From positions 4,092,001-4,156,000 of the forward strand of contig CM075991.1 of assembly GCA_038087875.1 (NCBI GenBank): a stretch of 64,000 bases of DNA, in the 5' to 3' direction. Position 1 is the first letter of the stretch. Every line of letters starts with the position of its first letter. This stretch comes from Malacoraja senta. Taxonomy: Eukaryota. Of this stretch, positions 1 to 64,000 are shown in pieces. The notes below the pieces were generated by a model. That model saw nothing but the letters and a program-made list of their open reading frames with translations. It had not been told where the DNA came from and made no database searches. Position numbers and translations under genes: made by a program.

Positions 1-195
1 TGTTCTCCCTGTGACTGTGTGGGGGTTTCTCCGGGTGCTCTGGTTTCCTCCCACATCCCAAAGATGCGCAGGTTTGTAGGTTAATTGGCTTCTGTACATT
101 GTCCCTAGTGTGAAGGATAGAACTAGTGTATGAGGTGATTGCTGGTCGGCGCGGACACAATGGGCCGAAGGGCCTGTTTCCACGCTATGTCCATA
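1..195 (+). mobile_element. HE1-like tRNA-derived V-SINE, 3' part (cut by window edge)
   Basis: Core 'ggtttctccgggtgctctggtttcctcccacatccca' and CR1-type tail 'gggccgaagggcctgtttccac', matching the other copies in the window. Confidence 0.85.
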
Positions 196-507
196 ACTGG
201 TGCATAACTATGCTATCCCAAAGTGGGTGATTCGCCCCACTGTGATGACTGTCCTTTCTAATTCCTATACCTGAGTTTTTGTCATTTTGTCGAACATTAA
301 ACAGTACGGAAAAAAAGAGACAAAATGCTGGAGTAACAGTTCAGGAAACATCTCTGGAGAACATGGATAGATCGGTGATGTTTCGTGTCGGGACCCTTCT
401 TCTGTCTGAATCAAACAATTGTTCTGAAGAAGGGTCTCGACCCAAAGCATCACCTATTAATGTGTAGGAAGGAACTGCAGATGCTGGTTTATACTGAAGA
501 TATAAAC

Positions 508-1391
508 CGGTGGGCAGCGCGACTCTCGTCAGCAGCGGCCTCTGCAATCCCTGTCTTTTTATTATTTTTGTCTCGTTTTTATGTAGTTTTTATTTATTTT
601 TTTGTCGGGGTATGCGTGTGGGGGGGGGGGTGGGGGTGGGGGTGGGGGGGGGGGAACTTTAAAATCTTTCCCCTGCACGGGAGACCTGACCTTTTCTTTG
701 TCGGGTCTCCGTTGTCGTTGGGGCTGGGCAACGTGGAGCGGCCTCCAGCAGGAACGACCTGGGGCTCCAGTTGCGGAGCTGCGGACTACTCACCGTCACG
801 GGGCTGGCCGAGTCCGGAGCGGGTGGAGCTGTGGTGGAAACAATTGCTGCTGCGACCCGACCCCCGGAGATTCGGAGGCTACAACCGCGGGTCTGGCGGA
901 CGGCAACACCGGAAGCCCGCGGGTCCCTGGGGGGAGACCGCTTTTCGGGGCTTCCGCAGCGGCGACTTCTCCCGCCCGAGTTGCGGGGTTGAAGAGCACC
1001 TGGAGCGGGGCTTTACATCGTCGCCCCGCGCGGCTTGGAATGGCCGCGGTCCTTTGCGAGCGCGCGCCGGGGCTCTAACACCAAGACCCGGTGCGCAACC
1101 TTGCATTACCCGGCGTGGCTTTAATGGCCGCGGGATAATCACCATCGCCCGCCGGGGGCTTTGACTTTGACTCTGACATCGGGGGGGGGGGAGTGCAGTG
1201 GAGAGATATGTGTTTTTTGCCTTCCATCACAGCGCTGTGATGGATGTATGTGTAAATTGTGTTGTGTCTCGGGTCTTCTTCGTTTTGTAATGTATGGCTG
1301 CAGAAACGATATTTAGTTTGGACCTCAAGGGGTCCAAATGACAAATTTGTCCAAATGACAAATAAATAATAATTGAATTGAATTGAATTGA
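508..1391 (+). mobile_element. CpG-rich non-coding retroelement with Rex1/Babar-like tail
   Basis: GC-rich body similar to 41110-42108; shared 'tgccttccatcacag...tgtgatggatg' block; ends 'tgacaaataaa' plus (TTGAA)n. Confidence 0.65.
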
Positions 1392-1392
1392 A

Positions 1393-1630
1393 GATAGACA
1401 CAAAGTGCTGGAGTAACTCAGCGGGACAGGCAGCATCTGTGGAGAGAATGGATGGGTGACCTTTCGGTTTGGACCTCTTCTTCAGACCTTTATCCAGACA
1501 GACTGAATAGAGGTTCCGACCCAAAACGTTACCCATCCTTTTTCTCCAGAGATGCTGCCTGACTTGCTGAGTTACTCTAGCATTTTGTGCCTTTCCTTGA
1601 TAAACCAGCACCTGCAGATCCTTGTTTCAA
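1393..1630. mobile_element. Fold-back pair of Penelope-like element terminal fragments
   Basis: 'gctggagtaactcagcgggacaggcagcatc' recurs as its reverse complement 'gatgctgcctgacttgctgagttactctagc'; the arms resemble the 3' end of the PLE at 58240-58334. Confidence 0.8.
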
Positions 1631-2182
1631 CAGCAGTGCATGGGAACAGGCCCCTCTGCCCAAAATGTCCATGTCACATGTGATGCCGTCATTTTTAAAA
1701 GACCAATGGTACTGAACAGAATTATCTCATTCTTGTCAGAACATCCCTAAGTTAAACAATCATAGAAAATGACAAAAAGCATCTACTTCCCCCACTGGTC
1801 AGGACATTTTGATTTTGCCCGCTGTTGACATGAATCGTACGCTTACAGTCCAGCAGTTGAGAAATGTAAAGAAAGATGTATTAAGTCCAGAATTATCTTG
1901 TCAGGAGGTTAGTGGCCCAGAATAATCGGAAAAGAGCAAAAAACAAAGTGCAGGAGGAACTCAGCAGGCCAAGCAGCTTCTGTGGAGATGCTGCCTGATT
2001 GCGGAGTTCCTCCAGTACTTGTGTTTTGCTCAGATTCCAGCACCTGCAGTCTCTCGTGTCTCCTAATCAGAAAAGACTCCTGCAGCCCAATCCTTTTTCC
2101 AGTTCCGACCACGATCTTTGATATGTTTTGACATTGAATGCATCTCCATGTATTTTGTAAATGGGGGGGGGGGGGGGGGGAA

Positions 2183-2593
2183 CAGACACTCACACATGCA
2201 TGCACGCACACACTCTCACGCACACATGCACGCACACTCATGCACACATGCACGCACACACTCTCTCGCACACTCTCATGCACACATGCACGCACACACT
2301 CTCACGCACACATGCACGCATACATGTACGCACACATGTACGCACACAGACACACATACACAAAGTGCTGGAGTAACTCAGTGGGTCAGGTAGCATCTCT
2401 GGAGAGAAAGGATAGGCTACATTTCGAGTGAGTCTTAAGAAGGGTCCCGAACCGAAACGTTGCCTATCCATGTCCACCAGAGATGGTGACTTGCTGAGTT
2501 ACTCCTGCACTTTGTGTATGTGTGTCTGTGTGCGTACATGTGTGCGTACATGTATGCGTACATGTGTGCGTGAGAGTGTGTGCGTGCATGTGT
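2183..2593. repeat. CA-rich microsatellite flanking a PLE fold-back, with an inverted copy
   Basis: CACACATGCACG-like units at 2183-2360 and their complement at 2512-2593. Confidence 0.9.
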
Positions 2594-2671
2594 TCTTAAA
2601 TGGGTTATATTTTCTACTTCCTGCAACCTTTCAGAATTGCTCTGATCCCTGGAATGCTGTAGAAACACCAA

Positions 2672-3372
2672 GATTGGTCGGTGGGGGGGCGCTGCGAGAC
2701 GGCTGCCCTGCCAGCAGCGTGTTTGTTATTTCTACCTTTTTTTTGTTTTTTTTGGCGTGGGGTCCATCTCTGGAGCAGCCTTTCCCGGAGTCGGGCCCGG
2801 AGTATCGGCAGCAGGCGCAGCGTGGTCTGTCCATCGCGGAGCGGGAGAACCCTTGCCGGGGGGTCGCCAGAGAGGAGTGCTCCAAATGCTGGCCTGGTGT
2901 CGTTGACATCATGGGACTGTGGTCGGCGGAGCTTCTTGCCGCGGGCGTGGCGTGGACTTACCATCCCGATCCCTGGGATCCCTCGCTAGGGATCGCCGGA
3001 GAAGAGCTCCGACCGCCGGCCTGCGCCCCATAACATCTTGAAGCCGTGGACTCCGGTGGGAAAGTGCCGATTCGGGATCTCCAAGTGTATTTCACCGTCC
3101 CGATGTCGGAGTTTAGATCATCCCGACGAGATAGCCTGTACATCGAGGGCCGTCTGTAGCGGTGACTACGGGGGGGTCTATGGCCCCAACCTCGGGTGAA
3201 CAAGGAGGAGGACTGGCTGAACTTGTTGCCTTCCACCACAGTGAAGAATGCAGTAGTGGATATTTGTGTTAAATAGTGTATTGTGTGTTCTTTTTAAGTG
3301 TATCGCTGCTGGCAAATTCATTTCACTGCATGCAGTGTGCATCTGACGAATAAAATTGTCTTTGACTTTGAA
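2672..3372 (+). mobile_element. CpG-rich non-coding retroelement with Rex1/Babar-like tail
   Basis: The 2980-3360 segment is similar to 30965-31370; tail 'tttcactgca...tgacgaataaa'. Confidence 0.65.
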
Positions 3373-3940
3373 TTGTAGATGCGGGTTGATACCAGAGATA
3401 GACTCAAAGTGCTGGAGTAACTCAGCGGGTCAGACAGCATCCTGGAGAGATCCTATTCCTGTTTCTCCTGACATGCTGCCTGACCCGCTGAGTTATTTCA
3501 GCAATTTGTGTCTATCGCTAGAATACTTCACTGGGTTACACCACAGAAAACGTAGGTGGAAAATCGAGAGCCCTTAACACCCACGCTACAAGAACAAACG
3601 CAATGAAACTCAATGTACCAACGCACCGTTAGTGGCAAACATCTCATCTTCCCTACAATTAATTAGTTTGGGCTGTTCTTTTTATTTTGCTGAAAAGCAT
3701 GCAAAGCAATTTTGAAGGGATTACCGAAGGTTTTCAAGAATTGACTCTTGGTCCAACATGTAACGTGCCCAAAAATCGCGTCTCTCTGAAGCAGAACCTC
3801 AGGGCTCAAATGTTACAGTAAAATATGTACATGCTGCAGCCCCATAGACATGCAATGTCACATTCACTCAATCTGTGCAAATGAGCAATAACGAATAAGA
3901 TGATTCACTTGAAAATCATTCCTGCTTGGTTAGGTCTGCG

Positions 3941-3951
3941 AGGGAGAGAGG

Positions 3952-3984
<33 letters not shown>

Positions 3985-4156
3985 GGAGAGAGAGGATGAG
4001 AGAGAGAGAGTGCGAAAATGTGAGAAAGAGAGAGTGAGAGAAAGAAAGAGCGAAAGTAAAAGAAAAAGAGAGAGAAAAAAGAGACTAAAAGAGAGAAAAC
4101 CAGAGAGAGAGAGAGAGAAAGAGAGAGACAGAGAGAGAGAAAGACAGAGGGAGAGA
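3941..4156. repeat. (GA)n / purine-rich microsatellite
   Basis: Directly visible. Confidence 0.95.
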
Positions 4157-4584
4157 AACATTTGGCGAAAGTGCATTCCAACTTGTCACAGGGAGGAATT
4201 CCTCGAACGCTGCAAACTATTTGTCGTCGTTGTCTAATTAAGACCAGACCCCTTTGCTCTGGCGCCTTTGTATTTCATGGGCGCATCTTGTGCCAAACTG
4301 GTGTCTGATACAAAATGCTGTCAGCATTTAAACATCATAGACGAGTATTATCAGTCGTGTGACAGCATTCTCCATGCACTTAAATCGAGATGCGACTAAA
4401 TAAAGTCTCAGGAAAATAGAGCGATCTTCAGTGAGGTCGACAGCAGCTTACTGCGAGGTAATGGGAAAGTTGCTGCAGAGAAAAGAATGATAACGTGCGG
4501 CCATTTTATCCTGTCTTTGCACCTTGCTCTGTTCCCTCAGATATGCCAGATTACCTTTCAGCACAGAATGAGGCCCATTGAGAC

Positions 4585-4889
4585 AGTTTAGTTTAGAGAT
4601 ACAACATGGAAACAGGCCCTTTGGCCCACCGTGTCCGACCAGTGACCCCTGCATGTTAACCCTCCACAAACTAGGGACAATTTACACTTACCCAAGTCAA
4701 TTAACCTACAAACCCGTACGTCTTTGGAGTGTGGGAGGTAAACCGAAGATCTCGGAGAAAACCCACACGGTCACGGGGGGGAACGTACAAACTCCGTACA
4801 GACAGCACCTGTAGTTGGGATCGAACCCGGGTCTCTGGTGCTGCAAGCGCTGTTAGGCAGCAACTCTACCGCTGCATGAACATGCCGCC
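4585..4889 (-). mobile_element. HE1-like SINE, near full length
   Basis: Reverse complement shows tRNA-like head with B box 'gggttcgatccc', V-SINE core and (CTAAA)n tail. Confidence 0.9.
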
Positions 4890-5082
4890 ACTGCGCTAGC
4901 TCTCAGGGCATTCCCACCATTCCAGGTAACCCTGTTTCCAGGCTGCCCAGTTCGGATCCAACCAGGATTTAAGGCTCCTGCACTCAATCAACTGCTTCTG
5001 GCGACAGCTCTCCTTCCGTGCCCTGCAGAGTCTGAAGAATAGACCTGACCTGAAACATCACCTCTCCCTGTACCACTGAGAT

Positions 5083-5400
5083 GGGCGGAACGATGGCGCA
5101 GTGGTAGTGTCACTGGCTCATAGAGCCAGAGACCCGCGTTCAATCCTGACTAGGGGTGCTGACTATATGGAGTTTGTACGTTCCCCCTGTGACCGCATGG
5201 GTTTTCACCGGGTGCTTTGGATTTCTCGCACATTCCTAAGACGTGCAGGTTTGTAGGTAAATTGGCCTCTGTAAATTGCCCATAAATGTGCAGGGAGTGC
5301 GTGCAAAAGTGGAATAACATCGAACTAGTGCGAATGGGTGATGGGTGGTCAGTGTGGATTCGGTGGGCTGAAGGGCCTGTTTCCATGCTATATCTTTCAA
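5083..5400 (+). mobile_element. HE1-like SINE, near full length
   Basis: A box 'tggcgcagtgg', B box 'gttcaatcc', core and 'gaagggcctgtttcc' tail. Confidence 0.9.
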
Positions 5401-6844
5401 CGATTCCCTCAATAAAATAGGATTAATGTCGTGGGTGATTGTTGATCAGCCTGAACTTGTGCGGGATGATACTGGGGAGAACATACCCCTCTTTGAAAAG
5501 TGGACAATGTGTTGTTACATTCTCCGAAGAGAGCCAAGAAGTGTCCCTCTTCTGAGTCAGTGCAGTGACACTGCAGCCCGGAGACCCGGTTCAATCCTGA
5601 CCTCCGACCCTGTCTGTGTGGAGCTTGCATGTTCTCCCTGTGACCGTGTGGGTTTCCGCCCACATCCCATGCGGCATTTAAAAGACTTTTGCATAGCCAC
5701 ATGGATATGCAGGGAATGGGGTATGGATTAGAAGTTCATAGGAGCACAATTAAGCAATTCGGCCCATCGAGTCTCCTCCGCCATTCAATCATGACTGATC
5801 TATCTCTCCCTCTTAATCCCATTCTCAAGTCTTCTTCACATAACCCATGACACACTTACTAATCAAGAACTTGCCAATCTCCATTTAAAAAATACCCAAA
5901 GACTTGGCCACCACAGCCATCTGTAGCAGTGAATTCCATCGATTCACCACCCACTGGCTAAAGAAATTTCTCCTTATCTCCATTCTAAAGGTATGTCCCT
6001 TTATTCTGAGGCTGTGTCCTCTGGTCCTAGACTCTCACATTGGTGGAAACATTTGCAGGCAGATAGGTTAGTCTTGCAAAATGTTCTGCACAGCCATTAT
6101 GGGCCGAATGGTCTGTTCCAGTTGTACTGTGCTTTGTTCTATCCCAAAGACTTGCAAACATGGATAAATGACTCCCTGTGTTGGTGAACAATGGGAACGA
6201 AGGACATTGTCAGGCATGCATAACAGGTTACCTGCAAACAAACAAACACAGTATGCAAACTCCACATAGACAGAATCTGAGGCCAGGATCGAACCTGGTC
6301 TCTGGCGCTGCAAGGCAACAGCTCTACCAGCTGCACCACTGTGCCTTATTATCTTCATGTTCCCGTCAACTCCCTCGAGATTTTACCGTTCGTAAGTGAT
6401 AGGAGTGGAATTAGGCCATTCGGCCCATCAAGTCTACTCTGCCATTCAATCATGGCTGATCTAAATCTCCCTCCTCACTCCATTCTCCTGCCTTCTGCCC
6501 ATAACCTCTGACACCTGCACTAATCAAGAATCAATCTATCTCTGCCTTAAAAATATCCACTGACTTGGCCTCCACTGCCTTCTGTGGCAAATTCCATTTA
6601 CACCAGTGAATTAACCCACACAGGAATAACATTGACTCCTCAGTTAACATCACTGAAACAAATTAGCATTGCATTAGGGTATGTTGTGCGTCGAAATGTT
6701 GCTTGTTCACATTGGCGGACATATTTCTTCTATTACAACATTGAGCACACTATCGTCATTGTAAAGCAACAAATCATTTGCCAATGGTGTATTTAACTCA
6801 CATTTATTTTTGCTTTCTTGCAGAATCTCTGTGTACTTTTTCAC

Positions 6845-7080
6845 ACAATTTTCACACAAAGGGTAGTGGGTGTATGGAACGAGCTGCCAGAGGAGGTAAT
6901 TGAGGGTGGGACCATCCCAACATTTAAGAAGCAGTTAGACAGGTACATGGATCGGACAGGTTATTTTGAGATACGGACCAAATGCTGGCAGGTGGGACTA
7001 GTGTAGCTGGGACATGTTGTCCGATGTGGGCAAGTTGGGCCAAAGGGCCTGTTTCCACACTGTATCGCTCTGTTACTCTA
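6845..7080 (+). mobile_element. CR1 LINE 3' end
   Basis: Translates FTQRVVGVWNELPEEV...FKKQLDRYM (CR1 ORF2 C-terminus), followed by the 3' UTR. Confidence 0.85.
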
Positions 7081-8699
7081 ACTTGTATATAATTTATGCT
7101 TTGGTGTATTACATGAGTCTATGTTCCTGATGTGCTGCTGCTAGCAAGATTTTTATTGCACCTGTACTCATACACTTGACAATAAACTCAACATGACGTG
7201 ACGTGACTTGAAGTTGCCACAACTTCCTGACACCACAAAAGGGCCTGTGGCAGTGATGCTCCTTCCGTTCATCCCTTGCCAATCCCTGACTTTGCTAGTT
7301 CCCAGTTTCACTCCAGTGTTTGCAGTGGCCAGATGTAACATGGCCGCAGGGAATGGTGACTCACCAAAGCTGAATGAAGCCTATATGTCCCCGCCTGTCC
7401 AATCTTACCACATTGCTCACACACTCCTCCCTCCAACATCTTCAGCCTGATGTCATGTGTGTAGGTGGTAGGGGTGGGGTGGATGAAAGGTGGGGTGGAA
7501 ACAGCTGCTCAGTTTATTCGGGGTAAGGTGCTTCAGGTGATATTGCAAAAAGCCGCAGCGTTGCAGGTTTCAATAAGTTCCCGGGCAAATTTCTACATTT
7601 CCGTCATGTTCATAAGCTTATAGAGCTGTGGAGAGAAATGGCAAGGAAATAGGCACTCTGGTCCATTGCGTCTATGCAATCAACTGCTTCGGGCAACAGT
7701 TCTCCTTCCGTGCCCTGCCGTGTCTGAAGAAGGGTCCCGACCCGAAACATCACCTTTCCATGTTCTATGGCGCAGAGTTGTTGCTTTGCAGCGTCAGAGA
7801 CCCAGGTTCAATCCTGACTACGGGTGCTGTCTGTACAGAGTGTGTACATTCTCCCTGTGACTGCATGAATTTTTTTCAAGACATTTTCAAGAAAACAAGA
7901 AATTGGGTTAATTTACAGCAGCCAGTTAACCTACCAACCTCCCAGCCTTTGGGATTTGGGATGAAACTGGAACAATTGGAAGGAATTCACTCGGTCACAG
8001 GGAGAACGTGCAAACTCAGACAGATGGCACCTGAAGTAAGGATTGAACCTGTATCACCTCGTCCCCAGCCAACAATGGAACATTGTGGGCTCCACCTTTC
8101 CCGAGTCATCAATTCAGGCTGTTTTGTTCTGTGCATTTTCATACCTTTAGCTTCCTACTCCCCGACTCTCAGTCTAATGAAGGGACTCGACTCGAAACGT
8201 CACCTATTTCTTCTCTCCAGAGATGCTGCCTGACCCTCTGAGTTACTGTGGCATTGTGTGTCTATCTTCGGTGTACGCCAGTATCTGCAGTTCCTTCCTT
8301 CACTAGCTGTGTCACTATTCAGAGGGGAGGAATTCAGATAAAGAAGCATGTATCATTGCTACACATTTCTACCATCTGCTCAGTATACTTTTATGCACGA
8401 CCTGCCAGATTTGTGCAGTCAATTATCTGTTCAATTCAAATCCAATTCAAAAGTAATATGTTTGTTTTTCTAAGAAGCAGATTTCTGCCGCGATCTATCA
8501 TCGAGCTCAGCTCGAGTGGGTCAATGATTCAGTGGTGTGAATGCGTAGGGTTCAATTGGCTGACCCATCCTCTAATGCCAAGCCTGTGTAAAATAGGAAA
8601 ACATTGTGTAACACCAATTCACCCCAGAGGATTTATTGCGCTTCTAATTTGTTATTAGCTTATAGTTCCAGATAATAGAACAAAGGATCTCTGTACTTT

Positions 8700-8700
8700 G

Positions 8701-8737
<37 letters not shown>

Positions 8738-8745
8738 ATATATAT
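8700..8745. repeat. (TA)n(TG)n microsatellite
   Basis: Directly visible. Confidence 0.95.
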
Positions 8746-9216
8746 TCAATGGTATATAGACACACTGATCTGTTCTGTATTTATTTATGCCTACAATATT
8801 CTGTTGTGCTGAAGCAAGGCAAGAATGTCATTGTCCTATCAGGGACACATGACAATAAACTCTCTTGAATCTTGAATCTTTGCATTAAGTCTTATGTGAC
8901 ATTTAATAATTTGAATTCTTAACAAAAGTGATTTCTGTTTCATATTTGGTTAATGATCCAAACGAAACCAATCGCAGCCTAGTTTCACCTTATAAAATGT
9001 TTTCCTTGAACAAGCAGAGGGTGCAGAGCAGATTTACCAGGATGTTGCATGGAATGGAAGCTTCGGTCTTGAGGAGAGACTGGTTTTGTTTTCTTTGGAG
9101 TGGAGGAGACAGAGGGAGGATTTGATTGGGGCATAGAACACTGCGAGAGGCATGGATAGGGTAGAACGTAGAAATTTTCCCCATGATCGAGGCACCTAAA
9201 ATAGAGAGAAGATTTA

Positions 9217-9520
9217 GGGCGGCACAGTGATAGAATTGCTGCTTTCCAACGTCAGAAACCTGGGTTCCTTCCCGACTACAGGTATGTGTCTGTGCAGAGT
9301 TTGTACGTTCTTCCCATGACCTGCGTAGGTTTTCTCCGGGTGCTCCGGTTTCCTCCCACACTCCGAAGACATGCAGGTTTGTGGGTTTGTTAGCATTGGT
9401 CAGTTGTAAAATTGTCCCTAGTGTGTAGGATAGTGCTAGTGTACTGATCGGTGGTTGGCGTGGATTCGGTGGGCTGAAGGGCCTGTTTCCACACTGTATC
9501 TCTAAAGTCTAAAGTCTAAA
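9217..9520 (+). mobile_element. HE1-like SINE, full length
   Basis: Head 'gggcggcacagtg', core and tail 'ctgtatctctaaagtctaaagtctaaa'. Confidence 0.9.
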
Positions 9521-10462
9521 TAAATGCACATTTTTTGTTATTGTAATGATTCAGTTAGGAAAACTTTCCTTATGTTACAACTGATCTGAGAGTGGTTTCC
9601 ACATGATTCAATTCTCTAACAACAATTTGGACCAACTTCTGTTTGCTTTTTGTGCTGGGATGATGGATATTGACGTACTTAACTGTACAACAGAGCGACT
9701 TCTCATGAGCTTATATGTCACCGTGTGATTAATATCAGTTCTCTATAGTAACCAAATGATTCTTTTGCATGTGTGTGCCTTCTGAAGGTCAGAGTTAAGT
9801 CTTGATTAATGCACTTCTGTTCAACAAATTCAATCTCAATGCAAAAGAAATAAATAAACTTGTATTTCTATAACATTTATCCTTGACATTTCGAGGCACA
9901 TCACGATCAGGGAATTAGTTTTGAATTGCCCTGCAGGTAAGGACTATAGATTATTGTGTTCTTAATAAAATAGCATTGAAGCCCAGAGCTAACAGTGGAA
10001 TTCCTATTGTTTGTGCTTGCATTTATTTCCCCAATTCTCATTCCACAATCTGGAATCCATCTCCAAACACTTCATAGAAGTGCTTTACCCACTCTTTGCT
10101 CCATTCTTTCCAATGCTAACTGATAATTATTGGATCACTTCTGTAAGTATTCCGTTTTTAAGTAATCCATCCTCCGCCACATTACATGAACATTTTAACA
10201 ATTAGCTATTAGTACATTTGTCTCATTTCACACCCGATCAGTTAACCTTAGAGCCATCACAGCAGTTTATAAAAGGCTGCTTGATATTCTAACAGTTATC
10301 TCCTAATAAATCTATGTCATATATGGGTGGAGGGAGCAGTGGTTGACTGTAAAAATGTCTAATACTGTAGGTAGACATTAAAAATGTAGAGGATGTAAAG
10401 AAACAAAGGTTAAACGCACAGAGTTCATGGTAATGAATGTTTGGATCATAGGTGGAATATTT

Positions 10463-10768
10463 TTAGTTTGGAGATACAGCACGGAAACAGGCCCTTCGGC
10501 CCACCAAGTCTGCGCTGACCAGCGATCACCTGGTACACTCTCACTGTCCCACACAATAGGGACAATTTACAATGTGCAATTTTACCAATTAACCTACAGA
10601 CCAGTACGTCTTTGGAGTGTGGGAGGAAACCGGAGCACCCGGAGAAAACCCACGCAGGTCACAGGGAGAACGTAAATACTCCGTACCTACGGCACCCAGG
10701 CTCGGTATCGAACCCAGGTATCTGGCGCTGTAAGGCAGCAACTCTACCGCTATGCCACCGTGCTGCCC
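10463..10768 (-). mobile_element. HE1-like SINE, full length
   Basis: Reverse complement of the same family consensus. Confidence 0.9.
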
Positions 10769-11488
10769 TAATTTACAGGGTGTAGCAAATATACAGGGTG
10801 TAATGAAAGGGATTAAAAGCACAGAATTCATAGTAACGAAAGCTTGCATCACAGGTGGAATATTGTCTCTTTCTGGGAACAATATTTAAGGAAAATTTTC
10901 AAAGCCTAGGAAAGAATATAGAGAAGTCTTTCCAAATGGAATGAGACCTCTCAGACTTGATAAACTGGGATTATTGTCTTTGGAGTGGATGAGGAAGAAG
11001 ACATTGAAAAATTACAAAGGTCATGATAGTGGAGACAAGGACAATCTATTTCCTTTGGCAAGAGACTTGGGAACCAAAGGACACCAATTTAAGAAAACTG
11101 GCGGATGCAAGCCAGGCAAGGAAATATTTTTTTGATCCAGACTGATGATTTTACACTGTCTGAAAAAGCAGTAATAACAGATTCAGAAATAATTCTCAGG
11201 AGTATTGAACAATAGCTTGAAAAGGAGAGAATTACAGGCACATGGATAGAACAGATTTGGAGGGATATGGACCAAACGTGGGCAGGTGGGACTAGTGTAA
11301 CTGGGACATGTTGGCCGGTGTGGACAGGTTGGGCTGGAGGGCCTGTTTCCACACTGTATCACTGTATCACTCTATGACTCTATCTACAGGGATTTGGGGG
11401 AAAGAGTGAGTGTCACAAGAACTCAGGAGCTTGCAATGGTGTCCTTTACCCATCTACGTCAGCCTTCCATCCTTCGTCTGACTGTTGC

Positions 11489-12046
11489 AAGGTCATGCTG
11501 CAATCATATAAGATGCTGGTGAGGCCACATTTAGAGTATGGTGTTCAATTTTGGTCACCATGTTATAGGAAAGATTTTGTCAAGCTTGAAAGGGTTCAGA
11601 GAAGATTTACCAGGATGTTGCCAGGACTCGAGGGACTGAGCTATGCGGAAAGGTCGAGGAGGCTAGGGCTTTATTCCTTGAAATGCAGGAGGATCAGGGG
11701 TGATCTTATAGAAGTGTACAAAACCATGGGAGGAATAGATCGGGTAAATGCACAGAGTATTTTGCCCAGAGTGGGAGAATCGAGAACCAGATGACATAGG
11801 TTTAAGGTGAAAGGGAAAAGATTTAATAGGAATCTGAGGGGTAACGTTTTCACACAAAGGGTGGTGGGTTTATGGAATGAGCTGCCAGAGTAATAAATAA
11901 TTAGACAGGTACTATACAGGGATACGATGGGTTTAGAGGGATATGGCCAAACGCAGGCAGGTGGGACTAGTGTAGATGGGGTATGTTGATGAGCGTGGGC
12001 AAGTTGGGCTGAAGGGCCTGTTTCTATGCTGTATGACTCCATGACT
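11489..12046 (+). mobile_element. CR1 LINE, 5'-truncated (ORF2 C-terminus plus 3' UTR)
   Basis: ORF 11495-11794 LVRPHLEYGVQFWSP...LERVQRRFTRMLPG. Confidence 0.92.
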
Positions 12047-12325
12047 GTGTACACCAGTGCCATTCCCTCACATTCACCCACTCTTGTTCTCCCTTGGCCT
12101 CCTGTCGCAGCAGAACGCAAGCCAGGCTGAAGACGATGGTAAGACAAGCCGAACAGGATCTGGGAGGGAGAGAGGGAAGAAGGGATTCGGCCCGAAACGT
12201 TGCCTATTTCCTTCGCTCCATAGATGCTGCCGCACCCGCTGAATTTCTCCAGCACTTTTGTCTACCTTTGATTTTCCAGCATCTGCAGTTCCTTCTTAAA
12301 CATGGTGTGTTAGTTCACCTTTCAT

Positions 12326-12580
12326 TGTGTCGGAAGGAACTGCAGATGCTGGTTTACATTGAAGATATATACAAAATGCTGGGGTAACTCAGCGGGTCAG
12401 GCAGCATCTCTGGAGAGGAGGAATGGGTGACGTTTCGGGTCGAGACCCTTCTTCAGACTGATCTCGACTCGAAATGTCACCCATTCCTTCTCTCCAGAGA
12501 CGCTGCCTGTCCCACTGAGTTACTCCAGCATTTTCTATCTACCTTTGATTTAAACCAGCATCTGCAGTTCTTTCCTACAC
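12326..12580. mobile_element. PLE-derived fold-back element (about 120-bp inverted arms)
   Basis: Left arm 'ggaaggaactgcagatgctggttt...gaatgggtgacgtttcgggtcgaga' is mirrored by 'tctcgactcgaaatgtcacccattcc...aaaccagcatctgcagttctttcc'. Confidence 0.85.
12424..12460 (-). ncRNA. Minimal type-I hammerhead ribozyme motif (PLE-associated)
   Basis: Minus strand reads cagt-CUGAAGA-A-GGGU-cucg-ACCC-GAAA-C-GUC-accca: conserved core, 4-bp stem II, palindromic ACGU in place of stem III, GUC triplet; stem I is only about 2 bp. Confidence 0.6.
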
Positions 12581-13919
12581 GAGTCTTGAATAGTATGGGT
12601 GTCAGAGGTTATGGGGAGAAGGCAGGAGAATGGTGTCGAGACCCTTCTTCAGATGCTTCTTCTGAAATGTCCAAAAGTCACCCATTCCTTCTCTCCAGAG
12701 ATGCTGGCTGTGCCGTTGAGATGCTCCAGCATTTTCTGTCTATCTTCACCTTTCATTTTACTGAGAACAGGAGGAAAAAAGGGGAGCGAGCTCAATAATC
12801 ATTGGGAATTAGGAAGAAACATGACACATAGCTCTCAGTAACCTTCCAACACAGAAGGGGGGGCCATGTGACCTATTGTGCAGAGAGCATTTCTCGGGGA
12901 GAGCAATCTCGTGACTCCAACTCTCCTGCTCCTAATCCACAGCTCTGCAATTTTCTCGCCTTCAAATTTTTATCTGACTCCCTGGAGAAATCTTTCTAAA
13001 ATTAAATCTGCTGCCACTAACCTTCCAGGAGCACAATCCAAACTTGTCATAACTCACTGTGTTACACAACAACTGCTCATTTCACCTCTGGCAGTATTGA
13101 CAATATTGCACTGCTCTCTGACTGTATCGTCGGGAAGCCGCCCAGCCCGGCCCCAGCTATTCCCCCGAAGACCGGGGAAACGAAGAGGGGGTCCGCGAGG
13201 AGCGAGGGTGGTGCGAAACTGAACCGTGGTCGTACCTTCCACGCCCTGAAGGTCGGCTGCGGGAGGTGCCCTGGGACGCAAAACTAAACTAAACCCGAAG
13301 GCTGTTGAGGCCAAGTCAATGGATATTTGTAAGGCAGAGATGGATAGAGTTTTGATTAGTACGGGTCACACGGCTTATGGGGGGGAAGGCAAGACAATGG
13401 GGTTAGGAGGGAAAGAAAGATCAGCCATGATTGAATTGCAGAGTAGGCTTGAGGGGCAGAACAGCCTAATTCTGCTCCTATCACATGAACACTTATGAAC
13501 TCATCCAATTATTTGATTCATTGATACTTTGATCCTGATACATGCACCTACACACAGTGAAATTCTTTGTTTTTGCATACTTGATGGGCCGATTGGCCTA
13601 ATTCTGCTCCTATCACTAATGGAAACTGGCCAGGTGAGGTGAGGGACGTCGGTTCACTGAATGATCCAGCAGATGGCGATGGCTGGAGGCCCAGCGAAAG
13701 CCTGGGGCTCGCCTGGATCGGACACCGCTCCATAAGACCTGGCACAAGGGCCGGAGTATGAAATGTTGGCAATGGCACCAAATCTAGTGACACGTTAAAG
13801 AATTTCACTGTGTTTTGCACATGTGACAATAAAGCATTTTATTTTACTTTTACTCATTTTACCTCCATCTACACCTCACGCTGCCTCGGCGAGGCCAGTA
13901 GCATAATCAAGGGCGTGTC

Positions 13920-14661
13920 AATAGACAATAGACAATAGGCGCAGGAGTAGGCCGTTCGGCCCTTCGAGCCAGCACCGCCATTCATTGTAATCATTACTGA
14001 TCATCCACAATCAGTACCCCGTTCCTGCCTTCTCCCCATATCCCCTGACTCCGCTACTTTTAAAGAGCCCTATCTAGCTCTCTCTTGAAAGCATCCAGAG
14101 AACCTGCCTCCACCGCCCTCCGAGGCAGAGAATTCCTCAGACTCACCACTCTCTGTGAGAAAAAGTGTTTCCTCGTCTCCGTTCAAAATGGCTTACTCCT
14201 TATTCTTAAACTGTGGCCCTTGGTTCTGGACTCCCCCAATACCGGGAACATATTTCCTGCCTCTAGTGTGTCCAAGCCCTTAACAATCTTATATGTTTCA
14301 ATGAGATTCCCTCTCATCCTTCTAAACTCCAGAGTGTACAAGCCCAGCTGCTCCATTCTCTCAGCATATGACAGTCCCGCCATCCCGGGAATTAACCTTG
14401 TAAACCTACGCTGCACTCCCTCAGTAGCAAGAATGTCCTTCCTCAAATTAGGAGACCAAAACTGCACACAATGCTCCAGGTGTGGTCTCACCAAGGCTCT
14501 GTCCAACTGCAGAAGGACCTCTTTGCTCCAATATTCGATTCCTCTTGTTATAAAGGCCAACATGCCATTCGTTTTCTTCACTGCCTGCTGTACCTGCATG
14601 CTTACTTTCATAGACTGATGTACAAGGACCCCCAGATCCCATTGTACTTCCCCTTTTCCCA
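13920..14661 (-). mobile_element. CR1 LINE, 5'-truncated
   Basis: ORF 14183-14749 contains DLGVLVHQSMKVSMQVQQAVKK...LEHCVQFWSP; (CTATTGT)n-type tail at 13920-13938. Confidence 0.92.
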
Positions 14662-15015
14662 ACCCTGGCACCCTGGCCACTCCTCTCTTCCCCCCGCTCC
14701 CATCGGGCAAAAGGCAAAGAAGTGTGAAAACACACACCTCCAGATTCAAGGACCGTTTCTTCCGAGCTGTTATCAGGCAACTGAATCATCCTCTCAACAA
14801 CTCTGCAGCAGTCCTGAACTACTATCTACCTCATTGGTGACCCTCGGACTATCTTTGATCAGACTTTACTGGACTTTATCTTACACTAAACATTATTCAC
14901 ATTATTCCCTTTATCATGTATGTATACACTGTGGGTGGCTCGATTATAATCATGTATTGTCTTTCCGGTGAATGGTTAGCACGCAACAAAAGCTTTTCTC
15001 TGTACCTCAGTACCT
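14662..15015 (+). mobile_element. Rex1/Babar-like LINE 3' fragment
   Basis: Aligns by eye with the 3' part of 28770-29465 ('ctccagattca..ga...gctgttatcaggcaactgaa', 'aaaagcttttc..tgtacctc'). Confidence 0.7.
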
Positions 15016-16099
15016 GACAGTGGCCTTAAATCCATAACCTCCAGATAAATTCTCCTGCTGCAACAATAGTTGTTCCTTATATATTTTATTAATCATTCAT
15101 TCAAAGGATTTGGGTCTCGCTGAAAAATTGCCAGGACCATCCCACACTAACGCAGGCTCTTCGACTTGTGAGATCAATGCGTGAATTCAGAGGGGAATGA
15201 AGCATCAGCCGACAGACTAGAGTGAGTGAGAGTAATTGAATGCTTTCAAGGTTTCTACTGCTATCTTTCCGTCAGCTTTTTATTCCCAGATGCATTTCAG
15301 TTTATTTCTCAAACTTGTGTGGTGGAATATGAATCTACCTGGGTTAAGAACTACGTTCCCCCTGTGAGCACATGGATTTCCTCTGGGTGCTGTGGTTTCT
15401 CCCACAAATGGGAGCTTGATGATCGACATGGACTCGGTGAGTCATCATAAGATCATAAAATCATAAGGTCATATGTGATAGGAGCAGAATTAGGCCATTC
15501 TGGCCCATCAAGTCTACTCCGTCATTCAATCAATGGCTGATCCATCTCTTCCTCCTAACCCCATTCTCCTGCCTTCCCCCCCCCCATAACCTCTGACACC
15601 CGTACTAATCAAGAATAGTAAGATTAAACGAGAACTTACCAAGTTTGAAGTTTGATCTTTATTTTATGAGGAGTTACGTTGGTGATTAGGTGAAGAAGAC
15701 CCGTCAGGGTGCATGCGCGTCAATCTTCAAAGCAGCGGTATGAAATCACAGATAACACAATATTTGAAGTAACATATTAAGATGAGCAACATGAGAACTA
15801 CCATATGACCTTTTTTATGAGAGAGGGTTGGGCGTGGCGGGCACGTAATCACCAACGTAACTCCTCATAAAATAAAGATCAAACTTCAAACTTGGTAAGT
15901 TCTCGTTTAATCTTACTATTTTACTTCGGAGTCACGTTTGTGACTACGTGAAGGGTTCAAAGCTCTGTGATTTTATGCCGCAGATCCAAATCCCGGCTTC
16001 TCACTGCATTGATTGACATTCGATGAGAAACAATCAATAATGCGTTAAACATGAAATGTGAATATCATGCAGTAACAATTGATTTGAATAATCAAAACA

Positions 16100-16960
16100 A
16101 CCAGTAACCCCTCTCTCCCAGGGGAAACTAAACAGGACTTAATCCTGAATTTGCAAACAGCCTCTATCCGATCGACGAATGGTAAAAATTTAAAAAAAAA
16201 ATCATTTGACCACCCGGCACCTATAAAAAATATGGCCGCCGTGAACATCCATCGCCCTAGCCGACGACGTTGCTGCTGCACTAGTGGAAAAAGGATATAT
16301 ACACTTCAATGTTAATACCAGCCTTAATCAACATTTGCCTTAAACCACCTTGAGATAGTCTGCACTAACACTCTCCTGTGTGGCTTCATGTAACTGATAA
16401 ACAATGCTGTTTCCACATTTCTTAAGGTCTTTATAGCTTCAATATAATGAAATTAAATGTGCCATTACACATAAACATGGACCAGTAGGTTATGCTGAAA
16501 CACAATGTTAACAATCCTGTGACACCTGGCCTGCTCTGCTCAAACAGGATGCAATTATATAACATAACATTCTGTTCAGCAACTTCCATCCTGTCTAGCA
16601 GAAGTTTTTGCAAATCTGCACTTGCTATGCTGAACCAATGCCAAGAGCATAACCACTTTCATGATTAGTTTGGCAAATTCAGAGACATGACAGGAACCTA
16701 CTGTCGAAGCATCTTGAGGAACACACTTACATCCCAGATCGCCATATACCTGGGTTTAGGTTTCGAGTTGAAATTCCTTTCATCAATCCAGCTATTATAT
16801 GATGAAACTCAATAGGATCTTTCCTGACCCCATCAAAACTAAACGATGACAAAGCACTTAAAGCTGTATTAATGGTGCTATAACTGAGCCCCTCATCATC
16901 GTAGAGTCCCTTTTGAGTACTCTTTCTCCAGGCTACAGTGAGCATGTCCACCGTTCACCC
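16100..16960 (-). pseudogene. DIRS tyrosine recombinase remnant
   Basis: GLSYSTINTALSALSS (16727-16951 ORF), VVMLLAL, and YPFSTSAAATSS at about 16262-16297 (decayed HSTRAAATS box); frameshifted. Confidence 0.8.
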
Positions 16961-17099
16961 AGACAGTCCTTGCTCCAGGTATGGCCTTCTTAAAACCTGC
17001 AAATTAACAAGTCAATACAATCACATAACAGATGACTTTCCCGTGTTAGCGGATGATCCAGTCAATTTTTAAGCTTGTGAACCACCAAAAAGAGGTTGG

Positions 17100-17360
17100 A
17101 TCCCTAACTGTAACATCAAAGGGAACCATGCTTGATTCGGCCAATTAGGTATTACAAGCACCCCCAAAGCGGCATCGTACTTGATTTCTTGCAGACTCCG
17201 ACCTATTAGGCAAAATGGTAGGAAAATATATAAAACATACCACCCCAATGTAACGTCAAAGTATCAATTGCAACTGCCACCTGGTCTGGTTCCCATGAAA
17301 CCTATTTAGGCTGCTGATGGTTGAACCTTGATGCAAAACAAATCAATATCTGGCATTCAT
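17100..17360 (-). pseudogene. DIRS DNA N6-adenine methyltransferase-like domain remnant
   Basis: DIDLF/ASRFN (1-bp insertion) at about 17321-17350 and LVIPNWPNQAWFP at about 17121-17158, typical of the MT domain after DIRS RNase H. Confidence 0.75.
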
Positions 17361-17399
17361 AAATAAGTACTATATTATTGAACACCTGGTTCAACATCC

Positions 17400-18580
17400 A
17401 ATCTATGTTGTCATGGAACTTTCGTGACTTGTTGTCTGATACTATGTAGAATCTACCTGGTAGATAAATAGCTGAAATATATTTTTCAATGCACCAGGCC
17501 CAAATGTGATTAGCCAATCTGTCACAAAATACCGACTTGATTCCACCGATGTGATTAATATATATGCCACTTGCGTATTATTGTCAATCTGAAACTGAAC
17601 ATGCAGATTACATTTGTTAGAGCAATGAGCCTCTTAATAGTTAATTGCCCATGTCTGCAGAAGCGATGCCTCTTGCTCAGTCCATCTGCCTCCACAGCTG
17701 AAACTCGTATCCGTGACACCCCACCCGAGTGCACTGACATTCATCTGCAAAATCATGGAAGGCTGGTCAAGCATTACCTTGCTATAACTTCTGGACACAT
17801 GGTGAATCCACCATTGCAAATCAGAAATAGCCTTTGCTGATAACTGCATAGGTCTATTATAAAGACCCAAATGTATCCTTAATGCCTCCATTAGCTTGAT
17901 ACACCTGTCAATTAGCTCTACCCTTTTCCCCTGGGCCGAGTCACTTAATTGAATCAATTGTGACCCAAATAGTCAGGTGTTAATTTGGATTACTCTGGAT
18001 GAATAATGCCCAATCTTTGAAAATTGGATTTAACAACTATCACCTGTTACTTCAGCTGTTCTCTTGGATACCCCTGTAATCAAGATATCATCGAGATAAG
18101 CCATGAGCACCTGACCCTGGCCTCTCAGCATGCCTATTATAGATTTTAACAATTTTGTTGCCATCGTTGATCCATCCAGGTGAATTTCAAATATCCTTAT
18201 CCTGCAAATAAACAGACATTGAATAATGCGCATCTTTAAGGTCTATAGTCGCCATATAGCATCCTCTTGACCCAGTTGCTTAGCAGTGACAATTCCATCT
18301 TACAATGTCTATACTATATCCCCCATGCTTTTTTGGCCTGGGAAAATATTAGACCCAAATTGATGGGGTTGGTGAACCATTACACCTTTATCACATAAGC
18401 TTGCAAGCACAGTCTGAACATCCATCTGTTCTGTTAATGAAACTGAATAGTTCTCCCAAGAACATGTTGAATGTGCAAATCACAATTTGGATTGAAATCC
18501 ATTCAAAACCTTTGAATAACATTCTGTATAAAACAGAGCTAAGGTAATTTGCTTCCATTCATCCCAGAAACAGATGTAAT
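17400..18580 (-). pseudogene. DIRS reverse transcriptase / RNase H remnant
   Basis: YMATIDLKDAHYS (about 18220-18258), VLMAYLDDILI (about 18080-18110), DLQWW...SALGWG...GGRW, WAWCIEK...IYLPG; multiple stops and frameshifts. Confidence 0.88.
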
Positions 18581-18649
18581 GTACCCCAGATTTAAGTTGT
18601 GTCACATTTGATATGTGCACCTGAGAATCAGGCCCACCTACCTCCTTGG

Positions 18650-19931
18650 TACCTGGTGGATGTTTGACCATGTTCCCGCTTCGTTTGTAGGGGTACTTTC
18701 TTTTTTTGGAAACTTGCCGACTGCCGGTGGCTTGATCAAGCCCACCGTCTTTGCCTCGTCACCCATGTCCTTGACACTCTTGGCGAGGTCCTCTCCGAAG
18801 AGTAGGTTGGCCGGCTGTATGTTGCTAGGCTGGAAAAATACTGCAATCTTGGAATTATTGGTGGGCCGAATGGCACTTTCCCTGAGACAATTTATCTCAA
18901 AAATGGGTGCTACAAAGCAACCCTAGAACCTCTTGATGCGTCTCCGACACATGCCCTCCATCCACCGTTCTCGCGAACGCCGTGATTCCTGAGCCTAGTA
19001 ATTTCAGGATTTTCTGCAGCTTCATCTCCTGGGCACTACATGCCCACTCCCGTCTGGCTCCATATCACCCGATTCACTGCTGGCACCTTCAGCAACTCGC
19101 AGTTACCCCGTCTCTTGGTGATTCCAGACTCTGACTGGACAGCGAATCGTACTGCCAGAGATAGGAACTCTGACAACGGCCGTCTTCGCTTTCCCAGTGG
19201 CAGCCCATACTCTGACGGGACAGCAAATCGCGTGGCCAGAGAATGGACCTCTGACAACGGCCGTTCTTCGCTATCAACACAGTCTCCGTCAGAGTCGGGT
19301 CAGAACTGAGCTGACCCTCTGCAAGTGCCTTTTAAATGAGGGTGCTATCCAGCAGCCTCTATATCGTGGAGGCCAGCTCTTCTCCCAGTGGCACTCCATA
19401 CTCTGACGGGACAGCGAATCGTGCTGTCAGAGAATGGACCTCTGACAACGGCCGTTCTTCGCAAGTCTCCGTCAGAGTCGGGGTCAGAACTTAGCTGACC
19501 CTCTGCACTCACCTCATGCATGAGGGTGCTTTAAGCAGCCCTCTACCAGGTGCTGCCGGCGTGGCCCTCTACCAGGTGCTGCCGGCGTGGCCTTTCTGCA
19601 GCCTACCGCCCACACAACTCCTCCCCGGAGTGTGCGTTTCTGGACCAACCTCTGGATGAGGTGCACCATTTGGGAGAACCGTTTTACAACGTCTCCAGCC
19701 CCGTACAGGCTCGTTGTGGCCCGACTCAGTTGAGTCCAAGGGCCTCCCAGACTTCCCCGTGCCTTACGCCCGACAGGCGTTGGCTTTGGTGCTTTTTAGC
19801 ACCGAGTCTGAAGTCGCCCCGCTCCCGGTCGGCGACTGTGCAGGGGTACGAGGCAGCCGCTGACAGACCGCATCCCCGCGGCTCTCCTATGCTTTACCTG
19901 CGGCTGCCCTCCCCCTGGTCGTCTTCATCAT
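18650..19931 (-). pseudogene. DIRS gag-like ORF1 remnant with internal tandem duplications
   Basis: LLKVPAVNRVIW and LLFGEDLAKSVKDM segments; position 5' of RT. Confidence 0.6.
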
Positions 19932-20574
19932 GGTGCTGCCTGTAATAAAAAACAGAGCACCACAAAATAAACTTTCCCTCCAGCTAAGATTAGCTGGAGC
20001 TTTAAACTATAAAAGTACTTTAAAAGTACTTGCTACAGGAGGAGCTCTGTCCTCCCCTGCTCGTCTTCACCATGGTGCTGCCTGTGACAAAACACAGAGC
20101 ACAGCACCACAGTAAAGGAAACTGTTTTACTCCAACTAAGTTTGTCACTTAGCTGGAGCTTTAAAATGCTTTAAAAATACTCTAAAAGTACTTACCACGG
20201 GAGGAGCTCTGCCCTCCCGCTGTCCGTGCGCCAATGCGACCGACGTAATGACGCGCATGCGCCCTGACGGGTCTTCTTCACGTAGTCACAAACGTGACTC
20301 CGAAGTAAAATGGGATATTGATTTTGGATGATCAGCCATGATCATATTGAATGGCGTTGCTGGCTCGAAGGGCCGAATGGCCTACTCTTGCACCTATTTT
20401 CTATGTTTCCATGATATGGTGACAAGAATTATTATGCTGTGAAGGGGCAGATTTTCACCCTTAATGCCAGCATACCTCCTGACCTTTGTTTAACATGGAA
20501 CATAGAACATTTCAGCACAGTAACAGGCCAATTGGCCCACAATGTCTGTACCAAACATGATGCCAAGTTTAAAT

Positions 20575-20705
20575 AATAGTAAGATTATACGAGAACTTAC
20601 CAGTTTGAAGTTTGATCTTTATTTTATGAGGAGTTACGTTGAGGAGTTACGTTGAGGGACCACGCGTCAATCTTCAAAGCAGCGGAGTGAAATCACAGAC
20701 AACAC
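20575..20705 (-). mobile_element. Second DIRS 3'-terminal fragment
   Basis: 'aatagtaagattatacgagaacttaccagtttgaagtttgatctttattttatgaggagttacgtt...cgcgtcaatcttcaaagcagcgg' closely matches 15614-15758. Confidence 0.9.
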
Positions 20706-20711
20706 TTTTTT

Positions 20712-21052
20712 TACACGTAGGTTTAGTCGTAGTAGGTCGTAGTACGTCGGCATGTTAGTCGTAGGTAATCGAGGGTAGTCAAGGGTAGTCGAAGGTAGTC
20801 GTAGATAGTCTTCATCATAGTCAAAGGGAGGTCGAAGGAGATCGAAGGAGGTCGTCTTCACTCTCCACTATTTGGTGACCAATTTTCCCGAAGTTAGTCG
20901 TAGCTAGTTGTAGCTAGTCGAAGCTAGTCTTCAACATAGTCGAAGGAGGTCGAAGGAGGTCTTCTACATAGTCGAAGGAGGTCTTCAATGTGTCATTTTT
21001 ATAAAACTCTTCTAAACTCACCAATTAGGTCACCTAAATGGGACAGCCCCTT
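20712..21052. mobile_element. Non-autonomous DNA transposon fragment (one TIR, GTCGWAG subterminal repeats)
   Basis: Ends 'tgggacagcccctt-ta', related to the TIR of 52786-53370; many agtcgtag/ggtcgaag repeats. Confidence 0.65.
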
Positions 21053-22562
21053 TAATTCTTTCCATGCATCTCTTCATTATATCCCCCGCATTCACATTGT
21101 TATCTGCAAACCACCCCTGCATCATGGTACCACATCCATCATCCACCACAGCTTAAGACCATGAGCCATCGGATCAGAACTAGGCCACTCAGCCCATCAA
21201 GTCTACTTGGGCGACCTAATTTTCCCTCTCAACCCTATTCTCCTGCCTTCTCGCCATACCCTTTGATGCCCTTCCTATTAATCACTGCCTTAAAAATACC
21301 CCATGTATTAGCCTCCAAGGCCCACTGGCAATTAATTACACTGATTCATCACCCTCTAGCTAAATAAATTCCTCCATGTCTCCACTTTATTCTGAGACTG
21401 TGCCCTTTGGTTCTAGGCTCTCCCACTAGTGGAAGCATCCTCTGCGGGAGCCGTTGAACCCAACACTCTAATTTTTCTTCATAGTCACCCACCATACCCT
21501 ATTGGCAACACTGCTCACTCCCAGCCTTGAAGGCTACATATTACTGTCTGCACAGCACCTGTGGACATTAAACTGAGAGATTCTACCCGTCAATGGGACA
21601 TAATCAAATAATTCTTTTGCAAGAAGTGCCTTTGCTCAAACCACTGCGGAATACTGTACCACCATGACAGATTCTGCATATAACCAAGATGTACTTTTTT
21701 AAAAGCCTTCTTTAAATACTTGAAGGAGAAAAAGGTTCTGTCATGAAAATTCAATTTGAATTTCAGAGAAAATCTCTCAGGATATCATAGAAAACTAATT
21801 CTCCATTTGCACCACACATAAAGTCCAGCGTATTATGCTTGTGCATTCATAATGCTTCTCCAGATAACATCAGATCTTGACAAGTGTTAAAGGCTTTGCA
21901 AATGGAGGGAGTGCCGTTATGCAATGTCATCTATTTTACTGAAAGACACTGAGGATTTGACTTGGCAGAAGGAACTGGAGAATGAAAAGAGCAACTATAT
22001 TCCCAGTCTAATATTTGTACATCACAACTTTTTCATTGATTTATTATTGCCACATGTAGCTCAACACAGTGAAAACCTTTGTTTGCATACTATCTAGTCA
22101 AATCATTCTGTACATGATTACAATCAAGCCATACATAAGTCCCACAGGTAGTACAGAGAGAAAAAGACCACAATATTTGTCTCAGAATATAGTGCTACAG
22201 CATGGTAATGTTATAGCTCCAGAGAAAATGTTAAGGTTTGCAATGAGGTAGGTTGGAAGATTAAATGTACACCCTAGCGTATGATAGGACTATTCAGTAA
22301 TCTGATGACATCGCGGATGAAGTTCTTCCTGAATCCCGTGGTGTATGCTTTCAAGCTTTTGTATCTTCTGCCCCACGGGAGAGGGAAGAAGAGGGAATGA
22401 CCGGGGTGAAAAATGTCCTTGATTATGTGGCGGCTTTTTCAAGCATTGTGAAGTCTGGATACAGTCGACAATGGGAGGCTGGTCCCTGTATGATGCACTG
22501 AGCGATATTTACAATTCTGCAATTTCTTACAATAGTGGGCAGAGCAGCTGCTAAATCAGGTG

Positions 22563-22803
22563 TTACATAGATACATAGAAAATAGGTGCAGGAATAGGCC
22601 ATTCGGCCCTTCGAGCCTGCACCGCCATTCAATATGATCATGGCTGATCATCCAACTCAGTATCCCGTACATGCCTTCTCTCCATACCCCCTGATCCCCT
22701 TAGCCACAAGGGCCACATCTAACTCCCTCTTAAATATAGCCAATGAACTGGCCTCAACTACCCTCTGTGGCAGAGAATTCCAGAGATTCACCACTCTCTG
22801 TGT
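22563..22803 (-). mobile_element. CR1 LINE 3' end
   Basis: Same 3' UTR family as 13920-14160. Confidence 0.85.
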
Positions 22804-23159
22804 TGATGCATATCAATAGGATGGTTAAAAGAGTGCAATTGTAGGGGTTCATAAGTTCATCAGCGGAATTAGACCTTTCGGACCATCGTGTCTACTTTGC
22901 CATTTAATCATGGCTGATCTATCTTTCCCTCTCAACCCTGTTCTGCTGCCTTCTCCCTGTAACCTTGAACATACTCCTCCTGACCACAGACCGTTGAAAG
23001 CAGTTAATCTTACAGGCATGACTGTTGGTAAGAGTCGCTGGAGGCCAGCTGAAATTCTTTAGTCTTCAGAGGTTTTGAGATTTGAGTCTCGAGATTCAGT
23101 TTTGCAGTTGAAAACAATTAGCATCCTGGAGTGACATCTCCTAGTTGGTGCATAAGTTT

Positions 23160-23392
23160 AATGTTTCAATAAGATACCCTCTCATCCTTCTAAATTCCAG
23201 AGTATACAAGCCCAGCCACTCCATTCTGTCAGCATATGACAATCCCGCCATCCCGGGAATTAACCTTGTGAACCTACGCTGCACTCCCTATATAGCAAGG
23301 AAGTCCTTCCTCAAATTTGGAGACCAAAACTGCACACAATACTCCAGGTGTGATCTCACTACAGCCCTGTACAACTGCAGAAGGACCTCTTT
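23160..23392 (-). mobile_element. CR1 ORF2 fragment
   Basis: EVLLQLYRAVVRSHLEYCVQFWSPNLRKD. Confidence 0.88.
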
Positions 23393-23399
23393 ATGTCTC

Positions 23400-23712
23400 A
23401 TAATGGCTGCAGAACATTCCCAAGGGAAGGAAGAGCAGTCGGGAGGTTTGTTGTGCACGTGGGCACAAATGACATAGGGAGGAAAGGGTTGAAGATCAGC
23501 AGAGTGAATATAGGGAGCTGGGCAAAAGGTTAAAAAGCAAGCCCTTGAGTGTAGTAATCTCCGGATTGCTCCCATATCGTGAGAGTAAGTACAGGAAGAT
23601 AGGACAGGTGAATTTGTGGCTGAGGAGTTGGTGTAGGGTGCGAGCATTCAGATTTCTGAGCCACTGGGATTTCTCCTGGGGCAGAGTTGAACTGTACAAG
23701 AGTGAGGGTCTT
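23400..23712 (+). pseudogene. CR1 ORF1 SGNH-esterase-like fragment
   Basis: EYRELGKRLKSK..SVVISGLLP...IGQVNLWLRSWC...FRFLSHWD resembles CR1 ORF1 esterase domains. Confidence 0.7.
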
Positions 23713-24689
23713 CGAATAATTGGCTCTGTAAACTGCTCCTGATGTGTAGGATGCGAAACAGGGATAACATAAGGGGAATAATGAAAATTTGATGAGAGTG
23801 AAAATTGGGCACTGGGGGTGCATGAATTCCTCCACTTAATTAAATTCATTAAGTTTAAAATAAACTAAACCTAGATATTGTGAGGGCTTTTGAAATCAAC
23901 CAGGGAACTGTTAAAGAGGGTGTTAATGGAATATACCAGCAAAGAAGAAATATTTAAAAAGGCTGTAAAAGCATTTATTTAGTCTCACTTCGAAAATAAA
24001 TTTTACCCACCCAGTCTATCTCCATGATGGATAAATCTTCATTTTCTCACATCATACTTGATCATTCACCTTCTAACTCATGACTAATAAGTGCTGGTGT
24101 TCAGAAGAATTCAGAAACTTGGCACATATATTACAGTAGATTAACAGGTTGGCACAATATGAAATGATGCAGGTGAGTGGTTAGTTGGATTTTAGGGATT
24201 TGGATTATCATGTCGAATATTGATAAAACATCACGTAAAATGTTCTGATTTGGTCTCTAACTAACATTCCTTATACTTGAGAAGGACACCAAGTTATGGA
24301 GTAACTCAACGGGTCAGGCAGCATTCCCAGAGTAAAGGGATGGGTGATGTTTCGGGTCGGGACCCTTCATCAAATTGAAAGTAGGGGGTGGGTGTGAAGA
24401 GATGGAGGCGAGAAAAGTCAAGGACAGATCAGGGCTCTCTTCAACCCCCAACCCCCTACTTTCAGTCCGAAGAAGGATTCCGACCCAAAATGTCACCAAT
24501 CCTTTTTCTCCAGAGATGCTGCAGTTATTCCACTAGTTAGTGTCTTTCCAAGGTATAAGCCAGCATCTGCAGTTCATAGTTTCTACACTAATGTTCATAC
24601 TTACACTGGAGGAAGTGTGACAGAGACACACCTGATTTGTTCCTATGAAGAGAGATCGTGCATCTTCATAGTAAACTTGAGATAATATT

Positions 24690-25920
24690 TCTTCTTCTTA
24701 CGCAGTCTCTTGGGATTGAGGATGTCTTACTTCATTTCTGGTTCTTAGATGGCTGATGAGGCCAATATGACACTTGGATACTCTGTCTCAGGTGACATAG
24801 ATGCTTGATGGAGTAGATAGGTGGAAAGTTAGTACACTGGTGGGCTGCTTCTATCAGGTTCGCTTGCCTTCTGTGTATATGGACCCAATGTTCTCAGTTG
24901 AATTGAATTGAATTGAATATTTTATTATTACATGCCCAAGGTATGCAAATAGTCGCCCATAAAGGGCACTTACAAAGTTACAAAGTACCCACATGCCAGG
25001 TCCCCCTTTGTCCTCCCCCCCCCTCCTCATGGTGGTCCACCCACACTAGGTCCTACTTCGTTCCTTCCTCCAGCAGCGGCGTCATCACTTCCACATGTCC
25101 GTCCTTCCTCTGTCTGTTGGCGCCATCATCGACTGCCACACGGACCTCTCCACTATCGCCGCTGGGTCCTCTCCAGATGCCTCTGTGGTGCCGACCCAGC
25201 ACCCAGCCGCGGGCTCCGCAGACCCAAGGGCCGTTAGCCACGGGCTTCGTTGACTCACGATGCTCCACTCTGACCCGCAAGACCCTGGCCCGAGAGGCTC
25301 CGACCTGCGAGGCTCCGGCCTTGGCTTCTCAGTGGCGCCTCCGGAAGGATTCAGCCCGTAGCGGCATCTCCGGAAGGCGTCTGCCGCAGCGCCACCTCTG
25401 GAACATCCTGAACTCTCCTCAACACTCTTTCACCATTTGAATGGTCACGGGGAAGGGATTACCAGAAATTGGTGGGGATGTTGCAGGTTTTAAAAGACTT
25501 TGAAAATACCATTGACTCTTTTTTCGCTACGCATTCTTGCTATGAGACGCTTTGAAATAAAGTATCTTTTTTGGGCATCTGAACAATGGAGTCTGCCCAC
25601 CAAAGCCAACTGAGTGTAACTAGCACGTCATTATTTGCGATGTTTATCTGCTGGAGGATAAAGGCATTGGTTTGCTAATCCTACTGATACACCTGGTGGA
25701 GAAAATGGTTTATTTCCTGTGCTCTGAGGTAGGTGGTGTTTGTACTCCACATCTCAGAAGCATTCAGGAGGGGAAGCACTGATGCCCATTAGACATTGGA
25801 TTTCTTGCCATATTTGAAGTCTTGATCATCAGATATACTTGACCACAGTCAACCAAAGATGGACTGCCACACTAAAGGTGATGGTGAATTCTGTCACTAA
25901 TGTCTGCCTTAATTGGAATC
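24690..25920. mobile_element. Old LINE remnant (possibly RTE-like) interrupted by a GC-rich insertion at about 24897-25420
   Basis: 'gttcttagatggctgatgaggccaatatg' recurs at about 26145-26175; the insertion has a (TTGAA)n end and a CpG-rich body. Confidence 0.35.
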
Positions 25921-27091
25921 ATGGGAAGCATGATTTTATACACTTCTATAAGATCACCCGTCACCCGTCACCCTCCTGAGCTCCATGGAATGAAGTCCTA
26001 GCCTGCCAACATCTCCCTGTGGCTCAAGTCCTGGCAACTCCCTTATATATCTTCTCAGCGCTCTTTCCAGCTTAATGATCTCCTTCCTATAGCAGGAAAT
26101 ACTCCAAGGATTGCCAGACTTGTTTCATCTTTGTTTTTTTTATGGGTTCTAAGGTGGCTAATGAGACCAATGTGGGAATCACAGACATTTCCACTTAGTA
26201 ACTACTTAATTGCTAATGCCCTTGCAGTTCATTAAGATTCTAAATTTTGCACTGATAATCTGAGACACAAATGAGACATTGATGAGAGATGACATCTGAG
26301 ACTCCATTTAGTGATTAAATGACATACGGGTCTAGTTTTGAACTGAATTAAGTATTGCAAGCTTCATCATAAAAATATGGTTTGCTATGTGGAAACATTC
26401 ATCCGTGTCAGGATAATGCCCAACTTATTTTCACTGTCCGTCTGTTTGTGCAGTTCAAAAACAAGTTTGGCAACTTTTAGAAAGATAATGGGGGCTTGTT
26501 TTCTCGGAACTTTTGATATTGTTATTGGTTTATTGTTGTTATAGTACTAAGATACAGTGACATGTTTTTGGTGCTATTCAGGCAAATCGCACCAGGCGTG
26601 ATTACATCAGGTAGTGCAAACAAAATAATAGAATGCAGAATATAGTTTTACAAGCTATTGAGAAAGTGAAGGTTAAAAAAAGTGCATGGGCCGCAATGAG
26701 GTAAATCGGAAGATTGGAAATGCATTTGGGAGGTTCATTCAAGAATCTGATAACAGTAAGGAAGAAGCAATTCTTGAATCTGGCAGTACTATGGGAGAAG
26801 GGGAGAAGAGGGAATGACTGTGGTGTGAATCAGTCTCAATTTTGATGATTGCTTTCCTGAGGCTGCATGGAATGTCGATAGAGCAGAGGGGAGATGGGGG
26901 TGTTGAGTAAGAGAGGGGGGGGAGGTTGTTGTTCTACTGGTTTGCTTGATGGACTGGGATTTGCATGATGGATGTGGTCTCCAGTTAAAATTGTCCCAAA
27001 TGATTAGCCATGATCACATTGAATGGCGGTGCTGGCTCGATGGGCTGAATGGCCTACTCCTGCACATATTTTCTATATATTTAAGTTTGAC

Positions 27092-27372
27092 GGCATGGTG
27101 ACCCAGATTTTATCCTAACTACGGGTGCTTGTCTGTACGGATTTTGTACATTCTCCTCGTGACCTACGTGGGTTTCCTCCGGGGGCTTCGGTTTCCTCCC
27201 ACACTCCAAAGATGTACATGCGTGTAGGTTAATTAGCTAGGTAAAGTATAATTGTAAATTGTCCCTAGTGTGTGTAGAATAGCATTAATGTGCAGGGATT
27301 GCTGCTCGGCGCGGACCCGGTGGGTGAAGGGCCTGTTTCTACGCTGTATCTCCAAACTAAACTAAACTAAAC
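27092..27372 (+). mobile_element. HE1-like SINE
   Basis: Core and (CTAAA)n tail. Confidence 0.85.
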
Positions 27373-27876
27373 ATGCCGCTTATAAGCATAAATTATTTTT
27401 TACTGCATGGAGAAGGCTAGAAAAAATACATATACACGACTTGCAGGTGATAAATTTTGATTTAAATAGAGATATGAACATCATGAAGCAGAACATGCTG
27501 CCCTTTGAGACTTCACTATCATTCAATAAAATCATGAAAGTCTCTTCAGTGGCCTCAATTTTTTTTTGACCATGTTATTGGCACTAGAAACATGGCGGCA
27601 CTTGTGTACTGACTAGGTGAGGTCTGCAATATCATTTTACCAGGTTGTATGCAAAACAAAGCATTTCACTGTGCCTAGGTACACGTAACAATGGAGTATC
27701 ATTGAATCATTGAATCATTGAATTGAATCATTGGAAGGATGTATGGAAGAATGTATTTAACGTTTGATTTGCCGCAGTCTAAAGATCCGTTATTGCATTG
27801 CATAGATTTAATTACTCAACTTCCAAATTTCTGCTGGTGGGAATTTCAAAATTCTTTAGTTCTAAACTCTTTAATC

Positions 27877-28168
27877 TAGTTTAGTTTAGAGATACATTGT
27901 GGAAACAGGCCCATCGGCCCACTGAGTCCGTGCCGACCAGCGGTCCTGACTCACTAACACTATCCTGCACACACTAGGGACAATTTACAATTATACCAAG
28001 CCAATTAGCCTACAAACCTGTACGTCTTTGGAGTGCGGGAGGAAACCGGAGATCCGTGAGAAAACCCACACAGGTCACAGGGAAACTCCATATATACTGC
28101 ACCCGTAGTCAGGATGGAAGCATGGTCTCCAGCGCTGCAAGGCAACAACTCCACTGTTGCTCCGCCAT
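27877..28168 (-). mobile_element. HE1-like SINE
   Basis: Reverse complement of the family consensus. Confidence 0.88.
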
Positions 28169-28417
28169 CCATTAAGTGAAAAAGCACTCTGTCATATGTA
28201 TGATATTCCCTAACCTTAGGTTCCCCCATCGTGGAACCATCTCACAACATCTAGCCTCTCACTCCCTTCATCCAAAGGATGATGTGTGTAGGAAGGAACT
28301 GCAGATACTGGTTTACACGGGCAGCATGCCTGTCCCTCTGAGTTACTCCAGTATTTTGTGTCTATCCAAAGGACGATGGTTGTGGTTGTTAAGAAGCCAA
28401 ATCATCCCAGTTTCAGG

Positions 28418-28750
28418 ACGTCACTCCAGGAGTTTCTTGGAGTAGTGACCAAGATCCAAACTGATCTTCGTCAGAGACCAGCCTTTTATCATAAGGCCAG
28501 AAATGGAAAGATTTGCTGATGATGGAACATTGTTCAGTTCCATTCCCAGGTCCTCTGCAAACGTGGCAATCTGTGGTGAATTCAGCAAAATTGCAAAAAC
28601 AATGAACAGGCATGGGCTGAAAAGTGGCATGTATTCTATCATGCTCCAAAGGTGTCAGGCAAGTGTCCAATAAGAAATATATACCATGCCATTCAATGAC
28701 TACCATCACTGAGTAATATGTCATTGATATCCTGGAGGTCATCATTCACT
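28418..28750 (+). pseudogene. Ancient CR1/L2-group reverse transcriptase fragment
   Basis: VTPGVS (decayed VTSGVPQGS), ERFADD and WAEKW in order; heavily decayed. Confidence 0.55.
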
Positions 28751-28769
28751 AGATTCTCAATTAATGGCG

Positions 28770-29465
28770 CTGAAGTAGAGATGGTCCAAAGCTTCAATTT
28801 CTTATGAGTCAATTTCTCAGCAGCAATTTGTCCTGAGCTACCTCAAAGCAATAGCTAAGAAAGCACACCAATCCTTCTACTTCCTTAGAAGGCTTAGGAA
28901 GACATCCCCAACAATCCACACCAACTTCTACAGATACACCGTGGAAACCATTTTATCGGGATGCATCACGGCATGCTTTAGAAACAGCTCCATCCAAGAC
29001 CGCAAGAAATCGCAGAGAGTTGTGGACATTGCCCAGACCACCACGCAAACCAAACTCTCTTCCATGGACTCCATCTACACTTTACGTTGTCTTGACCAGC
29101 TTAACCAAGGACCAGTCAAGGACCCGGTTACTCGCTCTTCTCAGTTTGAAAACTCCAGATTCAGGTACAGAAGTTTGAAAACTCCAGATTCAGGGACACT
29201 TTATTTCCAGCTGCTATCAGGCAACTGAACCATGCTTTCGCCAGCTAGATCTACCATTGACCTCAGTTGAGACCTTTGAAATGTCGTTAATCAGACATTA
29301 GCATGCACTAAATAATGTACCCTTTATCCTGTATCTGTAAACTGTGGATGGCTTGATTGTAATCATGTATACTCCTCTCATTGACAGGATAGTACGCAGC
29401 AAAGAAGCTTTTCACTGTACCTCGATACACGTGACAATAATAAACTATACTAAACTAAAAGTAAA
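28770..29465 (+). mobile_element. Rex1/Babar-like LINE 3' fragment
   Basis: KKAHQ..YFLRRLRK...VETILSGCITACFRNSSIQDRKKSQRVV...DSIYTLRC; tail 'gcttttcactgtacctcgatacacgtgacaataa'. Confidence 0.82.
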
Positions 29466-30954
29466 CTAAAATCCACAGGACAAAGTTAAACATTGACTTT
29501 ATATCAATTGCCACTTGCTGAGGATAGTTCCAAATGTCTTCCGTTCCCTGTGGGGAAAAGTGTTTTGTGACATCAATTCTGAAGGCCTCGTTCTAATTTG
29601 TAGACTCTTCCCCAAAAGAACAGAATTATATCAAGATCGATGATGTTCACTTCTGCCAACTGCTCCAGTGTGCACATATTCACAGAAGCATTATTCTTCA
29701 TGTACTCTAATACCTGGCTGCACTGTGCAGTTTTTCAAAAGAGACTCTGCTGCTTGCTGTGGTTTTGATGTGACATATATTCTCCACTGGATCAGCACGC
29801 AGCAGTTTTTGTATCACTGTACTTTGACATCTGTTTGATTTGCTGCTTAATACACAATAAGCCTCTTCAAAACAAACTTGGTTTCAAAGTGCCTCGTAGT
29901 TGTTTCTTGCTCCAACTTGTAGAGTGACAGAACACAGAGTGAACATTGCTGAAGTTTGCTTTGTCAGCTTCCCACGGTCTGATTCAGATTAGTGCTTTAA
30001 AACATTTGTACAGTGGAGAGGAAACTCCCCCAAGAATGTACTGATGGCATGTAATAGTTCTGGTAATTTGCCTTTGTTTTCTCATCTTAATGCTGAACAG
30101 AGCATGAATACTGCTTTGTTGGGAGTTACTGACTCTTTCTGCATTTAGCAGTGTTTAGCTGGCGCAGTGTTGGCTTTTCAAATCTGCTTAATCCTCCCTG
30201 AGGGAATAACCGATGAATAATTTTCATTGTGATTCACCTGGCATCCTGTCTCAGGCAGACTTAATGGACCAGCTGGACTTTTTGTTTTCCTTGTGGATTT
30301 CTTACATCATAGTTCTTGAGGACACCTTCAGGAAGGAAATGTCGTGAAATCTTTCCAGACCCAACAGTAATGAAGCAAAGCAGCTGAAGAGACTGTGCCC
30401 GGTTGTAATTGACAGGAAAAACCGTTCATAACTTCACAATGGAAATTGAGACACAGCCCAGCATAGAAGATGTGATTGAGTGTTTGAAGAAGTAACAAAG
30501 GAAGATTGACAAGGGCAAGGCCATAGACAAAGAGTATATGGACTTCAGCAAGGCCTTTGATAAGGCTGCTCTGGAAAGTTTGATCACATGGGATCCAGGG
30601 AGAGCTGGATACAGAACTGGATACAGAATAATACCAAATGATAACGATTAACCTCGCTCTGTCTTACTCCATCACTTCATTCAGTTCTGTTATGAATTGG
30701 GATTGGTCTTTACTCCTGCTTGGTGCTCTGTATCTTCTAAATATATGGCGCACCAACATGCTCTCCTGGGATTGAAGATCCTGGAAGTCCTTCCCTGAAA
30801 GTCCTTCCCTGAACATTAACCGCAGTGGCCGTGTGAGATTTACATGTCGCGTGACTGAGAGTGGAGATGTACACTGCTATATTCTTGCTCACACCCTGAG
30901 GTGGGAAGCTTTACGAAAAAATGGGCACCTGAGAATTGTAACTCTGCAGTGAAA

Positions 30955-31380
30955 GGAGCGGGCCGATCCCTTGCCGGGGATCGCTGGAGAAGAGCTCCGA
31001 CCGCCGGCCTGTGGCCTATAACATCCTGAAGCCGCGGTCTCCGGTAAGGAAGTGGCCGATTCGGAAACTCCAAGCCGCGGAGTGTGTTTGATCTGTCCCG
31101 ACGTCGGAGCTTCGGTCATCCCGACGAGACGGCTTGCACATCGGGCCGTCCATAGCGACGACTGCGGGGGGTCAAGGCCCCCGACCACGGGTGAACAAAG
31201 GAGGAAGACTTACTGAACTTTATTGCCTTCCATCACAATGAAGAATGCTGTGGTGGATGTTTATGTTACATTCTATTATGTATTGTGTTCTTTTTAATTG
31301 TATGGCTGCATGGTAACTCATTTCACTGTACCTTAATTGGTGCATGTGCCAAAAAATGTCAACCTTGAACCTTGAACTGA
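30955..31380 (+). mobile_element. CpG-rich non-coding retroelement, 3' half
   Basis: Similar to 2980-3360; tail 'tttcactgtaccttaattggtgcatgtg' plus (CCTTGAA)n. Confidence 0.65.
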
Positions 31381-32869
31381 GGTTTTGAACACATTCCATC
31401 ATCGGGTATAAGTTAAAACAGGCTTTGTTCTAATTTATGAAGTTCCATCATTGCATCCAACACAAACACTGTTCCGTTCTCTTCAATGCAGTTCTATTCC
31501 AGCCCTGAATGTCATATAGTCATAGAGTCACACGGCATGGAAACAGGTCCTTTGTCCCAATGAGCCCAATCCACACTGGTCACACCTGCCTCCGTTTGGC
31601 CCACATCCCTCAACACCTATCCTATCGAAATGTGTTTTAAACATTGTATCTGCCTCAACTACTTCCTCCGGCAGCTTGTTCCATATATCTACTGCTCTTA
31701 GTGTCAAAAAAGGTGCCCCTCAGGTTCATTTCAAATCTTTTTCCCTCAACATAATCCTATGTCTCTGGTTCTTGATTCCTCTACTCTGGTTAAAGGACAC
31801 TGTGCATTTACCCTATCTATTCCTCTGATTATCTCATACATCTCTATAAAGATTACCTCCCATCCTCCTGTGCTCCATGGAATAAAGTCCTAGCCTGGTC
31901 AACTGCTCCCTTTAGCCAAGGCACTCGAGAATAGTGAGACCAAATGTAAAGGTGACTACAATCCCAGTTTAATTGGGATTGAAGTCATCACTGGAAATGA
32001 CAAGAAGTTACACTTGAGAATAGCAGGTAACAAGTTTGAAGAGCCTGGCTTCAGTGATTGTACTGTATTTGAACGTTTTAAGGCTCAGAACTTATAAAGC
32101 AGTGCCATAACGCTGGCTCTGGTTTCACTTGAGCAATGCACCTCACATTTAATCCTCTTACGTGAGCATGTTCCAATATTCTGCAGTATAACCTTGCCTG
32201 AAGCATGTTGTTGTTGTGAACTCATAATAGCCAAGTGAGGGCAACAGTAAACTGGAACCTGATCTCAGCAGCAAATATATTTAACCACTTGCCAATTCTT
32301 ATTGAAACAGGACATCTTATGGAATCCACTGTTCGTCAAACTTTGACCAATATGTCCATAAGCAAGTTATTTAATACATCTCAATCTTGGTCTGGTGGAA
32401 TAATTATCTTTGTTTAAAAAAGCTTATGGATACGAGAGATTTAGAGGAATACGGGCCAAATGCAGGCAGGTGGGACTAGCCTAGACAGGGCATCTTGGTC
32501 AGCCTGGGTAAGTTGGGCCAAAGGGCCTGTTTCCATGCTGTATGACTCAATGACTTTGCAGTTTGAAAACGCATACCTCCACATTCAGGAACAATTTGTT
32601 TCCAGCTGTTATCAGGCACCTGAACTGTCCTCTCACCAGCTAGAGAGCAGTCCTGACCTCCCACCCACCTCATTGGAGAACTTTGAACTATCATTAATTG
32701 GACTTTATCTTACACTAAACGATCTTCCCTTGATCCTGTATCTGTACACTGTGGATAGCTTGAGCATGTATACTCTTTTTGTGATTATAGTGACTGGATA
32801 ACACGCAATTAAAAGCTTTTCATTGTACCTCGGTGCTCGTGAATAATACACTAAACTACTAAACTAATA

Positions 32870-33325
32870 ATGTTTAAGAAGGAACTGCAGATGCTGAAAA
32901 ATCGAAGGTAGACAAAAACGCTGGAGAAACTCAGCGGGTGAGGCAGCATCTATGGAGCAAAGGAAATAGGCAACGTTTCAGGCCAAAACCCTTCTTCAGA
33001 CTGTTGTGAAGGTGAGGGGGGGGGGGAGAGAGGGAAGAAGAAAGGAAGAGGTGGAGCCAGAGGGCTGAGGGAGAGCTGAGAAGGGGAGGAGAAAGTAAGG
33101 ACTACCTGAAATTAGAGACGTCAATGTTCATACCGCTGGGGTGCAAACTGCCCAAGCGAAATATGAGGTGCTGCTCCTCCAATTTACGGTGGTCCTCACT
33201 CTGGCCATGGAGGAGGCCCAGGACAGAAAGGTCGGATTCAGAATGGGAGGGGGAGTTGAAGTGCTGAGCCACCGGGAGATCAGGTTGGTTATTGCGAACC
33301 GAGCGGAGGTTTTGGGCGAAGCAAC
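32870..33325 (-). mobile_element. Penelope-like element 3' fragment (GIY-YIG C-terminus, hammerhead-bearing end)
   Basis: LRSVRNNQPDLPVAQHFNSPSHSESDLSVLGL...LEEQHLIFRLGSLHPSGMN; close to 57920-58334; hammerhead core at about 32969-33003. Confidence 0.9.
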
Positions 33326-34270
33326 CCATTTCCCTGATACGAGCAGGGGCTTCGGCATCTTCGGGCCTCCGCGCCGTAACGAAGGTGGTAATAGCACCAG
33401 TGACTTCTGCTGTACACGACCGACTGCTGCGGCAGCTCCTCGGAGGCGGCCGATTACTGGCCTTCCTCCCGCTGTCTTCTAGGCTGCACCCTGGCAGCTG
33501 CTGCTGGTCGGACGAAAGAACACACATCACGCCTCCTGGTGGTCCACAACTCGTCGGCCCTCTCTGCGAGCTGCTGTAGTCGGCTCCCGCAAGCATTAAC
33601 CTGACCTCATCGGGCATCATCTCCAGGAACGCTTGCTCGAACAGCAAGCACGGCCGGTGCCTGTCCATGAGGGCCAACATCTTCGCCATGATGGTGGAGG
33701 GCCGCCGATCCCGTACATGTGAAGGATCTTCGCCGCCCTGTCTCGGTGGCTGAGCCCAAAGGTGTGCAACAAAAGAGCCTTCAGGCCCTCATACTTTGCT
33801 ACCGCCGGCGGATCCCTCAGGTAAGGCAGCAATCTGGAGGCCGACTCCTGCGGCAGGGCTCCCACAACATGGAAATACATACTCGTCTGCAACGATCCGT
33901 TGTAGGTGAAACTGTGCCTCCACATGGGCAAACCAAACTTGCGATTGATCGGGCCAGAAAATGGGCAGCCTGAACCCAGGTAAGTCCTGCCGGGCGCTGG
34001 CTGAGTCGGCGGGAAAATAATCTTCCTGCATGTCTTGGTCTAACAGCGGTTAGACTCTTCGATGATCGGTTTTCTTGAACAATATTTATTACGAAACAAG
34101 TTCACCATTGCTACAGGTCTAATATATGCGACTGGCCACAACGGTGGTCGTCGAACAACTGACGCGGGAAATAGAAAACCACGTGAAAACCCCGACCCCT
34201 CCCGGGTCACGTGCTCGCGGCTTCCGACCGCCGGGTTCGATATTGGCGCTCACCAGCAGGTGCCGCTACA
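33326..34270 (-). mobile_element. Ty3/Gypsy remnant: partial 5' LTR plus frameshifted gag
   Basis: LPIFWPDQSQVWFAHVEAQF, KYEGLKALLLHTFGLS, LFEQAFLEMMPDEVR and zinc knuckle WCYYHLRYGAEARRCRSPC; LTR-like start TGTAGCGG at 34270 with AATAAA at 34085-34090. Confidence 0.85.
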
Positions 34271-34640
34271 ACACACAACCACATGAAAATTAACATAAAC
34301 ATCCCCCACAGTGGATTCCACATTCCTCACTGTGATGAAAGGCATTAAATTGCAATCTTCTTCCTCTTTGTTCTCCCGCGGTCTCCAGGGAAGGCCACCA
34401 ACTCCACGATGTTAGGCCACAGTGGGGACAGAGATACGATATTGGAAAAAATTTCATCTCCGTCGAGGTAAGAGATTGAAAACAAGTTTCCCCCAACCCC
34501 CCGCCCCCGCCCCCACACCCCACATAAAACAAACCAAGGAACACTATAACATACTTTTAACACATACTAAAAATAACAACGAAGAGGAAAGGACAGACAG
34601 ACTGTTGGCGAGGCAGCCACTGCTGGTAGTGCCACCCAAT
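34271..34640 (-). mobile_element. Short member of the CpG-rich Rex1-tailed family
   Basis: 'cattcctcactgtgatgaaaggca' block and 5' end similar to 520-600 and 2690-2740. Confidence 0.55.
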
Positions 34641-36421
34641 TGATGGGAGATCCAAGTGAGTGCTATTGGCATACACGCAAAAGTTTAGCACAGCAAAGAT
34701 GGACAAAATCCCATTTCCATGCACTGGGCTGGAACAGTTAATCCCCTAAAGGTAATAGATTATTTTCTGCAAAGAAATTGATGCACAATGTTATTCTAAA
34801 ACATCCACGGACTTCATTAAAAAAACCCACACACAAAGCGGTTTGCATCAGTGCATGTCTCGACCAAAGAATTGACTAAATTATCTGATGTTTTCTAGTT
34901 TCACATGGAGTTACTTATAGTAGTTTTCTTTTATCTAGCAAAATTATATTGTCTTGTAGAGAGAACTTCTTTTGCAAACACTTCAGAACAACCTGATTTC
35001 CAAGAGTCCACTTATAGGATGAGATTTTGTTGGATACCCCATCAGTAGAAGACTCCACTGAGAACACGCTGTTGGTAGTGGTGGTGGAGGCTGATATAAT
35101 GGTGACAATGGGATGGCATGTTGACGCACTGGTAGAGTTGCTGCCTTACAGCACCAGAGACCCAGGTTTGATCCTGAATACAGGTGCTGTCTGTTTGGAG
35201 TTTGCATATTCTCACTGTGACCACGTGGGTGCTCCAATTTCCTCCCACATCCCAAAGTCACGAGGGTTTGTAGTTGAATTGGCCTCTGTAAATTGTCCCT
35301 TGTGTGTAGGTGGGCCAAAGGGCCAGTTTCATCTTTGATATTTTCATCTTGTGAAAAAGATTCTGACTGTTTACCCTATTGGATTGGATTGGATTCAATT
35401 TATTGTCATTGTCTCATAAGAGACAACGAAATGCAATTTTCCGTACAGTCATAAAAAAATTTAAAAAGCACAAAACACAGAAGACCACGACACAAACATC
35501 CCCACAGTTATGCCTCCCTTAATTTTATATATTTATATCACATCTCCTCTTGACCTCCTGTGTACCATGAAAACTGTCCATGTCCAACCTCTCCTGTAGC
35601 TAATACCCCCTAATGCAGGCTTAATTCTGGTTAAACTCGGCATCCACTCCAAAGCCTCCAGATCCTTCCTGTAGAGGGGCGACCAGAAAATTGCAAACAA
35701 TACTCCATGCAGACTAATCAAAGTCCTAAAAAGCTGCATCAGGATTTCTAGACTGTTATACTTCCTACCGCTATCTTTGTTCCATCCTGGTGAAGAGGGG
35801 ACAAGAGAGTGGAAAATGGATGAAATGTCTCCAAGGACATTGTTTACAAAGGTAGAGGGGCCATTGTTCAGAACGAAAGAAAGGAGACATTTCGGAACTT
35901 CGGAACAGCAAGAAAGAAGTAGAGTCGTTACAAGAGGAAGGGTGGAACAAAAAGTAAATACTGCCATTGGAGTCAACAGGCTTGTAATTAATGTTAACCT
36001 TAAAGAGTAGCCATGTGAAGGTGGAAAGTGGTCACAAATGTAATGTTGCCAGTGGGGTGGGCATGAGTACCTGAGGCCTCTACTGAGGGTTGACCATTTG
36101 GAACAAGATAAGCAGATAATGGAAGATCAGATTAGATGGAGGTTGGACTGGTGCGGGGAGGGGGGGGTGTATATGTAGTCTGAGGAAAGTGAAGTGGGAG
36201 ATGGATCCAGAGAGTGTTTGGAAGACAAGAGCTGTTACAATTTTTCTCCTTTCTGAAAGGAAGGAATAAATGTGCCTATTGCAGTTTCAAATGCAGCGGA
36301 GAATGATGTGGAATCATGGACATCAAAAGCTTCGCAAAGTTGCCAGATAGCAATGATCTAGAAGGGTTAAATGGCCAGTGTGCTGAAGATGGATGAAATT
36401 ATCCAGTTTGGGGCTTGGGCC

Positions 36422-36900
36422 AAAGTCAAGTCTCAAGTTTCAAGTTTCAAGTATCCTTTATTGTCATTCAGACTTTTCAGTCTGAACGAAATTTCGTGCC
36501 TTCCACTCATAACATAGAATAAAATAACAAAACACACAATAAACACAAATTTAACATCCACCACAGTGAGTCCACCAGGCACCTCCTCACTGTGATGGAA
36601 AGCAAAAAGTCTTAAAGTCCTTGTCTCTTCCCTCCTTGTTCTCCCTCTGCGTTAAGGCGATCCAAGCTTCCGATGTTGTGATCCCCGCCGGGTGATGGTA
36701 AGTCCCACGGCTGAATCCGAGCTCCGCAAACGGGCCGGTTCAAACTCCGCGGCCCGGGGCGGTCGAAGCTGCCGAAGCTGCCACCCTCCAGTCCAGCGGA
36801 CGCAGCTGTTGTAGCGGGAGCTCCGGAGAACAGGTCACCAACCTGTGACCTGCGAGCTCCCGACGTTATCGTCCTCTGGGCCCGCGGCCGAGCCTCCGAG
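36422..36900 (-). mobile_element. CpG-rich Rex1-tailed element
   Basis: Tail 'tttattgtcattcaga...tctgaacgaaattt' and 'ctcactgtgatggaa' closely resemble 39135-39380. Confidence 0.65.
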
Positions 36901-37664
36901 CTGTTACAATTTACAGCTGTTACAAAACAGATGGACCTGGAGGTGGTGGAGGCAGAGGAAGAATGGTCGACAGAAGGTGCTTGAGGGACTCAGCAGGTCG
37001 GGCAGCATCTGTAGGAAGAGAAACACAGTCAATGTTTCAGGTCAGAGATCCTTTATTAAAACTGAAAAAGAGACAAAGACCCTGCACGGATGGGGGGGGG
37101 GGGGAGGAGGGTGGCTCTGATGGAGAAAAATAAAAGGGATAAATTGTAAACAAGGTTAACTGGTCAATGAGCTTGTATCCTGTCACCATGTCTGAATTAA
37201 TTGTGTACTTCGGATGACATAAGGGCCAGAATTCTGCTGCTGCTGGATATGCAGTTCAGAATTTGAGAATGCATGGGGATTAAAATAGGTCTTGGACTCC
37301 ATGAGCAATGGTTGATTGCAAATCAGCAAAATATATTACACCCTGCCTGAATTTATTTTCTCTTCAAATGAAGTGAACAGAAATTGTGCAGGAAATAAAC
37401 CAGCTGTTTTGTACTACAGTCTGTGATTAAGTACTTCCTTATTAATCCTTCAAAAGATTAATTCTTAAAAGGGGAGTGTTGTCACACTTGAAAATCAGAA
37501 TTTTGATTTGAACAAGCCTTCCTCATTCCAGGCTGTTCCAGTATATATTTGTATTTTGAGATTTGAATACTACATTAGGAATTTGATTAAAACATTTTCC
37601 AATCCACATTGATGATTGGTGCTGGATAATAAGACGTGAGACTTCGGAACTGGATCATACAGGA

Positions 37665-39110
37665 TGACAACTCCCCTTCTCGATCACATTCTGACCTTTC
37701 TTTCCTGGGCCTCCTCCACTGTCAGAGTGAAGCCTCATGCAAATTAGAGGAACAGCACCTCATATTTTGCTTGGGAGGCTTATAACCTATGAACGTTGAT
37801 TATTGGGGTACCGCAAGGATCGGTGCTGGGTCCGCAGCTATTTACAATATATATCAATGATTTAGATGAAGGAATTAAAAGTAACATCAGCAAATTTTCA
37901 GATAACACAAAGCTGGGTGGCAGTGTGAACTGTGAGGAGGATGCTCTGAGAATGCAGGGTCACTTGGACAGGTTGGGTGAGTGGGCAGATGCATGGAGGA
38001 TGCAGTTTAATGTGGATAAATGTGAGGTTATCCACGTTGGTGGCAAAATTAGGAAGGCAGATTATTATCTCAATGGTGTCAAGTTGGGAAAAGGAGAAGT
38101 ACAACGGATCTCGGCGGGGGTCCTTGTTCATTAGTCACTGAAAGTAAGCATGCAGGTACAGCAGGCAGTGAAGAAAGCGAATGGCATGTTGGCCTTCATA
38201 ACAAGAGGAGTTGAGTATGGGTGCAAAGAGGTCCTTCTGCAGTTGTACAGGGCCCTAGTGTGACCACATTTGGAGTATTGTGTGCAGTTTTGGACTCCAA
38301 ATTTGAGGAAGGACATTCTTGCTATTGAGGAAGTGCAGCGTAGGTTCACAAGGTTAATTCCCGGGATGGCGGGACTGTCATATGTTGATAGAATGGAGCG
38401 GCTGGGCTTGTATACTCTGGAATTTAGAAGGATGAGAGGGAATCTTATTGAAACATGTAAGATTATTAAGGGTTTGGACATGCTGGAGGCAGGAAACATG
38501 TTGGGGGAGTTCAGAACCAGGGGCCACAGTTTAAGATAATGGGCAAGCCATTTATAATGGAGACGAGAAAATACTTTTTCACACAGTGTTGTGGGTCTGT
38601 GCGACTCTCTGCCTCAGAGGGTGGTGGAGGCCGGTTCTCTGCATGCTTTCAAGAGAGAGTTAGATAGAGCTCTTAAAGATAGTGGAGTCAAGGGATATGG
38701 GGAGAAGGCAGGAACGGAGTATGATTGTGGATGATCAGCCATGATCACATTGAATGGTGGTGCCTGCTCGAAGGGCCGAATGGCCGACTCCTGCACCTTT
38801 TAACTATTGTCTATTGTCTATTTCTAATTTCATGTAACCCTCCGCATTCCCTCTCTCCCCGTTTCCCCCACTCTCGTCCTTCTACCGGTTCCACTGTTTG
38901 CATCCTTGTATCCTGTCATTATCACGTCTTCCCCAGCCAACAATGACCCATTCCTTCCGTGGTCATCTGTTGCCCACCCGATTTGTTCTGGCCTTTTCCT
39001 ACTTCCAGTTCAACCCCTCCCTCTACTTTCAGTCTGAAGATGGGTTCCGACCCAAAACATCGCCGATTCGGTTTTTCAGAGATGCTGCCTGACCCGCTGA
39101 GTTACTCCAG
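37665..39110 (+). mobile_element. PLE 3' fragment interrupted by a CR1 insertion
   Basis: GIY-YIG C-terminal coding (SDLSFLGLLHCQSE...KLEEQHLIF) up to about 37800 resumes at about 38821 and ends in a decayed hammerhead motif (39034-39062). Confidence 0.78.
37801..38820 (+). mobile_element. CR1 LINE, 5'-truncated (RT C-half to 3' UTR)
   Basis: [23 protein letters not shown]...ISKFSDNTKLGG; EYCVQFWTPNLRKD; ctattgt tail. Confidence 0.93.
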
Positions 39111-39134
39111 TTACTCCAAAGGAGGCTTTTGAGT

Positions 39135-39845
39135 ATCAAGTCAAGTCAAGTTCAAGTCAAGTTTCCTTTATTGTCATTCAGATCTTTCGGTCTGAACGAA
39201 ATTGTGATGCCTGCAGTCATACACAGAACCAATAATAACAAAACATACAATAAACACAAATTAAACATCCACCACAGTGAGTTCACCAAGCACACCCTCA
39301 CTGTGATGGAGGCAAAGTCTTGGTCTCCGTCTCTTCCCTCCTTGTTCTCCCTCTGCGCTGAGGCGATCGATCCAGGCCGAAGATGCCGCCCTCCAGTCCA
39401 GCGGACCTCCGTGGTGATGTCGCCGCCGCCGAAAGCCGGAACGCCGTCTCCGCTCCGAGACGGCCCGCCACAGCATCAGCTCCAGGTCCCGCAGTCTCCG
39501 CTCCGGACCACCGCCCCAGCTCCAGGCCCCGCAGTCTCCGCTCCGGACCCCGCTGTATCAGCTCCAGGCCCCGCAGTCTCCGCTCCGGACCCCGCTGTAT
39601 CAGCTCCAGGTCCCGCATTCTCCGCTCCGGACCCCGCTGCACCAGCTCCAGGTCCCGCAGTCTCCGCTCCGGACCCCGCTGCATCAGCTCCAGGCCGCCG
39701 CCGAACGCCAGAACGCCGCACCAGCAAGTCGGGCCACCGCTGCCTCAGCCCCGAAGACGGCCAGCCTCCCATTGGTAAGTCCTGGCTGGCTCGGGACTTA
39801 GCCTCGGGGTCGGTCGCAGGATGGAGGCGGCCAGTTCCGCCATTA
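39135..39845 (-). mobile_element. CpG-rich Rex1-tailed element containing a 42-bp minisatellite
   Basis: (TCAAG)n end, family 3' block and internal tandem array. Confidence 0.65.
39472..39696. repeat. 42-bp GC-rich minisatellite, about 5 units
   Basis: Units 'gcagtctccgctccggaccccgctgtatcagctccaggcccc' start at 39491, 39531, 39573, 39615 and 39657. Confidence 0.95.
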
Positions 39846-40994
39846 GTAGTGCAGGACAATGGTGTGCAGGACAATGTAAAAGTGAAAGGGCAAGATTTCC
39901 TGCTCACATATTGTATCAATGAATGATTCCAATCCAAAATGTTGTCAAAATAAAGATTCTCATTATTCATTTTGGAAAACAAGTAATCTGGTTGGTGTAT
40001 CGGAACAATTTAACAGTGTGCCTGCAGAGCTGAAACAAGTTGCTGGATAGAAACCAACTGCTTGAGAAGTTTTAGACATTACTGCAGATTCATCTTGTGA
40101 TTCTTCCATCATTGCTGTTGATGCAAAGACAGAACAAACAGAAGTTAATGTTGATTAGCACTTTTGATTTTAGATGGGTACTAGCAATAAAACTCTCTCT
40201 TTTAAATGCTTACAACAACAGCTGAATCATAAGCTGTAAATCTGACTGAAGTTGATTCTGGCCTAATAAAGAACCAGTCATGTCGTAAATGAACTGCTTA
40301 ATGGAAAACATTTCTAATCTCCAAAGGTCTTTCCTATGACATGTGCAATGAACGAGTCGTCCTTTCGCTGACAGGATCCTATTAGCTTCACTAATAGGAA
40401 ACACTACAGGAAACACTATTATTTCCCCTTCACACCCTGACACAAGTGATTGGGAGCGTACTGAAATAAAGCAAACTTCTCAACAACTCCTAACTTTCCC
40501 ATTCCTTCTTCCCAGAGATGCTGCCCGTCCCGCTGAGTTACTCCAGCATTTTGTGTCTATCTATCGTTTAAAACAGCATCTGCAGTTCCTTCCTGCACAT
40601 ACTAACTTTCTCTGCTCACTCAACAATATTTTCTCACTTGTGCTTTCAAGTCAGTTACTTACTCATTCTTAACAATTTCAGTTTCTTATCCTATATTTAC
40701 TGATAGTTTAATAATAGTTAACTATTGAGTAGATAATCTGAGCATCAGCTCATTTATGGCAGGGATAGAGTTCATGTGAATATGTTTCAGAAACAGTTAG
40801 ACAGGTACATGGAAAGGACAGGTTTGGAGGGATATGGACCAAGCGCAGGCAGGTGGGACTAGTGTAGCTGGGACATGTTGGCCGGTGAGGGCAACGTGGG
40901 CTGAAGGGCCTGTTTCCACACTGTCTCGTTCTATGACTCTATGTGATTATATTCATCTGAGTCAATTTAAACCACACATTTTATTAAATAACTA

Positions 40995-42731
40995 CCGTAT
41001 TTCCCAGCGTCAGAGGCGCACCTGCGTTGAAGACGCACCACCCATTTTGAGTGGCTAAATTAAAAAAAAAAGGCTGGCGGGACTGGATCAAGGGTTTGGT
41101 TTAGTCAGTAGAAAGGAAGATGGTGAAACTCCTTCAAGGAGGCAATCGGGGAGCCTCCATCTTCGCCTGTCCCACAATGAGCTTGACTACAGTCGTCCGT
41201 ATTTTTTTTAATTTTTGTCTTGTTAAATGTATGTCTTGAGCTTAGTTTTTATTATTTTTTAGCTGTGTATATGTGGGGGGTGGAGGGGGGGGGATGTTGG
41301 GGAAACCATTAATCTCTTCCCTGTACGGGGACCCGACTTTTTCCCTGTCGGGTCTCCGATGTCGTTGGGCCTAACATCGTGGAGCCGACGGCGGCCTCTG
41401 GCCGGGAACTAACCTGGGGTCTCCAGTCGCGGAGCCTGCGGACCTGACATCGCGGAGCTGGCCGGCTTCGGAGTGGGGAGAGCTGTGGTGGCGCTCGGCT
41501 GCGACCCGATTTTGGAGTTTCGGAAGCTTCGGCTGCGGGCCCGGTGGACGGTAACATCGGGAGGTCCAGGTCCCTGGTGGGAGACGGCTTTTCGGAGCTC
41601 CCGCAACGGCAACTTCTCCCGCTGGAATCGCGGGGTTTAAAGGACACGGAACGAGGCCTAACATCGCCCGGCACGGGTTAGCGGCCACGGGACATACCAT
41701 CGCCCGCCGGGGCTCTAACATCGGAGCCCCAGTTCGCCTAGACGCTGCAGTTGGACTGCGGGTTGGACTGCTTGAACCGCGGGGTTTCAAGGACACGGAG
41801 CCGGGGCCTAACATCGCCCGGCGTGGCTAAATGGCCACAGGACTTACCATCGTCCGCGGGGGCTTTAACACCGAGCCCCAGTTCGCCTAGATGCTGCAGT
41901 TGGACTGCTGGACCGCGGGTGAAGAATAAAGGGAAGAGATAAGACTTTGCCTTCCATCACAGTGAGGAGGTGTTGGAGACTCACTGTGATGGATGTTTAT
42001 GTAAACTATGTTAAGTGTGGGTCTTGGTTTTTTTTGTAATGTAAAAAAACTGTAGTAATGAAATTTCGTTCAAGCCTAGATTTGAATGACAATAAATAGC
42101 ATTCAATTCTGCTGTGCCGTTCAGGTCTGAGACACGGGGATTTCTGGCTCATGGAGATCACATAACGGGGAATGGAGGGGGGCAGGAAGAGAGAGAGAGA
42201 GAGACTGGTGCCGAAGGACACCGTGGCTGGCTGGCAGGCGGGCCGGCAGAAGGCGCTAAGGTGGCGGCCGATTCCGCTGTCTGGTCCCGGTGGCCGCTTG
42301 CAACCACCCGTGCTACTTCCCTCCCCGGCCACAATGTGGTGGCTCCGTGCCTGGAGCGCAGCAGTGAGTGCGTGAGTTGCTGGCATGATCCCCGACCCCC
42401 TCCTTCTCAACGCTCCTGCCCTCCCCGCAACTTTACCCCTGATGGCCCAGCCAAGTTTACTACTTTGTGCAGCCCAGGCCGTGCTGACTCGGGCCAGACT
42501 CCGCACACGATGTGGAAAGGAACTCTCCCCCCACCCACCTCCCCCCCCAGCGGCGCCGTCCATTTACAGCCGCTTCCCACTTCACACAGTTCCAGGGTCG
42601 AAGGCGTGGCAGGTTCCGCGGAGCAGTCGCAACGAGAGTGGCATTGCTTGGCCCAACCCCCCAAGACGCAGGTAAATTTTTGGGCCTTATTTTAGAGTAA
42701 AAAATAGCGTCTTGAACTCCGGGAAATATGG
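40995..42731. mobile_element. Tc2/pogo-like non-autonomous DNA transposon with a nested retroelement
   Basis: TA-CCGTATTTCCC...GGGAAATATGG-TA termini; AAGACGCA subterminal motifs at both ends. Confidence 0.8.
41110..42108 (+). mobile_element. CpG-rich Rex1-tailed element with an internal tandem duplication of about 149 bp
   Basis: Body similar to 508-1391; units start at 41629 and 41778; tail 'tgacaataaatagcattcaattc'. Confidence 0.68.
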
Positions 42732-43059
42732 TAAACAAAAAGGTGTGCGGCATCTGAAAGAAACATTAGAACATGTTAAACAAATTAAATCTCATTTCCA
42801 CATGTGGTTAGGGATTCTAACAATGTAAATTTTTAGTATTTTAAACTAGTTCACATCACTTTCATTTATCCTCTCTAATTCAATTTTCTTTCCCATCTCT
42901 ATTTCTTATTGTACAGATTTGACTCTAATTTGCTCTGTCTAATTTGTTATCCTTTTCCGCAGTCCTACTTCTTTCTCAAACTTCAAATCCTATTGAGTGT
43001 CGGTCTCAGTGCTCAGAATTGTGATTGTATTGTTGTGGAGGTCAACATGGGGGGGGTGG

Positions 43060-43375
43060 GGGGCGGCACAGTGGTGCAGCGGTGAAGTTGGTGCCTTACA
43101 ACGCTTGCAGCACCGGAGACCCGGTTTTGATTCCGACTACGGGTCCTGTCTGTATGGAGTTTGTACGTTCTCCCCGTGACCGCGTGGGTTTTCTCCGAGA
43201 TCTTCGGTTTCCTCCCACACTCCAAAGATGTACATGTTTGTAGGTTAATTGGCTAGGTATAAGTGTAAATTGTCCCGTGTGTGTGTAGGGTAGTTTTAAT
43301 GTGCGGGGACTGTTGGTTGGTCGGGCTGAAGGGCCTGTTTCCACACTGTATCTCTAAACTAAGTGAAACTAAACT
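43060..43375 (+). mobile_element. HE1-like SINE, full length
   Basis: Head, core and tail present. Confidence 0.9.
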
Positions 43376-44464
43376 ATAATTGCTTTCAATAGCAGGCATT
43401 AAAAATCTCAGCTTAGGTGAGGCTCAGTTCCAAGGATGCGCTGTGACAGAAGCGCTGAGATAAACTGGGTAAATAAATTCACATGCAAAATAACAGTAGG
43501 TCAGGGAGAACTGTCCAAATTGATATTGTGATTTAGAATTAATCAACACCGCTAAGAGATATAAAGCTCCTGGCCAGATCTTGTGAAAAAGACAAGGATG
43601 ACCAAAGTGGTAACCAGCAGAACAAAGCCATAAAACAACATGAAAATTTAATATGAAACCTCCTGAAGATATAAAAGTTGACATAACAAATTATAAATAC
43701 TGCAAAGAAATAGTGTAATACTTGCATTGGTTACCAAAATAAAATAAAAGTCCATAAGTTATAGGAGCCGAATTAGGCCATTCAGCCCATCACGTCTACT
43801 CTGCCATTGAATCACGACTGATCTATCCTTCCCTCGCAACCCTATTCTCCTGCCATCTCCCCATAACCCCTGACACCTGTACTAATCAAGAATTTGTCAA
43901 TCTCCGGCATGAACATATACATTGACTTGGCCTTCTTAGCCATCTGTGGCAATGAATTCCACAGATTCACCACCCTTTGACATTCCTAAGGACATTAACG
44001 GATGCCTGGTATCTAAACAAAGTGAGCAGTTTTACTTCAAAACATTGCATTTCATCAATGAAATCCACAGATTCAACACCGCTGACTTAAGAAATTCCTC
44101 CTCATCTAATTTATAAAGGTACATCCTTTTATTCTGAGGCTATGGCCTCTGGTCCTAGACTCTCCCACTAGTGGAAACTCTCCACATTCACTCTATCCAG
44201 GCATGTCACTATTTGATAAGTTTCAATAAGGTGTTCCAGGTCTTTCAGGCTCTTCATGTGTAGGAAGGAACTGCAGATACTGGTTTAAACCAAAGATCGA
44301 CTAATAAAAGGTGGAGTAACTCAGCCAGACAAGCAGCATCTCTGGAGAGAAGGAATGGGTGACGTTTCGAGTCTGTTCAAACTGAAGAATGGTCTCGATG
44401 CAAAACGTCACCAATTCTGTCCCAGTTCCCCAAACTCTGCAACTATTTGAAAGATCAAGAAATT

Positions 44465-44903
44465 ATAGAAACATAGAAACATAGAAAATAAGTGCAGGAG
44501 GAGGCCATTCGGCCCTTCGAGCCAGCACCACCATTCATTGTGATCATGGCTGATCGTCCCCAATCAATAACCCGTGCCTGCCTTCTCCCCATATCCCTTG
44601 ACTCCACTAGCCCCTAGAGCTCTATCTAACTCTCTCTTAAATTAATCCAGTGATTTGGCCTCCACTGCCCTCTGTGGCAGGGAATTCCACAAATTCACAA
44701 CTCTCTGGGTGAAAACGTTTTTTCTCACCTGTCTTAAATGGCCTCCCCTTTATTCTAAGACTGTGGCCCCTGGTTCTGAACATTTTTCCTGCATCTAGCT
44801 TGTCCAGTCCTTTTATAATTTTATATGTTTCTATAAGATCCCCCCTCATCCTTCTAAACTCCAGTGAATACAAGCCTAGTCTTTTCAATCTTTCCTCATA
44901 TGA
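44465..44903 (-). mobile_element. CR1 LINE 3' fragment
   Basis: RLGLYSLEFRRMRGDLIETYKI; (CATAGAAA)n tail. Confidence 0.9.
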
Positions 44904-45032
44904 GGAACCTTAAATATATCTAATGATCAGGCCTTCACCACCCATGAGAGTGGACAATTCCAAAGATTCACTACCCAAATCTTCACTTTGCAAATCTTCC
45001 ACTAAATGATCTCTAACCTTTGACTATTATTT

Positions 45033-45338
45033 TTAGTTTTGTTTAGAGACACAGCTCAGAAACAGGCCCTTGGGCTCACTGAGTGCACACCGACCAGCAA
45101 TCCCCGCACACTAACACACAATGACAATTTTTACATTTAAACAAAACTAATTAACCCACAAACCTGTACGTCTTTGGAGTGTGGGAGGAAACCGAAAATC
45201 TCGGAGAAAGCCAACGCAGTCGCTGGGAGCACGTACAAACGCCATACAGACAGCACCCGTTGTCAGGACCGAATCCAGGTCTCTGATGCTGTGAGCGCTG
45301 CAAGGCAGCAACTCTACCACTGCGCCACCGTGCCGCCC
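45033..45338 (-). mobile_element. HE1-like SINE, full length
   Basis: Reverse complement of the family consensus. Confidence 0.9.
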
Positions 45339-45800
45339 AAAAATGGTGTAAAAATGATGTTTAATGTCATCTTTCACTATGCTCTGAGTTTTATTTTTTA
45401 TAATTATCGACAGGAAGTGTAGCATAACACACCTGATTTGCTGTAACTTCTCTGTATGTAAACAGCATTTGGATTACGTGATCCCCATGTACAAACAATG
45501 ATTATTTCTAGGGCTGGCTGTGAAGAAGATGAATGCGCTGATGTTCGACTGGCGAGCCAAATTAATGCAGAGAAGCAGGGAGGAGATTTAATCTACTAAT
45601 ACTCAAGCATTATTCATATTCTAGAAATGAAATTCAGTAACATACTTAAAATAAAATTCTCAGTGTCAGAGGAAATTTAAAATTAATGGAATTATAGAAG
45701 CTATGGATTTTGATCAATAATGCTGGAAAGACTTCCCCCACTCAATTATTTTGCTTGAGGACCGATCAAACCGAAGATTGGGTCATCATCGGACAATTTA

Positions 45801-45985
45801 TGGGCCTGTCCCACTTAGGCGATTTTTCAGGCGACTGTCAAGTTGCCGGCAGTCGCCTGAAAAACCAGGCAATGGGAACGGCGACTGTCAGAGTGGAACA
45901 CACACACGAACATGTGGCGACCACGTGGCGACTGCATAGTCTCCTGCATAGTCGCCTAAAAGGTCACCAAAATGGGACAGGTCTG
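45801..45985. mobile_element. MITE with GGGCCTGTCCCA-type TIRs
   Basis: 'gggcctgtcccacttaggcga' ... 'tgggacaggtc'; internal GGCGACT/AGTCGCC inverted motifs. Confidence 0.7.
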
Positions 45986-46779
45986 TAGTCTGCCAGTCAT
46001 CAATTGCATTGCCTGGAGTTTTGTTCCTTTCAAACCAACCCTTCATGCTGGTGATAGACACAAAAAGCTGGAGTATCTTTGCGAGTCAGACAGCGTCTCT
46101 GAGGAAAAGGAATAGGTGACGCTTCGGGTCGAGAACCTTCTTCAGACTGAGAGTCAAGGGAAAGGGGAACGAGAGATATAGAAGGTGATATGGAGAGATG
46201 TAGAAACAAAATTGTGCAAAAAAGTCACGGTGATAAAGGAAACAGACCATTGTTAGCTGTGGGCTAGGAGAAAATGCATTATAGACAATAAATCATACTG
46301 GTATTGCTTCCTCAATTACCAACATCTCTTTCTGGGCTAGTTCTCCTGGCTCCTGTCTTTGCAGGCTAAATTGATTAAAAATCAATTTAACCCACAGTAA
46401 TAGTCGTCAACGCTATTTCTGGGAAAAATCATGTCCATGGAGATATATGCACGTCCTATTAAGAGGGTCTGAAGAAGGGTCTCAACCCGATACATCATCA
46501 GCTTTATGGGTGTCAGAGGTTATGGGGAGAAGGCACGCGAATGAGGGTAGGAGGGAGAGATACATCAGCCATGATTGAATGGCAGAGTAGACTTGATGGG
46601 TCAAATAGCCTCATTCTGCTCTCACTTATGATCTTACGATCATCAGTCTGAAGAAGGAATTCGACCTGAAATGTTGCCCATACATGTCCACCTGAGATGC
46701 TGCCTGACCTGTTGAGTTACTCCAGCAGTTTTCTTTGTAAACTAGCATTTGCATTTCCTTGAGTTACTCTCTTAATTTG

Positions 46780-46930
46780 AGTCACTCTCTTATAACTCTT
46801 ATAACTCTCTGAATAACTCTTATGTATTAATAACTCTTATTATAACTCTCTTATTACTCTCTTAAAACTCTCTTAATACTCGCTTATAACTCTCTTATAA
46901 ATTTCTTAATAAGAGTTACTCTCTTAACTT
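46780..46930. repeat. Degenerate (ATAACTCTCTT)n minisatellite
   Basis: Directly visible 9-11-bp units. Confidence 0.85.
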
Positions 46931-48190
46931 GTAGTCTCTTAAACCCCAACACAATTTGTGGTAACGGCATACATTTTATTCAAGATAGAGCAGATTCTTT
47001 GCTATTAAGATATGCAATTCTATACATGATATTTCAAAAAGTAAAACATATATATTACTGTAGAAAATATGAAATGAAAACTGAAAATGCTGGAAATTCT
47101 CACAGTCAGACAAAACTGATGAAAGTTAATATTAACTTTGTTATTCCCTCTCCATAGATGCTGCTTGACCTGCTGTGTATTCCTGGATTTTTATCTTTTC
47201 ACAACAATATTTCAAATGATGCCTCAATAACACATATAAAAGATTGATTCAATGGGCATGTTATTGTAGAATTTGTTGACATTGAGGTGGAAGCTAGCAT
47301 TCACAACTCAAGGCTTGGATCTGTACTTGCAGAATAATCCTGATGCATTTCTTAGCTATAAACATAAAAGTGCAGAGCCATGCAAATAGCCTTTTTTCCC
47401 CCCGATATCAGATGATGCGGTAATGTGGAGAAATTCATTAGTATTGATTTATGTTGGATCATGTTGCATCAGTAAAGCTGACATGCTCACTTTAAATTGG
47501 AAATTCTGTCGTCTATAGAAAAACAATATTGAACATGTTACAAATACAATAAATCTTGGTCCAGTATCTAGCTATATCAGTGATGTTGCGAAACGTTTGA
47601 TATGTTCGAAAATGCAATTACTTAACTTAATTGGATCTAATAATTGATGAAGTTATTACCCACTGGCAGAGGATCCTTACTAATGTTGTGCTTCACTGTG
47701 CAAAATCATATTCATGTGCTGACAGCAGCCTCAATACTTGGAACGCAACAGTCTTTTGCTGATAACTGGGAAAGAACACAACCAACATTTTCAACATCTC
47801 ACACTTAAATTCACAGTTTGGAATATAATTTACTACGATGGAAACATGTTTATAATTATAAAGCATCATAAGGAACTTGTGATAACAAAAGAAAATATTA
47901 GGCAGATCTTTCTTCATACTATTGGCATAATTCAACATATTTTGTTGTCATATTGCAGTGCATTATATCCCCCACTCTCAACTTCTCATCACTGTCATAG
48001 CTTCCCTTCCTCTTTGCAGAATGGGTAAATTAATTTTCTTTTTTGCAATGTACCTTGCGATTAAATTGCAAAACCAAATTATAAAACTATTCTGTGCTCC
48101 CCCACACATATTTGTTTATGTATGAAATATGTTGCACTAAATTAAGGCCAGGTCGGGTCTATTATCATATGCACAAGTACAATATTTGTA

Positions 48191-48468
48191 CTTCTTTACT
48201 CGGAGAGTGGTAGCTGTGTGGAATGAGCTTCCAGTGGAAGTGGTGGAGGCAGGTTCGATTTTATCCTTTAAAAATAGATTGGATGGGTATATGGACGGGA
48301 AAGGAATGGAGGGTTATGGTCTGAGTTCAGGTAGATGGGACTAGGGAGAAGAAAGAAGAAAGAAGGGGGGAAAAAAAAGAAAAGAAAAGAAAGTGTTCGG
48401 CACGGACTTGAAGGGCCGAGATGGCCTGTTTCCGTGCTGTAATGGTTATATGGTTATTATATGGTTAA
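48191..48468 (+). mobile_element. CR1 3' end, same subfamily as 50271-52345
   Basis: 48191-48345 is nearly identical to 52187-52345. Confidence 0.9.
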
Positions 48469-50270
48469 TAAGGTACCGGTACAACAGAAAGGTTGCTTGC
48501 CAGCAACTCACAGGCACATAAATTCAGATGACATACAGGCATAAAAATATATATCATTTATACAAGTCACTGAAAATAAATATACAATGCAAAAAAAAGA
48601 CGAGCATGCAAAAACACAATTAGTAACAAATCCATGCAAAGGTTGTGGAAACGTCTAGTTTATTGTCTCGTGTCGAGGTACGATGAAAATCATTTATTGC
48701 GTGTTCACCAGTCAGCAAAAAGATTATACATGATCACAATCAAGCCATGCACAGTGCACAGATACAAGGTAAAGGGAATAACATTTAGTGCAAAGTAATG
48801 TCCAATAAAGTCTGATTTAAGATAGTCTGAGGGTCTCCAATGAGGTAGATACTAGGTCAGGACTGCTCTCTAGTTGTTGATAGGATGGTTTAGTTGGTTC
48901 ATGTAGTCCTTCGTGTTCTGCTGTTGAGGTAGGATTTGGGTTGTGTAGGTCGATTCACGGACATGATAATAGTATGAAAATTGATATTCCTGAACCTGGT
49001 GGTGTGGAACTTCAGACTTCTGTACCTTCTGCCCGACAATAGCATCAAGAAGAGGTCATATTGGGCAACTCTCTGATTGAGCGAGCTTAAACTGACTAGG
49101 GCTTATAGGACTTAGGATAATCCCAGAAAATAGATCCAAAACACTGGCAATTTGTTCTCAATTCTCTTCATTTCACAGAATTGCTTAATGCAGAAATGTG
49201 TTCTTTCAGCCCATTTTGTTCATGTCACCAGTGAAACCTATCTGTGCTAATTCATTTTGCTTGAATTAGGCTCTTATCCCTTAATGTTGTTCATATCTAA
49301 GTAGCTGTCCAAATGCGTTTTTAAGCATTATAATTGTTTCTGCCTCTATCATCTCCTCTGATAGCTCATTCCAGATAACCTTCACAATCTGTCTAAAAAA
49401 CTAGCCTATCAGATCTCCTTTGCATTTATTTCCAATCACCCTTTAGTTATAGACTCTGCAGGCTAGGGGAAAGAAAAACTCTGCAAAACTCATCTATCCT
49501 CTCTCTGGCCTTCAGAATTTTACAAATCTCATTAAGATCACCCCTCAGCTTCTTGTGTTCCAATGAGAATAAGCCAAGTCTATGAAGGAACTGCAGATGC
49601 TGCAGATGAAGATAGACAGAAAATGCTGGAGTAACTGAAAATGCGGGGCAGTCTGAAGAAGGGTCTCAACCCGAAATATCACCTATTAGTTCTCTCCAGA
49701 GATGTTGCCTGTCCCACTGAGTTACTCCAGCATTTTGTGCCAAGAAGCCAAGTCTATCTCTGTATAATTACAGCCCTCCCGTCCAAGAAACATCTACGTA
49801 AATCTCTTCATTCTTCTTCTTAACGTTCCCACATTCTTCCTATAGTGAGGCAACCAGAACTATGCACAATACTCCAAGTGCTATGGAACCAATGTGTTGT
49901 ACTGTTGTAATACAAACTTCCAATTCTTATGCCCAATGCCTAGACCGTTGAAGGCAAAAATACCTAATGCATTCCGCACTATCCGATTCACTTTCAGTAT
50001 TGACGCTTTCTGTCAGCTCCGCACTTACACCCCAAGGTTCCTCTGTACATCAAAATCCCAAGGTCCATTCCATTTACTGTATATCCTACCAGAATTGACT
50101 TTATTGACCAGGAAGTGAAGCATTAATATATATCATCTCATAAAAGTAAATTGAAGTAATTGAACGTGAAGTTAAAATACAAAAAATCTTGCATGTGCTC
50201 ATTTATATATCTCTAATATATCTCTAATATATCTCTAATATCTCTAATATATATCTCTAATATTTAAAAG

Positions 50271-52345
50271 GAGTGAATTGGAACATGTTGTTTTATGGGA
50301 AGGATGTAGAAGAGAAATGGAGGACACTTAAAGGTGAAATTTTAAGAGTACAGAATCTTTATGTCCCTGTTCGGTTGAAAGGAAATAGTAAAAATTGGAA
50401 AGAGCCATGGTTTTCAAGGGAAATTGGACACTTGGTTCGGAAAAAGAGAGAGATCTATAATAATTATAGGCAGCATGGAGTAAATGAGGTGCTTGAGGAG
50501 TATAAAGAATTTAAACAGAATATTAAGAAAGAAATTAGAAAAGCTAAAAGAAGATATGAGGTTGCTTTGGCAAGTAAGGTGAAAGTAAATCCAAAGGTTT
50601 TCTACAGCTATATTAATAGCAAAAGGATAACAAGGAATAAAATTGGTCCATTAGAGAGTCAGAGTGGACAGCTATCTGCAGAGCCAAAAGAGATGGGGGA
50701 GATATTGAACAATTTCTTTTCTTCGGTATTCACCAAGGAGAAGGATATGGAATTAGGTGAGGTAAGGGAAACAAGCAGAGTAGCAATGGAAACTATGAGA
50801 TTCAAAGAAGAGGAGGTGCGGACACTTTTGAAAAATATGAAAACGGATAAGTCTCAATGTCCTGACAGGATATTCCCGAGGACATTGAGGGAAGTTAGTG
50901 TAGAAATAGCAGGGGCTATGACAGAAATATTTCAAATGTCATTAGAAACGGGAATAGTGCCGGAGGATTGGCGTACTGCGCATGTTGTTCCATTGTATAA
51001 AAAGGGTTCTAAGAGTAAACCTAGCAATTATAGACCTGTTAGTTTGACGTCAGTGGTGGGCAAATTAATGGAAAGGATACTTAAAGATAATATATATAAG
51101 CATCTGGATAAGCAGGGTCTGATTAGGAACAGTCAACATGGATTTGTGCCTGGAAGGTCATGTTTGACTAATCTTCTAGAATTTTTCGAAGAGGTTACTA
51201 GGGAAATTGATGAGGGTAAAGCAGTGGATGTTGTCTATATGGACTTCAGTAAAGCCTTTGACAAGGTTCCTCATGGAAGGTTGGTTAAGAAGATTAAATT
51301 GCTGGGTATTAATGGTGGAGTAGCAAGATGGATTCAACAGTGGCTGAATGGGAGATGCCAGAGAGTAATGGTGGATGGCTGTTTGTCAGGTTGGAGGCCG
51401 GTGACTAGTGGGGTGCCTCAGGGGTCTGTGTTGGGTCCACTGTTGTTTGTCATGTACATCAATGATCTGGATGATGGTGTGGAAAATTGGATTAGTAAGT
51501 ATGCAGATGATACTAAGATAGGTGGTGTGGTGGACAATGAAGTAGATTTTCAGTCTACAGAGAGATTTAGGCCATTTGGAAGAGTGGGCTGAAAGATGGC
51601 AGATGGAGTTTAATGCTGATAAATGTGAGGTACTACATCTCGGCAGGACAAATCAAAATAGGACGTACATGGTAAACGGTAGAGAATTGAGGAATGCAGT
51701 TGAACAGAGGGATCTAGGAATAACTGTGCATAGTTCCCTGAAGGTGGAATCTCATGTAGATAGGGTGGTAAAGAAAGCTTTTGGGGTGCTGGCCTTTATA
51801 AATCAGAGCATTGAATATAGAAGTTGGGAAGTAATGTTAAAATTGTACAAGGCATTGGTGAGGCCAATTCTGGAGTATGGAGTACAATTTTGGTCGCCTA
51901 ATTATAGGAAGGATGTCAACAAAATAGAGAGAGTACAGAGGAGATTTACTAGAATGTTGCCTGGGTTTCAGCAACTAAGTTACAGAGAAAGGTTGAACAA
52001 GTTTGGTCTTTATTCTTTGGAGCGCAGAAGGTTAAGAGGGGACTTGATAGAAGTCTTTAAAATGATGAGCGGGTTAGACAGAGTTGACGTGGATAAGCTT
52101 TTTCCATTGAGAGTAGGGAAGATTCAAACAAGGGGACATGACTTGAGAATTAAGGGACATAAGTTTAGGGGTAACATTAGTGGGAACTTCTTTACTCAGA
52201 GAGTGGTAGCTGTGTGGAATGAGCTTCCAGTGGAAGTGGTGGAGGCTGGTTCGATTTTATCCTTTAAAAATAGATTGGATGGGTATATGGACGGGAAAGG
52301 AATGGAGGGTTATGGTCTGAGTGCAGGTAGATGGGACTAGGGGGA
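50271..52345 (+). mobile_element. CR1 LINE, 5'-truncated, young; ORF2 (RT) with one frameshift near 51555
   Basis: ORFs 50273-51592 and 51576-52340: [52 protein letters not shown]. Confidence 0.97.
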
Positions 52346-52355
52346 AGTTGACATC

Positions 52356-52555
52356 NNNNNNNNNNNNNNNNNNNNNNNNNNNNNNNNNNNNNNNNNNNNN
52401 NNNNNNNNNNNNNNNNNNNNNNNNNNNNNNNNNNNNNNNNNNNNNNNNNNNNNNNNNNNNNNNNNNNNNNNNNNNNNNNNNNNNNNNNNNNNNNNNNNNN
52501 NNNNNNNNNNNNNNNNNNNNNNNNNNNNNNNNNNNNNNNNNNNNNNNNNNNNNNN
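52356..52555. other. Assembly gap (200 N)
   Basis: Run of N. Confidence 1.
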
Positions 52556-52785
52556 GAAGCATATACAATTCTTAAAGGATTGGACAGGCTAGATGCAGGA
52601 AAAAATGCCTCCCTAGTGTTGGGGGAGTCCAGAACCAGGGGTCACAGTTTAAGAATAAGGGGTAGGCCATTTTGGACTGAGATGAGGAGTAACCTTTTCA
52701 CCCAGAGAGTTGTGAATCGGTGGAATTCTCTGCTGCCAGAGGCAGTGGAGGCCTATTCACTGGATGTTTTCAAGAGAGAGTGGTA

Positions 52786-53370
52786 AAGGGCCTGTCCCAC
52801 TTGGCCATCATTTGCGCGTCATTTACGCGACCTGGTAGCGTGTGGGTAGCGCGGTACGGGCGCATGGAGTGGCGTGGAGGAGTGTGGAGTTGCGCGCGTT
52901 ATCGCGCAGTGCTCCAGGAATTCAAAATCTTCGCGCACCACCGGCCTGTCACGTAAATGACGGCCAAGTGGTACACCCTGGCGCGGCGCAACGTCTCACC
53001 TCCAACAGCAGCAGAAGCAGACAAGCGATCGCCGAGCTCGGCCTGGGGCTCACAGCCGTTGCGGATCCGGATCCACCCCCACTCCTACTCCCAGAGCGGG
53101 GCCAAGACGATTGGAGATAGACACAAAATGCAGGAGTAACTCAGTGGGACGTTTTGGATCGAGATCCTTCTTCAGACTGAAGAAGAGTCTCAACCCGAAA
53201 CCTATCCATCCTTCTCTCCAGAGATGCCGGTCCCACTGAGTTACTCCTGCATTTTGTGTCCATTTCAAGCCGCTCAGGCTGCGCCCAGAAGACGCGGACG
53301 CGACCGTCGCAGCACTGGTCAGTCACTACCGGCCTGTTGCGTAAATGACGGCCAAGTGGGACAGGCCCTT
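52786..53370. mobile_element. Non-autonomous DNA transposon with TA duplication, inserted in a CR1 3' end and containing a PLE fold-back (about 53115-53262)
   Basis: 21-bp perfect TIR AAGGGCCTGTCCCACTTGGCC; TA on both sides; CR1 sequence 52560-52785 resumes at 53371-53530. Confidence 0.9.
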
Positions 53371-54873
53371 TAGATTTAGCTCTTAGGGCTAGAGGAATTA
53401 AGGAATATGTGGAAAAAGCCAAAACAGGGTACTGATCTGAGGTGATCAGCCATGATCATATTGAATGGCGGTGCTGGCTCGAATGGCCCACTCCTACTCC
53501 TGCATTTTCTGTGTTTCTATATTTCTATGTTTCAAACCCTTCCCTTTGGCCATGGATGTAGACCCTGTGGCCCCTATCCTTACAGTTTCCTTTCTTTATT
53601 GTCGCCAGTGGCTCATTGCTCTCAGAGCACATGAATGATTAACTCACCCATTTGGACCCCCACCTCTGGCTTTGCCCCCCTAACTGACCCACCGACGCAC
53701 TTCGGCTCAAAGAACAGCAGCTCCACGTAACATTTACATCTGCAGTTGTTTCCACACTGCGATGGAAAATATTTTGTGAACCCATTGATTTTAATGGGAT
53801 TAATTGCTTACATGTTCCGGGTTTTTTTGTGCGTAAGTATGTATTGCATGTTAAGTAATAACAACATCACTGCAGAGTAAGTCTTTCACCAATTGATGCA
53901 TGGAAAATTAGATAGGCTTCCCGTGTGAGAAATCGTGCACAGATTTCTCTCAGTAAACTCTCTCGTTATGCGGTTTCACTGGAAACTTTTTGATCTCACC
54001 CACCTCAGAAGGTCTCTCCGAATTAAGAAATATCGCGGATTTTTTTGTTTTTTTTGCGTGTGCCTGTGAAACCACCAAAATGCACAATGGAAAACTGGGC
54101 CAACAGCTGGTTAGGGTTTGCCATAGAGTTGACCCAAGTCCCTCATGGTTTCTCAGCAGACTGCATGTTTCCAGCGTGTATGGGGTAAATTCACAGCCCG
54201 GGCGGGCTCTGTATTGCTCCTTGCTCTGCTGCCGGCCTGTGTAACCTCAGTGCTGAAACTTTATACATTCCTCCTCAACTTGTTAAACAGGAATAAAATG
54301 GATTTGGTCGATCAGCCAGCAGGGAGGCGCGATAAATTGAGAAATCTGGCAACCAGCATAGGCCTTTTTAAACAAATATCGGCTACATTGCCTTGAAAAG
54401 ATGCCTTGCGCTTAACCCTATACGCTATGCCTGCAGTACGAGCATGGAAAGATAATTAGAACAAATGTTGCCTCAAAAAAATTAATAGGTGCATCACAAC
54501 ATGGAGTTGAAACTTTAATGACATGTCAAACACCTCTGGTGATGCTGTTTAAATTTCACTTACTCTAAGATCTCAGGGATAGCACAGTACACAGTATAGT
54601 TACTTCAAGTAACCCTTGCTTTCCCTCTCTCTCCATCCCCTCCCCCTTCCCAGTTCTCCAACCAGTCTTACTGTCTCTGAGCATTTTATCTCTGTTTGCT
54701 CTCTTGTTATCTTCTCCCAACTAACAATGATCTATTCAACATTTTCCTTGATCAACATTCCCTTTGTCCTGTTTTCACACCTTACTCTTCCTTATCTATA
54801 TACATCCTTATCTATATACTTCCCTCTCCCCTGATATCAGTCTGAAGAAGGGTCTCGAGCTGAAACATCACGC

Positions 54874-56096
54874 TGTTGCGGCCTGAACGAGGTCAGTAAA
54901 AGGCCAGACGCCAGGCGGGTTCAATTAGTAGACTTTAATCCTTACAGCGAGATCACACCACACACACACCTCGAGAGCACTAAATCCAGGGTCGTCTCCA
55001 AACCCCGTGGCAGACCAGTCCCCTGTCCCTCGCTCGGCGAGGGGGATGATCCAAGGAGTGGCCTACCCCCCAGGGACCGCCACATGACCCCCCCCCAAGT
55101 ACCCGAGACACGAAACGGACAGGAGGCCGTACACGGCGGCCAGCGCGGGTACACACCATGCCCTGCCCCGGAACAGGCAACTGACCAACAGGTGCATGGG
55201 ACCGAGTAACCAGAGGAGGTACCCTAGACAGAGGCCGCCCTCGCTTACGGGGCCGCGCTACCACACCGGCTGATCAATATCAATATGTGCTGGCTTCAAC
55301 CGCGCAACTGAAACAGTCTCATGCCGACCCCCCATGTCCAGGACGAAAGAGGATGAGCCATGTTCCAGGACCCGAAAGGGACCCTCGTACGGCCGCTGGA
55401 GAGGTGTCCGATGCGCATCCCTGCGCAGAAAAACGAACTGGCAGTCCACCAGGGCAGGCGGAACATGGGGACGGAAAGACCCATGACGAGACGTTGGCAC
55501 CGGCGCCAACTTGCCCACCGTGTGCCGAAGACGTTGCAGAGCGTCCGAAGGCTGCTCCACCTGACCACGTGCCGACGGGATGAACTCCCGGGTACCGTCA
55601 ACGGAGACCCATAAACCAACTCGGCGGAGGAGGAGGCTAAGTCCTCTTTGGGTGCGGTGCGGATCCCCAGCAAAACCCACGGCAGAGCGTCCACCCAGTC
55701 CGGATCCTTGAGCCGTGCCTTCAGGGCGTCCTTAAGTTGACGGTGAAACCGCTCCACCAAGCCGTTCGCCTGCGGGTGGTACGCCGTCGTGTGGTGCAGA
55801 CGAACACCCAGGAGACGTGCCATGGCCGCCCACAGCTCCGACGTGAACTGAGGCCCCCGGTCGGAAGTTATGTCGGGGTCACCAGTGTAGCGGCCTGAAC
55901 GAGGTCAGTAAAAGGCCAGACGCCAGGCGGGTTCAATTAGTAGACTTTAATCCTTACAGCGAGATCACACCACACACACACCTCGAGAGCACTAAATCCA
56001 GGGTCGTCTCCAAACCCCGTGGCAGACCAGTCCCCTGTCCCTCACTCGGCGAGGGGGATGATCCAAGGAGTGGCCTACCCCCCAGGGACCGCCACA
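54874..56096 (-). mobile_element. Internally deleted Ty3/Gypsy LTR retrotransposon
   Basis: LTRs 54874-55084 and 55886-56096 (211 bp, TG...CA, 2 mismatches); TSD ACGC; PBS 55872-55884 complementary to the tRNA-Trp 3' end; PPT 55088-55096. Confidence 0.96.
55258..55872 (-). pseudogene. Gypsy integrase, C-terminal half (frameshifted)
   Basis: DITSDRGPQFTS...TTAYHPQANGLVERFHRQLK and GPY/F module PLQRPYEGPFRV...VSVARLKPAH. Confidence 0.93.
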
Positions 56097-56235
56097 ACGC
56101 ATTCCTTCGCTCCAGGGATGCTGCCTGAGTTACTCCAGCATTTTGTGTCTATCTTTGATTTAAACCAGCATCTGCAGTTCCTTCCTGTACTACATAAAAT
56201 CCTGACTGCAGTTCCACCCAGCGACTTACATCATA

Positions 56236-58334
56236 TTTACTGCCGCCGTGACATCAACCGCCTCAACCTCTCCACTCCCCTGTCTCACTCCAATCTCTCC
56301 CCCCCTGAACGCACTGCCATCGACTCACTCCGCAACAACCTGGATTGGGTTATCAAACCCGCCATCAAGGGAGGTGCCGTGGTAGTCTGGCGCGTCGATC
56401 TCTACAAAGCTGAGGCCACGCGCCAACTCTCGGACACCTCCTCCTACTTACCCCTGGACCATGACCCCACTGACGAGCACCAGGTCACCGTCTCCAGCAC
56501 CAGCACCGACTTCATCCACTCCCACGCCCTGCCCGACTGAGCCTCATCGTTCCCCAGCCCCGCACAGCCCGCTTTTACCTTCTCCCCAAAATCCACAAAC
56601 CTGACTGTCCCGGTAGACCCATTGTCTCTGCCTGTTCGTGCCCCACCGAACTCATCTCCACCTACCTCGACTTCATCCTATCCCCCTTGGTTAAATCCCT
56701 CCCTACGTATGTCAAGACACCTCAGACACTCTCCGTCGTCTCCGCGCATTCCACTCTCAAGGCCCTCACCCCCTCATCTTCACCATGGACGTCCAGTCAT
56801 TGTACACCTCCATCCCCCACCAGGATGGTCTCGAAGCCCTCCGTTTTTTCCTCGACCGAAGAAGCAACCTATACCCAGCCACTGACACCCTCCTCCACCT
56901 AGCGGAGCTTGTCCTTACCCTCAATAACTTCTCATTTGACTCCTCCCATTTCCTCCAAATACAAGGCGTAGCTATGGGCACACGCTTGGGCCCCAGCTAC
57001 GCCTGCCTCTTTGTCGGTACGTAGAACAATCCTTGTTCAATGCGTACCAGGGCCCTATCCCCGACCTCTACCTCCGCTACATCGATGACTGTTTTGGTGC
57101 CACATCCTGCACCCACACACAACTGACTGACTTCATCCGCTTCACCACTAACTTCCATCCGGCACTCAAATACACCTGGACCATTTCCGACACTTCCCTA
57201 CCATTCCTTGACCTCACTATCTCCATCGCAGGTGATAGACTTCTTACCGACATCCACTACAAACCTACCGACTCCCATGGCTATCTGGACTACACTTCTT
57301 CCCACCCTGCTTCCTGTAAGGACTCCATCCCCCACTCCCAATTCCTCCGTCTACGCCGCATCTGCTCCCAGGATGAGGTGTTCCACACCAGGGCATCCGA
57401 AATGTCCTCATTCTTCAGGGAACGGGGGTTCCCCTCCTCCACCATAGATGAGGCTCGCACCAGGGTCTCTGCCATACCCGCAACACTGCTCTCTCTCCCC
57501 ATCCCCCCATTCACAACAAGGGCAGAGTCCCCCTAGTCCTCACCTTTCACCCCACCAGCCGTCACATACAACAAGTGATCCTCTGTCAGTTTCGCCACCT
57601 CCAACATGACCCCACCACTCGCCACATCTTCCCATCTCCCCCATGTCTGCCTTCCGCAAAGACCGCTCCCTCCGTAACTCCCTTGTCAATTCTTCCCTTC
57701 CCTCCCGTACCACCCCCTCCCCGGATACTTTCCCTTGCAACCGCATGAGATGCAACACTTGTCCCTTCACCTCCCCCCTCCACTCCATTCAAGGACCTAA
57801 GCAGTCGTTCCAGGTGTGACAGAGGTTCACCTGCATCTCCTCCAACCTCATCTATTGCATCCGCTGCTCTAGAACCCGGCTGATCTACATCGGTGAGACC
57901 AAGCGGAGGCTTGGCGATCGTTTCGCCGAACACCTCTGGTCGGTCCGCAATAACTAACCTGACCTTCCGGTGGCTCAGCACTTCAACTCCCCATCCCATT
58001 CCGTATCCGACCTCTCTGTCCTGGGTCTCCTCCATGGCCACAGCCGAGCAACACCGGAAATTGGAGGAAATGCACCTCATATTCCGCTTGGGCAGTCTAC
58101 ATCCTGGGGGCTTGAACATTGAATTCTCCCAATTCCTGCTAGCCCTTGCTGTCCCCTCCCCTTCATCAGCCCTCTGGTTGTCTCCTCCCCTCCCCCAGCC
58201 CTCGGGCTCCTCCGCGTCTTTTTTCCTTTCTTCTCCCCAGTCTGAAGAAGGGTTTCGGCCCGAAACGTTGCCTATTTCCTTCGCTCCATAGATGCTGCTG
58301 CACCTGCTGAGTTTCTCCAGCATTTTTGTGTACC
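56236..58334 (+). mobile_element. Penelope-like retroelement (Neptune type), 5'-truncated, disrupted RT plus GIY-YIG ORF
   Basis: [44 protein letters not shown], Cys linker CNRMRCNTC, NLIYCIRC...YIGETKRRLGDRFAEH; hammerhead core at 58242-58269. Confidence 0.95.
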
Positions 58335-59055
58335 ATCATATTTACTTACACGGCTTGCAATGCATTTATGATGTGGAAACATCATAGTGTCACACAACGT
58401 GGAAACAGGCTCTTCAGCCCAACTTGCCCACGTCGACCAACATTCCCCATCTAAGTTCATGTTCAGAAGTGATAGGAGAAGAATTAGGTAATTTGACCCA
58501 ACAAGCCTAGTCCACCATTCAATCATGGCTGATCCATCTCTCTCTCTTAACCCCATTCTCCTGCCTTCTCCCCATAACCTCTGACACCCGTACTAATCAT
58601 GAATCTATCTATCTCTGCCTTAAAAATATCCATTGACTAGGCCGCCATAGCCTTCAGTGAATTCCACAGATTCACCTCTGACTAATCCACACCACATCCT
58701 CTCTATCTACACGTTCCACCTGCCTGCTTTTGGCCCAAATCCCTCTAAACCTACCCTATCCATGTAATTGTCGAAATGTTTCAAACGTTGTGTTCATAAC
58801 TGCCTCAACTATCTCCCCTGGCAGCTCGGTACATACACCCACCACCCTTTGTGTAAAAATGTTACCTCACCGGTTCCCATTCAATCTTTCCCCAATCACC
58901 CTTTGTGTAAAAATGTTACCTCACCGGTTCCCATTCAATCTTTCCCCAATCACCTTAAACCCATGTCCTCTAGTTCTTGATTCCCCTACTCTGGGCAAAA
59001 GACTCCATGCATTTATCCGATCTATGCCTCTCATGACCTTGTACATGTATATCTT

Positions 59056-59358
59056 TAGTTTAATTTAGCGATACAGTGCGTAAATAGGCCCTTCGGCCCA
59101 TCGAGCCAGTGACGACCAGCGATCCCCGCACACTAACACTATCCTACACACACGAGGGACAATTTACAATTTTACCAAGTCAATTAGCCTACAAACCTGT
59201 ACCTCGTTGGAGTGTGGGAGGAAACTGGACATCCCGGAGAAAACCCACACATGTCATGGGTAGAACGTACAATCTCTGTACAGACAGCCTCCGTAGTCAG
59301 GATCAAACCATGTTCTCTGGCGCTGTAAGACAGTGACTCTACCGCTGCTCCACCGTGT
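59056..59358 (-). mobile_element. HE1-like SINE
   Basis: Reverse complement of the family consensus. Confidence 0.88.
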
Positions 59359-59398
59359 CAGTTATAGGCCCACCAGAGTGTCCTCGAAAGCTCTAGAC

Positions 59399-59757
59399 CA
59401 GGGGTTCTCAACCAGGGGGGAAGTCCCCCCAGGGGGGGATTTCAGGTTTTCAGGGGGGGGAATTGGGACCACAGATTAGCAAACTCAAACTGTTAGAATG
59501 TTGATCTTTTTATTGCCTTTGAGCTCCCCAGGGCAGCACAAAATTCAGTATGCATCGGTTAGCTGCTATAAAAATAATCCATGTAAAATTGTAAATGTAT
59601 CTGTACTAATATGGAAAAAATAAAGGATTTTCAGTATTATATGCATATTATTTGGAATGCACTTTTTGAGGCAGACAATCTTGGAAAGGAGGGGGGGAAT
59701 GACATTCTGACATATGGTGAAAGGGGTGCATGGGGCAAACAAGGTTGAGAACCACTG
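59399..59757. mobile_element. hAT (Charlie-like) MITE
   Basis: TIRs CAGGGGTTCTCAACC / GGTTGAGAACCACTG; perfect 8-bp TSD CTCTAGAC (59391-59398, 59758-59765). Confidence 0.95.
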
Positions 59758-61536
59758 CTCTAGACAGCAACAATGGAGGCAAACCTGGCTGAGATATTCC
59801 CTTTCTTGCACACAACCCACCTTCCAGACCCTTCGGGCAGCTCAGCGCGGGATTAGCCAAATGCCTGAAGCAAGTGGTTAGTATGCATATACACCTGTAA
59901 TTGAAACAAAACAAAGAGCAGAAGATATTATGGAACGTTCCAAAATCCATTGTACCCATTCTGCTCAGCTTGTTTCTCCCTTCACTTAAGCACAGGGCTT
60001 TGCCAAGTCACATCTCCCAGTAGGAGATGTGTAGGAAGGAACTGCACATGTTGGCTTAAACCGAAGATAGACACAAAATGCTGGAGTAACTCAGCGGGAC
60101 AGGCACCATCTCTGGAAGAAGGAATGTATGACAAAGAGGCTCGACCCGAAACGTCACCCGTCCTTCTCTCCAGAGATGCTGCCTGTCCCGCTGAGTCACT
60201 CCAGCACTTTGTGTCTATTCCCAGTAGGAGATTCTACTTGTAAAGCCAGCCGCTCTCCTTAGTCACAGGCTTCGGGAATCTAATGCCGATAAGATTCCTT
60301 TCGAACTCCATCTGGTGACGTGTTCAACAATTCTCATCACAATTAGGGTGTCAGGGGTTATGGGGAGAAAGCAGGAGAATGGGGTTAGGAAGGAGAGACA
60401 GATCAGCCATGATTGAATGGCAGAGTAGACTTGATGAGCCGAATGGCCTAATTCTGCTGCTATCACTTATGAACACTTATGAACTCATAAGGTACAATGA
60501 CTCAGAGGCTCAGGAGAGATTCTGAACCTGTAATTCAAGTTCCTGGCCCAACGTTAGTAATAGTCCAGTATGTTGTTAATCCACAAAGATTATTGTCTAT
60601 TGTCTATTACCAGGCAAACTTTGTCCCACTGAAACAAGAGCAACAAGCTAATATAACTAAAAACCCCAAACACTAGAATGGTTTTCCAATAATCACAGTC
60701 ATCAGATCAAAAAATACTTTGTTTTAGCAATGGTAGTCAAAATAAAAATGCTGGAGAAACTCAGCGGGTGAGGCAGCATCTATGGAGCGAAGGAAATAGG
60801 CAACGTTTCGGGCCAAAACACTTCTTCAGACCAATTATGTGTCACTCAGGGAGCTGCAGATAGATCAGTTAGAAAAAAATAAATCAATCATATAATCTTC
60901 ATGATTCACCATAAAGTCATAGTTATAGTCATACAGCGTGGAAACAGAGCCTTCGGCCTAACTTGCCCGCACCGACCAACATGTCCCATCTACAATAGTC
61001 CCACCTACCTGCCTTTGGCCCATATCCCTCTAAACCTGTTTTATCCATGTACCTGTCTAAATGTTTCTTAAATGTGGCGATGGTACCTGCCTCAACTACC
61101 TCCCACGGCAGCTCGCTCCACCACCCATTGTGTGAAAAAGTTACCCCTCGTGCCACTCTTAAATCTTTCCCACCAAACAGAATTCTACAACTCGCAAAAT
61201 TCCATATTATAGACAACAGTGAGAACGAGATGATGCCACTGTAACCTGAGGAAGTAGTTCTATAGATAATTGTGGTGTGTGTATTGGACTCCACATTAGA
61301 GTGAATACACACAACTGGAATCCACACTGATCCATAGCAAAATAGATCAAAAATCCAAGTAATTTGAGGGCCCGTGACCTTTCAGGTACATTAGAGGCAA
61401 TAGAGTACTCGGAGCAGCCCACGTTATAACACTTCAAAAGTAGACAAAAATGCTGGAGAAACTCAGCAGGTGCAGCATCATCTAAGGAGCGAAGGAAATA
61501 GGCAACGTTTCGGGCTGAAACCTTATGTTCTGATGA

Positions 61537-61597
61537 GTAGCGACTTTGAGTCCTGAAAAGCGCTATATAAATAAAATCTATTATTATTATTATTATT
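61537..61597 (+). mobile_element. L2-type LINE/SINE 3' tail
   Basis: 'agcgactttgagtcctgaaaagcgctatataaataaaatc' plus (TAT)n. Confidence 0.65.
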
Positions 61598-61888
61598 GAC
61601 TCCGAGAATTTCAAGATTGTGAAATATGTGTAAAAACATTTCACGTTTGCATGCTAGTAGCAAATGAGTGGACTGAAGTGCGGCTATTTGCCAGAGTTAA
61701 AGTCCAATACCATTGTGCTTCCTCATCAGTCTTTAGAAACATTTGCCCTTGTGTCTGCAACCACCGGCACTATTTTATTTTTGCTGAATTTTGCGACGTA
61801 ATTTCCCACGACATTTCCATATCAGCACTTGTCTTTGACTGGGACAGAGATAACATTGTGTAAATGGCAAAGATATTCACAGATAACA

Positions 61889-62205
61889 GGGTCGGCACGG
61901 TGGCGCAGTGGTAGAGTTGGTGCCTTACAGCGCCAGGGACCCAGGTTCGATCCTGGCGGGTGCTGTCTGTACACAGTTTGTACGTTCTCCCGTGACCTGT
62001 GTGGGTTTTCTCCGAGATCTTCGGTCTCCTCCCACACTCCAAAGATGTACAGGTTTGTAGGTTAATTGACTTGGGAAAAATGTAAAATTGTCCCTAGTGT
62101 GTAGGGTAGTGTCAATGTATGGGGACTGCTGGTCAGCGTGGTCTCGGTGGGCCAAAGGGTATGTTTCCGCACTGTATCTCTAAACTAAACTAAACTACAC
62201 TAAAC
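61889..62205 (+). mobile_element. HE1-like SINE, full length
   Basis: A box TGGCGCAGTGG, B box GGTTCGATCC, core and (CTAAA)n tail. Confidence 0.92.
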
Positions 62206-62474
62206 TCTTGGTCCATAGGTTTCGATCACCATGGGTGAAGAATTTTTAAGTAACCTTTGCTCTATAGCCTAAGTGGATAGGAATCAGTAGCAAAGAAAGA
62301 GTATCTCTCCATAACACTGTAGCCTTCATATATGAAATACATCGCTGATGATCCAGTTGGCTTAATTCTGATCTTTCTTCACTAATGTTTTCTTTCATAT
62401 TTCCACTTTCAGGTTCTGAAAATGTGTTTGACTTGGAACCTCTGTTTCTCTTTCCCTGGATGCTGCCTGACGTT

Positions 62475-62780
62475 TGACTTTAGACTTTCGAGATACAGCG
62501 CAGAAACAGGCCCTTCGGCCCACTGATTCCGCGCCGACTGGTGACCACCACCTGTACACTCGCGCTATCCTACACACACAAAGGACAATTTACAGAAGGC
62601 CAATCAACCAACAAGCCTGCACGTCTTTGGAGTGGGGGAGGAAACCGGAGCACCCGGAGAAAACACACTTCGTTAAAGGGAGAATGTACAGACTCTGTGC
62701 AGACAGCTCCCATAGTCAGGATCGAACCCGGGTCTCTGGCGCTGTGAGGCCACAACTCTACCGTTGCACCAGCGTGCCCA
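62475..62780 (-). mobile_element. HE1-like SINE, full length
   Basis: Reverse complement of the family consensus. Confidence 0.9.
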
Positions 62781-63119
62781 CCTGCTGAGTGGTTCCACAT
62801 CTCAAGTCAAGTCAAGTCAAGAGAGTTTATTGTCATGTGTCCCAGATAAGACAATGAAATTCTTGGTTTCTATTCTCTTTTTATCTCAATTCCAAGTGGC
62901 CCTCGTCGATTTTATAGCCATTGAGGGAAGTCCCAAAGATGTGTTGGCTTTGATATGAAAAACTAACTTTATAATATTTCATAATACATTCGGCTAGTCT
63001 CTGCTAATTAGTTTGTACCTATTCCCTTCCCACACAGCCTCTCATTCCATATTTACCTCAACCTGTTATTTTAGGCTTTCCTGTATTCTATTCCTTTCAC
63101 ATTTCTGACTTACATGTAA

Positions 63120-63370
63120 ACCATCCTCACAGAACCTCATTCATTCCTTGTACCTTTTCATACCTTTAGTTTCCCTCTCCCCTGACTCTCAGTCTGACAA
63201 AGGGTCTCGACCTGAAACGTCACCTATTCCCTTTTCTCCAGAGATGCTGCCAGACCCCTGAGTTACTCCAGCATTTGTGTCTGAAGAAGGGTCTTGACCC
63301 AAAACGTCACCTATTCTTTTTCTCCGGAGATGCTGCCTGACTCATTGACTTACTCCAACATTTTGTGCTT
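63120..63370 (+). mobile_element. Tandem pair of PLE 3' termini
   Basis: Two direct units, each with a decayed hammerhead core (about 63194-63221 and 63281-63308) followed by 'acctattc...ctcc.gagatgctgcc'. Confidence 0.8.
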
Positions 63371-64000
63371 ATCGAAGTTTAAAAACATTATTTATTGTTT
63401 GGTCGTCATTTCCCATTTTCCCAATAAAATTAAACCTGGGTAGCTGAACAAAACAATTCATCGCCCGCGAGGCAGTACAAGATTTCAAAACATTATTTAT
63501 AGTTTGTAGGCCATTTTTCATTTTCCCAAATAAAATGAATATTAGGTTGCTCCAGAAACCAATCCTTCAGTCACAAGTCAGCATCAAGCTAGATATCTCT
63601 CTGAAGCTGGGGAAATATTCATCAATTTCAAAATCAAAAAAGACTAATTTACATCAAGTAAAAGCGAAAGATTATGACAGAACCAGAATTGAAATGAAGA
63701 TCAAAAACAGAAAATGCTGAAATACTCAGCAGGTAAGGTAGCCTCTGTGGAAGGAGAGACAAGAACCAATGTTTCAGGTCAATGACCCTTCCTCAGGACT
63801 TTTATTGTCAGCATCCCCTTTTGCACCATTCCTCTACACTTAAGATAGACATAAAATGCTGAAGTAACTCAGCGGGTCAGGCAGCATCGCTGGAGAAACG
63901 GAATAGGTGACATTTCGGATTGTAACCCTTCTTCAGGAAGGGTTACTTATCTGAGGAAAGACATTCTTGCCATAGAGGGAGTACAGAGAAGGTTCACCAG

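Follow-up and report, generated by a model that had tools for sequence, protein, structure and literature searches.

The hammerhead ribozymes of metazoan Penelope elements (Cervera and De la Pena 2014, PMC4209133) have a single nucleotide separating positions 9 and 10.1, a G10.1–C11.1 pair and a palindromic 15.2–16.2 stretch, with a helix I of 2 bp in Drosophila virilis, where an intron ends at helix I. Similar motifs occur in the Xena, Poseidon and Neptune elements of fishes, mostly as dispersed single copies, and cleavage was nil for the monomer and low for the dimer. In the Penelope element of D. virilis, transcription starts within the terminal repeat, from an internal promoter (PMC2377424), and Neptune and Nematis elements are marked by a CX2-5CxxC linker (Craig et al. 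2021, PMC8557442). For PAc, a Poseidon element of Anolis carolinensis, uncleaved RNA is the main template and two internal starts of reverse transcriptase (RT) make the tail (Frangieh et al. 2024, PMC11167929). Short non-coding hammerhead units of animals that are related to Penelope termini, the non-LTR retrozymes, are also present in a cartilaginous fish (bioRxiv 10.64898/2026.07.22.740005).

The motif family described here, from a 64-kb stretch of DNA that was analysed at its full length (the window) and from the 1.94-Gb genome around it, is like the minimal hammerheads of Penelope termini in its core, the nucleotide between 9 and 10.1, the G10.1–C11.1 pair, the palindrome and the absence of a stem III, and also in that few copies sit in full elements and most are dispersed singles (PMC4209133). 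It differs from those of Schistosoma in having a stem II of 4 bp instead of 7–8 bp and a stem I of 2 bp instead of 4–5 bp, the shorter stem I being shared with the D. virilis variant, and no cartilaginous fish is named in the supplement text of that paper which we searched. Like the EN+ Neptune-type elements, the host element has RT plus a GIY-YIG domain at the C-terminus in one frame with a CX2-5CxxC linker, partial tandems, inverted 5′-truncated copies, a tail of 30–40 bp and a hammerhead in the terminal repeat, but unlike them as described, it has left frequent target duplications of 10–15 bp, often seen with the short copies that we call stubs (PMC8557442). Like PAc, it has a pair of 3′ ends behind the hammerhead that are separated by the length of the tail, and uncleaved RNA as the likely template, although PAc belongs to the Poseidon clade and our element is of Neptune type by its linker, and the PAc ORF starts inside stem II whereas here the first ATG lies about 160 nt behind the core (in the young unit at locus L023; PMC11167929). 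The stubs also resemble the retrozymes as short non-coding hammerhead units related to Penelope termini, but retrozymes are defined by tandem organisation (bioRxiv 10.64898/2026.07.22.740005) and the copies here are dispersed stubs or head-to-head pairs. Our reading, to which we assign a probability of roughly 0.85, is that the motif is the minimal hammerhead of the terminal repeat of an EN-bearing Penelope-like element (PLE), Neptune-type by its cysteine linker, and that the dispersed copies are stubs of 95–135 bp which were likely copied from uncleaved RNA and are likely inert.

Anatomy of the motif and its copies in the window

The motif opens with G2.2–U2.1 and CUGAAGA. An extra A leads into a stem II of 4 bp (GGGU/ACCC or GGGU/GCCC) capped by a 4-nt loop, after which come GAAA, C-G-U-H and the A/G-C that closes a stem I of 2 bp; there is no stem III. 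Scanning the window with a 27-letter motif returned 28 copies having no more than five mismatches to the 23 fixed letters (two exact, four with one mismatch, six with two, eight with three, six with four and two with five), compared with a shuffled background of 0.02 copies per 64 kb in 50 dinucleotide-model controls scanned at the same threshold. An earlier note on this DNA had claimed more than 15 recurrences, and all 21 places that it named (five as intact and 16 as decayed) carry the motif to within 4 nt, with seven more added by our scan (378−, 1459−, 1503+, 12174+, 53149−, 60128+ and 63910−). Its five supposedly intact cores fared less evenly: those at 12430–12456(−) and 58242–58268(+) are complete, retaining the core, the 4-bp stem II with G10.1–C11.1, the ACGU palindrome and the 2-bp stem I, and those at 7724, 32973 and 54842 are defective. 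The whole motif is kept in two of the 28 window copies and the core letters alone in 12, and no pair of intact copies on the same strand was found within the window when all 28 were compared.

The flagship copy is a complete motif of subfamily A at 12427–12458 on the reverse strand: the GU of stem I is at 12458–12457, the core CUGAAGA at 12456–12450, the extra A at 12449, stem II (GGGU/ACCC) with its CUCG loop at 12448–12437, GAAA at 12436–12433 and C-G-U-C17 at 12432–12429, followed by the predicted cut between 12429 and 12428 and the AC of stem I at 12428–12427. It lies in a Penelope terminal stub of about 135 bp with the long 3′ end, or tail (12327–12461, −), beside an inverted, 5′-truncated second stub copy (12455–12580, +). 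The other complete copy, of subfamily B, is at 58240–58271(+) with a predicted cut between 58269 and 58270. Among the defective copies, the one at 7722–7753(+) has core and stem II present and the palindrome lost (ACAU), the one at 32970–33001(−) has G10.1–U11.1, and copy 54842 has lost G10.1–C11.1, one further stem II pair and the palindrome. The remainder include a subfamily B stub truncated inside the core, with CUG missing (12174–12303, +), head-to-head pairs of decayed copies at 378–450 (378− and 424+) and 53149–53203 (53149− and 53177+), a head-to-head fold-back of two decayed stubs at 1386–1595 (1459− and 1503+), and two stubs in tandem on one strand at a spacing of 87 nt (63194 and 63281, within 63145–63373, +), both with a broken core (G8, G12). 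Further decayed copies are at 2434+, 5032+, 8174+, 24347−, 24467+, 39034+, 44382+, 46119−, 46469+, 46648+, 49653+, 60128+, 60803− and 63910−.

Other repeats are interspersed with these copies. The stub containing copy 54842 is split into a 5′ half (54835–54873, +) and a 3′ half (56097–56184) by an internally deleted LTR element inserted just behind its cut site (54874–56096), which has 211-bp repeats with TG...CA ends (54874–55084 and 55886–56096; 99% identical), a 4-bp target duplication (ACGC) and an integrase remnant (55299–55904, −). Two long LINE-type reverse transcriptase frames lie at 50261–52340 (RVT_1 E 2e-29 for the first), with more LINE-type RT fragments at 11378–11794, 14183–14785 and 38131–38613, and a 21-bp tandem array of at least nine copies at 39475–39726.

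The identification as a hammerhead holds in its main parts. The core CUGANGA/GAAA/NUH in type I order, as the earlier note had it, is found in the 12 window copies and in all of the young element copies displayed, and the reduction of stem III to a palindrome can be seen in the ACGU of the majority motifs of all lineages. One nucleotide between 9 and 10.1, plus G10.1–C11.1, is likewise part of the majority motif of all three lineage groups, and the extra A is no special variant, as had been proposed, because it is a conserved feature already listed for Penelope hammerheads (PMC4209133). The caution that stem I has only about 2 bp was well placed: it consists of G-C plus U-A or U-G, and its pairing is absent from every predicted fold that we computed. 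Covariation of stem II across subfamilies is not supported, as the two forms (GGGT-ctcg-ACCC and GGGT-ttcg-GCCC) differ by a one-sided change from U-A to U-G which is not compensatory. More generally, the majority motifs of the three groups differ at five of 36 letters (the first letter, loop II, 11.4, 17 and 1.1) and at none in the core, with both stem changes being U-A versus U-G, and the consensuses of these closely related lineages contain no compensatory pair changes, only one-sided U-A/U-G ones. Such differences are compatible with a retained ribozyme, yet they are not covariation, and the predicted fold therefore rests on the core letters and on precedent. It should also be noted that conservation between lineages is about equal in the motif and in the 65 nt that follow it, so conservation alone is no proof of ribozyme function. 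The assignment of the motif as a minimal type I hammerhead of Penelope-like termini is nonetheless supported. Dimer cleavage is reportedly the subject of a paper by Lunse, Weinberg and Breaker, which may describe exactly this variant.

No hammerhead model was returned at E ≤ 10 among the 26 matches of an Rfam scan, and the microRNA-like matches at 12384–12524 were rejected as they represent the fold-back formed by the flagship stub and its inverted neighbour. A different arrangement, in which cleavage would fall directly upstream of CUGA (AUC/CUC before AGU), was rejected by eye, since neither stem I nor stem III can pair in it. When families with another stem II sequence were sought, 1,477 matches were obtained against 179 for the control, and those listed mostly belong to one passenger family with an A-A mismatch in stem II. 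At all ten loci displayed (L203, L208, L210, L217, L218 and L226–L230; G000 C1), a head-to-head fold-back of two stubs, one of which has the mismatch, is embedded in a larger repeat whose flanks are common to the loci on either side. We read this as another element having taken up a Penelope stub and spread it as a passenger, probably in about a thousand copies.

The Penelope-like host element

The complete subfamily B motif belongs to a 5′-truncated and frameshifted PLE (56239–58334, +) comprising RT, a cysteine linker, a GIY-YIG region and the 3′ terminus, in which it is found about 105 nt past the stop codon and is preceded by a pyrimidine tract and CAG. Over 2,124 nt this copy is 94.9% identical to a young unit at another place in the genome, and it matches amino acids 202–848 of the L035 frame in several frames. 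The copy with G10.1–U11.1 sits in the 3′ end of a related element (32871–33320, −), consisting of the GIY-YIG C-terminus (82% amino acid identity) and the terminus. Of 37,004 candidate relatives of the window frame at 56940–57533, the 150 best scored were considered and 20 loci were taken, mainly for their long open frames, and in these the motif lies about 110–120 nt behind the stop codon. Young tandems at L023, L026, L027, L032 and L039 have one motif per unit of 3.5–4.1 kb, and partial tandems form pseudo-LTRs at the same five loci and at L030, all of which were picked for long open frames. Natural tandems of the young subfamily B terminus (38-nt and 173-nt) are found at G000 C1:3997403–3997472 and C1:3601825–3602029. 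That Penelope termini carry the motif, as first proposed, is confirmed by its place behind the stop codon in the window and its single occurrence in each young tandem unit; it sits in the terminal repeat, on the sense strand.

RT and, at the C-terminus, a GIY-YIG domain share one open frame of 848 aa in L035 and 803 aa in L036, for which the Pfam scores both fall below the curated thresholds (RVT_1 E 4e-6, 27.1 bits against a cut-off of 29.6; GIY-YIG E 9e-4, 19.9 against 22.6). Pfam returned no family for the five stretches of broken Penelope frames in the window, which were identified via these intact relatives. The L035 frame has a C-x4-C-x2-C linker at amino acid 715, and cysteines plus two histidines around a GIY-YIG-like YIG were recognised by eye (the CX2-5CxxC linker and CCHH features). 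Judged by this linker, the host would be an EN+ Penelope-like element of Neptune type. Coding sequence accompanies the motif more widely, as 43 of 412 sampled copies are joined to a GIY-YIG C-terminus (55–100% amino acid identity, with 86–230 nt from stop to motif); both stub subfamilies derive from coding lineages, and each of the stub types seen is found joined to coding sequence as well. What recurs in the window is an abundant and already explained feature, minimal hammerheads in Neptune-type Penelope termini that have been scattered as short stubs. We note that at L028 (1622–5578) LINE endonuclease and RT are continuous with Penelope RT and GIY-YIG in a single open frame of 1,318 aa; the likeliest origin is that a young Penelope element inserted in frame into a young LINE.

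Stub boundaries and the origin of the stubs

The ends of the stubs were mapped in 98 subfamily B copies chosen by a 3′ anchor behind the cut site, which occurs 24,099 times in the genome, taking the first places in the first 8.3 Mb of one contig. On a scale where C3 is 0 and the first base after the cut is +28, 19 copies start beyond −370, eight at −369 to −100 and none at −99 to −17; two start at −16 to −7, 31 at −6 to 0 and 22 at +1 to +10; and four start at +11 to +25, six at +26 to +32 and six further in. A peak of 5′ ends at the cut site was accordingly rejected (6/98 at +26 to +32 versus 31/98 at −6 to 0), and five of the six ends there are inversion joints. A cleaved template would give copies starting at +28, and as these are rare, uncleaved RNA is indicated as the template. 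The 3′ ends fall into two groups about 34 nt apart, with 64 at +0 to +3 relative to the anchor, 29 at +31 to +39 and five between. An inverted arm is present in 34 of the 98 copies, and flanks share 10–21 letters in 21 of the 32 non-inverted copies starting at −6 to +10.

A pile-up of 5′ ends just before CUGA implies that either the RNA ends at this point or copying meets a hard stop. The letters TCAGT at this position fit the initiator consensus, and a long pyrimidine tract with CAG, resembling a splice acceptor, directly precedes the motif in all lineages (for example, L023:1720–1775 and 58150–58241 of the window). We lean slightly towards an initiator-like transcription start at TCAGT over a stop at the pyrimidine tract or CAG. 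By analogy with the anole element PAc, RT would start inside the RNA at two sites behind the hammerhead, and with a transcript beginning at TCAGT it would reach the RNA end after 95–135 nt. This would account for the large excess of stubs over coding copies; copies of coding length would then come only from read-through tandem RNA. In several stubs (L125, L144, L148 and L155) the initial letters are present a second time, as a short duplication immediately upstream of the 5′ end, which looks as though copying had restarted at the end of the template. The young unit also has a donor-like AAG-GTATG on the first ATG of the long frame (L023:1926–1960), and back-splicing from this to the CAG would give a circle of about 160 nt with one hammerhead; of 67 joints in contigs presumed to be RNA, 30 were displayed, and none of these was of GT..AG type and led to the CAG preceding the motif or started from AAG-GTATG.

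These signals bear on an alternative that we consider unlikely but the best of those weighed, namely that the motif is a relic whose letters are kept as a promoter, splice acceptor, protein-binding or RT-start signal, and that even the copy in the active element never cleaves. Besides the initiator-like TCAGT after a pyrimidine tract and CAG in all lineages, it could draw on the tail of the long stub at L023:1770–1905, which can pair with UGAAGAAGG of the core (z −2.4) in a fold that would hide the ribozyme, on the passenger family, which spread despite its A-A mismatch in stem II, and on PAc, whose ribozyme mutants show normal insertion and for which RNA-seq ends at the cut site were not found (PMC11167929). 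However, every difference between the lineage majority motifs is at a position where hammerheads tolerate change, and the motif class is found across Penelope clades with cleavage measured in several (PMC4209133, PMC11167929). We retain the reading of the motif as a minimal hammerhead. In the active element it would cut weakly, as a dimer via the ACGU palindrome, and would probably need the element protein to do so.

The sharp and repeated boundaries, together with the target duplications, might instead be taken to mean that the short copies do not derive from coding elements but form an independent non-autonomous family, either a SINE or a non-LTR retrozyme, which has source copies of its own and is amplified as a unit. 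Contigs of three other organisms have loose ends at the same boundaries (before 1770–1775 and behind 1869 and 1904 of L023), and in a run from another organism (X3), compared with L023:1500–2400, joints go from 1903–1913 back to 1770 with 7–27 letters between, which suggests retrozyme-like tandem stub units of about 150–165 nt in that organism; a link between retrozymes and Penelope termini has also been published (bioRxiv 10.64898/2026.07.22.740005). We regard such a family as improbable here, since every stub type seen is also attached to coding sequence, 27 of the 98 copies reach more than 100 nt further upstream into the element, and the copies are dispersed monomers or head-to-head pairs and not arrays. 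No retrozyme-like tandem arrays were found in the window or among the first 100 places listed, which held, respectively, one broken pair and, as judged by eye, two same-strand pairs less than 500 nt apart. The stubs are better read as truncated copies of the PLE terminus.

Abundance, folding and decay of the dispersed copies

The exact motif pattern has 55,631 matches in the genome compared with none for the reversed control, and a fuller descriptor, requiring a stem I of 2 bp, three pairs in stem II, the palindrome and H17, has 45,118, or about one per 43 kb. This descriptor search was proposed in the earlier note, and its expectation of a reservoir far larger than the number of coding PLEs is supported by this figure and by the element's C-terminal coding sequence being found within 900 nt upstream in 8/96 copies from the window and a random sample. 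Published numbers are lower, at about 4,000 motifs for coelacanth and 9,000 for Xenopus, though with different descriptors (PMC4209133). Over the five largest contigs, 40 stretches of 10 kb were sampled at even spacing, and in these 120 stubs were found by the downstream part alone; this extrapolates roughly to half a million stubs genome-wide, and 10 of the 120 keep the full descriptor.

Predicted folding does not favour the ribozyme in the dispersed copies. At the flagship, 12455–12580 and 12327–12452 form a 126-bp fold-back, 86% complementary, in which stem II, GAAA and the cut site are paired up, and the region is predicted to be one long hairpin (−188.6 kcal/mol, z −23.4). The predicted probability of stem II in context is 0.000 for the flagship (12430−) and 0.003 for 58242. 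For the bare motifs, the hammerhead dimer has −4.1 and −5.1 kcal/mol compared with −21.1 and −24.8 for the best co-fold, and in two close natural tandems the gap between the dimer and the more stable best fold is 24.5 and 14.7 kcal/mol, with an energy model that omits core tertiary contacts, Mg2+ and protein.

The motif contains three CpGs, and decay was counted in 77 subfamily A copies (97 of 152 having been kept after an identity filter). The catalytic G12 is changed in 21/77, C11.1 in 19/77, C15.2 in 20/77 and G16.2 in 29/77, compared with 16/77 and 17/73 for the G of neutral CpGs in loop II and downstream, respectively. There is no sign that G12 is protected in these 77 copies, and since it is lost as fast as a neutral CpG, the dispersed copies look like debris. 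Non-CpG core positions of subfamily A are slightly less changed than those downstream (50/759 or 6.6% versus 398/4163 or 9.6%, p 0.009), a gap which the filter on identity in the compared region and the mixture of subfamilies can cause. The core of subfamily B is kept worse than the downstream part (8.0% versus 1.2% changed), as 5′ truncation predicts.

The earlier note also raised the possibility that dispersed copies cut host intronic RNA. Intact copies would then be working ribozymes acting on host pre-mRNA, either as dimers with a same-strand neighbour or with the help of the element protein or a host chaperone, and cutting with protein help would be a new cost of transposon activity. The many copies that keep the full descriptor, the anole element hammerhead which cuts when its protein is added (PMC11167929) and the first 100 places listed, where two intact pairs on one strand and no more than 500 nt apart were recognised by eye, speak for this. 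Against it, the monomer has no stem III of its own and only 2 bp of stem I, near same-strand partners are rare and the intact copies in the window include no pair on one strand, fold-backs are frequent, the modelled dimer lies far above the best folds with stem II hardly formed in context, and G12 decays at the neutral CpG rate. We consider host cutting very improbable, and on these models and counts the dispersed copies probably do not cut host RNA. Slightly less credible again is the idea that together the roughly 45,000 intact hammerheads make up a nuclease array that is latent and switched by protein, in which, on expression of the young element, its protein folds any stub-bearing transcript, the stub including the RT-start region, into a cutting form, so that element bursts would cleave thousands of host pre-mRNAs, with the fold-back arms and CpG decay being what disarms them.

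On our preferred reading of the stubs as likely inert copies of a PLE terminus, these findings extend the published motif class to another very high-copy family. The tens of thousands of young stubs are a sharp record of where copying starts, at two sites, and of where it stops, immediately ahead of CUGA instead of at the cut site. This record fits the one in vitro study, and the role of Penelope hammerheads is testable with near-identical natural tandems.
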